Under the pieces are notes generated by a model, which was not told the origin of the DNA, did no database searches, and saw nothing but the letters and a program-made list of their open reading frames with translations. Below are positions 1-64,000 of a stretch of 64,000 nt of DNA, piece by piece. The DNA comes from Yuukianura sp. NJ FZ-2021 (lineage: Eukaryota), in assembly GCA_046563655.1 (NCBI GenBank), contig CM102289.1, forward strand, positions 372,001 through 436,000, read 5' to 3'. The position numbers and the translations under genes were made by a program. Every line of letters begins with the position of its first letter. The first letter of the stretch is position 1.

Positions 1-5
1 TTTAG

Positions 6-80
6 GAATTGGAGGGAAAGTTGGAAAAGATGGAATACAAGCATGTTTCATCTTTTGCATTGGATTCAAGTGGTGAATAG
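6..80 (+). CDS. Possible terminal exon of an upstream gene (ELEGKLEKMEYKHVSSFALDSSGE*)
   Basis: TTTAG acceptor-like at the window start, open frame to TAG, several AATAAA downstream. No recognisable domain. Confidence 0.25.
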   Translation, partial: ELEGKLEKMEYKHVSSFALDSSGE

Positions 81-1488
81 AACAAAATATTCGGCAGAAT
101 ATTGATAAATAAATGTAAATATAATATAAATAATATGAATCAGGCAGAATATAAATAAACAAAGAAACAAGGACGGAGAACTAGTTGTTAGACTAGAAGG
201 AACTAGAACCTTTAGACATTTCTCGAAAAGCCGTCTAAAGTGCGGACAGACAGACACACGTTGTAATAATGTAGCTTTCAGGGCTTATTGAATTATTAAA
301 CGTTGAATATTTTGAAAGGTGTGTTAGGTATATGTACTAAATGTGCTGATAATAATAACAATTTCTGAATAAAGCACTTACAATTTAGAAAACGATTCCA
401 AACGATTTGTTTGTGCAAAACACAGACGTACAGTGAAATAAATTAATGCACTTTGTGAAGGAATGAAAAAGTAGAGAGGTTCACGGTTGACAAATTTTAT
501 TAGAGTTTATGAGGTGTTCATTGTTGGTTTGATCTTGATTAGGCACAATAATTTGTCAAGAGGTACGCGCATGTGCTGGTGCCGACTTCTTAAGAATGAT
601 CTGCATAGTGCTGGATACTTGAAAATGGAAAATGTATACAAGAAGTTGGAGTGACTGTTGGAGTGAAACGGAACTGAAGACGGAGGGAGTAACTACAAAA
701 TCCAAACTCCGAACTCAACAACCCCCGCAGCACTTTCCACTTTGTCAACAACCCACGGACCAAGGGGGTGGAAAAGTTTCACGGTTATACAAAATCATCT
801 TTTCCAAAGAAAAACCACAAAAGTTTAGTTTATAAAAAAACTAAAAAATTAAGTTTCTACTAAAAAAAAACGTTTCACTCAAAACTAAATGTTGATTTAA
901 AGCGAGCTTCCTCACTAGTAAAAACCGTATGCCTTGTTTAGTGCCATAAAAAGTACTAAAAATACAAGTATTTATGTATATATTTAAAACAATAGCTACT
1001 AACATTTACTCAGAGTGAAACAGTGGTAGGTGGTCGGTGGTCGGACAAGTGGTAGGTAGACTGAAAAGTGGTCGGTGGTCGGAAAAGTGGTGGTGGTTGG
1101 TGATCAGCGAAAAGTAAAAATTATATGTTACTTTGTCTTCTTTTAAATTCTGGCCGTTTAAATATTTGGGCGGTTTGCTCTGTAGTTGTCGGGGGAAGAA
1201 ATTCCTTGATTGTTGCACTCACACACCTGTATTCCCTCCGTTCAACTAAAAAGTTCATCTCATCCCTCGTCAGTTTAGAGTGAGCAGTGGCCACGGTCAC
1301 ACTGTGACTTCATTCTAACGCATGTGCATGTCCACAGCAGTGCAAAAACACAACTCTCACCAAAACATTCCTGCGTGTCAACAATCTCTTCCTTTCGCAA
1401 TCGCATTCCACCCTGCCACATTCTTTCACTTTGACATGTGAACTCCACAAAACTTCTAGTGCTCCAAGGGCCCCCAAAAACCACAAAA

Positions 1489-4400
1489 ATGGTCCCCTTA
1501 AGGGCCGTGGTCACTTCCGTGGTTCTTCTCTGGACACTTTGTCACGCCAATGTCACTCGTGACCTCCACTTTGATACAGTTGAAAACATTCCCGAAGGGA
1601 CCCTAGTTGGCACCATCACTGGTCCAAGTCCTCCGTTTCTCATAGTTGGGACAGACACGAGTGATTTAACAATTGACCAAAGCAATGGCCAGATTCGGAC
1701 CAAGGTCAAGTTGGACCGAGAGTCACGTGACCTCTACTCTTTTGTGGCAATTCCACTTAATGGAGGTGGTGAAAGTGTCCGTGTGTCCGTCCGCGTCACA
1801 GACACAAACGACAATTTCCCGACTTTCGCTACTTCTGTAATGACGGTTGAATTTCCCGAAAACACTCCGCGTGACGTCAAAAGAACTTTGCAGCCCGCAC
1901 GAGACAGTGATCTCGGACTTTTTAATACACAAAGATACGTCATTTCTGACGGCAACGTCAACAATGCCTTTCGGTTGTCATCGCACCGTGAACGCGACGG
2001 CGTGTTGTACTTGGATCTCACCGTCAACGGTTTTTTGGACCGTGAAACGACGCCGTTTTACAATCTCGTCATTGACGCATTTGACGGAGGTGTTCCGCCT
2101 TTGAAAGGCTCCATGACGGTTCACGTGACTCTGAGTGACGTCAATGATAATTCGCCAATTTTCAACCAATCACGTTATTTTGCCACGATTTCGGAAAATG
2201 TCACTACCGGAACGTCAGTTTTGCAAGTTTTTGCGACGGATACTGACGCAGGAGTGAATGGAAAAGTGACTTATGCAATTAATAGACGTCAAACAGACAA
2301 AGACTCTTTTTTTGTCGTGGACCAATCAACGGGCGTCATTTCCGTCAACCGCCAATTAGATTTCGAGACAAAAGAAATCCACGAACTCGTAGTTGTTGCT
2401 CGTGACGGCGGTTTGCAACCGCTGGAAACAACAGTGTTTGTGTCAATTCGTGTTCTGGATGTCAGCGATCATCAACCTATGATTGGGTTAGTGTTTTTGA
2501 CCAATCACGGTGGAGCTAGTGTGAGTGAGGGTGCAAATCCGGGTGAATTTGTTGCCCGGGTAACGGTGAGTGACCCGGATGAAAAACAAGACTATTCAAC
2601 TGCACAGGTCAAGTTAGTTTCTGGAGGGCGTGGTCACTTTCAATTGGAAAAACGCAACGGTGCTGTCTATCTTATGGTCGCACCGCGGGCCGTCATTGAC
2701 CGTGAAAAATTCCCAGGTAAAATTTTGATTTTCAGATTTTTTTGTAAATTCTAAAAGAATTTTTCAATTTTTTTTTTGTTATCAGCAGGGATGTCAAAAA
2801 TATTTAGTCTCCGTGCACATAATGTTAATGAAAAATATTTTTGGTGTTTTTGTTGCCAAATATTTATCTTCCCTTTTCCTTAATGTTAAATAAGTAAATA
2901 TTTCGGCGATTAAAAAAATCTGTCAAAATATCATGTGTTTTTATTCCATATTTTTGACAACTCTGATTATCAGGGGTTTACGGAGTGTCCAAAATTTTTT
3001 AAAATTTTAAAAAAAAAGTTACTGAATCAAAATTTTTCAATTTCCAGAATATGCATTGACCTTGACCGCGACTGATCCGTCACTACCGACACTAAATACT
3101 TCAATAACAGTGCGGATCGGAGTCACTGACCTCAACGACAACCGACCTCTGTTTAGTGACTCTGAATTTTATGGGAGTGTTGACGAAGTTGCCGACATCG
3201 GAACTTCAGTGCTCCAAATCGTCGCAACTGATGCCGACGAAGGTCGAAATGCCCAGGTCAAGTATTCAATTGTGCCAGTTCCAGGGTCACATTCTGATTG
3301 GTTCTCAATTGACCCAGAATCTGGGCTAATCGTGACCCGAGCACAAGTTGACTGTGAAACAGAAGCAATGCCGCGCATGACCGTTGTGGCGACAGACAAC
3401 GGTGCACCGCCGCTGTCCTCTTCGGCAACGGTTTTCATTCAAATCAAAAATATCAACGACAACGAACCAGTTTTTGACCAGAGTTTCTACAATGTTAGTG
3501 TTCTGGAAGATGCACCAGTCGGCAAGTGCATTCTCAAGGTAAGTCACTTTCGCACGTTTTATGATGTAAAGTCCTACGTTCAATTCAACCTGGAGCCGAC
3601 AAAGAAAAAAAAAATAAGCGTTCAAAAAAAAGTTTCTAAATTTCAAAAGTTACCACCACTGAACTTTATTACACTACCAGAAGGAAAACATAATGCATTT
3701 CAATTTCTGAAAAAAGGTGTGAAATTTCGGATCCAAATTTGTTTCTCTTTTCATGTTTTTCTCGACTCTCAAAAAGTTTCTCAACCGCCGAGTAATTTTA
3801 AAAATAGTTTTTCAAAAAATTTTGAATCTTCTTTTTTTGAGTAATGACAGATCACATATCCTTATTTTTTTTAACGTTTGAATTCTCCCGCCACCTCAAA
3901 ATTGTTGAGCGGCATTTTTTGAAACTTCGTGTGGGGCAAAGTGAGAATTTCGATGACAATCGAAGTAGAAATTTTGTGGTTTTGGCGGATTTTGGTAACT
4001 GGAGGGCACAAAAACCAAAATTGAGGATGATGACACCCCCCAAATTGTCCGAAAGGGGTGGGGGGTGTGATGTACCACACAATTGCAGCACAATTTACCC
4101 CCCCCCCCCCATCAGTAGAGAAGGGGGGGGGGTAATTTTAGTGGGGGGGGACTAATTTCCAGAACTCATCATTTCGTTTTCCTTGAGCTCATCTTGTCAT
4201 TATTTGCTCTTGTCGGCATTTTTCCAAATTGTTTGTCCAAGGACTTGGAGCCACGAAAGAGACGACTAGAGCATTGGGGGGACTTAAGGGGCGGGGGAAG
4301 GAAATTTGAAATTTGAAAGAAAAGATGATTATTTACAAGGGCCCTGCAGAGCCCTGTTCCACTCCTCCCTTTGTGTCCTTTATTCACAAGTCATGAGGTC

Positions 4401-7400
4401 AAGTGAGGCAGAAAGGAATTCTACAAACCAAAAACTTTAGCTTTTTTGAAAATAAGGGCCCTTCAAGGGCCCGTTTTCGGTCAGGTCTAAAGCATATGTT
4501 TGCATTCAAGGTCAATGTGCTGAGGAAATACATCAAATGCTGAGAAATTTTACAGTTGCAAATTTAGTGTATAGATACTTACATACCAGCAAATTTGTGC
4601 ATTAGTATAAGAAGGCGTTTGATCAAAAGTTATGCACTAATGTTTTTAATGCACAAATGTTTTAAAAAGTCGTGTAGGCAAATGTTATGCACAAATTTCG
4701 AAGTTGGCGAATATTCAAAAAAGGTTGTACACAACCATTGTGTAAGATACAGATGCAAAAAGTCATAAATTTTTCCATGTTGAAGAAAGTTTTTCATTTT
4801 CTGCAACATTTTTTGTGTATTTGCAATATGACCAATTTGTCAAACAAGGCGAGACTTTTCTGAGTTTTTGATTGATTTCAGGTACATAGTACTAGGTACC
4901 TCAAAATTTCTTTGGTTTTCGTTTTGAAAAAAGTTCGTTTTTCAATCCAAGTTGAACTTTTTTTGAAACTTTTTTTTTTGAAAATGAGTTTCATGTTGAG
5001 AAGTAACACAAAGGAAGAAGACAAAGTGCCTACGGGGACACTTACAGCTCCCTTTTCCTTCGAGATTTGTTCCAGAATAAGCGTTAGTGAAGTTCTGGTA
5101 GGCCAGATGCTGGTTCTGGTAAGGCCAATTCTGGTTCTGGTACACTCACCTTCTTCTCCACTGTTATTATCCCTTGCTCCTTCGTTGTCATTAGCAACAA
5201 ACCTCAAAAATTCCATTGTCTCGGCACCTGCATTGTTACTTCACACAGTTTTTTTCCTAAATTTGCTCCAATTGTTGGAAAAAGTTGTCTTTTTCTAAAA
5301 AAGAACACAAAAAACCAATTTGTTCTTCTTTGTTTTTGTTCAGGTGTGGCTTAACATGCTAAAATTTACAAAAAGTGTGACTTTTTAAAATTTTCACAAA
5401 TTTTATTTATTTTGAGGTAGTGATTGAGGTGTTAATTATGACACTAAAAGCAAAAAAAGTGCGTTTTTTGAAAAAAAAGTTGATAAATGATGGTGACAGA
5501 TTTGGAATCTTGAAATTAGAGTTGGAGGTGGATGACTAGGAATTTGCTTGTGGTTTTGCTGAGTCATGCGCAGTCGAAAACTTTTTTTTTTGTCATGCAC
5601 AATCAAAACCTTCTTTTGCTCATGTGCAGTCAAATTTTTTTGCTCATGAATCTTTTTTGATTTGCCTTGATTGTCGTACCAGACTTGAATTGACTTGAAA
5701 TTGACTTGGAATGAATTGAAAAGACGGGTTGGACAATGACTTGAAAAAGAAAATTTTTTGCATTTCTGTTGTTTTTTATTTCAAAGTGTTAAAGTCTTCA
5801 CTGTGTTATTAGAGGTGCGTCATTAGTGTTATTTTGCACATAAGGTCTAAATACAACTCTTGACAAAATGTAAATTGAATTCACACGAGGATTTAAATCA
5901 TTTCTAATTTTACTCGATTTTAATCACCAATCAACCTTAAGAAAATAAAAATGTATCGTTTTAGTATGAAAAATTTCGTGTTTTCGAAGGAATGTGTTTC
6001 TTTTTTTTTCAGTTTGTTAATTTTTTTTTGGAGTTGGTTTAATTCAGTTGACTAAGTTGTGGTTTTAATCGATGAAAAATGGGTTAAAAACGAAGAATAC
6101 TGCGCATGTGCAGGAAGCGAGTTGTTTGGTGGCATGCACAGGTTGAGTAGAAGATGAAATAAATTCCCACAAAGTCACCACCCTCTTCAAAAAGAAAAAA
6201 GTTCGAATCTTTTCCTTTGCGTTTTGGGAGCAACGGAAAGAAGAATTTTTTCCTCGGTGTGTTTCCTTCATTGTTTTTAATTTTTATGTTTTCCGACCTG
6301 GACAATAGAATTATATGTTCTCACTCTACAATTCTATTGTGTCTGCTCGGAAATTGTAGTAACAGAAGTTTTTTTTAAAGTCAAGCCCAAAATGGCGCCA
6401 ATTCAAAAAAAAAACTGATTTAAAAATTTCGAAACCAGCCTTGAAGCAAATAGGAGAAAAAAAAATTCTCCCGAAATTTTCTCCATCTCCAGAAAATTTC
6501 TCTCAAGCTCAAATTTTCTCCAACTCAAATTTCGCTCAAACACAAATTTTCTCCCACTCTTTCTCTCAAATTTAAATTTTCTCAAAGTTAAATTTTCACC
6601 AACTCAAATTTCTCTCAACTTCACAAATTTGAGCTTAAGAATTCCGTTTCTGTTGGTAGTTGGTGAATTTGAGTTTCGAAGTTTCGAAATTTCAAGTCAG
6701 TCTAAAATTTGAAATTTCAAAAAACAAAAACCTTTTTTTTAAACAGATGGAGTTTAGTTGTTTGTAAGGTTGGAAGGAGACTAATTATAGGCCAGTTTAT
6801 GACTTTGGTTGATGATGTTCATTTGTAAGGAGGCAGAAACTCTTAAAAATCGACTCCCAAAAGTCGTTACACCTTTCCATCCATTGTTCTTTTTTTGACT
6901 GGCCCATTAAATCCAACTCAACTTTAAACTTACTTCCATTTGCAATTTTTTAAACCTCTCAATTTTCTAAATTTCCAAACCCAAGTTGAAGCTCGTCGGA
7001 CTGTGGAATGTGCAGAGTCATTTGCAACTCTTCGTGCAAAAACTTTTACGAGTGACAAATGACACGGTTTTATGCTTTTTCTACATTTTTTAAACCAAAA
7101 TTTTGAAAAGCCTTTTTGAGTAAAGTTTTTTTTGTACCCTTCGTTTTTGCAAATAAACTTTCGGAAACAGGTTCCAAGGCCCTCATTACAGCACTATCTT
7201 TGTGTCATGTTTTTGTGTTTAAGGACTGTCATAAAAATAGGGTTTGAAGTTGCTTAAATTATTAGCAAATTTTTCCCAAATGATTTTTTTTGGAAAAAGA
7301 AACACAATAACGTCACAGTTTTTTTTCCTTAGTTGCTCTTGGGAACAACGTTGTAGAAAAATTTGAGTATCGAACTAAAAACAAATTAATTAGTAAAATT

Positions 7401-10400
7401 AGGTATTACGGAGTTGTGGTGTATATTTTGTATTCATATTTTCTGTGTAACATTGTAGCTATGTATCACGTTGTGACTACGTAACTTATGACTACGTTAC
7501 CCTACGTTGCCTTAACTCAATCGAATTTGATCTTCGTATTTTTCTAGGAGTACATTTAGTTGATATCCATGTCACAACTTCTGTTAGTAGAAGTTTCAAC
7601 TCGTTTCGAAATTTGGATCCGAGACATGCGTAGAGGATGAAATTGAGAGCAGAGTTGACAAGTATTGGTAGACAAACAATTGTGGCTGCCGCTTCAGGCT
7701 CCACTCCCTTCAGCATAAAGTTGAGTTCCAGTGCAGCAGCCAAGGAGTTCAGCAGGATGAACACAAACACAACTGAAAGCAACATTCTGGTCAGGGAAGA
7801 GTCAGAAGCAGTAGTTTGTGTTGTTGCTGTGAGACGCCGCTCTCTGGCTGCTTTGTTTACCTTATAAATATAGCATAAAAAATTTATTTTATTAATTTAC
7901 TTTTTTGTTTTCCATCACTTTTGTTTTGAAATTTACCGCTCGAAGGATGAGTATATTGAGTGTAACGATGGCAATAAAGGGAATTAAGTATAAACATGTG
8001 TACCACAGTACTTGTTGGTAAATAAGTTGGTAGAGTGGGTATCTGTGCAACTGACGCGGAAATCTGCTGCTCCATTCGGGAGACGATGCTTCGTAGCTCA
8101 ATTTCACAAATTCCAGCCATCGCGGTAAATTCATAAAAGTTGCAAATACAAATACTAACAGTGTGTAACGTCGTGCTCTCCGGATTGTAAACATCGATAA
8201 TACGCGTAGGGGCTTGGAAGTTGCGACATAACGCTCCGCCGTAACAAAAATCGTCATGTACACCGAAGCTGTATACACTACAGAAAAAGATTACAAACAG
8301 AAGCAAAAAAAAAAACAGAAAGTATTTCAAATTTATTATGCATTTTTCGTACTTAGCTAAAATATGCTTACTGGTTCTGTTCAATGGATAAGCCATGTAT
8401 CCATATAAACTTGAGCGGAGGAAATATTCTTGAAACAAATTACCGAATTCCTCCGCCATTGCAAACGACGTAATCAGGTAAATGGAATCGCAGCATGTGA
8501 GTCCCAGAAGAAGTATGCTTGTTGAGCTGCGCATTGCTTTGCGTATGAGCACCACAAAGCTCAAGGAGTTAAAAATTAGTCCTATACAACAGGTACAGTA
8601 AACAAATGTCATGTAAGTGTTGTAAATTTGTGACAAAAATGTTGAAGTTATATCCCAGAATCCATATAATTGCAATAGAAGTGTAATCCTGTCCTCTTTC
8701 TCGTGCCAATTGCCCATATTGATTGGAGGCAAGTACCCGTGTGTCCCGTTTAAATCAAAAATTAATAACATTTCTTTGTTAAAGGTATCGTTGGACAAAG
8801 TTACGTTTAATATTGTTTGTATGGCTGTTATAAATTGACCTTCGACCTCGTTCTCTGTGTCATAGGCAGGCATCATGATGGAGATACGCCGAGGTCGGAG
8901 TTTTACAAATTTCAGAAGCAACCTTTGAGAGAATACAGCCTCCATATTTATGGTCACGTCCTCTGCATGTGGAAAAAGATTGCCAATATTGTCTAAAGTT
9001 GGGTCGTCAATTGTACACCTATTGAATTTTAAAGATGTTATATTCGACAACGTCCGCATTGGTAACGTTTTGACTTGAACTTCAACAAACGCCAAATATA
9101 AGCTTTCTAGTGACCTCAATCCAGGTGACCCCAGGTCAACTACTGGACACTCTTCATCCAAATACTGACAGTCGATGGTCAGATATCCCAGTTCATGACT
9201 TCTCAAAATATCATCTATTTTAGTATTCCACAAATACGTATTGTGTAGTTCAAGGTATTTAAATTCTTTGGATAAATTGAAAAGGCCGAGGTCAATATCA
9301 CCAAATTTCACGCGCATCCACCATAGTTTGTTGAACTGTTGTCGCAAGTGAGGAGGAACCGAGTTGTAGCGGAAACTCAACGATTCTGTTTCAATTTTGA
9401 CGAGTGATTTGGCGGGAAGAAGTGCCACGTCAATTGTTTCTGGAACATGGCTAATGAGCTCTAGACGTTCAAGGACAATAGCCGACTTTATAAGTTGTGA
9501 CATTGTGCCGCCGATGATGTCATTGTACTTCAAGGTCAAATTTTTGACAGAGGTCAAGTTAAATGACCTCACATCAATTGTTCAGTGCGTTACAGTCAAT
9601 TTTTTGAAGTTTGGGAACATGCTGTACAACAGTATCCAATTGGGGTCATCTTTGATGATGTTGGATACACTCAACCATGAATTGCCCAATCCCAACGATC
9701 CTTGTGTAGCAAAGAAATCAATGTCAAAGTTCAAATTCTGGAGTACTGTGCTTATTCCTGTTCCAGTGATTTCATTTGTATAAAAGAAGATCACTGATTC
9801 GAGAGTTTCGCTAGCGTTCGAACCATAAACCTGGTCAAATTTAAAAATTTTTAAATTTTGAAGGTAAATCTTTTCAAAATTCGTCTCAGTTTTCCATCCC
9901 CACTCTACTTCCCACAACTTCAAAGTTGTCAAATTGGTACAATTGGCTAAAAAATTTGCGAGTGTGGATCTCTGCACACGCACATATACTAATCTAACTT
10001 CTGTAAGTGCACAGTGACCATCGACTGTTAATACTTTTTCAATTCCTTCGAAATCCTCCAGAAAAGTTTCGTTTCCTTCCAGTATTATTGTATTTTCCTT
10101 TAAAAAAAATAGAGTCTGTATTATATTGTATCCTTTCGTTTATAAATAAATTAATTGTTTTTATATTAATTTCCATTAATCATTGTTGTTGAGATACTTA
10201 CAGTAATATACAACGTAGCCTTTGCAACTGGAACGACCAGAAATACTAATAAACTTAAGCAGAACCTCATAGTACAGGATTTTTGAAAATGGAATGACGC
10301 GCAAGAATGTTGTCTTGTTCGAAATTTTTTGAGTTCTGAAAGCAAAAGAGGAAAGCAATTCGTTTTTATCCACGCTTAAAAATAAAAATATGGCTAGTCT

Positions 10401-13400
10401 AATTGCGTCCTTTGAAGTTAATTTAATTCACTAAATTTGTTAGCTAAGGGTGCTAAACTAAGATAACAAATTTTCTTTTATTTTTTTTTCTTAACAAAAA
10501 ATTAGTTAGTTAACTCTGCGTATTCGTCGATAATTAATGTTCGGCAAATTATTTGCGTAAATCATTAGCAAATTTCCCGCAACCGATTTTTAAATACAAA
10601 AAAACCACAAATCTTGCCGTTCTTTCCTCAGTGGTTTGTAGCCACACCGTTCTACAAAAATTTGAGTTGCGTAGTAAGAAAAATTTAGGCGTAAATTTGT
10701 TTAGTACAATTGTTTGCAACACTATATAACACTAAATACCAAAAATTTCAAAATTTCTTAAAAGTGACGATAATCGATAAATACCTGAGCGCTAATCTCT
10801 AAACATTTAAACTTTGTACAAAAATACTTCCGGCACATGCTGCATTTTCGCCAAAAAACACGAAATATACATTATGCATACAATGTTTTGATATTTATAC
10901 ATTATGCATGATATATACATCATATATAAAGTGTGCATTAACACGAGATATAGTCAAATGTGCATAAAGTGTGTAATATAGATGAAATGTTTATTATACA
11001 TGAGATTACGTAATGCATTACACGCGAAATGCTCATACATAAATAGTCCATTAGAGATAACATAAAATGTATGCTATACGTGAAATGCTATAAGCATTAC
11101 ATAACTGCATACGGTTAGAATGTTGGGCAATACCATCTATTTGTTATGTTATACATACCATAACCTTCTCAAAAAAGTTAAGTTGAAATTTTTTTTTGTG
11201 TTGTTGGAAGCAATTTTGAAAAGTTGTAACTTCCATTTCCCAGTTGTTTTGAAATAATTGAGAGATGCTATATAGTAATCCAAACTCCACATTCTGCACT
11301 ATTGATTGGATTAAAATTGAGCCTCTTGGGATCGAATCCTCTCCGGTTCTTTTTTTTTTCAAAAAAAAATAATGATGAGAGGCAAAAAACGAAGGAGAAG
11401 AAGGTGATGATATCATTTGGAATTGTTTTTGATTCTTCCCTCCTGCAACTTTTGGGAAGGAAGAGGAAGATAATAATGGAGGGAGCACGAAATGGCTCCA
11501 AAATTTAAGTATAGGCTTTGACTTTGAGAGAGGATGGAGCAGGAAAAAGTGGAGGATGCGCACAACTCTTCGTTTTTCTGGTTTCTCTCAACCACTCCTC
11601 CAGCCTCAAGAAAATTAGTGGGAACACACAATTTCAAATTTCAAAAGTTCCCTCTTCTTTTTCCAAGGGTTGGTCCATTGTCTTTTGAATTGCATCTTGA
11701 ATTTTCAAATGACACAGAAGAGATCACAGAGGTTGGCACTCATAAAAATTACATCACTTTTTTCAAAATTTAAAATTACCGCAATCCGTTTTTTCAAAAT
11801 TTAAAATTACCGCAATTCTGGTCAGGTTCAAAATTGTCCGAGTCGGCACAGGCGCAGAGCGTGGGAAAATTAGAGGCGTTTTTGTAATTATTTTTTGTGA
11901 GGAACTCCATTGTTTCTGATTGACTTTCAAATTTTGTTGAAAGAAAAAGCTTTATACTAATGAAAGCTTACATAAAATTGTAAGTCTGTTACAACTTTCA
12001 ATCTTGTGTTTTTTGAAAAGTCAATATTTAGAAAATGTTGGAATAATATTTTTGAGTTGAAAAACTAAATTTTGGCAATATTTTTGAATTGTTCGAAGTT
12101 GAAGGACCTCCTAAGTACTCGCCCTGAGGCGATGGTCATATAAGGCCCCCTGTACATTTTTTCCTCTTTCTTTCTTTTTCCTGTTTTTTTCGTTTTTTTT
12201 TTTTGAAAAGTTCCCCGGTGCTTAAATTGGTGTTCGCTGAAAGATTTATTCCCGTCCACTTTTGTTTAACCCTCTCTGAACTTTTTAGTTTGTCTGGAAG
12301 GAACGTGCCTGCTGCCAGCAGGCTTAAAAATACTGGTCAACTTTTTCAAAATTTATTGACTTTTTAGTACTCGCGAACAAAAAAAAAATTAAAAAGTGCG
12401 GGAAAATTGTTTTAGATTGAGGTTAGAGTTAATGTTAATTTTGATTTTGCCACTTTTGTTTTAATTGGTTTTTGTAAAGTGTAACTCTGTTTTAATGAGA
12501 TGGAACCACACACACAGGAACACACTTCTTGTACACAGACTTTCACTTCCTTCCTTCCAATGTCACTGATAAAGTTGTCGATTAGAATATTGCACCACTC
12601 GATTAGACTTGTGCACCACTCCTTTGGATATTAGTTGACTCTCAATCAATCAATCCAACTTGACATTGTGCCAACCAACGCATCCTAAATCAATACGAAT
12701 TCTTAATCAACTTTTCCTTGTAAAAGAGGCTCTCAGGAGGACAGTGGGCGGAAAACTTTGTTTGGTCAAAAAAATTAAAAAGAAACAGAGTTGTGCTCAT
12801 TTTTCAAGAACAAAAGGCCATTCGGGTCAATTCTGCCCAACTCTGTTCTCAAAATGTTCAACTTTTGCCCAAATCTACTTTCAAAATATTCAACTTTTGC
12901 CCAGCTCTGCTCTCAAAATATTCAACTTTTGCCCAACTCTTCTCTCAAAATATTCAACTTTTGCCAAACTTTTAAGGCTTAACTTTGAGAGATGAAGTTT
13001 TATAAAAACAGCTTTACCAAGTGCAAGGGTCTAGATTTTTGCGAGGTATTTGCGAAGACTTACGGTATTTTAGTGTAAATTTTTGCTCAACATTGCTTCC
13101 GGCGAGGAGAGAGGAATGATTCACTTTTTGAGAAACAACTTAAAAAGTTGAGCAAAACATTGCATGTTTGCGGTGGAGAAGAATTTCATCAAAGTTTGCA
13201 GAATTCAGATTTTGACACATGGGCCGGGTGCTTTTTTTTTTTCAAAATTGAAATTTTGAATTTAATAGGCAGAGGACCTAAAAGAGAGTAATAAAAGTGA
13301 AAGCCGGTTCTCCTACATCTCTTTACTTTCAAAATTTTCTTCAACTTTTTTGGTCTCGAGATAAGACTCATGGAAGGAATTCCAAATTTCAACTTTTTGC

Positions 13401-16400
13401 GCAGCATCAGCAGACTAGTCGTTAAATTTTTCCAAGAACAAAAACTGAAACAACCAAAATTCCCTTTAAGCTTAAAACGGGAAAGGAAGAAGGTTGTAAA
13501 TTTTTTAAACTGGAAGTTTTAGAACTGCAGCAGCAGAAATTCATCCTGAAGTGAAATTCTTCCAAAAATGGCGCTTCCTACAAAAGTTAGTATATTTACT
13601 CATTCATTTTGGTTTTTGAAAACAATGCTTCTGTGTACACCTTTTGAATTCATAAAAACCAAGGCTTGTTTGGACACGCTTGCATAAAAAGTAGGTAAAA
13701 GTGCAATTTCAATTAAATTAGCAAGTAGTGAAGCTGTAGGTGGAGAGTGGAGTAACTAACCTCCGGCTGGACTTTAAGTGAGCAACAATCAACCTGCTAA
13801 ATTTTAGTAAAAGTGCAAAATCAACCCAAGAGCTGTTTGTTGACCCACAAACTAAAAATTCACATTTCATCATTAATGTGATTCATGAATTGCAAATTTG
13901 CAAATCATTTGTTCTTTCAAGACTTTTTGTAATCAACATTTTAAGGCTTGCCAATCCCCTCCGGCCTCAAATCGCAGCTAGCCTCGAATTGCTTGACTTA
14001 CCAATCGCAGCTAGCCTTCACTTGTTTGACCTAGCAATCGCACTGCCCAGCACTTGATGAAATACGAGTTGAGTTAGACCTATGTTGAAACTGGATATAA
14101 AGAGCTAGAAGTCGCAGCTTGTTGTCGCGAGTTAGACCTAGCAATTGCAGCTGAACGTAGAATGTTAGACATAGTAATCACAGCTAGTTAGACCTTAATT
14201 TCAGCTGGACACAGAGCGTTGGACCTATTTGTCGCAGCAAGTGATTGGAAGTTAGACCTAAATCGTAGCTACTCATCTCTAGCTGGACATAGTGATCGCA
14301 GCAGTCGTGCAGCTTGTTCCTAGCTGCTCAAAGTGACTTTTATTTTAGGAAGAGGTTGAAGAAAGTGACTTCAGTAGCTGGACGAGGCTGATGATTTGTG
14401 AGAAGGGTTGCTGAAAGTGTGTTGTTTTGCTGTTTGTGGAGTGAAGAAAGGACGATGGGGCTAATCTAGCTGTAATTGTGTTTCTTCTTCTTCCAACCAA
14501 CATGAGGAACAAACAGCGGAGGAGGGAGATGAGGTTGCTCTTTCGAGGGAAGCTGGATAAAAAATTAGAGACTTTGAATGAAGACCACTTTTGAGGCTCT
14601 CAGCCCTCGGGCAAAGTACATTCCAAGTGCAGTAACACGGAGGTTGGAAGCACATTATCAATCACTCCCACTTTTAGTCGATTAAAACCACCAAAAACCG
14701 ATTTCTATCATAATCTCTTGGAAATATATTTTTGAAATCGATTTGTTCCAAGGAATTTGGAAATGTTGATGTTGGTTTATAAACTTTTTTCTTGAAATTT
14801 GGTGAGAGAAAATTTGATTTTATTCAAAATTTTGAAAACAGAGTCTGAATTGCTCTCAGAGCGGATGATGTGAATCTTCCATCACTTCATCATGTTCTGT
14901 CCAAAGCTTGAAATCTGTAGTACGAAAATTTTAATTTTTTTGATGGCTGCAGAGACATGCAACGGAAAAATCATCATCATTCTCTTTTATGAAAAAAGTA
15001 AAACAAAAGGTTCAATCCATCTTGTTTTTTTTTTAAATTTAACCAAAAAAAAGTTGAAAATGTTTTTTCTAAACACAAATTCCATTCCTTTTTGAAATGT
15101 TTAGTAAAAGCTCGATCGATCTTTCCACTCCGTTGACATTTGAAACAGTAGAATTCGATTTAGTTTATCACCGACTGGAAAAATGATGAAAGTGACACAA
15201 TTTCTTAATCAGTGATGTCCACTTACCACACAGGAGTGGGCATAACTCATGCGTGGAACCTTTTACATACGTATGCGTGGAACCTTTTACATGCGCATGT
15301 GTAAAAGGTTCCCACATACATGCATCAGTTATCTACATGAGTCACAGATAGTTTCAGTTTGACCTGTCACTGTTTTTTCAAAAACACTTTTTGAAAAATG
15401 CGCCACTTCCATTTTTAGTCTTTCCGATAAAAAAGCTCTCACGAGGTCTAATGACATTCTCTTGAACTCGAATTTTCAAAAAACTTAAAAATTTTAAAAA
15501 ACTTAAAAATTTCTAAAATTTCCGTTTTTTTAGGTGTCTGCAACTGATCCGGATTGTGGCATCAATGCAGTCGTGAGTTACCGAATTCGAGAGGGAAATT
15601 CAAAATTTCGACCAATTCCTTGGACAATCAATCCGTCTACAGGCGAAATTTGTAGTTTTGCGCCACTGGATTACGAAGATCGAAATTTATACGAACTGTC
15701 TGTAGTTGCTTCAGATGCAGGTAAGCGGCAAATTCAAAATTTAAATTTCAAAATTTGAAATTCAAAGATTCAAAATTTTGAAGAGGAATGTGGCCTGTCG
15801 GCATTCCTTTGAGCGTGACTATCAAACAATGGCGGGGAGATTTAAAAGCTTAATTTACAATTTTCACTTTCGTAAAAAGTAAAGATTAGAGTTATTGTGA
15901 GGAGAGGATTAAAAAAAAAGCGGGAAAAAAGAGAGGAGCGGAAACTTTAAAAAAAAGTAATCTTTTGAGGAATGCGCAGCAGCACTAAAGTAAACTCCAA
16001 CCTTCGTTTAATTCTTTGTTGACATAATTTTAAAACCTTTGTTTACTTTACTCCGTGTCCAATTTACTAAACGTAAAAAAAGTTACGTAAACTTTACTTT
16101 TTTACGTAACGTAAAAAGTGCTTTTACGAATTGTGTGCTTTTCAGGCGGACTCTCTGCAACTGCTGTCGTCCGAATCCAGTTACTGGATGTCAACGACAA
16201 TGGTAAGGACCTTGACATTCTCTGCGTAAAATTTACGTAACTTTTACGTTTTTACGGATTTATGTTTTTACGTCTTTAGATCCTGTGTTTTACCCATCTT
16301 TTTACGAAACGACGATTCTAGAAGACAGTGAGGTCGGCACGTACGTCGTGACAGTCAAGGCCAAAGATGCGGACACTTTGGAGTCAAATATTACGTACGC

Positions 16401-19400
16401 AATTGCTGGGGGGAACGAGGGTGGATTGTTCGAAATCCACCCCAATCTGGGCACAATTACGCTAAAACGTCGCTTAACTAATGTAAAGTCGTCGAAAAAA
16501 CAATGGGAGTTGAGTATTTCAGCTACCGACGGTGGGAGTCGAACTGGCGACACCAAAGTTTTGGTCAACATCGCTGCACCAACCAGCAGCGGTCCACGCT
16601 TCACTCAAGGTCGCTACACTTTTAGAATCTTTGAAGATGCTGCGATTTACACTGTTCTCGGATCAGTTTCAGCTTCTTCCTTGGGTAAGCCTCTTCCTGT
16701 TTTTCGAAATTCAGAATCTGTAAGTTTTCAAAAAAAGTTTCAATTTTTTTTTTATCAAAAAAATTTTTTTTGAAAGTTTAACAACAGAGGCAGGTATGAA
16801 GTAAGAATGGGCACTTTAGTAGGTAGTACAAAGTGGACGTGTTCTAGGCACTGCGGGGAGTTGTTGTAAACCGTCAGCTCCCCAACGGTGCAGCGGTCCA
16901 CCGCGTCCTGACCCTGCTCGACCTTGTCTGCTAAATCAGAGTTTTAGACTACCCGGATACAATGTTTTTGTAGCTTCTTTTTGAGTTAACTACGGTGAAA
17001 GTTAAAGTTAATTGACTTTGACTAATTAGTTGTCCACTCTTTTGTTAAATTGTGGAGGACAATGACATGTGCATGTCAGATTCCATGGGTCGATTGTGTC
17101 CAAATCTTGACAGTTGATCAAGGAGGGGCCGACTTCAGTGCAAATTCACAAAGTTAAGCAAAAAATAACAATGAATTAGTAGGTGTGACCGAACTGTGTG
17201 ACTAAAACGCAGGTCACAATTGTCACTATTGTGACACTCGCTAATTGCTTCACACACTCAAATGTGTGAAAAAACACTTCCGAAAGGTCACACTTTAGTT
17301 CAACAGTTAAAACCTCAACAGTTTTAACACCGGTAGTTTTAACACAAATAGTTTTAACATCAATGGTAACATCAATATTTTTAACAACAACCCTCTAAAA
17401 ACTGCTACTCATGTAATCCTTAACGTGCCTTTTTTAAACACATAAAGTTCAAAAAATTTATAAAATTTTGAAAATTCTTAAAGTTTTTTTTTCAAGATTT
17501 TATGAGTATTGAACCATTTGGAGAAATGTTTGACAAGCCGTTGCACAGCGGGAGTCTGACCTGGACAAACGACCGTCTCTTTGTCATGATAAAAAGCGTA
17601 AAAGTGACAATGGGAGTGGAACTGAGGTCATTGTTGTCTAAAAAAGAACGACCTTCTCAACAATCATGTACTTTTCAAAATTTTATCAAAATTTAACTTT
17701 TTGTTTTCAGGTTCTTCGAAAGTAGTTTACTCAATTTCCTCAGGAGATGAGGACGGTTTGTTTCAAATTGACTCAAGTAGCGGACAAATCAAAAACAGCA
17801 AACCGTTGGACCGTGAAAAAATTTCGACTGTTTTACTGCTCGTCACTGCTCAAGAACAAAATCTACGCAGCATCAGTCATGCACAGGTAAAAAAAAATTT
17901 TTTTTTCGAAACCGCTTGAAAACTAAAAGATTTTGGTTTTTCATTACGTCTTGAGCTATTTGAAGCCCTTAGTTGATTTCTCGAAAGTTTAGATGGAAGT
18001 CTTCCAAAACTCAAAATTTGAAATTAGTAATTTTTTCTTTTTAGGTTGAAATTCAAATTCGTGATGTGAATGATCACTCACCGGAATTTGAAAGTTCTGT
18101 GTTGAGTATTTGGGTAGCAGAAAGTGCAGAAGTGGGTTCGGTAATTTACGTTGTCCGAGCAACAGATGAAGATGAAGGGAACTTCGGAAAAGTGGGATAC
18201 CGAATTCTGGAAGATCCTTCGGCACTGTTCCGGATCCACTCGGAAACCGGTGATCTCCGACTGGTTCAATCGCTGGATTTTGAAAAAGTCAAAAAACACG
18301 AACTCGTGATTGGCGCATTCGATTTTGGAAATCCACCAAGGTCATCAAACTGCACAATTTCAGTGGAAGTGCAAGATGTAAATGACTGTAGTCCAAAATT
18401 TGAGGAAAACACGTACCACGTGACTGTGTCAGAATCTTTGGCGCCAAATTCAAATCTGATTGAGGTAAATTCAAAATTTTGAAAAAAAAATCTGTTTTAG
18501 TCAGTTCCGTTTTCAAAATGCCGAAAGTGAGAAATTTAGAGTGTCAAAAATATTTCTAAACAAGTAGATGCAAAAAAATTTTCTTTGACTTGTGACATTT
18601 ATGTCCCTGCACCAGTGAGACCAAGGGTCATTGACCTTTGACTTTGTTGTGATATGGGTACTTGACCTTTGATTGTTTTTGTGATGTGGGTACTTACTGG
18701 GTACTTGATCTTTTAGGTACGAGCGGAAGATGCAGACGTCGGCAACAATGGACGGATCACTTACAGCCTGTATAGAAACGGACGGACTGAGGGGCCCTTT
18801 GACATATTTCCGGCCACAGGAGTCCTGTACCTCAGGGGGGCCCTTGATCGAGAAACACAAGCAAAGTACCCAGTCGTAATTGTCGCAACTGACCACGGTC
18901 TCCCGCCACTCTCTGCCACAACTACTGTCATGGTCACAGTCGATGACGAAAACGACAACGGTCAGTTCCATTTTTCAAAAAAGTTCTGAAAATTTCATTT
19001 TTTTTAATCTTCAATTTTCATTTTCATTTCAATCCAATTTTTTTTAAATGTTATTATTTTTAGACCCAATTTTTGAAAAAGCTACATACACTTTTTCTGT
19101 TGACGAAAACAACTCGGTGGGATCCTACGTGGGTCAAGTAAGGGCCACCGATTTGGACACAGGCGACAACGGGGCCCTTCGCTACTCCGTCCAAGAAAGT
19201 GTCTACGACTCTGCATTTGAAATCGACAGCATCTCAGGTGAGGAAGCAGCCTTAGACTCATTAAGGGCCCCCTAAGTGACGACCAAGGGCCCATGTCTTG
19301 TCAACCCCTTCGTCTACACATCACATCTACATTTCAAAAAAACTAATGGATTCCCTCTTTTTTCAAATTTTGAATCTCACCAGTCAAGGGCCCCCTCTCC

Positions 19401-22400
19401 CTTAATGCATTTTTGGAGCCTTCAAGGGCCTATTTCTGGATCTCCTCAAACTATTCCTCCTTGGCCAAGATTAATGACTTTAGCCTGAGGCACTTGAGGC
19501 TCCATTTTCAAAGTGGGCCCTTCAAGGGCTCCTCTTTTTTTTCATAGTGCTCCCTCGAAGGGCTCCTGTTCAAAAAAGTTGTTCCCACAGCATGGCTTTG
19601 ACGTGTCCCATTATGGCCCTATTATTGTCCACCTACACGAAAAAAACACAATGGGACCACTCCATTATCACCTCCGTCTTCAGTGTCATTCGTCACGCCA
19701 AGGTCCATTTCCATCCAAATGGAAATTTTATGAAAATTTTGAAATTGGAAATTTTGAAATTAAATTTTCAAAATTTCAATTTTGAACTGTAGCCAATGTT
19801 TGATTTGGTTTTAATTGGAATGAGTGAGGGTGGGAGCGAGAAAGACAAAGTTTGTAATTTTTATTGCCCGGAATTCATGAATGTTTTAATTTTTATAACC
19901 CCGTTTTTATGACATTTCCTTCTTTTTACTACTTTTTTGCAGTTTTTTACTGTTTTGTGTCTGTGTTTAGGAATCATAAGGACAACGCAGAGACTTGATC
20001 GCGAGAGAGTTGCTGTGTATGAGGTGCAAGTGGCGGTGCATGACCTTGGACATGCGCAGCAGAGACAGACTGAGGTCATTGCCCTCGTGAAGGTCAATGA
20101 CCTCAACGACTGCGCCCCCCGCGTTGTAGAACCGCAGGAGGAACGACTAATCGTCAGAGAGGAGCAACCGGAAGGAACGCAAGTAGCAACGATCGTAGCA
20201 ATCGACGCCGATTTGGGAAAAAATGGATCACTCGTCTACTCTCTCCTCAATGATGATGGTAACGCTCAACATTTTGAATTTGAGAAAAAAAAAGTGCAAA
20301 AAGAAAATTTTTAGTTGAATTTTTCAAATCCACAAGATTTTGATCATGCAAGCTAAAAAATTTTGATTACCCGAGACTCCCGGGTTTTTAAATCCCTTGT
20401 TTTAAAAAGTAAAAAATTCGAGAGTTTTCCGGTTTTGCAAATCCAAAAGTCTAAAAAATTTCCGGTTTGTAAAACCCAAAGGTGAACAGTTTTTCAGTTT
20501 TGAAAGCCTAAAATTTTATGTTTTGACAAAAAATTTGACATGAAAACGTTTGCAGTTTTGGAATTTGCACATTGCTTCAAAATTGAATGTTGGGAAAGTT
20601 TGAGAATTTGACGGCAGATTTGAGCGGGAAATGTGAAAAGTTTGAAAATTATGGTTTCGTTAAGTCGTTTAAAATAATTAGTAGTAGGGTGGACATCGTT
20701 CAGAGGACAATTAAATCAATTACCTCCAAAGTGGACCATCTCATTTGCGTTTTGTGCTCATCATTAATGCGCATGTCTTTTTTCATTCAACGGATCAAAA
20801 CAGGATACGACTTCACACCGTTCGACCCAAAACAGAACTTGAAATTTAAAACTTGATTGACTTTTGGTCTCAAAGAACTTTGTAATCAAGGCGGCTTTTT
20901 GAAACAATCACAAATTGACAAATGAACATCAACATCATTTTTCAATCATTTTTTTAGAACGACAGTGAAATGTGGAACAAATTTTTCAATTTGAAAAATT
21001 GAAAAACGATTTTCCCACAAAAAAAATCCTACTTAAAAAACCGTTTTATACAAAACAGTCAACTCAGAATTTTTTCTCAGAAGCTGTTTTTTTTCAAAAT
21101 TTCAGATTTTACGATTGATCCTGTATCAGGGGTCATCCGAACGAGAAAGCAGTTTCGATTTGACCTGCGCAGTAGCTACACCGTGACCGTGGCGGTGCGT
21201 GACCGTGGATCACCGCCGTTGGAGACTTTGCAAAACTACCGTATCGAGGTGATTGAATTGGACGACGCTTTTCATCAAACACAAACCGGTTCCAAGTTGA
21301 CTTTTGAGGTAACACAACTAAATTTTCAAATTTATTTTCAAATTTTAAAATTCGAAACTTCAAAATTTTACTTTTTAGGTTGTCGAAACAGCTCCAGTTG
21401 GACACTTAGTGGGATCACTAAGACGTGACGATGAAAACGAGTCTCGCATGACCTTTGACCTCATCAGAGCCAACAGTTCCGACGGAACTTTTGAACTGGA
21501 CAAACGAAACGGCAAAATTTATTTAGCACGTAACCTTGACTACGAAGTCACTTCAGAGTACAACTTCCAAGTTCGGTTTACCGAACCGTCCGGTACGTTC
21601 GGTTTGCGGCAAGTGACAATTCTAGTGAAAGATGAAAACGACGAAAAACCGACATTTCCGAATGATCCCGTGGAAATCCGAGTGTCGGAAGATGTTCTGG
21701 TGGGATCGGGAATCTTCAACTTAAGTGCAGTGGATTTAGATGGTGGACCGAACGGTATCGTCCATTATGCGATATCGTTTCAAAAACCGAGTTCGAAGTT
21801 TCGGATTAACACACTCACGGGAAGAATTCATGTTCAAGAGGCGCTGGATTTTGAGAAAGAAACGTCGTACGTTTTGGGTGTTACGGCAACTGATCAAGCA
21901 CTTGATGCTGGCAAGCGTTTGTCAACTTCTGTCACCCTGCACATCTTAGTCGGTGAGTTACCTTTTTTCAAAAATTTCAAAAAAAGAAAAACTGGAAACC
22001 TTTAAATTTTTTTTTGAAACTTTCAGATGATGTGAATGACAACGCTCCACGATTTTTGACCCCACCGAAGATTTCTGTTGGAAGTGGAGAAAGTGCTGGC
22101 AGTACAATTCACACTGTGATTGCAGTGGATAGTGACAGTGGGGTTAACGGTGAGGTTACGTACGGAGTGGACGCCAGTTCGAATCAACCTCACCTCTTCA
22201 ATCTGGATAGTCAAACGGGACATCTTAAAATCACTAAAAACTTTCCCTCCGAAAAACTTTCTTACATTTTAAACATCACTGCAACCGATGGCGGTTTTCC
22301 ACCTAAAATTTCTTTTCAAAATTTACATATCACTGTGGAGGCCATGGATACAAATCCACCAAAATTTGAAAAACAAAAATACACCGCTAAAGTACAAGAA

Positions 22401-25400
22401 AACGCTATGAAAGGAACTCCAGTCATCAAAGTTTCAACAATTTCAAAAGACAATCGTAAGTTTCAAAAAATGCTCACATTTCAACTTTTTTAAAAATCAT
22501 TATTCTCCACTCTTTTCAAAAATCAACTAAAATCTGCTTAAAACATAAATAAACGCAAAAAGAAATTGGAAAAAGTAAAAATGTCAGAAAATGGACATTA
22601 AAAAGTTGAAAACAGAAAAAGTTCAACAAAATCTCCTTTAAAACTGTCCAAGATGTCGACATTAAAAAGTTCAAAATTTAGACACGAAGGGTTCCAAATT
22701 GTTGGAGAAAAAAAGCTCAAAACTTTTTGTCGTAATTACTTAAGACCTCATGAGAACTTTTTTAAGTAATTTTTATGATTTGGAATTTTGAACTGTTTCT
22801 AACGAGTGGGAAAATTTGAATTTGAAAAACAGTTTTTGACTTTTGTTTCTCATAGTTTTCCACTTTAAGAACTTGATTTGATGGGAAGTTGATTTTATTG
22901 ACAGTTGATAATTGAGTGAGGGGGTTTTGCGAGGTGGGCGGTTGAATTTCAAATTTCTCATTTCAAAAGAGTTGCATGATGCTTCGTTTTTTTCGAAATT
23001 TTTTTTGAATGATTCTTAACTCGTTTTGATTCTCACATGCACAGGGCCTAATAATACGGTGCTCTACGTCCTGCCTGAGGCCCAATCTGAAAACTACTTT
23101 GGAATTCAACCAATGTCCGGATCTCTGTCAGTCACGTCACAGCTTGACCGTGAGGTCAGGTCAGAGGTCAACCTGACCGTCTATGCTTTTGATGCTGCCA
23201 TGGAAACGATGTTCGACAAAACTTCAGTCACCGTCAAAATTGTCGACACGAATGACAATCGGCCAAAGTTTTTGTGCCCATTGCTGCGTGTGCCTGAAAA
23301 TCAAGAGTTAGGGGTGATTCACACCTTCGCGGCGAGTGATCCTGACGTGGGCCGCGGCGGTGAAGTGACTTTTTCAATTACTAGTGGAAACCATGACAAT
23401 ACTTTTAGCATTGACCTCCACTCGGGTCAACTGAAATGCCGACCGCTGGACAGAGAGCGCAGAAGTTCTTATGTTTTGGTCATCACTGCGCAGGATCAAG
23501 GTCTTCCTGCTCAGAGAGCTTCTTGTAATGTCACGGTCACGGTGACCCCGGATGAAAACGACAACTCACCAGAATTTGTACAAAAAGAATATAAAGCAAC
23601 CGTGAGAGAAGACGCAGCGGTAGGAACGACCGTGTTGAGTGTAGAAGCAACCGACGCAGACTTGGGAAACAACGCAGCTATTTCATATTCTTTGAGTAAC
23701 GTCAGCTCACCACACTTTAGAATCGATGAAAAAACGGGAGCCATCACAGTGGCAGGGTGAGTTGAAACAAAAAATATTACAGACAGAGGGATTCGAACCC
23801 ATGACTCTGCTCATTAAAGTTAGCGTTTTCGCCATTTTGCTAACTAGCTCCTTGGGCTATTTTTTCCTAACGATAAATGAGCAGCGTCATGAGAAAAAAA
23901 TTACACGAAGTGTGATTCGAACCGAAGACTCTGCTCAGAGAGAACTCGGCTTTTTTGGTGCCGTTTTTCCTAGAGTGAGCAAAGAGCAGAGTCCTCGGTT
24001 CGAATCCGATTGGGATCAAAATTTTTATAAGTAGATTTTTCTAAAATTGTTTAATTTTGAATAATTTTTTTAAAAATTTTGTTTAGAAAATTGGATCGTG
24101 AGGCTATTCGAGAGTATTTATTTGACGTTGTGGCTACTGACGGTGGAATTTACGATTCCCGCTCTTCAAAAACCAGAATATTTTTGACCGTGACTGATGT
24201 GAACGACAATCGACCGGAATTTGTGACTCCGTTAGCAACGACTGTTGAGGTCTCAGCAGATGCTAAACCTGGAACAAGAATTGCACAAGTCAGAGCAACT
24301 GACAGAGATAGTGGGGTCAACGGTCATGTGACTTACGCCCTGGAAGGTCACATGACCAAGGTCAAAGTTCATCCAGACTCTGGAGTTGTTTCAATCGCTG
24401 AAAGTCTGGAACGTGACGCTGGAAGTGTCATGACTTTGAAGGTCATCGCAAAAGACCAAGGCGTCCCACCATTGATGACGACAAGCGTAATTCAAATTTT
24501 GGTGGGTCAAGTTCCGGTGGCATCAACTCTAAGATTCACAGAAACAACTTATAAGGGCAGCATTCCTGAAAATTCTGCACCAGGAACAGCAGTAGTTCAG
24601 GTATGGTTTTCAAAAAAGTTGAAAAATTTTGTTTTCAATTGCAGATATTCATAATTTTGGAAATTTTTATTATTTAGGTCACTGCCTTGAGAAATGACGG
24701 CCGACGACAAAGAATGATTTACGAAATTATTGGAGGAAATGAAGATAGCGGTTTTGAAATTGAGAAAAATGAGGGTCAAATTCGCGTCAAAAATTCGTCA
24801 GCACTAGATCGCGAGAAACGTGAAAATTTGACGCTTGTGATTTCAGCGTCCACTGATTCTGCGACTGCGCCGTTAACTGCATTTACTGTCGTCGTGATTT
24901 CATTGGTGGATGAAAATGACTCTAGTCCAGAATTCAACCAAGATCTGTACACTGTTGCCGTTTGGGAAGGAAATAGCAAAGGAGCCTTCGTGATCCAGGT
25001 AAGATTTTCAAAATTTTGATGTTTCTTCAAAATTTTAAAATTTTAAAATTTCCTTGACAGGTTTCAGCTCATGACGCAGATGAGGGACCCAATGCACAAC
25101 TGATGTACTACATCATAGATGGGAATGAAGACAATGCTTTTGTGATCGAACCCCCGCATTCCGGTATCGTCAAAACAAATATCGTTCTGGACCGGGAAAT
25201 TCAAGAAGAGTACCGACTGACGATCGTTGCCACGGACGACGGTACGCCACAATCAAGCGGATCTTGTGTACTCAAGGTCAAGGTCATAGGTATGAACATA
25301 CTTTATACTATATTGAACTATGTTACTATTACAAAAAGAAAAAAAAAAGCTCGAGAGGGATTCGAACCCAAGTCTACCGTTCAGGGGTAATCACTCTCGC

Positions 25401-28400
25401 CATTGAGCTACCCGCTTCCTTTCTGCTCTCAAATTCTGCCTTTTTACTTGAATGTTTATTATATATTTTATTTATAATATTATTAAATATATTTTATGTG
25501 ATGTTATTTTTTCAGATTTGAATGACAACGTACCAACCTTTCCACCGGTATCGGACTTGAGTGTGTCTGAGTCTGCACCAATAGGAACTCTTGTTACAAC
25601 TCTCGTAGCCAATGACGTTGATGCACATCCCGATTTGGTTTACACTTTTGAATCAAATCCTGGCGCCTTTTTTTCACTGGGAAAATACGATGGACGGATT
25701 TGGTTGATGAAAGAATTGGACTACGAAACGAAAAAATCGCATATGTTGAAAGTTCGCGTTTCAGATTCCGTCCATGAATCATTGACGGACGTCAAGGTCA
25801 ACGTCATTGACGGTATGAAAAACATGAGATATTACACTAACTAAATAAGACAATATACAAAATACGATTGACAGGGCAAAAAAAGTCAGATACAAGTGGG
25901 ACTTGAACCCACATCTCTTTACTTCGAGAAGATGCTCTCTACCAATTGAGCTATCACGTTACATTCGCACAGTGTGCTAAAAAGTTTTGTAAATTTTTTA
26001 GCCAACGACAATCCACCACGGTTTTTAAAAGAAGTTTACGAAGCTGTCGTTTCAGGTAAACAAAATTTTGAACTTCGGTTTGCGTTCCTTTTAAAAATGG
26101 AAGCTTTTTGAAAATTCTCATTTTTTCTAAATTTTTAGATCGAACTGAACCTGGAACAGAAATTTTGCAAGTTTTTGCAACTGACGTCGATGCACCAGAA
26201 TCTAGCGGTCCAAAAATTAAATACAGTTTGGCCGTTTCAAATTCAGCGAAATCGCGGACAATTGGAAGTAAATTGCGAATTGACGAGTTGACGGGGAAGA
26301 TTTACGCCAACGACTCTTTTTCAAATACAAATGTACATGGATACGTGGAGTTGAGTGTGGTGGCGAGAGACAGTGGGACTCCGTCTCTGTCTTCAAAAGT
26401 GACTCTGTGGGTTCAAATCCAGGCGGCGGCAAATGGACTCATTAAATTTTCTTCTAACAAATATAGGTACAACTTCAAAATTTTACACAAAAAAAAAAAA
26501 CTGAAACCCTTTGAGACGTTTTCAAAAAACGTGTATTTTTTTCCTTTTAGTGCCGATATCCACAGAAACAGCTCAGTTGGAACCGTTTTAGTAAAACTTG
26601 ACGTCAATTCAGGTTGGCAACGTCGCAGAGACATCCATTTTCACTACGCCATCAGCACGGGAAATTCAAAAAACTTGTTTGCCATTGGAAGTCATACAGG
26701 CGAAATCTTTTTAGTCAAGACTCTAAGCACCGCGGCGGTGGAAATTCCACGTGACCTCACCGTGACTTTGACCTGTACGAGGTCAATCAAGTGCAGCGAC
26801 ATCGCAACTGTCCACATCAATGTCATCGAAGCCGACTTTTCCCCACTTTTCAAACAAACTGAGCATTCTGTTACTATTTCCGAGAAAAAACCGATTGGTT
26901 CCACAGTGTTCAAATTTGAACCAATCAGATCGTCTGATCCAGTTTCATACACGATCACTTCTGGCGGGAAAAATGGAAAACCTTTTGACCTCAACCGAGC
27001 AACTGGAGCAGTGACCTTGAGAGAAGCTTTGGATTTTGCAAAGGTCAAAGGTCATCGACTTGTGATTTTAGCAGAGTCAGGAGCGACTAAAACTCTGATA
27101 ACTCTGGACATAGTTGTGGAGGACACGAATAATCATGCGCCGCAGTTTTTGTTACCAAGCTACTTAGAGTTCGTACCGGAAAACGAACCAATCGGGACGC
27201 CCGTTTTCATTGCCAAGGTCATTGACCCTGATGGGCAAATTTTTGGAAAAGTGACGTACTCAATTTTGGAAAACAGCGCCAAACAGAAATTTGAAATTGA
27301 AGAATCAACCGGATTGGTCACAACCTCTACGACTTTCGACTACGAAACACTAAACCGGTTTCACTTTACCGTTCGAGCACTTGACGGCGGCGGATTATCG
27401 ACGACCGTCAAAGTCCAAATTGACGTCACATCTAAAGACGAGTACGCTCCAATTTTTAGACAAAAGGTGTATCGTTGGACCGTTCCGAGCAATGCCGAAT
27501 CCGGTTTCATTGTCGGTACGGTTCGGGCTACCGACGAAGACCAAGGAATTGACGGACTAGTTTTTTACACAATTTCAACTCAAAACGGACATTTTCGAAT
27601 CAACAGAACTACCGGTACCGTTTCGCTTCGTGAACCACTCCGGTCTGATCTCAACACGTCATTGGTCGTCGTAGCATCTTCAGGACAACTTGACTCAAAA
27701 TCGGCATCAGTCGGAATTCAAATCAATGTCGGTCCACCGTCGGTACATTTCGGATCGGCAAGTCACGTGAACGGCATTCCGGAGTGGCTAATCGGCGTAC
27801 TTGCATCGGCAGTACTTCTGTTTCTCGTCATTGCTGCTCTTGTGCTGATATTATTTTTGAGAAAACAGAATCGGCGAAAACGGGAAAATTCAAACCGAAA
27901 ACCCGAAATGAATTTCCCGGGAAGTGTCGGGAATTTTGATACAATGGCCTACACTACGCATTCTACTATGCTGGCTGGAGCAAGTTCTCAGCCAAACTCA
28001 CTCTACAGTCCGCAATACAGCGATTTAGCAGAGCTCAGCAGACGTCGGCATCCAGCAAGCGACTTGAGTGAAAAAAGTCAGAATTCGGCATCAAGCGGTC
28101 GCGGATCGGCAGAAGAAGAGGAAGACGAAGAAATTCGGATGATCAATGAAGGAAGGCTGACAGAACAAAAAATTCGGGAGAGTTTGGGCATGTTGCCCGA
28201 TTCGGGAATGCACGAGGATGACGCCGATTCGGTCCAAAACACAAAAGAATATCTGGCTCGGCTTGGCATTCGACCGGAACATGCTCAGATTGGCACCGAT
28301 CCAGAAGCTCACGTCTGTGCAACTGAAATTCCGTTTGACCTTTCACTGATCTACTCTCAAATTGGAGATGAAGATGAAGGAGACAATGGTCAAAGCCACG

Positions 28401-29086
28401 CGGGGTCAATTCAAGGTCAAAGGTCAAGTCAAGGTCACACAGGGTCAACGAAAGGTCAAGAGGTCACGTCTGAGCCACATCGTTACGGGGAGGGGCTAAG
28501 TGGCTACAATCTGGATCATCTGAAGCACTGGGGTCCGGAATACCAGCCTTTAGCGCATGTCTTTTCAGAAATCGCTCGTCTCAACGAAGATGTCGCTTCT
28601 GGTCACTATAGCAACGTCCTCGGTGACCTTGGACTGGCGACCACCGGAATGTCGCCAAATGGTCGCTCAGCTGCAGGAAGGTCTCCTATTGGTCTATCGC
28701 TCGAAGGAAGGTCTCCTATTGGCCAACAGTCCAGTAGTTGCAACAATTCTACAAGTGGCAAAAGTGATAAGTCGTCGTTCTCTGGAAAGGGTGGCGGGGG
28801 TTCGAGTCTCGCTGGGTCCAAAAAAGCAGTCCGTCACAAAAACAAAGTTGTTGGTCCAGGATGTGCCGACCCGATGCGCAGAACTGCTCAAACGACTTCA
28901 ATTCTCCCGCGCTCTCCAATCACAACTGATTTGACTTTTTCATCTCCGCTCTCACCCAGTTTCTCACCAGAGTTGTCATTTTGCAACACTCTGCCGGTTC
29001 TACCAGAACACAACGTCGGAATCCGCACAGCGGCGTATCCACACTCCAGCTACGCTTCGTCTGAGTCATCCGAAGCACGAAACTAA
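1489..29086 (+). CDS. ds: Dachsous atypical protocadherin, ~21 exons
   Basis: Signal peptide MVPLRAVVTSVVLLWTLCHA. Many cadherin repeats (LDRE, DxNDNxP, AxDxD) across GT-AG exons at about 1489-2716, 3048-3538, 15534-15720, 16146-16202, 16280-16684, 17711-17886, 18045-18464, 18717-18961, 19064-19237, 19971-20258, 21106-21308, 21379-21952, 22027-22455, 23045-23756, 24087-24600, 24678-24997, 25061-25289, 25517-25812, 26002-26054, 26139-26466 and 26551-29086. TM helix WLIGVLASAVLLFLVIAALVLILFL. Dachsous-type cytoplasmic motifs SASSGRGSAEEEEDEEIRMINEG, NTKEYLARLGI and WGPEYQPLAHVFSEIARL. Confidence 0.95.
2786..2965. mobile_element. hAT-like MITE in ds intron 1
   Basis: Left TIR CAGGGATGTCAAAAATAT; right end reverse-complements to CAGAGTTGTCAAAAATAT. 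Near-identical 8-bp TSD GTTATCAG (2778-2785) / ATTATCAG (2966-2973). Confidence 0.75.
7255..7400 (+). repeat. Degenerate direct repeat, copy 1, flanking the nested GPCR gene
   Basis: Shares TAAAT(T/C)ATTAGCAAATTT and CGTT(G/C)TA(G/C)AAAAATTTGAGT blocks, at similar spacing, with 10558-10700. Confidence 0.55.
7492..10270 (-). CDS. LRR-like ectodomain + FMRFamide-receptor-like class A GPCR nested in ds intron 2; one in-frame TGA (possible pseudogene)
   Basis: Exons (minus) 10270-10202 (signal peptide MRFCLSLLVFLVVPVAKA), 10097-8372, 8277-7937 and 7860-7492, with GT-AG boundaries. LxxLxL repeats such as LTTLKLWE, LERLELIS and LESLYLAF. 7TM motifs GLIFNSLSFVVL, LLGLTCCDSIYL, TASVYMTIFVTAERYVA, NLPRWLE and NSALNFILY. 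TGA at 9584-9582 separates two ORFs in the same frame. Confidence 0.85.
10558..10700 (+). repeat. Degenerate direct repeat, copy 2, flanking the nested GPCR gene
   Basis: Matches 7255-7400 in the blocks noted there. Confidence 0.55.
12836..12970. repeat. Minisatellite, 32-bp unit, ~4 copies
   Basis: Unit close to CCCAACTCTGCTCTCAAAATATTCAACTTTTG, repeated in tandem. Confidence 0.9.
13965..14330. repeat. Degenerate tandem repeat region
   Basis: Recurring GTTAGACCTA / TCGCAGCT / GCTGGACA motifs. Confidence 0.5.
23780..23850 (-). mobile_element. tRNA-derived SINE-like element / pseudo-tRNA in a ds intron
   Basis: Minus-strand B-box GGGTTCGAATCCC, A-box-like TAGCAAAATGG upstream, T-rich tail. 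Confidence 0.55.
23905..24020. mobile_element. Inverted pair of tRNA-like B-box fragments
   Basis: GATTCGAACCGAAGACTCTGCTC (23914-23936) is the reverse complement, with 1 mismatch, of GAGCAGAGTCCTCGGTTCGAATC (23984-24006). Confidence 0.6.
25349..25419 (-). mobile_element. tRNA-derived SINE-like element / pseudo-tRNA
   Basis: Minus strand reads GGTAGCTCAATGG (A-box) ... GGGTTCGAATCCC (B-box), then poly-T. No convincing acceptor stem. Confidence 0.6.
25885..25962 (-). mobile_element. tRNA-derived SINE-like element / pseudo-tRNA
   Basis: Minus strand reads GATAGCTCAATTGGTAGAG ... GTGGGTTCAAGTCCCAC, then a T run. Confidence 0.6.
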
Positions 29087-29543
29087 CTTTTCAAAAAAGT
29101 TTTTGAAAAAAAAAACGCTCTTTTTTTACATTTTAGTTTCAAATTTTGACTTTTTTTTTTCAAAAAGTGGTGTTTGAAGTTCCTCTTTTATTGTCAAGTG
29201 GCCATGTGCTTAAGCTCAACAATTCTTCCATACTCTCCATAATTTTAATAATTTATAATCTATAATGTATAGTTTATAATTTAAAATTCAAGGTTCAAAC
29301 AAAATCAAATGCCTTAAAATTTGTGTTCAACACTTTTAAATATTTTTAAGTCGAGTTTTCTAAGTTAAAATTTTCAAAGAAATTTTTTGAAGTAAAATTT
29401 TTGAAGTAAAAAATTTGAAGTCAAGTGTTTTAGATTAAGTTTTTGAAATAGAATGTTTTTTAATGGGTTTGTTTGTTATCAGTATTAAATTGCCATCGTA
29501 AAAAAAAATAAACCAATTAAAATTAAAGGATTAAAACTAATTC

Positions 29544-31719
29544 TTAGTTTAATTTTTTTGCTGACTTTTTAGCGGGCTTTTTGCTAAAAATTTTGCAAAT
29601 TTTGCGAATAGTGAAAGAAACAATTGATTTGATCACGTAAATTGCAATTACCAAAACTAGAAACAGGAATCCAACGACGTCGTAGGAAAGTGCTTGGAAG
29701 TACGTAAGTTCCCGTGCGGCCGATCTCAAGTGATGAGCCCCTAAACAACAATACAATAATTTTACATTATTTTAAATAATTAAACTAATTATATAATATA
29801 TATAAATATATAAGTTTACCTTTATGTCTGATGACATATTCTGACCAGTAGATGGCTCTCTCCAGCGGAGTTTCTGTTTGGTCTCGAACTATTCTCGACA
29901 GAGTTTTTGCACGTTGAGCAAATCTGCACGCTCAAAATTCATATTAGTCAAGTTTTTGATATTTTTCAAACTTAATTTCAAAATTTCATTTTTTTTTCAA
30001 AAAATGCTTTACGTGGGTTCATTTAGCAGTCGTTTGAGTTTTCCCTCTAATTCAGTTTCCGTTAAATTCAAAATTTCTAGAGTTAGCGCGAATCCCTGTG
30101 ACTCTGACTGCATCATGTTCAAATCCTGGTCTGCGAATACCGGAATTCCGAGGAGTGGTGCGCCGTGATACGCCGCTTCTTGCGTACTCAGCAGTCCTCC
30201 ATGTGTCATAAACACTCTACCCGCCAAAATTTTGAAAAAGTTAAAAAAAAGTTCAAAATTTTGAAAAATGAAAGCTTAAAAACCTTATTTTGGGGTGACC
30301 AAGGACGTCTTGTTGTGGAATCCACTTGGCCAATTTGACATTTGGTGGGAGATCGTCCATTGTTTCAGTCTCCCATTTCCAAAGGACGCGTTGTTTGAGG
30401 CGCGAAAAAACATTGACGAAGATTTTACGGTACTCTTCAGGCATCTGATTCGTTCGAATGATCGATCCAAGAGAAAAGTACACAAATCCATGCTCACCAC
30501 TTCCAGAAAGAAAATCATCCAAATCCTAAACAAAATTTTATAAAACTTAAAAAAAAGTTACAGATGTACCGTAAAACTTCCCATAAACGCCCGGAAACGA
30601 TAATTCCTACTTCAGACCTCAACTTTTGCCCGGGCTTCAACAATAGAACGGCGTTTAATCTCCAAATCTGACCCCAACTATATAGACCGGCGCCTACTAG
30701 AAATTTTACGGTATTTAATTTGACATGTGCTTCACTCATGCTCACACGTTTCAAGTGTAAACACTTTTCAAGTACTTTTTACCGATTATCGCGTGATGAT
30801 GACAAAAACCTCCACTTCAAAAAACTTTTTTTTTCAAAATCTGAAAATTTTCCGGATTTCAAAATTTCTAAAATTCTAAATAGTTAACATAGGCTATGTT
30901 AGTTACCTTAGGGAGTGGCTTTGCCGGTCGACAGTGCATACCTCCTACTTCAATGTTGTCTGGGAGATTCGGTCTTGGGTAGTTGAGTGAGTGGTGACTG
31001 TTCATAAAAAGTAAACTCATGTTACCGTAAATCTCCCGCATGGGCGGTAGATTTTGGTCATTAAGTTCCTCTCTGTAGATGTTTTCGTAAAAGTCACGGT
31101 AAAAAAATTTAGCAGAAATGTCAAAAAATGCATTCAAAAGGTAGTTGATGAGTCGCTCATAAAAAGTCATGCGCTGGGTCAAGTCCCAGAATGGCACAGG
31201 AACAAAAGAAGGCGGGAGGTAGTTACCGGTGTACTGCGTGAATCCGGCTGGAGCTGGCATTGTTGTGACTAAAATGAGTGGAGCTCCGATTTTAGCTACT
31301 GCTCCCACCATTCCCTCGTTCATAAATCCATTCATGATGATCAAATCGTACTTTTTGGAAATCACTTCCTGAAATTTCGGATCCCGGTAAGTTTTTCTCT
31401 GAAGAGAAGCGATTAGCTCTGCATTGAACGTCGCGATGAATCCGAATTTCCCCATTTTCCTAATTTCAAAAATGTTTCCCAAACTGTCGATGACCGAGTC
31501 GAGTGAAATTGGTGAAATTTCAAAAACGTTTGGCGGGAGGGGAGATGCAGAAGGTGCAGGAGTGACCACAGTGAGGTCATGACCTCTCTCTGCCAATCCA
31601 TTAATCAGAGGCTGAAAAACGTGCGTGTGACTCTTGAATCCAATTGGAACCAAAACTAAAATTTTGGATCCAAAAGCACTTGTGGCAAAAAGGAGAAAAA
31701 ACAGAAAATGGATTTCCAT
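29544..31719 (-). CDS. UDP-glycosyltransferase (UGT), 5 exons
   Basis: Signal peptide, then KILVLVPIGFKSH. UGT signature [67 protein letters not shown], a C-terminal TM and a KKLN dilysine ER-retrieval end. Exons at about 31719-30908, 30525-30285, 30217-30013, 29923-29820 and 29741-29544. Confidence 0.95.
30569..30711. mobile_element. Tc1/mariner-pogo-type MITE in UGT intron 1
   Basis: TA|CCGTAAAACTTCCCATAAACGCCCGG ... CCGGCGCCTACTAGAAATTTTACGG|TA: imperfect TIRs with a TA TSD. Confidence 0.7.
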
Positions 31720-32306
31720 TCTGCACAATTTCTTTTGGATTTTACAAATGCCAAAGAATCAGTTGGAAAATTTTGAGTTGACTCAAAAGTGGAGCAGAAA
31801 TGAACTACGGATCAAAATTTGTAAGCGACTAACTGAAGGTAAAAATTAGAGTTGTAAACGTGTTTAAAGTTGAGTGTATTGCAAGGACAAACAATTTATT
31901 TATCAGTGTTATCAACTATGATTTTCACACTTCAGATTAGCCAATTGAAAAAAAATTATTAGATATCAAACTGTACTTTTGATTTTAATTTTATTTGAAG
32001 GTTAGGGCTTTCCTAAATTGCAATCTTCTCCGGCTTTTTTAGCGCTACCAGCATCTGCTGCGGCTTCCTTTTCTCCATACCCGTGCGGATCCTCCTTAAC
32101 AATGAAGTACAAAAATTACATAACAACACCAAGCAATTTTTAAAAATGAACAAAGTAGCAGGATGATCTTTGAGGAAAAGCAGAAAGTAGGTTTTTTGAT
32201 AGTTTTATTGAAAAAAACAAAACTAAGCGAAACTTGAAAAAGTTAGGGATTTACCCGGAAAGTTTTTTTTTCATGCAATTACAAATCAGTGTTATACATC
32301 TGGAGT

Positions 32307-33612
32307 CACAGCCCCCTGGACGTGCTGTCCAATACCTTTGTCTTAAGAAAATATAAAAACATGCAACTTTTGGCAACTTAATGCCAAATCAAACTAAACA
32401 TGCACAATTTAAAAAACTCTCAAAAAGTTTTTACCATAGGCCAAGATTGCTATAGCAACCATTTATACAAATGGCGTAACAGGTTATGTCATAACTACGG
32501 TTTAAGAAATATTGTTTGTTTTGAATTTTTCTGCGATTCGTTGACCTCTCGCCATTTGAATCAAATGTGATTCGTATGAAATTCGTACCAAAGTTGTTTT
32601 TTTTTTAAATCGGAGTTATGACATAACCTGTTACGCCATTTGTATAAATGGTCGCTATAGCAATCTTGCCATAGGCGGTAGAAAACCCGATTCCTTCAGA
32701 TTTTCGTAGCGTTCAAGAAATTGCTCCTTATCTGAAATTGAAATTACATTTTAAGAACTGGACAATTTGTTTCAAAATAAATAATTTTTTTTCATGAAAT
32801 CCAAATGTTTAGAGCTTTCCTTACATTCTTCATTCAAGAATTGAAACTTCAACGGTTCGTTTTCCTCTTCAAAATCCTCACGTCCCTGAAACAGTGTAAA
32901 CGACCCGCGCATCTCAAATGCGTTCACTGAAGTCCGGAAGATACGGCACGGAGACTTGTCCACTGAACTTAAGTTCCCCGAAGCCAATCGTTTCAACTCT
33001 AAGAATACAAAAAATTATGAACATGATTCGGAATTATATTGTTATACTAAATACCAATATTTCACACTATATTTAATATTCCATACTAATATTTCACAAT
33101 AATTACCATCTCCAATTTCCACAACAAAATCAAAGTCACACCCATTTTCCGGAATGGCATTCTTGGTAAGGAGGAGAATTTTTGGTTCATGATACGAGCG
33201 AAAGTCCTCTGGGCGCTCAACCTCTGCCATCTTGTACTGGAAGATTAACTCACGTGACATGTCTCTGAAAAGGAAAACGGATTAGAAGAAATACGTAGCA
33301 TTACACAATACGCACTATTTCAAAAAGTGATTCATGTTCCAAAAAACAACCTCCACGTTACTAAAACATCTTCATATGCTAAACATTTTGAATTTCAAAC
33401 ATGACGTTACACACAGTTTTAAAATTTGAACGTAAGGAATGTTCTAAGTGCTTACCAAATTTTGCCACTCGCCTCCGTTCCTTCCGGCGTCTTTTCACAA
33501 ACCTTATTTTCAAATTTTTCCTAAAATTTAATATCCTCCTCTCCCAATTTTGTAAACTAAAGTGACAGGGAATGACCGTAACTCCTACACTTTTCAAAAG
33601 CGAAAAACACCT
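32307..33612 (-). pseudogene. Unknown multi-exon gene, probably degenerate at its 5' end
   Basis: Spliceable minus-strand exons encoding ...EDFRSYHEPKILLLTKNAIPENGCDFDFVVEIG..., ...KFQFLNEE|YKEQFLERYENLKESGFLPPM. The upstream 33700-34090 region has several stops. No family recognised. Confidence 0.4.
32442..32668. mobile_element. MITE, CAAGATTGCTATAGC family, ~65-bp TIRs, 8-bp TSD
   Basis: Left end CAAGATTGCTATAGCAACCATTTATACAAATGGCGTAACAGGTTATGTCATAACT is mirrored at the right end. Perfect TSD CCATAGGC at 32434-32441 and 32669-32676. Confidence 0.92.
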
Positions 33613-34343
33613 ATGGAAAATTTCAAGGTTTTAGAAGCAAAGGTATTGAATCTAGTGGAGCTCAACTCACAAAGTCATAAAATTTCAATTTGTGATTACT
33701 TCATTGAAACAACATCAAACTGCATTTTGAATCAAGATAAGTTTCTACTGATACATTCGGCAGTAGACACAGGAACTTTTGACGAGATTTTCAACATCTA
33801 TTAACTTTTTACTCATTCCCTCATTTTTCGTTCAACGACGCTCTCCCGTTATTAAAAACTCAAGTTCACATGTACAATCAGCATTATTTTTTGCATCAGT
33901 TTTGGATTTGACACGGCTTCGGTCAAATTGAACTTTGAATTACGAATTCCGCATGGTTTCGTTTCAAATGAAACCAAAATGGCCTGTAACCATGACATTC
34001 CAAAGGATTTCACAGGAAAAGAGGAAAAGTGTCGCCAAAAAAGGGATTTTAGAACAAAAGAACAAAGTTTTAAAAAAGTTAGAATGGTCAACCTTTTTCA
34101 CTTTTGAGGTCCTGTTCAAAATAGTTTTTACAAAAAAATTGATGTCAATTCGTTGAAATTTCATCAACCCATGTCATATGAAATTAAGGGAGAAGCAGTT
34201 AGTCGTAAAACTCGAATTCATAAAAGTTCTCAGAATTTTTATTCATTGAGAAACAAGTTTTATGATGAACAGCTAAAAGTTAAAAAGTTAAAACCTGAAA
34301 ACTGTTGATTCTTGAACTGTTGTTGGTTCAGTAACGTTTCAAA

Positions 34344-35401
34344 ATGAGAACGTTTTCAACAGTGTTGGCTTTTCTGTTGTCATTTTTTAAACTTGGGTTT
34401 GGAACAACTTGGTCCTACACAACAGAGGAAGCTAAACTGCTCAAACAGGTGAAAAATCATAGGCATTTCAAAATTTTGAAGTTTTGAATTTCAAAGTTTT
34501 GAAATTTGTAATTACAGTTGCGTGTGGCGATTGGAAATGGAGAGCCGTTCATTGCAGAGTACAAAGACTATATGCGGAAAGACGAATATTTGTATCGGTT
34601 CCTACTAGATCGAAATTTAAACGTGGAGGAAGCCAGGGCAAAATTAATTGCAGTTAGTGTTTCATTTAAAAAATTTCATTTTTTTAAAAAACTGACAATT
34701 TTTTGAATTTTTGTCATTTCTCAAAATTTTGAAAACTTAGACTCTTAGATGGCGACGAGAGAATCGGATAGATCAAATTTTAACAGAAAAAATGGACGAC
34801 ATGGGCAGATTATTTCCGTATGAAGTCGGAACGGGAGTCGATCTGGACGGAAATCCTTGTAAAGAACACTTTCAAATTTTCAAAATTTCAATTTCTAAAG
34901 ATCTTTTGAAAAAACTTTTCCAAAATTTTGTGATTTTAAAAAGTGTTGACTGTTCCATACGGTCCGTGGTCTGTTCGGAGGTTCATGGTGCGTGGTAACG
35001 GACGTGAACGGATGAAACGCTACTCTGCACAGTTGCTCGAAAGAAGCGCTAAATCTGTGCGTGAAAAAGACGCGAAATGGGGCGTGGTCATCATTGACAT
35101 GAATGGATATTCTGCAAAACAGCATGGATGTGCTGCCTGCATTCCGTTTTACTATGACCTTTTGACCCAGTACGAAATGTATTACCCCGCATACGTCAAA
35201 AACTTCAATTTCATCAACACTCCCAGAATTTGGGAACAAGTGAGCAAAATCCTCCTGCCTCTCATCAGTCCACTTACGAAAGACGTCATTCAGATCTTCG
35301 GCTACAACAAAAAAGAGTGGCAAACCGAACTACTCAAAACGATCAAGCCAGATCAACTCACGCCGCAGTTCGGGGGAACTCGGAGAACTCATAAATTTTA
35401 A
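34344..35401 (+). CDS. CRAL-TRIO/SEC14-like lipid-binding protein with signal-peptide-like N-terminus (copy 1, 4 exons)
   Basis: N-terminus MRTFSTVLAFLLSFFKLGFG. Motifs DEYLYRFLLDRNLNVEEA, TLRWRRENRIDQI, GVDLDGNP, VIIDMNGYS, YEMYYPAYVKNFNFINTPRIW and DQLTPQFGGT. Confidence 0.88.
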
Positions 35402-36687
35402 AAAAATTGACGCCGCAGATTTAAAAAATTAACTAAAACTTGACTATAAACACTTTTCACTTTTTCTTTGATAAAACCAAAGAAAAAGCGAAATTTTTGT
35501 CAAAAATTTCGTTACTTTCGTCCAGCTTCCAGCATGGGATAATTTAAATTTTAATTTGCAGTTAAATTTTAATGTTGCATAGTATATTTTTACTTTACCG
35601 TTTGCATATTACTGTATACAATTGTTGTTTTAAATTTTCTCGCGTTTTGATTGGTCGCAACCGTAGCGTACAGTGTAGTGCCTAATTTAAAACATAAATT
35701 TACATTATTACATAAACTCACATTCAAATAAAAACATAAATTAAAACAAAATTATTCATTCTTCAAAAATTCTCGTTCATTTTGAACGTAAATTTAATAC
35801 TAGGTGCGAAATTAATTTTTGTCCAGGACTGTAAAGTTTGAGAATTTTTAACAATTTTTGGAAATTTTGAAACTTGAGTAGTTTCCTTGTGTGTCTGATT
35901 TAAATTTTGGCACTTTTCCCAAAAGTCTAAAGTTTGCAAATTTTATGGAAGTAATGGCGAATGTAGAAATGCTAAGACTTCCTAATGGATTTGAAATTCA
36001 ACCAAGGACACCCGCTGGAACACTCGCATTTCGCCATTTGTTGATGCAAAAACCTGTTTCTACAATCTGCGAAATCCCCCAAAAATTCAACTACTTGTTT
36101 TTCTTGCGTCAATTGTCAAGGAAATTATCTGCATGAAGACCAGTTGCTTAAACTTTTCATAGAATTTACCAAAAATGACAACAATTTTTCTTTGACCTTC
36201 CAAAAGTCAAACTTTTATTTTGATTTTCCACAATTTTTCCTGGAAAACGTCTTATTTCCAGAAAAAATCGCCCGGAATGACGGTTTAATTTTTTTCTTTA
36301 AAAAACAAAACAATTTTACGATTGAATATAGTAAATAACATATAAAAAATTTCCCAAATCAGCCAAAGTAAACAGAAAACTGTGTCAATTCATGCTGTAA
36401 ATAGAAAAGCCGCAATATTTTTGCAACTCAAAAATCAACCTCATGAATCTTAACTCTGCAAAGAAAATTGGAAACAAGAAAAGTTGCTTTTGGCTCACAC
36501 GATATGTGTGGATTTTCAAAAGTCTAATTGCACGTAGATGCAAATGCCTTTGGGGGAAGTTTTTGTGTAACTTTTCTTCAATTTGCAAAAAAAAAACAAG
36601 CACCTATTTGTACAGTGGTGAGACTCTAACAATCAAAGAGTTGCGATATAATTTTTGCAGTAGTTGTTTTCCTAAGGCCTTGTGAGC

Positions 36688-38123
36688 ATGACTTCTTCTC
36701 CAGCAAAAGTTTTTTGGTTGCTAGGCTTCCTGGTCTTCACTTTTTGTAGTCATGGAGACTGCGCGGAAACGACAAAAACCAAATTGGCACCATTTGAGAA
36801 ACAAGCACTGGAAAAAGTTAGCTTTACTTTGCAAAAGTTTTGTTCAATTAATTGAATAATTTGAAAGTTGGATATCATTTTTTACAAGTCTAAAATTTTA
36901 GCCAGTTTTGTTCCAGAGTGAGTTTAAAAATTTGTTTTTTAAATGTTATTTTTTAGTTTCGGCCAATGGTGAAAAACGCGCTGTATCGAGATTACATGAA
37001 CGAAGACTACTATCTTGTGAGTTTCAAAAAAAAGTAAAATTTTAACAAGGATATTTTGATTTTTTTTTTCGAAATTTGAAAATGTAGGTTACTTTCCTGC
37101 GGGCAAAGGAAATGCAAATGGAAGATGCAGCACAGTTATTGCGAGAGGTAATTGCGTTTAACGGGACTTCTTAAGTAAACACCAACTTTCACAAAAAATC
37201 AGTTTTTTTGAATTTTAAAATTTCAGGCTCACAAGTGGAGAATTGAAAACAAGATTGATGGAATTTTGAAAGAAGATATGAGTAAACTTCAAAAATCGTT
37301 TAGGTACTTCACAGGAGTAAATGACTACGAAGGACGACCTGGTAAAAACATATTTCAAAATTTCAAAAATTTCGAGTAAAGTGAAATTTCGACATTTTTT
37401 GTGCACAGTAATTGCGTGGGACTTTGGGCGATGGGATATCCGGCGCATGTCTCTTTCCGGGTCAATGAATCACCTCGTCCGCTACTTGGATCGAATCTTA
37501 GAAGGTTCACAGCATTGAAAAAAATGAAAAATTCAAAAAAATTCAGTTTTTGAAATAAAAAAACTTTTTATTTTATGAAATTTAGAAGGCGTCACGAACG
37601 TAAGAGCTCAAAGGAACGCCACTGGCAAAGACATCACTCAGTACGTCATCATCATTGACGGTTATGGATTCAGTTTACGGACGCACGGATGCCTCTCATG
37701 TAAGTTCCATTTTTTTTTAGAAAAAACTAAATTTAAAAAAAAAATTTCAAAACGTTATATTTTTAGTGACAAATTGAAAATTTGTACTTTACGTGTTAGG
37801 TATGCCGTTCTACATTGCTTTTATTACTCACACTGATATGTATTACCCCCATACCGGACATGCCGTACACATGATCAATGTTCCAAGGTACACAAATTTC
37901 AGAATATTAAAACTATATCATTTTTTTGAATCAAAATTTTGAAAATTGCAGGGTATTTGACAACGTGTTGAACCTGATTCGACCTGTGATGTCTCCTCAA
38001 ATCCGTGACACTATGCATCTCTATGGTTTCGATAGCAACGAATGGAAAAAATCTCTGTCCAAACTCATGCCGACTTCACAACTTCCAAAACAGTTTGGAG
38101 GCACGAAGGAAAACGATATTTAA
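36688..38123 (+). CDS. CRAL-TRIO/SEC14-like protein with signal-peptide-like N-terminus (copy 2, 8 exons)
   Basis: N-terminus MTSSPAKVFWLLGFLVFTFCSHG. Motifs EDYYLVTFLRAK, HKWRIENKIDGI, DYEGRPVI, VIIIDGYGFS, MINVPRVF and SQLPKQFGGT. Confidence 0.88.
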
Positions 38124-38573
38124 AAAAAACTTGGATTGCGTGATACCTACTAATTAAAATATAATTATAAATATATATATATAAATACATTTAAATATAA
38201 TTACTTCAGAAATATAATATGAAGTCCGCACGGACACAAGTTGACCTTCAAAGTCTCACGTAACCATCATGTAATCTTTGCGTGCCAAGCAATATAATCT
38301 TATTTTGAAATTTAACAAATTATAAATTTCACTTGAAAAAAAAACACAACACATTCAAACATCAACTTTTCCTTGTCAAATTCTATTGTCTCTGCAATAT
38401 TGCGTACTTCAAAGTTTTAACGTAAAACAAGCAAAATTCTGGAAAAAAAAACAGTAAAACTACAAAACACTGAAAAGTTGTAGTTCCAAGTGTAACCGTG
38501 TAAGAGTAATAACAAAAATTCAAAAAAGAATAATATGAAATGAAAAGGTAGTAAGTAGCACAAGTTGAAAAAG

Positions 38574-41069
38574 TCATAACACAATTTGAAAAAGTAACTC
38601 TGTGGCGTTGGTATTGCTGGATTTGTTGTCTGTTCCAGTCACCAACGTTGTTGTCTCGTCCTGCAAACCTTCAGATTTTAATTCATTTAGCAACGAAGAA
38701 CGCCTAAAAGTAGTCGTTTTTACACATGTAACTTGTCCTGAACCGGTAACGCATAACCGCCGAAATGCATTTTCGGCACGAATCAAAGCAATATAAAATA
38801 ATGTTCGCATTTCGTAAATGAATATTAAACTACACAAACCCAAACAGAGCAGAATCAAGTAAAAACTTGTTACAATGTTTCCTGTTAACTTCAATTTTCT
38901 CGGTTTTAGTTGCATCACCTTTGTTTTTTCGTGTTCATTCATAATGTTGTCTAATACATAAGGTCTAGTGATGGGGAACCATTTTTCCCACAACCCATAA
39001 ATTCCAGATTGCATGAGTTGTTGTAACCTTGTGTATTGATGCTGCTCAACTATGTCGTACCCACGAACAATTGTACCAAGCGGTTCCGTCCCTTTGCGGA
39101 AGTTTACGGTATTGTCTCCAGTAGAGTCTAAGTCTGTACTTTCTACTCTATTTTCATGGAAGGCTAAAAATAAATTCAAATCTGACTCTGCTCCCAGTAG
39201 GGCTGTCTTGGAACAGAGCGACAGAATTTCCGAAAGCCTTAAAAGTGTAGTGTTGGGGTTTAGAAAAGATTTAAAGTTGGACAATACGCTAATTTCTGCA
39301 ATGATAAATTGTGAAGGGAATTTAGCCCTTACTTTCAAGGTGTCTAAGATGCTGTTGTCCGTACTTTTTCCTTTCTGTTTGACATAGGTGTAGTGATCAA
39401 AGCAATTCACATTTAGAGCCTCACTATTGTTTACTAACTGTACTGGATCATCCAGACATTTGAAATTGGTTGATTTGGTGAAATCTACTATTCGCTTGAG
39501 TGCAGCATTTCCGGAAATTCCAACTTGGCATGAACTAAAGTTAGTCCTATAAGGCTCATCATGTACCCCTTCACATCTACACAAAAAAATGGGCTTCAGT
39601 TCGCGTATGCGAACTGAAGCTGAAAATTTCAACAGTTCGTAGTTGAATGTGAACAAACTTTTTCCGTCAGTTAGTACAACAAAGTCCTCCAACTGATTGA
39701 ACCTGTGGTATGTTTGTGTAATGGCCATTGGCTTAGTTAAAAACGACACAACTACGCCTTTATATGCATTAGTAAGAACTACAGTTAGCAACATCCACAA
39801 ATTAATGACAGGGAGAATGCCATTTTGTGCAATATTTTGTCGTGTTTTAGAAAATACTTCCAGGATACTTCCAAAAAACAGAAATAAAACATCTAAGCAA
39901 ACTAAATTTCGCAAGTGAGAAGATGTAGAAGGTTGAACCCGAACTAACAAAGTAACAAAACAAATTAACAAAAGTCCCGTGATTAATGCAGCACCCCAAG
40001 AGTAAGTATCATAAGGTCTTGTATAAATTTTAAAAGTGAGTGTTTCCTGCGTTCCATCACAAGTTAAGAAAGTTAGTTGTTCTTCTTTAGTTGGGAAAAA
40101 GTGTAAAATAGATCTGTTTGGATTCGGGGCGACTAAAGACAGAGGATAACACAGTCTTCTCCAACTTAAAATAGATTCTAACTCTGTCACCGACAGAGAA
40201 ATTCCCCGTTTAAAATGTAACAAAAACTCAATGTGGTCGTGCAAATCAAAGCCCACAAGGCCATGCGCCTTGAACGGGTTCAAAATTTGAGTCAGAGGAA
40301 GCTTTCCCAGATCTTTCTCTGGAAAGAAAATGTGATTCCTTGCGTCTGCTTCAACTGCTGTGGCCACTTCTCGAAAGCGGTTGAAAGACAACGCTTGTGT
40401 TGTGTTCATCTCATACCATTTCAATGCGAATTGACGAAAATCATATATTTCATCATCGTCTCCAGGGTACAGTTCTCTTTTGATGTAGTGCAGCCATATT
40501 CTTGAAATCAAGTATTCGTGGTCATTTGGTGTGAATTGAGAATGTGATGAAGATGAGAGTCCGTAGTAGAATATGGATGCATACGGGAGTTGTTCGAGTA
40601 GTAGTCCTGTAGCACCAGAGCTATAAGCGCTGCTGGGCTCAACAATATGAATTGAAACACCAAGGGTTCTCATGAAATCGCGTTTTGTGTAAAGTACTCT
40701 AAAAGTTGACCGTAGTTCGCTAGTGTAATCCGCAGGATAAATGCTTTTTGGAAATAGGAGGAAAATTTGAAAGAAGTTGAGTTTGTTAGCAGAAATGTGC
40801 ATGTGTTTAATAACATTCAACTCCTCAAAGGGAGGTTCGCAAGTTTCATTTGTGTTGCACATGAAGTACAATGTTATGGGAACGGCAAAACTTGCAGTCA
40901 TTTGGAACTGTTGGTTTTCAGCAATTATCAAATTGTCACTGTGTAGAAACTGGTCTACCAGTTGATACAAATTCACAATGTTATAAGTATTGCTTAATGT
41001 TTCTGAATTTGCTGACACTCGTAAAATTGGGATTAGATTCAAAAAGAGTGATAACCACAAGGAGTACAT
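38574..41069 (-). CDS. Intronless divergent ionotropic receptor (IR / variant iGluR)-like protein, copy A
   Basis: ~830-aa ORF with a signal peptide. Pre-M1 IYTRPYDTYSW, M3-like LWMLLTVVLTNAYKGVVVSFLTKP, S2-end LMQSGIYGLWEKW and M4 NIVTSFYLILLCLGLCSLIFIYE. Start could instead be the ATG at 41081. Confidence 0.75.
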   Translation of the reverse strand: MYSLWLSLFLNLIPILRVSANSETLSNTYNIVNLYQLVDQFLHSDNLIIAENQQFQMTASFAVPITLYFMCNTNETCEPPFEELNVIKHMHISANKLNFFQIFLLFPKSIYPADYTSELRSTFRVLYTKRDFMRTLGVSIHIVEPSSAYSSGATGLLLEQLPYASIFYYGLSSSSHSQFTPNDHEYLISRIWLHYIKRELYPGDDDEIYDFRQFALKWYEMNTTQALSFNRFREVATAVEADARNHIFFPEKDLGKLPLTQILNPFKAHGLVGFDLHDHIEFLLHFKRGISLSVTELESILSWRRLCYPLSLVAPNPNRSILHFFPTKEEQLTFLTCDGTQETLTFKIYTRPYDTYSWGAALITGLLLICFVTLLVRVQPSTSSHLRNLVCLDVLFLFFGSILEVFSKTRQNIAQNGILPVINLWMLLTVVLTNAYKGVVVSFLTKPMAITQTYHRFNQLEDFVVLTDGKSLFTFNYELLKFSASVRIRELKPIFLCRCEGVHDEPYRTNFSSCQVGISGNAALKRIVDFTKSTNFKCLDDPVQLVNNSEALNVNCFDHYTYVKQKGKSTDNSILDTLKVRAKFPSQFIIAEISVLSNFKSFLNPNTTLLRLSEILSLCSKTALLGAESDLNLFLAFHENRVESTDLDSTGDNTVNFRKGTEPLGTIVRGYDIVEQHQYTRLQQLMQSGIYGLWEKWFPITRPYVLDNIMNEHEKTKVMQLKPRKLKLTGNIVTSFYLILLCLGLCSLIFIYEMRTLFYIALIRAENAFRRLCVTGSGQVTCVKTTTFRRSSLLNELKSEGLQDETTTLVTGTDNKSSNTNATELLFQIVL

Positions 41070-41889
41070 GGCTCTGACCATAGCAGTTTGAATTGTAAAC
41101 CAAATCAAGGAAACTTACTTTAAAGCAATGTTTAACTTAGTTTCTGTGTATGCTGCGAAGAAATTTACAAGTAAAAGTATAAGGCGGTCCAGCTTACACA
41201 CGATAAGTGCGGCGTCAAAGGAAAAGTTCCGAACTTTTACTAAGAATTAGTAATTTGGGTAATGCATTCGTATTGGATGAGATGAAAACAATTTTGTAAA
41301 CAATCCCTCTCCACGCCCTCATAAACAATACTGTTAAAAGTCCGTCCTGCACGAATTGTCAACTTGATAAATTTACCGTTAAAAAATTCACTGACCTTGA
41401 CCAAAGAAAGTCCAAAATGCCGCTCATGCTACCTTGTTTTGTAAAGTATCAATTTCTAACTTTAAGTTTCAAATCCAAGGCACTTGACTTTTAGTAATCG
41501 AAGAAGTTCTAAAAAGTACGTTGTTGCTTTGATTTCACAATGAAATTTACCCGATTTTTATATATCCTTCTTAGTTCCTAACTTCAAGAATGCAATTTAG
41601 TCGCCGTATTAATTTATATCAAGGCTTAGCTCAGTTTTCATCTTGTTCGTAAGACCCGAATCATAAAAGGGCAGAATTGCAAATTATCAGAAAATGATTT
41701 CGTATTTAATCAAAAGCAATGTACATTAATATTACAGTTTAGAGATATTATTTTTTAGAAAAGAAGTTACACCTAAGCACTCCTGCGCCCACACAACCAT
41801 TGTGAAGTTCTGCGCTCTGCTTTTCACTGACAATTGGACAGACAGACAACCTAATTGCATTAAATGGCCTTCACTACTACAAAAAGATG

Positions 41890-42223
41890 GCTATAAGCTT
41901 ACAATGTGACCCAAAGCACGACTACTGTGTATTTTGTCTCAAATTGACAACGGAGGTCATTTAATCCATAGAATCTTCGCTTCGTCACTCTCCCTTGTGT
42001 GATGATGATCATTTGCAGAGTGTTAATACTATGGACAATAATCATAACCTCCACATAGTTACCTCAGTCTCCCGCATAACCACATGCAAAAAACACAACC
42101 ACCTCCACCTCACTCCTCTCCACTTTTCCAACTTTTGTGGAAATTGTGACTGTGAGTTTTAGTTTAAACTATTCACAATTATTCTCCAAACATGAAACTT
42201 CTCACGCTCTCTGCTCTCCAAAA
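41890..42223 (+). repeat. Duplicated non-coding block (copy of 46484-46820)
   Basis: Long near-identical stretches shared, e.g. TTGACAACGGAGGTCATTTAATCCA and CCAACTTTTGTGGAAATTGTGACTGTGAGTTTTAGTTTAAACT. Confidence 0.9.
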
Positions 42224-42260
42224 TCTCCAACTATTTCTGCGAAAAACAGTGTTCACAGCG

Positions 42261-42329
42261 TTTTTAAATCGGAGTTATGGCATAACCTCTTACGCCATTT
42301 TAGTACAAATGGCCGCTATAGCAACGTTG
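42261..42329. mobile_element. Solitary right TIR of the CAAG..CTATAGCAAC MITE family
   Basis: TTTTTAAATCGGAGTTATGGCATAACCTCTTACGCCATTTTAGTACAAATGGCCGCTATAGCAACGTTG closely matches the right end of 32442-32668. Confidence 0.85.
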
Positions 42330-42953
42330 GGAGGCGACCTCTCAGTAAAGATTAAATATGTTTAATTAATGAATTTGTGTTGGGCGGAGCAATTTGGTTC
42401 GAAGAAATTCATTCGTGGTAAAGGGTGTGCTACAGTTGCACGCTATGTTCATAAGCCTCGACTTTTATTTCCGAGACTCAATTCTACACGAAATGTCGAT
42501 GCTTTTAATATATAATTCAAAAGTGACTTTGCTATGGGATGTCTAAATTTTTATTCTACATGGAATGTCGCCTAACGTAATATATAATTCCAAATTGAGT
42601 TCACTATGTTCAACGGGCTGAACTTTATTTCTGAAAGTCAGTTGTTATAACATTATTTAAATTAACTTCAAAAATAAAAGACTTTAAGCACGAAATGCAA
42701 AATGTCTACTACTGAGGAAAGTATTAAAATTGTTTCCGTTTATATATTTTACTTGTGACGTAAGTAATATTTGAGACAAGTTATTTGTAAGTAATCTAAG
42801 TACATAGAGATGACCTAACCGTAAGTTTGAAATAGGAAATAGTTAAAGCTTTGACAATTGCTGCACTCGCATGTATTGAGTTTACAACATTTACGATTAG
42901 GATTAGTTGCAGTAACAGTTTGGTTTAACAATTAATTGAACTTGAAATGACAG

Positions 42954-45663
42954 TCAGGATTCAATCGTCTCTAGCTTAGACGCTCTTCTTGTTTTCGGTT
43001 TCTTTGCAAACCTTTCCAGAAGATTTTGCAACAAACTAGTAAAACTACACAAAACAAATTTGAAAAAGAATACTAGAGGTTGAAGAAGTAATAACGCAAA
43101 TTCAAAAACAGATAATATGCAATGAAAAAGTGATAAAACAAGTTGAAAATGTGATAAGACGATTTGAAAGAGTGAATTCTTGGCGTTGGTAGTGCTGAGT
43201 TTGTTGTGTGCTCCAGTCAACATGCATATTTTCTCGCTTTGTAGCAAACCTTTGGGTTTTGTATTCACTTGCGACGAAAAAAACTTAAAAGTATTTGTTT
43301 TTACAAGTTTGATATTTCCTGAACTGGTAACGCGTATCCGACGGTATACACTTTCGGCACGAATAATAGAAATATAAATTATTGCTCTTACCTCGTAAAG
43401 TCCTACTAAACTACACAAGCCCAAGCATAGCAGAATCAAATAAAAGCTTGTTATAATGTTCCCTGTCAAATTTAACTTTTTGGGTTTTCGTTTGTATGTC
43501 TTTGTTTTTTGGTGTTGATTCATAATTTTGTCTAATGTGTTAGGTCTAGTGATGGGGAACCATTTCTCCCACAAACCATAAATTCCAGATTCCATGAGTT
43601 GTTGTAATCCTCTATATTTTTGCTGCTCAACTAGTTCGTAGCCTCGAACAGTTACATCAACTGGTTCTGTTCCTTTACGAAAGTAAACTGCGTTTTCCCC
43701 ATCAGAGTCTAAGCCTGCACGTTGTTGTACTCTATTTTCATAGTAGGCTAAAAATAAATTCAAGTCTGACTCTTTTCCCAGTAGGGCTATTTTGTAACAT
43801 AGCGACAGAATTTCCGAAAGCCTCAAAAGTGTAACGTTGGGGTGTAGGAAAGTGTAATGTGGGGTGTGCAGTATGTTTATGTTTGCAAGAATAAATGCGG
43901 ATGGGAATTTAGCATTCACTTTCGAGTTCTCTAAAACGCTCATGTCGGTACTTTGTTCTATCCGTTTAATAAACCTATATTTATTATGGCAACTCACATC
44001 ACTATACTGGAAGTCGTAGTACTTAAAATTTCGGGTGTATCGAGGCATTTGAAATTAGTTGATTGAGTGAAACCCACTACGCGCTTGAGGGCAGCATTTC
44101 CAGAAAGTCCAACTGGGCAAGAGTTAAGCTGCATCTGATCATACAAAGGGAACGTGAACGGAAATTCGCATTGGCAGTAAAAAATGAGCTTGAGCTCGCT
44201 TATGCGAATAGGGTCGGAGATATTCAACGAACCGCTTTTGTGTGGCAACGGAGTCTTTCCATCGCTTATTACGACAAAGTCCTCCAACTGGCTAAACTTG
44301 TTGTATGTTTGTGTAATGGGTAGTGGTTTAGTTAGATACGACACAACTACTCCCTTGTAACCATTAGTAAGGACTACAGTTAACAACATCCACAAACTAA
44401 TTACAGGCAGTATGCAATTTCGGCCAATATTTTGCTGTGTTTTAGAGAAAACTTCCACCATACTTGCGAAAAACACAAATAAAAAATCTAAGCAAACTAA
44501 ATTTCGCTGGGGAGAAGATGTATGTGGTTGAACGCGAACTACCAAAGTAACAAAACATGTTAGCAAAGCTCCTATTGCTAATATTGTACCCCAACAGTAG
44601 GCATCATAAGGTCTTGTATAAATTTCAAAACTCATTGTTTCCCCAGTTCCATCGCATGTTAAGAAAATTATTTTTTCCTTTTTAATTGGAAAGAATTGCA
44701 AAATCATTCTGTGTGGGTTATGGGCAACCAATGATAGAACAAAAGTGTAGTTCCGATTAGATATTTCACTATGAAACTTTTTCGGCGTCACAACAATTTC
44801 CTGCTTAAAATGTAAAACTAAGTCAATGTGGGCATGAACATCAAAGTTCGGTGGAACAAGTCCATGCGCCTTGAAAGGGTTTAGAATTTTAGCCACACGA
44901 ATTTTCTCCTCAGTTACTTTTTTTCTTTTTTTTTGAAGTCAAATTTTGATTTGGTTTTTTTCATAGTCAAAATGTTGTTTCTTGCGTTGGCTTCAACTGT
45001 TGTGACCTCTTCTCGAAAGCGATTGAAAGACAGCGCTTGCGTTATGTTCATCTCATACCACTTACACCTGATACTAAGGTGTTCAACCCGGAAATAACTT
45101 TCAAATCGAAATTTGTTGTAGGACAAGAATATTTTTGAAATTTTGTATTCGTAGTAATTTCCTACAAATTGAGAATGTGATGATAGCTCATAGTGAAATT
45201 TGGATGCATAAAAGAATTGCAGCGGTAGTTTGCAAGACATATCAGAGTTGATAGGCCCTACTATATGAATTGAAACACCTAGCGTTCTCATGTAATCGTA
45301 TTTAATTGACAACGATATAGACTCGCCCCAATCAATGCGTTCTGGAAATACAACGTAAATTTGAAAGTAGTTGAGTTTGTTACCAGAAATGTGCATGAGT
45401 TTAAAAACGCGGAGGTACTCAAAGTATTCGCACGTTCCATTGTTGTTGCACATGTAGTACAATTTTATGGGGACGGCAAAACTGGCACTAATTTGGTACG
45501 TCTGGTCTTCAGCGATGATCAAATTGTCACTGTGTGGAAACTGATCTACCAATTGATGCAAATTTACAATGTCGTACGTATCGCTAAATGTTTCTGAATT
45601 TGCTGACACTTGTAAAATGGAAATTAAATTCAATAAGAGTAGTGACCACAAGCAGGAGTACAT
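42954..45663 (-). pseudogene. Divergent IR-like paralog, copy B, with two frameshifts
   Basis: Colinear with copy A across three ORFs (44914-45663, 43994-44896, 42954-44048). One shift lies in an A9-G-A7 run near 44918-44934, the other in non-homopolymer sequence near 44000. Confidence 0.75.
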
Positions 45664-46483
45664 GGTTCTGACCGGAGTTGTTTAAATTGCTGGACCGAAT
45701 GAAGAAACCTTGGCTCTAAACCAAGGTTTAGCTTAGCTACTGTGTTTAGGGTGAACAATATTTCGTTATTGTTGGCTATATGTAGCACATTTAAAGTACA
45801 AGGCGATTCAGAGTCGACACGAAAAGAAATGAGGAAGGGAAAAACCGACCAACTCTTTTACTAGAAATTAATTTGCTTAAAGCATTCGTGTTGAATGATA
45901 TAAAAGCAATTTTTTAAACACTTCTTCATCACGCCCTCACAAACTTTACTACACGAAATGTCAACGCGTTATTAATTCACAATTTTAAAAGTCAAAAATG
46001 TTCACCCCAGTTGATGCTACCGTTTTTGCATAGTTTGGATTTCTAACTAGTTTTAAGTTTTAAATGCATGGCATCTTCGCCTTTAGTAGAAACATTCAAA
46101 AAAGTATGATTTTGCTTTTACTTGATGTCGACCCGATTTTACAAATTCCTGTTAAGTACTAACTTCAAGAGTTCAATTTAGTCGCAGTATCACTTTATTT
46201 AAGTCTTCCTTTTCATCTTGTTCTTAAAACTCGAATCATAAAAGAGCGGAATTGAAAATGTCTGTCTGTCCGCTTGCCACTGGCAACCGAGCAGACAGAC
46301 AACCTGAATGCATTAAGTGGCTTCCGCCACTTTGTAAACAAACGGTAATAGGACGTACAAAAGTAGCGAAAGATGAAGTTACTTTGCGACCGATAACCAA
46401 ATTCTTTGGCATGATTGTGACAGACAGATATACAAACAGTGTAGTTTGCGTTAAGTAGCTTTTGTTACCACACAAAGAGGCAA

Positions 46484-46820
46484 GCTATAAGCTTACCGTG
46501 TGGATACCAGGCACGACAGTGTGTATTTTGTGTCTCAATTGACAACGGAGGTCATTTAATCCACAGAATCTTCACTTCGTCACTCTCCCTTCTACTCTAA
46601 TGATGATCATTTGAAGAGAGTTCATACTATGGACAATAATCATAACCTCCGCATCGTTACCTCAGTCTCCCACACATCCACATGCAAAAAACACCTCCAC
46701 CTCACCCCTCTCCACTTTGCAATTCCAACTTTTGTGGAAATTGTGACTGTGAGTTTTAGTTTAAACTGTTCACAATTATTCTCCAAACATGAAACTTCTC
46801 ACGCTCTTTGCTCTCCAAAA
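46484..46820 (+). promoter_or_regulatory. Conserved duplicated block between divergently transcribed IR copy B and the SWAP70/DEF6-like gene; likely promoter or 5' region
   Basis: Ends ~120 bp upstream of the SWAP70-like ATG and is near-identical to 41890-42223. Confidence 0.45.
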
Positions 46821-46937
46821 GTGGTCCCAAGAATTTAGTTTTGTAGAGCAGTTTAGAGGTCAATGACCTCAACCAATTCTCTCAAAAACTCCAAATTTTC
46901 AACTTTTTCAAAATAAAAAAAGAAAAGTTTTTTAAAA

Positions 46938-49900
46938 ATGGCGAGTTCTACTCTGTTTGAATTTACGCGGAACTCCATTTGGCAAGGATTTACAGCACTC
47001 ACGGACTACGACGGGGGAATACATGCTCCAAAATCGAGGCTCAAGGTACATTATAATAATGTAATTTATTATTATATATTAACAATATAATATAAATATA
47101 TGTTATTATAATAAATTAATAATATAATATAAATATATGTTATTGTTATATGTCAACCCAATGTATTAGCATATGCTAAATGTGTTAATATGGTATGATG
47201 TTGTTTGTTTACTGCAATTCAGAGGGAGAAGCAAACAAAATTGCATTGTTCCTAAAATGCTAAATTTTTTGCATAAAGACAAACAAAATTCGCACGGCGT
47301 TTAGCCTTGGGCTTCTTCCCCGGCGCCACGCTCGTTAAATCCTAATGGTTTTTAGTCAACTCCAAAATTATGGCAACTTCTTCCTGCATCTGCAAAATTT
47401 TCGCCAAAGTTTCTACACTTGAAAAATTAACTTTTGGAAAAAACTAATGTAAATTCCATATTCGTCAACGACACAAAAATTATACCAGAAATTTAATCTT
47501 TGGTTCGGCATACAATTTATGTTAAACAGATGCGATGTATTCCAAGTTGGTCAGAAACAGAAATCACACCAAAAATTAATCCTGCTGACAAATGTTTGTG
47601 TGAATTTCAAAATTTAAAATTTGTGTTGAAAACGGATCTTTTTAATTTTTGAAGGTGTTTGCTGCCAGTATTGGAACAGTTCTGGATTGCCAAGGAGTTG
47701 AGAACGGAATGGACGATTTCCGGAGTTCCCCTTACCTCAACTTTTCAGAGTTCGAGTACTACTTGAGCCACGAAGTATTTTCAGTAGTTTGTGATGTTCA
47801 TAGTAGAACGGACTTAGCATTGCTGGAAAAATACATTGACGAAGTGTGTTGGACTCTGGCCAAAGGAAAACTAGACTGGAACAGACGCAGTTCGCCACTG
47901 GACAAGGAGTCTGCTTTCTTCCTTTTCAGAATTTTCTGTCTTTTGGCAGATTTGATTCGCGACGAAGAAGGAAATGCACAGGTAAAGTTCAAATTCTTAA
48001 AAACTACAAAAATACATAGAAATTTTAAATTTTAGGTTAAAATCGAAAGTTTTCAAATTTTCAAAAATTCTCAGGTTGTCATATCACCGGAGGAAGCGGA
48101 TTTGGTTTTTAGAAAAATTATTTCCAGCGTATCATCAAAAGAAAGTGAAGCTACAAAAGAGGAATTTGAGGTAAAAATGTGCACAACATTAAAAAATATT
48201 TTCAAATTGATGACAAAATTTTTTTCATGATTTTTATGCTAATTTTTTTCAAAAACAGACATTTTTATAAGTACGCTACAGTTAAGTATGCACCAATTAT
48301 GCAACTAGAAACAAAATTAGGATATCCTGTGCAATTTTTTTTTCAAAGTAGAACTAGTAATCTGCTGTGTTTTTGTATGAAATGACAAAAGCAGCTTCAG
48401 AGCAAAAAGATTCCAGAGACAGATTGCCAATTCTTCTGATGTTTTAAATTGCCATAAGGTCAAAGGTCGAAGGTCATCTCTTTGCTAAACTAGTTTTAAT
48501 TGCTGGTCAAGTTCAATTTAGTTTTACTTTTAAGCATCACAAGGACACAAATGGTCATAAACTAAACTCGTCCTCAAGGCCATCCAGTTTCCCATTTCAA
48601 AATTTCGCACACTTATTATTTTACTTAAATTTTTTTTTGCAGTGCCTGTTCTCCAATGCTATTTTTGACTTTCAAACTTTCCTTTCCGTGATTGAGCTAA
48701 AATTTCTCAAAGATCTTCCAAAACAAGAAGTTCTCGAGGCAATTCGGGAAATTTACGACGAATATGTAGATGATATTATCAAAAAGGTGGGAAACTTCAA
48801 AAATCAACATAAAAAAAACCCCAAATTTCTCAATTTTTGAAATTGAAATTTTGATTTGAATTTTTACAGGGAACTTTTTTGAAACGTGGAGATTATTTGC
48901 CCAAGTACGTCGAGAGACTGTTCACTCTACGCCCTACTGGACTCATTTATGGCAAAAACACAAAGAAAACGAGAACGATAAAATTTGATGCTCAAACGAG
49001 AGTTGAGGAAGGGAAAAAGAAAAAAGGCGGGAAATTTTTTACGTTCAATTTGGTTACGGCTGAGCGCGTTTTTCAATTTGCGACGTTAGACAAGAGGTAC
49101 TAAACATAAAATTTACACTTTTATGATCCAAATTTTCAAAATCTTCAATTTTTTTTTCAAAATTTTTAGATGTGGATTGCAATGGGTGAGTGCGATAAAA
49201 CTGGCACTGTCTAGAATACACTGTGAAGAGTCTTACGGACGCTACTTGAGAAGCAAAAGAAGACTTGAATGGCACCGTCAAAAGATTCGTGTTCAAATGG
49301 AGCTGGACAGAACGCGTGAAATGCTGGTGGAGGAGAAAATGGTAGAGATGCCCGACTACCCCGAAATGGGCTTAAGCAAAATCCTCGGCTTCTCTACCGA
49401 ATTTGGAAAGAGAGTTCCTAGCAAAGAAGAAATTTAACTAACCTAAGTATCTTTTTAACTAACCATAAGAAATTTTAGTTAATTACTAAGTATTTACACT
49501 AATTAAGTTAGTTAACTAACTTTAGTCAAGGCGGATAACCATAACAATTTCTAGAAACACTCAAGACTTTCACTCAAGAGACACACTCAACTAAAGCCAC
49601 ATTCACACCTTCAACTAAAGCCAGATTCACACCTTCAGCTAAAGCCACATTCGCACACTCAACTAAAGCCACATTCACACCTTCAACTAAACCCAAATTC
49701 ACACACTCAACTAAAGCCAGATTCACACACACCTTCAACTAAAGCCAGATTCACACCTTCAACTAAAGCCAGATTCACACCTCCAACTAAAGCCAGATTC
49801 ACACATTCAACTAAAGCCACATTCACACCTTCAACTAAAGCCACATTCACACACACCTTCAACTAAAGCCAGATTCACACCTTCACCTAAAACCACGTCG

Positions 49901-50773
49901 CAACACCCTACTAAAGCCAGATTCACACGCGATACTAAAGAAACCGGCATACATCCGTTTTTGCAAAAATGGAAAATTTTGAAAATCCAAATTTTGAAAA
50001 TTTTACACCTAGGCTCGACAAGCAGCTGAAAAGTATGCCGAAGAGCTGGCAATTCAGAAAGCAGAACAAGAAGCACAAAAATTGCAGTTGGATCAAACAC
50101 GACGCACACTCGAGAGTTTGTTAGCAGAAGAAATTCAGGCAAAACACGACGAAGAATTGGTGCGAACGCTGCAAGCAAGAATCCTAAGTGAAGAGTGGGA
50201 AAAACGAGAAGAATTGGAAAAATTACATTTTGAACAAAACAAGTTGCTGGAAATGGAACAGAAAAAAGCGCGAAAATTTGAACGAAAACAGGCAGAACTA
50301 GAACGGCTTTTGGAAGGCAAGAAATAACTAACGTTTTAAACTGTAAAATTCCTTTTGTTAAACAAAATTAACAAAATCGGAGTTTTTAACACTGCTGATT
50401 TAACAAATGCCGGCCACTAAACTTTTGGTGAGAGAAACTCAAAAATTTAAAATTTTGAATACTTGCTCACTTTTCTGTTTTTCAATTTTGGTTTTCAATT
50501 GTTGTTCTTTGTGTTTTAGAGGCCGAGTGGAAGTTGAGAGAACTTGAGAAATCAAGACTCGAAATGGACCGAGAATTGAAAACAGCAAAACTCAAAAATG
50601 TTGAACGAAATCACGAAATTTTGGAAACTCGTATGAAGTTGTTCAGTGCTCCAATTGTAAAAGGCGAAAGGATTTTGCACACAAGACGCAGTGTGAGCAT
50701 GCGTGAACGTCGAACTCAGTACCTCACTCCACTTTTTGAAAAGTATCAAATCCAACCGGACACAGAGTTTTAA
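46938..50773 (+). CDS. SWAP70/DEF6-like protein (N-terminal EF-hand-like region, PH domain, coiled coil), 8 exons
   Basis: N-terminus NSIWQGFTALTDYDGGIHAPKSRLKVFAASIGTVL resembles SWAP70/DEF6. PH domain KGTFLKRGDYLPKYVERLFTLRP...LQWVSAIKLA. Coiled coil EEIQAKHDEELVRTLQARILSEEWEKREELE. The last intron (50317-50519) is GC-AG (AAG|GCAAG). Confidence 0.85.
49585..49930. repeat. Intronic minisatellite, ~24-bp unit, ~14 copies
   Basis: Unit close to TCAACTAAAGCCAGATTCACACCT. Confidence 0.95.
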
Positions 50774-51562
50774 CTTTTTGAAAAAATGCGACATTTCACA
50801 TTCAGAAAGTGAAATTTCAACTTCGAGAGGTACCTCAGACACATTTATAGAGTTGAGTTGCATTGAAAGTAAAAAAGTCAAAATTTGCTGAAACTAAAAA
50901 GTAGAAATTTGTTTGATACAAATTTATTACCATGTTTCAAGGTAATCAACTTTATTATACCATCTATGAATGCATTTACACAAACTAAAGTGATTGTCCA
51001 ACATGTTGATACAAAAATTTGTGCCACTGGTTTCAAAATTTTAGATTTTTTTTTAAATTTGGCATGGCATTACCGATTATTGGTCACTTTCCGTTTTTCA
51101 GAACTGACACATCCAAAAAATAAAGGCCCTCAAAATTTTCCTTTCAAAATTTCGAAAAGGATGGATTTCAAGGTTGGAAAAAAAAATGCAAACGGGTTTG
51201 TAAAACTTTTTTCATTGTAGATTATGCAAAATTAAGCTTAGAAACTTGTTTCGTTTATCATTAAATCGAAAACTACAAAGCTTGGTTGATTTTGAGTTAC
51301 TTAATTATTCTCACAGCGTAAATTCACATTGCGCAATTTGCAAATTGGCAAAGTACCTTTCGCATGCTCCGTTGTGCCAAAATATAAAAATTTGCATAAA
51401 GTGTCCAACTTGTTGTTTCGCAATTGAATAAAAAATAGAATAGAAAGCTATTCCCGTTCATTCCGTCTTCTAACTGCCTCTAGGCAACTCTTCAAATCAA
51501 AAATTTCAATTTTACAAAACCCTTAAATTGAAATCAAAATTTTCAAATTTCCAAGTTTGAAA

Positions 51563-52157
51563 ATGGAAAGTGCCAAATTATTTGTCGTTTTGTGTTTATT
51601 TGCGAGTGCTTCTGCGTACTCGTCAGGAGCTCCCGTGAGTGACGAAATTTGCACTTCTCTGCGTCCAAATCATCCCGGAGAGCCGCAATCTGAGCAATTT
51701 CCATACAAACTGCGCTTGAGCAGACGAACAGTGGCGCCCTCTGGACTCGTCGAATTGCAAATTACGGGAAAGTCACAACCTTTCAAGGGATTCTTGGTGC
51801 AAGGCAGAAATCAAAATTTTGAAAAAGATTATACTCCTGTGGGATCTTTTGTTACGCATGGGCGAGAAAACGAATTGCAGGGAATCGATTGCTTCAATTT
51901 AGAAAACAGTGCCGTCACACACAGAAATGGAGCCGAAAAAAGAAATGTTACGATCGTCTGGACTGCACCTCAGCAAAGAGGAACTTACGTTCTACTGTAA
52001 GTTTTTCTAAATGAAAAAAAATCGGAACAAATTAAGCACTTACTAAAAAAGTTGAATTTTTTATTTTTTATTTTTTTGAATTTTTAGAACGACTGTCGTT
52101 GCCAGTGGAAAAGTTTACTGGGTGGGACATGCAACTTCTACAATCACAGTTCAATGA
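51563..52157 (+). CDS. Secreted Reeler-domain protein (putative defense protein, Hdd11-like), 2 exons
   Basis: Signal peptide, then YSSGAP..ICTSLRPNH, FKGFLVQGR, VGSF, AVTHRNGAEK and IVWTAP. Exon 2 (52088-52157) encodes TTVVASGKVYWV. Confidence 0.92.
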
Positions 52158-53152
52158 AACACTTGGAAGCAAAAAATATATCAAAAACTAAATACATTGA
52201 ATAAAAACTAAATTTTAAAACAGCTTAAATAAATGCTGACTGCATTTATTTAATTTTCTAGTATAGTGTCGAAATATTTATTTCGGGTGTAGAAAGTAGC
52301 GACAAATGTTCCACGGTAGAGGAGATAAAATTTGATAGCCTGGAATATGTGTTGACTCATCGTGATTATCAGGCATTCCAAAAATATTTAGACAGCTTTA
52401 GCTAAGAATGTTGACTAAACGTTAATCCTTAGCGCCAACCTAATGTTGTGCGGCAAACCTAACTATGTATATTATATTACAAGTCTAAAAAATTTTCTTC
52501 ACTGATGAAAACTTCGAATAAAAATATTTTGGATTCTCAGAATAAGAATGTGAAAAAATGAATTTAAAAAAAGCAGTTTTTAATTTCACACTTCTGTTGA
52601 AAACTTGTTTTTCTTAAAAATTTGCACAACTAGTTGGTTGACGTGACTGAATTGCACTAGCGTCATAAGATTTTTTTGCCACTTTCATGACGTCAAAAAA
52701 TACAAAAAACACACCAAGTTTGTAGTGGTTAACTTCGTACTTTTTTTCTCCTGTTTTAATTAAAGTTCAACACAATGCGAATATTTTCGTATTCAGTGGT
52801 CATCATCATCTGTGGACATTTGCCAATTCGATCTTTGCGAAAATTCTTCTGCGAGAGTCAACTTTGCAAAAAAAAAAAAAAACGCCACAGATTTGTCTTG
52901 TTTGCAAAGAGTCCTTCGTTACATTCAAGTTCAGCCTCATCAGTTTTTCGTAAGAAGCGGATTATCACGTATCATCTTCATCTTCGTCTTGTTTCCAATT
53001 GCTTTGCATCTCAAGTGATGTGCGGTGATCTCAGAAATTTTGAAACTAAAATAAGTTTTTGATACTCAAGAAAAGTTTTTCACCACAAAAACCAGATTTT
53101 AAAACTATTTTTTTTTGAAAAGTGTGCAGACTTGGTTGAAGGAATTTTGGAA

Positions 53153-55848
53153 ATGGAGGGAGTAACTATTGTTTATTTTCTTTTGGTTCTGCTCAATGTT
53201 GTTCCACTTTTGGCTCAAGATGCAAGTGAAAATGAGGCTCTCATAATTCCAAAATCCTACAGCAATTTAAAACTTCCTACAAGAAAAAGAGGACATAAAG
53301 GTGAAATTACTTCAATTTCCAAAAAAAAAATCAAATTTCTAATTTTATACTTTGTGAAAAAAAGTTTTTGAAGAGGAAGAAGGGGGAGGTGGTGGAGGAC
53401 CATCCAGCGATGAAGAGGAGTATTTTGCCCCACCACAAGGGCCACGTCTTATGGCTCCGGCCCCACCACAAGGACCCCCACTTATGGCACCGGCCCCACC
53501 CCGAGTGTTTATGTCTCCAGCAGCGGCCCCACCAGATCAAGATGCAAATTCAACTTTGGCCCCACCAGATGAAGATCCGAATTCAACTTTGGCCCCACCA
53601 GATGAAGATCCGAACTTAACTTTGGCCCCACCAACACTGCAACCATATTCAGGCGTTATTGTGAAATTAGAAAGTGAAACGGAAAGCATCAAGAAATTTG
53701 CTTTTAGTGGTGATGAAGGTGAAGAAGATGGAGAGGAAGAGGAGAAAGTCAATGTTGATGTGGCAATACAAATTCAAAGTATACGAGAAGTTGACGAAGA
53801 AGATCAGGTTTGTCCATAGTGTGAACAAAAATTTTTTTGAAAAGCTATTTTTTTTTTAAATTTTGAATTTCAAATTTTAGAAAATTACGGTTGAGATGGA
53901 CTTGACGGTGCATTGGCACGACTACGACTTTCTTCCGGAACAGCAAAACTACTGGCCTGAAAAATTTGAAAATATTTCTAGTCTGTTTCGAACATTCGGC
54001 GGAGTTCCTCTTCCGCTTGAAGATTTTGATAAGTTATGGAAACCAGATATCTTCATTGGTAATGCCATTGTAACAAGTTTTAACACAGTTTTAACCTTGT
54101 TTTAACTCAGTTTCAACATAGTTTTAACTTTAGTTTGTTTATTTTCCTAAGAACGAGTCGTGAAAGTCACGAAACCTGGACTTTTATCGAGCCCAGTTAC
54201 AGTACGAGCCATCAAACAAACTTCCAGCATAGTATATACTACGAGGTCAGAACAAACAATTTTTGTTTATAAAAAAAACTTATTTTTTTGAAATTTTTAT
54301 TTTCAAAATTTCAGAGCTTCAGTGAAAACGGATTGTAGCATGGACTTCCAGTATTACCCAGCGGACACTCAGCACTGCATTATTGACATCCGCAGTTGTA
54401 AGTTTTTTTTTCAGAGTAGATTTTGTTTGTTTTTATAAAAAGTGACCAATTTTCATTTTTTTTGAAAGATCAAAATGACGAAACTAAAATGAACTTGCGA
54501 TGGAATCCATCGCCTGGGGCGTACTTAGTTGAAACTGACTCTGACGATAACTTTGACGCCAAGTTAAGCGGTAGCACGCCATTGTATCAATTGAATTGTA
54601 TCAACTGCCATTGCATCAACTGAATTGTGTCAATTTGAATTGTATCAACTGGCCAATTGTATCAACGACTAATTGTATCAACGAGTGTAATGCTTAATTT
54701 AGCTTAGGTTAGGTTAGGTTACGTTGATTGATACAAGTAGCCGTTGATACAATTGAGCGTTGATACAATTCGAATTGACACAATTCAGTTGATGCAATGG
54801 CAGTTGATACAATTCAATTGACACAATGGCATGGAACCAGTTAAGCTATGTTGCTCAGAGAAGAAAAAAACTCAAAAACATCAACCTTGATGGTATGAAA
54901 AAACATTTTTTCAAAATTTTCAAAAAAATTGGACAGTTTTTATTTTTATACTGCAGATGCTATCTTTGACGTGCTTCAAATCCAGCTTTCAATGCGTCGG
55001 CGGATGACGTATCACATTTTACAGGTACGAAATTTTTTAAATTTCCTAAAAGTTTAAAAGTTTTGAATTTAAATTTTAAAATTTTGAATTTTTCAGACTT
55101 ACATTCCTTCTGCATTTCTGGTTTTCATCACGTGGTTGAGTTTTCTCATTCCAGAGGACCTCATTGAAGCCAGAATAGGTGAGCATGCTTAACAAATTTC
55201 AAAATTTGAACAAAATTTTTGAAAAACGAGGTTAAAAATTTTGATTTCTGTACTCAAAAGGAATATCCATGACGACACTGTTGACACTGACAGCAATGTT
55301 TTCCGCTGTCAGAGAAAGTACGCCAGTTGTCAGCTATATCAAGTACGTCCAGCATTTTTATGTATAAGACTGAATGTTTTCAAAATTCAAAATTTTGAAA
55401 CCTCTTTTTTTAACTTTTTAGAGCCATTGACATTTGGATGGTTTACTGCATTTTCATCGTGTTTGCAACTTTACTGGAATTTGCCTTCTTCGTGTGGCTT
55501 CGTAACTACAAAATTGCCCAGCGGCAAAGGAAACTTGAAAATTTAATTTGCGAAGTGGAGTTAAATGGAAGTGGAAAAAATGGCGGGAAAAATTCGTTTA
55601 GCGAACCAATCGGAAGAGCTCGTCATTCGTTCGACGAGTTTTCCACAAAAGCTGTTCAAACTTTTGAACGAACCGCCAAACTCATCAACCAGTTCACATT
55701 TGGTTTCTTCGTGTCGAATTTTGTGATTTTTAACATCGTCTATTGGACATGGCTCTCTCTGTCATCCGGTCACAGTCAATGGGTTGTCAACGCAACGCTC
55801 AATGGACAACCCAATGACACAAACGGCGGATTTGTAGACGAACTTTAA
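53153..55848 (+). CDS. Divergent Cys-loop ligand-gated ion channel subunit, paralog 1 (exon interrupted by a MITE)
   Basis: Signal peptide, LWKPDIFI, Cys-loop CSMDFQYYPADTQHC, M1 YHILQTYIPSAFLVFITWLSFLI, M2 EARIGISMTTLLTLTAMF, M3 SYIKAIDIWMVYCIFIVFATLLEFA and M4 FVIFNIVYW. Insertion at 54570-54838. Confidence 0.85.
54570..54838. mobile_element. Foldback MITE with ~110-bp internally repetitive TIRs, central TTAGG repeats and an 8-bp TSD, inserted in a coding exon
   Basis: TSD AGTTAAGC at 54562-54569 and 54839-54846. Arms are built of AATTGTATCAAC-like units. Paralog 2 has the uninterrupted AAGTTAAGCTATGTTGCTCA. Confidence 0.92.
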
Positions 55849-56297
55849 ATACTAACCTAACAATGTTATGTTAGCCAAATAAAGTTGTGCTGTGATACGA
55901 CTAAAGTTTTTAATTTGACCAACTTGTGACATCTAGCTGTGTCATTCTAAGTTTTTGTCCAAAATATTTTGAACATTTTTTATTTTTAGTTGAAGCTTTA
56001 TCACGTTGTAAACGAATTCAGAAATCATGGTTTGGGTTGTTTTACTTCGCATTTGAAAAAATTAGTGTTTCTTTTTACATGAAAACTTAATTGGTTGATT
56101 GAAACAGGTTTATTGGATTGAAAATTCTTAGGGAATACTTGAAACATATGAAGGCGTTCCACTCTATCAAGCAAGTTGAAAAAAAAAACGGTTAAGAAAA
56201 GAATGTCAATAAGTAGCGAAAGGGATTTCATCGTTGACAACCCTAGTGTCCGATCAAAGTCATTGTGCAGTAGTGACTTACACTATAATTGACGCCG

Positions 56298-56502
56298 ATA
56301 GACAAACAAGAATACAGACAGACAGGCGGCCAGACAGACAAAAAAAGACAGACAGGCAGAGGAACAGACAGAGAAGGAAAAAAAAACAGACAGACGGACA
56401 GACAAACAGAGATGATGGCAGATATAGAAACAAAAAAGACAGAGACAGGCAGGCAGGCAGACAAAAAAAAACAGACAGACAGACAGAGGACAAGAAGACA
56501 GA
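56298..56502. repeat. Degenerate (GACA)n microsatellite
   Basis: ACAGACAGAC / GGCAGGCAG runs. Confidence 0.85.
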
Positions 56503-56854
56503 AGGATATTTTCATATTAAGTGGATATCGTAAAAATTACAGGAAAAAGCGATGTTTTCAAAGACAGAGACACGTTGGCCTTGTTCAGGGCCAACTTTAG
56601 AAAAAACTAACCCTGTCCAATAATTTTGCTGTGCTGTGTTTGCTACTTTGCTTCCATCTCGTCAGTTAACAACCGTATGCTTCTGGCATCATCTTCATTT
56701 TGAGCATTCCTCTTAACAGATTTCAAAACACAAAAAAGAAAAATATTTTACGACTCGCAGAATTAACTTTGAAGTTTTTTTTTAAAGAAATTTTTTGAGA
56801 CTTTAAAAAATTTGTTTGAAAAGTGTTCAAGTGAAGCTTGTTGGAAATTTAAAG

Positions 56855-59800
56855 ATGAAGGGAGTAACTATTCTTTATTTGAGTTTGGTTCTGTTCAATG
56901 CTGTTCCGCTTTTGGCTCAATTTGGAGGACTTTTCTTCCCTAGAGAGAGAGATAGAGGTGCTGACGACCTGTTTATTCCAGATTCTTACAGCAGTCTCAG
57001 AATTCCTGGGAAAAAAAGAGCCAACAAAAGTAAAGTCGTTAACATTTTTTAAAAATTTCGAACTTTTTGAAGTCTGGAACCTACTTTTTTGTTTTTCTAA
57101 ATGTTTGAACTTAAATTGTTTGAAGGTGCCTCACATATTCCCACACGTTCATTCAATCCATTCGGATTCGGAGGGCCTTTTCCGGTGCAGAACGAAGCGG
57201 AATCTCCAGCCGGATCGGTGTTTTCACGGGCGGGTGCGGTAGAAACAATCGACATCAATGAGCCACTTCCACCACTGGAGGGACAGGCCCCACCTCTGGA
57301 CCCGCCGAACCAATATAACGCCACATATTTGTACTCTAATTCAAAGTCTACCACGCCCGCCCCACCGGGAGGGCAGGGTTTCATGGCTCCGCCTCCGGTA
57401 TCACCTCAAGTGGAGACAAATTTTGAATCAGATTCAAATTCTAACACGCCCGCCCCACCGGGAGGGCAGGGTTTCGTGGCTCCCGCTCCGGTATCACCGA
57501 AAGTGGAGCTAAAGTACGACTCCATTTCAAATTCCACTTCATCCGACCCACCGGGAGGGTCGTCCTTCGTGGCTCCTGCTCCGGTATCGCCGAATCAATA
57601 TGAAGTGACATATTTGGACTCAGTTTCAGATTTTAGCCCGCCGCCTGCACCGCGGTGGTCACCAGGGCAGGGCGGGTTGTTTGGGCCAAACGTTGCATCT
57701 TTGTGGCCCGGTAATTCTGACGAACGTGGACAAAATGAAGAGCAAGAGGATGAGGATATTGTTGTGGACGTGGCACTACAAATCCAAAGCATCAACGATA
57801 TTGACGAAGAAGATCAGGTTTGGGGCTAAGAAGAAAGAAAAAATTCTTGCTAAACAAAATTTGAACTTTTTTTTTAACTTGTTTTTTTTTCTAAGACAAT
57901 AACAATTGAAATGGACTTGACGGTGCGCTGGAATGACTACATAGTTCTTCCGGAAAAGACAAACGACTTGGCAGGGAAATTGGAAAATATTTCCGCCAAA
58001 TTAGGCACATTCGATGGAGTTCCACTTCCTCTTTCAACGCTTGAACGCTTATGGAAACCAGACATCTTCATTGGTAACTCAATTTTACCATTGTTTCAAC
58101 CTGATTTTGACTTATTTTAACACAGTTTTCATCTAAATTCAATTATTTTCCAACAGTTTAAAATGTTTTAAGCAAGGTTCTTTCACAACAAATTCTATTT
58201 TCTACAACAGGTCTGCATGCATTTATGCATCTCCTATTTACATTATATGCAAAAAATTACCATAGAGAGGCAGATTTCTTGTAAACAAATTTTAAAACTT
58301 CCAGTTATTGGACAACCTGGTGTAGAAAAGGTTTTATTTTTTGTTGACGAACCTTGGTTTTAACCTAATTCTAACATTTTTAACCCTTTGAACTTGGGTT
58401 TGTCCGATTTCTTAAGAACGAGCTGCAAAAATCACCAAACATGAACTTTTATCAAGCCCAGTTACAGTGAGATTCATCAAGCAAACGTCCAGCATTGTTT
58501 ACAATACAAGGTCAGGAACAGAAAATTTGTATTTTGAAAAAAAAAGAGTTAAAATTCTTAAAAATTTTCGCTTTTCAATTTTTCAGAGCTACAGTGAAAA
58601 CGAATTGTAACATGGACTTCCAGCATTACCCGGCGGATATTCAGAATTGCATTATTGACATTCGCAGTTGTAAGTTTCACATTTGATAAAAAACTTTTTG
58701 TGTGTTTTTGAAAAACGTGATTTTTTTTCTGAAAGATCAATACGACGAAAACAAAATGCATCTGCGGTGGCATCCAACGCCCGGGGCGTACCTGGTTGAC
58801 ACGGACTCTGATGACAACTATGACCTAAAGTTAAGCTATGTTGCTCAACGCAAAAAAGTGGTCAAGGACACCAACCTCAATGGTAAAAAAAAGTGTTTTC
58901 AAAATTTGGAACAAATTATAACAAATTTTACTTAACTCAGCTCAATAATAACTATAGTTACCTAATTTTTTTTATTGAAGATGCAACCTTTGACGTACTC
59001 CAAATCCAGCTATCGATGCGTCGGCGCATGACTTATCACATTTTACAGGTACGAAATTCAGCAAAACCGTATTTTTTTTTTGCTTTTTAAAATTTAACCT
59101 AAACCTAATTTAAATTTCTTAAAATTTTAAATTTCGCAGACCTACCTTCCTTCTGCCTTTTTGGTTTTCATCACGTGGTTGAGTTTTTCCCATTCCAGAA
59201 GAACTCATTGAAGCCAGAATAGGTATGAGCAAATTTTTTGAAAAAGAGTTCAAAATCAAATTTTGGAAAAATCTCAATCCTGAGTTTCAAAATTTTGACT
59301 TTTACAACATTTCCCAGGAATATCCATGACGACTCTGTTGACACTGACTGCAATGTTTTCCGCTGTCAGAGAAAATACTCCGGTTGTGAGTTATATCAAG
59401 TAGGCCCACTTTCATTCAATGTTTTTTAAAATTCAACAACTTTAAAAAAGATCTCATTTTGAAAATTTTAAATTTTGGTGAAATATTTTCCAGAGCCATT
59501 GACATTTGGATGGCGTACTGCATTTTGGTTGTGTTTGGAACTCTACTGGAATTTGCCTTCTTCGTGTGGCTCCGTAACTACAAAATTGCCAAACGACAAA
59601 AGAAACTGGAAAATTTTATTTGCGAAGTGCCGATGAAGGGGAATGGCAAAAGTAGCGGCAGAAATTCTGCCAGCGAGCCAATCGGAAGAGCTCGTCAGTC
59701 AATGGACGCATTTTCCACAAAAGCTGCTCAAACTTTTGAACAAACCGCTAAACTTTTCAACCAATTCGCATTTGGATTCTTTGTTTTGACTTTTGTTGTC

Positions 59801-59935
59801 TTCAACACTGTGTACTGGACATGGCTCATGCTGTCATCCGGACATGATACGTGGCATGTCGATGACAGGCTCAACGGACATCCAAATGAAACTACCGGTG
59901 GATTTCTGGACAAACTGTCCAACTCAACTCTTTAA
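56855..59935 (+). CDS. Divergent Cys-loop channel subunit, paralog 2 (+1 frameshift in the M1 exon; possible pseudogene or assembly error)
   Basis: Same exon architecture as paralog 1, Cys-loop CNMDFQHYPADIQNC. Has AGTTTTTCCCATTCCA where the paralogs have AGTTTTCTCATTCCA, giving TGA at 59209-59211. Confidence 0.8.
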
Positions 59936-60953
59936 GTCACCAAACATAACTTAGACGAAAACGAAAATGTTAACCTAATCGTAAGCGTTTACCACACAAG
60001 TTTTTATTTACAATGTAATACAGAATTGACAAAAAAAATTGTGCTCTGACATGTCTAATTTTTTTTTTTTGTTTTGCAAAGCCTGTTCGGAGTTGCCAAC
60101 TTTTTTTAAATTTAAGTATTTTTTTAAACTTAGAAAAGTAACTTAACTAAATTTCTCTCCAAACTAATTAATTTAACTAATTCAGAAACTAATTGATTAA
60201 CTAATTTTAAGTTAACTTTTGAAATTAATGTCGACATAGAAGACATAGACTTAAAGTTAAAGTGTTTACAAAATATGTATTTTTAGCATACAAAACAACG
60301 TTAGCGAAAAATAAAATTTTACTGTGACACGCTTAGATTTATTTCTAATTTAACCAACTGTGCCTTTTATTTTATTCCAACATTTTTTGCAACTTGTTTT
60401 TTAATCATTTAAATATTTGAAAATCTTTTAGTTTGGAAACTGCAATAAAATTTTAAATAAAATTTAAACCGTTTCAAGTGTAATCGTGTAATCACCATTT
60501 TTGATTTCTGAAAAAATATGCTCCGGTCGCTTCGCTTTTGATTGACTTATGTAGAAAGTTGTCCAAAATTGCAAAAAAAAATGCATGATTTTTTTTTCCA
60601 AGAGGTTTCAATTCCTTGATTGGAACAAATTTATTAAATTTAAAATTGCAAGGAAATAAATTGCAATTGCAAAGGTTAGCTTCACTTTTCTTGGAAAAAA
60701 GAACAAGTTTTGTTGTTTTGAATGTCGTCCTAATCTGAACTCTGCCAGTTTACAACACTCTCACTCACTGTAGAAGAGGGAAACGTGCGTTGACTTCAAG
60801 AAATCATATTTTCAAACGCAAAGACAATTTTTTAAATTTTAAATTTCCCAGTGTTACTTCTGAAATTGTTAGTAAAAAAAAATTAAAGTTCAATTTTTTA
60901 AAAAGTTTTTCTAGACAATAGTAAGAAAGTGATTGTTTGATTGAATTTGAGAA

Positions 60954-63769
60954 ATGGCGGGAGTAACTACTCTCTGTTTCCTTTTGGCCGTTGCCCTTCC
61001 TGTTATGGCTGCTTATGTAGATGATGATGACCTTGTGATTCCCAAGAGTTACAGCAATTTGAGAATTCCTGGAACGAAAAGAGCCAACCAGAGGCAGGGT
61101 AAGAGACATTTTTTAAAAAATGTTAATAAATGCAAAAATTTGAAAAAAATTAAAGTTTTGAACCACAATTTTCCGAAGGCGGAGGAGTTGGAGTATTGCT
61201 GACCGGCACCAGACCGCGGAATCCTTCTTCATTTGATAAGGAGAGTGTTGCGCCACCACCACGACAACTTCCGGAGCAAGACTCTGGCCAAGGTTACTAT
61301 AGCAACGAAATAGTTTTCCTTTAACAGGTTTGGCAATAAGGCGTGTTTACAAAAAATCCAGGCCCCGAACAATTTTTTCCGCCAATCCCATTTGAGTACA
61401 TATAAATCATTGCCCTAGGAAGGCATGGTGAAGCAAGTTTTACTAATTTTTTAACAAAATTTAAAAAGTTGTTGTTATTGCCTAACCTATTGAAGAAAAA
61501 ACTATTTTTTTATGAACCTCGACTTTGCCTTAGATTTAAATTCTACTGCACCCCCACTGTTGCCAGCAGAGCGGGATGGAGTTGAAAATGAGCAAGTTGA
61601 AGATGGAGTTGAAAATGAGCAAGTTGAAGATGGAGTTGAAAATGAGCAAGTTGAAGACGATGGAGTTGAAAATGAACAAGTTCAAGACGGAGATATAGTT
61701 TACGAGGACGAAAGTCCAGTCGTAGAGGAAACGAAGCCGGAAAAGATTGTTGTCGACATCGCAATACAAATCCAAAGTATCACGGACATTGACGAAGAAG
61801 ATCAGGTTTTAAGATTACAAAATCAAAAACGGAACTTCAAATTTACTAAAAAGTTAAAAAATTTATGTTGACTTTTGTTTTAAGAAAATAACGATTGAGG
61901 TAGACTTGACAGTTCACTGGAAGGAAAGACTACGACGTTCTTCCGAAACAGCGAAGCTACGTCCCTGAGGAACCCGAAAATATTTCTGCACTGTTGGACA
62001 AATTCGGTGGAAAGCCATTCAAGCTTAAGACGTTTGATGAGCTGTGGAAACCAGACATCTTCATTGGTAACCCAGTTTCAACACTATTTTAACATGTTTT
62101 AACCACACCTTAGTCTGTTGTAACCATATTTTAACTTATTTTGAGCATATTGTAACTTGTTTTACACATATTTTAACTTGTTGTAACCATATTGTAACTT
62201 GCTCTCAACCATATTTTGAAGTATTTTGACCATATTTTAACTTGTTTTAAGCAAGTTTTCACTTGTTTTGAGCATATTTGAACTTGTTTAACCATATTTT
62301 AACTTGTTTTAACCATATTTTAAGTTGTAAAAAGCATATTTTAACTTGGTTTTTATTTTAAGAACGAGTTGTGAAAATTCAAAGACCTGAAATTCTATCA
62401 AGCGCTGTTTCAGTGAGATACATTAAGCAAACGTCCAGTGTTATTTACACTTCAAGGTGACCAAATTTCGGGAAAAAACGTTTTAATTTTAGTTTTAACG
62501 TTTTAATTTTGAAATTTTTCAGAGCCTCGGTGAAAACAGAGTGTGGCATGGACTTTCAGTACTACCCAGCGGATACTCAGCATTGCACTATTGATATACG
62601 CAGTTGTAAGGTTTATTTTGGTGTTTTTGAAAATAGTAGCAAATTTTGAAATTTTTTGAAAGATCAAAATGACGAAACAAAAATGAACTTGCGGTGGAAT
62701 CCATCGCCTGGAGCATACCTGGTGGACACGGAGTCTGATGACAACTTTGACCTCATGCTAAGCTATGTGAAGCATAAGAGGAAGAAGGTCAAGGACATCA
62801 GTTACAATGGTGAATTTTTGTTTTTCAAAATTTTGAAAAAAAATTTTGACTCTCAGTTTTTAATTTTATACTCCAGATGCCGTCTTTGATGTGCTTCAAA
62901 TCCAACTGTCAATGCGTCGGCGCCTAACATATCACATTTTACAGGTACAAAAGTTTTGTATCTTGCAAAAAATTATGAAATTTTTAAATTTTCATTTTTT
63001 TTAATTTGAATTTTGCAGACTTACGTTCCTTCCACATTTTTGGTTTTCATCACGTGGTTGAGTTTTCTCATTCCAGAGGAACTCATTGAAGCAAGAATAG
63101 GTTAATTTTTTGAAAACACACAAAATTTGCCTAAAATCTCAACACTGCGTTTAAAAATTTCGACTTTTACAAAATTTCCCAGGAATATCTATGACGACTC
63201 TGTTAACATTGACTGCAATGTTTTCCGCTGTAAGAGAAAATACTCCTGTCGTCAGTTATGTCAAGTACGTCCAGCATTTTTATGTTTGAACAAAATTTTT
63301 TCAAAATCCAAAATTTTGAAAAAATTTTCATTTTTTCAGAGCTATTGACATCTGGATGGCATACTGCATTTTCGTAGTGTTCGGAACGCTACTGGAATTC
63401 GCCTTCTTCGTGTGGCTCCGCAACTACAAAATTGAAAAGCGGCAAAAGAAACTGGAAAATTTGGTTTGCGAAGTGCCGATGCAGGGGAGTGGCAAAAGTG
63501 GCGGCAGAAATTCGTTCAGCGAACCAATCGGAAGAGCTCGTCAGTCAATCAGCGAATTTTCCACAAAAGCTGCTGAAACTTTTGAACGAACCGCCAAACT
63601 CATCAACCAATTTGCATTTGGATTTTTTGTTGTCAATTTCATCATTTTCAACACCATTTATTGGACATGGCTTTTCGTGTTGTCGCAGCACAGTCAATGG
63701 GTTGTCAACCCAACGCTCAACGGACAACCCGAAGGTACCGACGACGATGGGTTTTTGCCCGAACTGTAA
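60954..63769 (+). CDS. Divergent Cys-loop channel subunit, paralog 3 (4-bp duplication frameshift; extra MITE-derived intron)
   Basis: Signal peptide MAGVTTLCFLLAVALPVMA, Cys-loop CGMDFQYYPADTQHC, M1-M2 IPEELIEARIGISMTTLLTL. GGAA duplicated at 61919-61926, giving TGA at 61966-61968. Confidence 0.8.
61289..61521. mobile_element. Aged MITE of the CAAG..CTATAGCAAC family forming an intron (61293-61533)
   Basis: Left TIR CAAGGTTACTATAGCAAC. Subterminal inverted match AAATAGTTTTCCTTTAACAGGTTTGGCAATAA / TTATTGCCTAACCTATTGAAGAAAAAACTATTT. Degenerate TSD ACTCTGGC / ACTTTGCC. Confidence 0.75.
61576..61692 (+). repeat. Coding tandem repeat (DGVENEQVE)x~4
   Basis: GATGGAGTTGAAAATGAGCAAGTTGAA repeated in frame. 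Confidence 0.9.
62085..62350. repeat. Intronic minisatellite, ~20-bp unit
   Basis: Unit close to AACCATATTTTAACTTGTTT. Shorter related tracts sit in the homologous introns of paralogs 1 and 2. Confidence 0.85.
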
Positions 63770-64000
63770 AACAATTTGGACTTACGAGGAGAGGCTCTCA
63801 ACCGTTTTTCAAAATATATTATGGGACTAGTCCCAAAAAAGTTCTTATAATTAAAGAAAAATTTTGACACTAGTTTCGTTTCATGAAGCGAAAAAAAAAA
63901 GTTAACCCGAGGTGGATTCGAACGCGGTGAAGCTTCAAGTTAAATGTTTTTTTTTTCTCAATTTTCAAGTTATTACTGGACAAACTTTCCAACTCAACTT

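Follow-up and report, generated by a model that had tools for sequence, protein, structure and literature searches.

The channel gene cluster and the element in paralog 3

The window, that is, the whole 64,000-nucleotide stretch of DNA analysed here, contains three adjoining tandem paralogs of a Cys-loop ligand-gated ion channel gene. The Cys-loop exon matched the Pfam domain Neur_chan_LBD (E = 3.3e-07; 30.4 bits against a cutoff of 26) and a C-x13-C loop was seen in the translation; the last exon alone scored 17.2 against Neur_chan_memb, under the cutoff of 28.1. Judged by its translation, the host gene is a Cys-loop ligand-gated ion channel. The variable, repeat-rich N-terminal region had no Pfam match, protein searches with exon 3, the last exon and a neighbouring receptor gene gave no match at E ≤ 0.001, and no tRNA gene was found by ARAGORN. 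A UDP-glycosyltransferase gene neighbours the cluster; its nearest protein-atlas clusters were commonest in Arthropoda, and the organism is on this basis probably an arthropod.

The variable N-terminal coding exon of paralog 3 contains a 233-bp MITE (E3, Table 1). In its place paralogs 1 and 2 each have one uninterrupted exon, and the D-x-NST-x-APP motif of paralog 3 exon 3 also occurs in the continuous exon of paralog 1.

Table 1. Features of paralog 3 and MITEs of the window, in window positions
Feature	Position	Strand	Description
Paralog 3 exon 1	60954..61098	+	Start codon, signal-peptide-like N-terminus; from translation
Paralog 3 exon 2	61179..61292	+	Upstream half of the once-continuous variable exon; 114 nt, phase 1 at both ends
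E3 duplication, left copy	61281..61288		ACTCTGGC in the window; ACTCTGCC in X1, X2 and X4 contigs (61287 G>C)
E3	61289..61521	+	233-bp non-autonomous DNA transposon (MITE), hAT-like, within the paralog 3 coding exon that is variable and N-terminal
Candidate new intron	61293..61533	+	241 nt; donor CAAG|GTTACT in the E3 terminal repeat; acceptor ...GCCTTAG|A in host sequence just past the duplication
E3 left subterminal inverted arm	61308..61339		Pairs with right arm
E3 right subterminal inverted arm	61475..61507		Pairs with left arm
E3 duplication, right copy	61522..61529		ACTTTGCC in the window; ACTCTGCT in the X4 haplotype (61525 T>C, 61529 C>T)
Paralog 3 exon 3	61534..61805	+	Downstream half of the once-continuous variable exon; from translation
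Four extra bases	61920..61923	+	GGAA doubled; shifts the frame of exon 4 in the window allele; paralogs 1 and 2 lack these bases
E1	32442..32668		227-bp MITE, sister subfamily; perfect duplication CCATAGGC; 73-nt arms, 92%
E2	42261..42329		69-bp right-half fragment of the E1 subfamily
E4	54570..54838	+	269-bp palindromic MITE, unrelated to E3; splits a ligand-binding-domain exon of paralog 1
E5	58173..58356	+	184-bp element, same subfamily as E3; in old intron 3 of paralog 2

Using DNA contigs of four public runs (X1 to X4), the left edge of E3 was set by contig loose ends at exactly 61288/61289. The loose-end contig sets at this edge were 28+33 (X1), 27+24 (X2), 19+20 (X3) and 16+25 (X4), and their flanks were unlike one another (agreement 0.39-0.43). 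Summed depth, which is not a copy number, climbed at the edge from about 177 to 57,850 in X1, about 300 times the flank. In total, 617 (X1), 463 (X2), 164 (X3) and 301 (X4) contigs matched a 1,571-nt stretch containing E3, nearly all of them on 61289-61508. This interval is a high-copy repeat with many similar copies, as in an introner family. In the contigs, most other copies have flanks that seem AT-rich and that differ from one another.

A terminal YARNG was found at the left end of E3 (CAAGG) and at the right end of the family when reversed (CAAGG; CGAGG in the E3 copy). The E3 right end aligned to the family consensus end ...GAACCTTG with two changes and a 4-nt loss. Two pairs of inverted arms were found, 61314-61339 with 61475-61500 (26 nt, 85%) and 61308-61317 with 61498-61507 (10 nt, 100%), and the two ends of E3 pair in the predicted RNA fold (z = -2.4). 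The copies of the flanking duplication agree at 6/8 positions in the window and at 7/8 in each other haplotype; parsimony over the contig variants points to a perfect 8-bp duplication, ACTCTGCC, in the ancestor. Duplications of 8 bp also flank E5 (7/8) and E1 (8/8). Such a duplication and a terminal YARNG are named as typical of hAT elements in the available part of PMC3014272, and the 8-bp duplication and CAAGG ends of E3 fit an element of this type. No transposase-like frame was noticed in a by-eye reading of the 54 frames of at least 110 aa in the window.

Insertion of a MITE into formerly continuous coding sequence of paralog 3 is well supported: the site has a repeat edge, an 8-bp duplication and a terminal inverted repeat, the element occurs in high copy number, and the exon is unbroken in both other paralogs. 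The preliminary description had placed a 233-bp element with inverted subterminal arms here, in an exon continuous in the other paralogs; the coordinates and letters agree and both arm pairs were recovered. The degenerate 8-bp duplication that it described is present as such in the window, with the refinement that the other haplotypes are closer to a perfect ancestral repeat.

The terminal motif CAAGRTTRCTATAGCAAC had five matches in the window at up to three mismatches (32442, 32446 as a palindromic overlap, 32651, 42312 and 61289), against 0.12 expected, and none of 100 shuffles reached five. E2 is 88-90% like E1; E3 matches both at the termini only, plus about 63% over about 110 nt. Neither E1 nor E2 lies at an exon edge. 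E5 has the ends CAAGGTT...GAACCTTG and the duplication GTTTTAAG/GTTTTAAC. The family of three members first proposed for the window (32442, 42261 and 61289) is therefore two subfamilies: the left end of E3 does resemble that of the 32442 element at the termini, the latter belongs to a different subfamily, and the true relative of E3, E5, had been overlooked. Altogether, one of the two copies of the E3 subfamily in the window coincides with a candidate intron and the other lies inside an old intron. When metagenomes were scanned with the terminal motif, 51 loci came up, seven of which matched an element, over 19-20 nt only, as expected by chance for an 18-mer in that collection.

The candidate intron and its splice sites

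Removal of 61293-61533 left the open frame ...DSGQ|DLNST..., while read-through meets stops. Removal of E3 with one copy of the duplication left ...DSGLDLNST..., and the candidate intron has the same length as E3 plus the duplication. No intron was present at this position in the relatives compared, paralogs 1 and 2 of the window. Without the candidate intron and the four window-specific bases, paralog 3 is a 564-codon open frame to its stop. A donor inside the terminal inverted repeat, an acceptor in host TTAG past the duplication and a preserved frame had all been claimed earlier; they hold as arithmetic, and the change from DSGLDLN to DSGQDLN was reproduced by translation.

The donor at 61293 scored 5.8, in the mid-range of 27 local introns (2.7-9.9) and above 93.6% of 531 GT decoys. 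The acceptor at 61533 scored -3.9, lower than all but one of the 27 local acceptors and higher than just 51.6% of 585 AG decoys, which counts against splicing. Among the local introns, 25 are 57-98 nt long and two are longer (296 and 343 nt); at 241 nt the candidate exceeds all but these two, another point against it. Since the other end of the family in the contigs is an inverted CAAGGTT, the donor GT is, on sequence grounds, a feature of the E3 family and no private mutation. The right arm of E3 holds CTAAC about 46 nt 5' of the acceptor, followed by a T-rich run, and this CTAAC may be the branch point. In the predicted fold, a long hairpin pairs the candidate 5' splice site with the right end of E3, which also speaks against splicing. 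By our own estimate, some in-frame AG near the end would turn up by chance about 1 time in 3, and the exact length-neutral GT..AG solution about 1 time in 16.

We give a little better than an even chance to the reading that a hAT-like MITE insertion became a length-neutral spliced intron in channel paralog 3. A high-copy hAT-like MITE would have entered the continuous N-terminal exon, duplicating 8 bp (ancestrally ACTCTGCC). Because both ends of E3 read CAAG|GTT on their own strand, the inserted copy would have brought with it, four bases in from its left end, a 5' splice site that could be used. The right arm would provide CTAAC and the T-rich run, and the 3' splice site would be the first host AG past the duplication, in a TTAG that once contributed to the codons Leu-Asp. 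The spliceosome would then take out 241 nt, the exact length added, with one residue changed from Leu to Gln. Both the splicing of E3 and the choice of this acceptor are inferred.

Alternative readings and haplotype evidence

The strongest rival reading is that E3 merely broke the gene: paralog 3 would be a null allele or a young pseudogene, the GT..AG would be coincidental and the intron would have been drawn only to rescue the frame. Consistent with this are the stops on read-through, an acceptor weak by local standards, and the fact that in-frame solutions are not rare by chance on the estimate above. The window allele also has a second lesion, the 4-nt frameshift in exon 4, so this allele at least may be dead. 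All three paralogs have one or more lesions in the assembly; with a 1-nt frameshift in paralog 2 and a MITE in an exon of paralog 1, decay may be under way across the cluster as a whole in this genome. However, the four extra bases were absent from every covering contig (X1, 177.8/177.8; X2, 134.4/134.4; X4, 22.3/22.3; X3 had no cover), and in the other haplotypes seen the gene with the 241 nt removed is the complete 564-codon frame with no stop.

The insertion was found in every haplotype seen, one of them about 3% different, which together with the intact frame gives splicing indirect support. Contigs bridged the left junction of E3 in X1 (60924-61326), X2 (61106-61326) and X4 (61135-61326), and the right junction was bridged in X4 as well. 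An empty-site joint was absent from the 15 contig joints listed, X3 having no cover across the junctions. Over exons 1-4, the X4 haplotype, which shares the insertion, differs at 22 of the 709 exonic sites listed. The codon changes among these listed differences, beside which there are 72 further differences, were 10 synonymous, 11 non-synonymous and no stops (P = 0.02 against a 25% synonymous expectation), and this lean toward synonymous change argues against simple disruption. The branch of paralog 3 has a pN/pS of about 0.21. Judging by the decay of both the duplication and the right end of E3, the insertion is not very recent, which likewise sits poorly with a fresh lesion. On this evidence we regard gene disruption as unlikely, though it is the rival to be taken most seriously.

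E3 could also be removed from the mRNA by a junction other than 61292/61534. With phase 1 at the end of exon 1 and at the start of exon 3, exon 2 could be skipped and exon 1 joined to the new acceptor without loss of frame. Alternatively, two in-frame acceptors downstream, 61569 (12 codons fewer) and 61566 (11 fewer), would serve with the donor at 61293; the former scores 4.3 against -3.9 at 61533. The region affected is the variable, repeat-rich N-terminus that has no Pfam match. Against this, the length-neutral solution is the usual pattern in introners as described in the available part of PMC9860276, and we consider an alternative junction improbable.

An older intron into which the MITE merely landed is scarcely credible: E5 did so in paralog 2 and landing inside an existing intron is a common fate of MITEs, but here the donor is inside E3, paralogs 1 and 2 have no intron at the site, a coding motif runs across it, and because only 8 of the 241 nt are not element no viable intron is left once E3 is taken away.

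Beyond the preferred reading, in which E3 became a spliced intron, a broader proposal can be made for the family as a whole. E3 would belong to a hAT-like MITE family of this arthropod that is active and generalist and whose copies are pre-adapted to make introns whichever way round they insert. The cluster would then hold the traces of two independent exon-to-intron conversions, by E3 in paralog 3 and by the unrelated E4 in paralog 1. With CAAG|GTT at each end on its own strand, and a branch-point-like CTAAC or TAAC and a T-run in each arm, any exon that was hit would need only a nearby host AG. The apparently AT-rich, mutually unlike flanks of most other family copies make a generalist MITE a better fit than an intron specialist. 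E4 lies between two identical 8-bp copies of its duplication, AGTTAAGC (54562-54569 and 54839-54846), and has arms of 86 nt (92%); in-frame GT..AG options across it are 54563-54845 and 54563-54860, and the duplication could provide both the GT and the AG. This proposal is doubtful.

Taken as a whole, the preliminary description of a MITE-made intron and an intron-generating family is partly supported. To our knowledge, few births of spliceosomal introns in animals have been cleanly resolved. At paralog 3, direct reading gives the duplication and the donor, the sequence before insertion, and two paralogs that lack the intron. If E3 is spliced, the locus would be a textbook single-locus intron gain by a hAT-type MITE, raising the question of whether introns in an arthropod can be seeded by an ordinary MITE family, rather than by a specialised introner. 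Should it not be spliced, E3 is an ordinary gene-disrupting insertion. If the generalist-family proposal is true, the family would be a case, in an animal, of intron birth by transposons that is still under way.

Comparison with known systems

Maize Ds elements, of the hAT superfamily, are spliced from transcripts, the donor lying in the element terminus and the acceptor being a host or cryptic site; these cases are laboratory alleles, and their splicing is imprecise and leaky. E3 resembles hAT MITEs and Ds in its 8-bp duplication, terminal YARNG (CAAGG), short length, lack of coding capacity and long inverted arms. In contrast to the Ds cases, E3 would be a fixed, length-neutral intron. The available part of PMC12235515 contains nothing on Ds splicing, and that of PMC12130899 makes no mention of hAT, copepod, arthropod, MITE, metazoa or "8 bp".

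The MITE-derived introns of the tunicate Fritillaria borealis and the nonconventional introns of euglenids differ in that their ends are non-canonical, and their removal depends on an adapted spliceosome or some other mechanism (PMC11282704, in the part available). On the same source, E3 shares with them a MITE origin, duplication-like repeats at the edges and ends joined by base pairing, whereas the ends of the candidate intron are the canonical GT..AG.

The closest comparison is with introners, and the mechanism claimed at the outset, a carried 5' splice site with a co-opted 3' site, is indeed already known from them, with reports in copepods. As described in the part of Gozashti et al. (2022; PMC9860276) available to us, introners carry the 5' site, co-opt the 3' site and leave mRNA length unchanged, and the supplement gives families of about 275-330 nt in copepod-labelled marine genomes. 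Unlike those families, the E3 family is seen here with a single copy as a candidate intron, and its 3' site is 4 nt beyond the duplication instead of within it. Like introners (PMC9860276; reviewed in PMC11282704, likewise in part), E3 is a short non-autonomous DNA transposon with a duplication, inverted ends and many copies, and its candidate intron would take one splice site from the element and the other from the host, keeping the length of the mRNA.

A transposon in the N-terminal exon of paralog 3

The window contained three Cys-loop channel paralogs in tandem, the Cys-loop exon matching Neur_chan_LBD (Pfam, E = 3.3e-07). The variable N-terminal region formed a single unbroken exon in both paralog 1 and paralog 2, as had been described, and was broken at 61293-61533 in paralog 3. 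An EQD...NST.APP coding motif flanked the break and also occurred in the unbroken exon of paralog 1. The break was placed in former coding sequence because the other paralogs are unbroken, the flanking motif is shared, and the frame is restored without it.

Contigs from four public DNA runs (X1-X4; X1, X2, and X4 from one sample, X3 carrying a different organism label) were compared with positions 60500-62070, where 617, 463, 164, and 301 contigs were placed, respectively. In each run the match of dozens of contigs broke off precisely at 61288/61289, with unlike flanks beyond (X1: 28 + 33 contigs, flank agreement 0.42). Because the matches stopped there in every run, this position fixed the left edge of the element, in agreement with the preliminary description. 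Summed depth in X1, which is not equivalent to copy number, was ~177 in the flanking sequence and reached 57,850 over 61295-61347 and 51,342 over 61454-61506. Forty-four X1 contigs continued past 61508, and their common continuation, ending ...GAACCTTG, identified the family right end as an inverted CAAGGTT; the 61289 copy differed there (61509-61521) by two changes and 4 lost nt. Given this right end, the donor GT, earlier located inside one element end, is a family-wide feature of both ends, each on its own strand. An 18-nt end motif had five matches in the window (0.12 expected; 0 of 100 shuffles reached five), and inverted arms lay subterminally in the insert, one pair of 26 nt (85%) and one of 10 nt (100%). 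An 8-bp duplication and a terminal YARNG (CAAGG) are named as typical of hAT elements (PMC3014272); the 61289 element has both the 8-bp duplication and the CAAGG end. The insert is firmly shown to be a transposon that landed in coding sequence.

The duplication had been called degenerate, which held for the window, where ACTCTGGC and ACTTTGCC agreed at six of eight positions. Position 61287 was C in X1, X2, and X4 contigs, and the X4 haplotype had C at 61525, T at 61529, and T at 61520, the last giving back the consensus end CCTTG. Each of these other haplotypes retained 7/8 identity, and parsimony gives a perfect ancestral ACTCTGCC on both sides.

Features of the window
Feature	Position	Description
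MITE	32442	227 bp; arms of 73 nt; duplication CCATAGGC without mismatch
MITE half	42261	69 bp; 88-90% alike to 32442 copy
Relative of 61289 element, same subfamily	58173-58356	184 bp; duplication GTTTTAAG/GTTTTAAC
Palindromic MITE, paralog 1	54570-54838; 54562-54846 with duplication	269 bp; arms 86 nt, 92%
Paralog 1, Cys-loop ligand-gated channel	~53153-55848	self-comparison and alignment
Paralog 2, Cys-loop ligand-gated channel	~56855-59935	self-comparison and alignment
Paralog 3, Cys-loop ligand-gated channel	~60954-63769	self-comparison and alignment
tRNA-like segments, intron of large cadherin gene	23770-24026	inverted; GGTTCGAATC-type T-arm motifs; 23-nt pair, 96%
Receptor-like gene	38574-41114	minus strand; single 846-aa frame
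Receptor-like gene, second of two	42954-45681	minus strand; three overlapping open frames

Three members of a putative intron-generating family had been proposed. The copies at 32442 and 42261 shared termini with the 61289 element; the match was limited to these, the subterminal TAACAGGTT motif, and ~63% identity over ~110 nt, which places them by sequence comparison in a sister subfamily. The closer relative at 58173-58356 sat within paralog 2 intron 3, an old intron common to all three paralogs, and explained much of its excess length (343 nt vs 93 nt in paralog 1). One of the two 61289 subfamily copies in the window coincided with a candidate intron. The flanks of most other copies were AT-rich and unlike each other, so the family would fit a generalist MITE.

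Elsewhere in the window, the tRNA-like segments are possibly a tRNA-derived SINE or MITE; ARAGORN called no tRNA gene in them. The split of the second receptor-like gene could reflect short introns or frameshifts.

Coding state of the channel paralogs

Pairwise dN/dS among the channel paralogs was 0.17-0.30, and pN/pS was ~0.21 on the paralog 3 branch. In the window allele a doubled GGAA in paralog 3 exon 4 (61920-61923) caused a frameshift by comparison with paralogs 1 and 2. These 4 bases were missing in all covering contigs of X1 (177.8/177.8), X2 (134.4/134.4), and X4 (22.3/22.3), the runs on which this comparison rests, X3 being without cover there. Once the 4 nt and 241 nt were left out, paralog 3 formed a complete 564-codon frame. 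The left junction was bridged by contigs of X1 (60924-61326), X2 (61106-61326), and X4 (61135-61326), and the right junction by X4 contigs too; no empty site was found among the 15 contig joints listed, out of 19. Among the X4 differences from the window that were listed (72 more besides), 22 fell at exonic sites in exons 1-4, with 10 synonymous changes, 11 non-synonymous changes, and 0 stops (synonymous share, P = 0.02 vs a 25% expectation). The absence of the 4-nt lesion from the covering contigs, the presence of the insertion in other haplotypes, the substitutions, and the long-term constraint together favor, without proving, a paralog 3 gene that has stayed functional after the insertion.

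Alternatively, the channel cluster could be decaying in this genome, since none of the three paralogs is free of lesions in this assembly. In paralog 3 these are the MITE and the four extra bases. In paralog 2 an extra T in the TM1 exon (59184-59188; five Ts vs four in paralogs 1 and 3) shifts the frame; the assembly may have erred in the homopolymer, or the lesion may be real, and the frame is fully open without the extra T. In paralog 1 a MITE unrelated to the 61289 element splits the ligand-binding-domain exon, which is unbroken in paralogs 2 and 3. Its 8-bp duplication, AGTTAAGC, is still perfect, which suggests that the insertion is recent; the allele may be null. Removal of 54563-54845, with GT and AG within the duplication copies, would cost 6 nt and leave a 581-codon open frame; 54563-54860 is a second in-frame option. 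The acceptors were poor (-11.3 and 0.9), that borne by the duplication very poor.

At 61575-61690, paralog 3 exon 3 encoded an acidic nonapeptide, GVENEQVED, repeated in tandem about four times, and paralogs 1 and 2 had other, proline-rich repeats at this place. Paralog 3 intron 4 was filled by a ~42-nt tandem repeat (62078-62352) with copies ~77% alike, which brings its length to 296 nt.

Possible removal of the element from the paralog 3 mRNA

If paralog 3 works with the element inside, the element must leave the mRNA. The length gained on insertion (233 + 8 = 241 nt) equaled that of the proposed intron, 61293-61533. Without it the frame was open (...DSGQ|DLNST...); read-through met immediate stops, and 241 is not divisible by three. 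The proposed excision would keep element CAAG, discard host TTAG, and alter one residue, and the arithmetic of this earlier claim was exact. Splice matrices were trained on 27 introns at conserved positions in models of all three paralogs. The donor, CAAG|GTTACT, scored 5.8 (leave-one-out range 2.7-9.9), outscoring 93.6% of 531 GT decoys. The acceptor scored -3.9, lower than 26 of 27 training acceptors, and outscored only 51.6% of 585 AG decoys. The intron RNA was predicted to fold into a long hairpin joining its ends (z = -2.4; 6 of 200 shuffles folded equally well). Splicing of 61293-61533 is plausible but unproven, with the balance tipping slightly toward it, and the observation at 61281-61533 was upheld as a whole.

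Two in-frame acceptors lay downstream, at 61566 and 61569 (the latter scoring 4.3), and paralog 3 exon 2, at 114 nt and phase 1-1, could be skipped in frame; removal of the element through sites other than 61292/61534 was judged improbable. An older intron later colonized by a MITE was ruled out, as only 8 of the 241 nt (TTAG and, by the arithmetic, 4 overhanging nt of the duplication) are not element.

Relation to introners and other known systems

Maize Ds is spliced via donors located in the element ends. In some introner families the element supplies the 5′ splice site and the 3′ one is co-opted, and introner splicing usually keeps mRNA length unchanged (Gozashti et al., 2022, PMC9860276). 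The same source reports introners from copepods; its supplement gives introner families of ~275-330 nt for copepod-labeled marine genomes and, among the rows listed, marks Daphnia, insects, and arachnids as without introners. The window itself is probably of arthropod origin: the protein-atlas clusters closest to its UDP-glycosyltransferase are most frequent in Arthropoda. According to a review, MITEs are linked both to introners and to the non-canonical introns of tunicates (PMC11282704). If spliced, the paralog 3 insert would be a further example of this already known mechanism.
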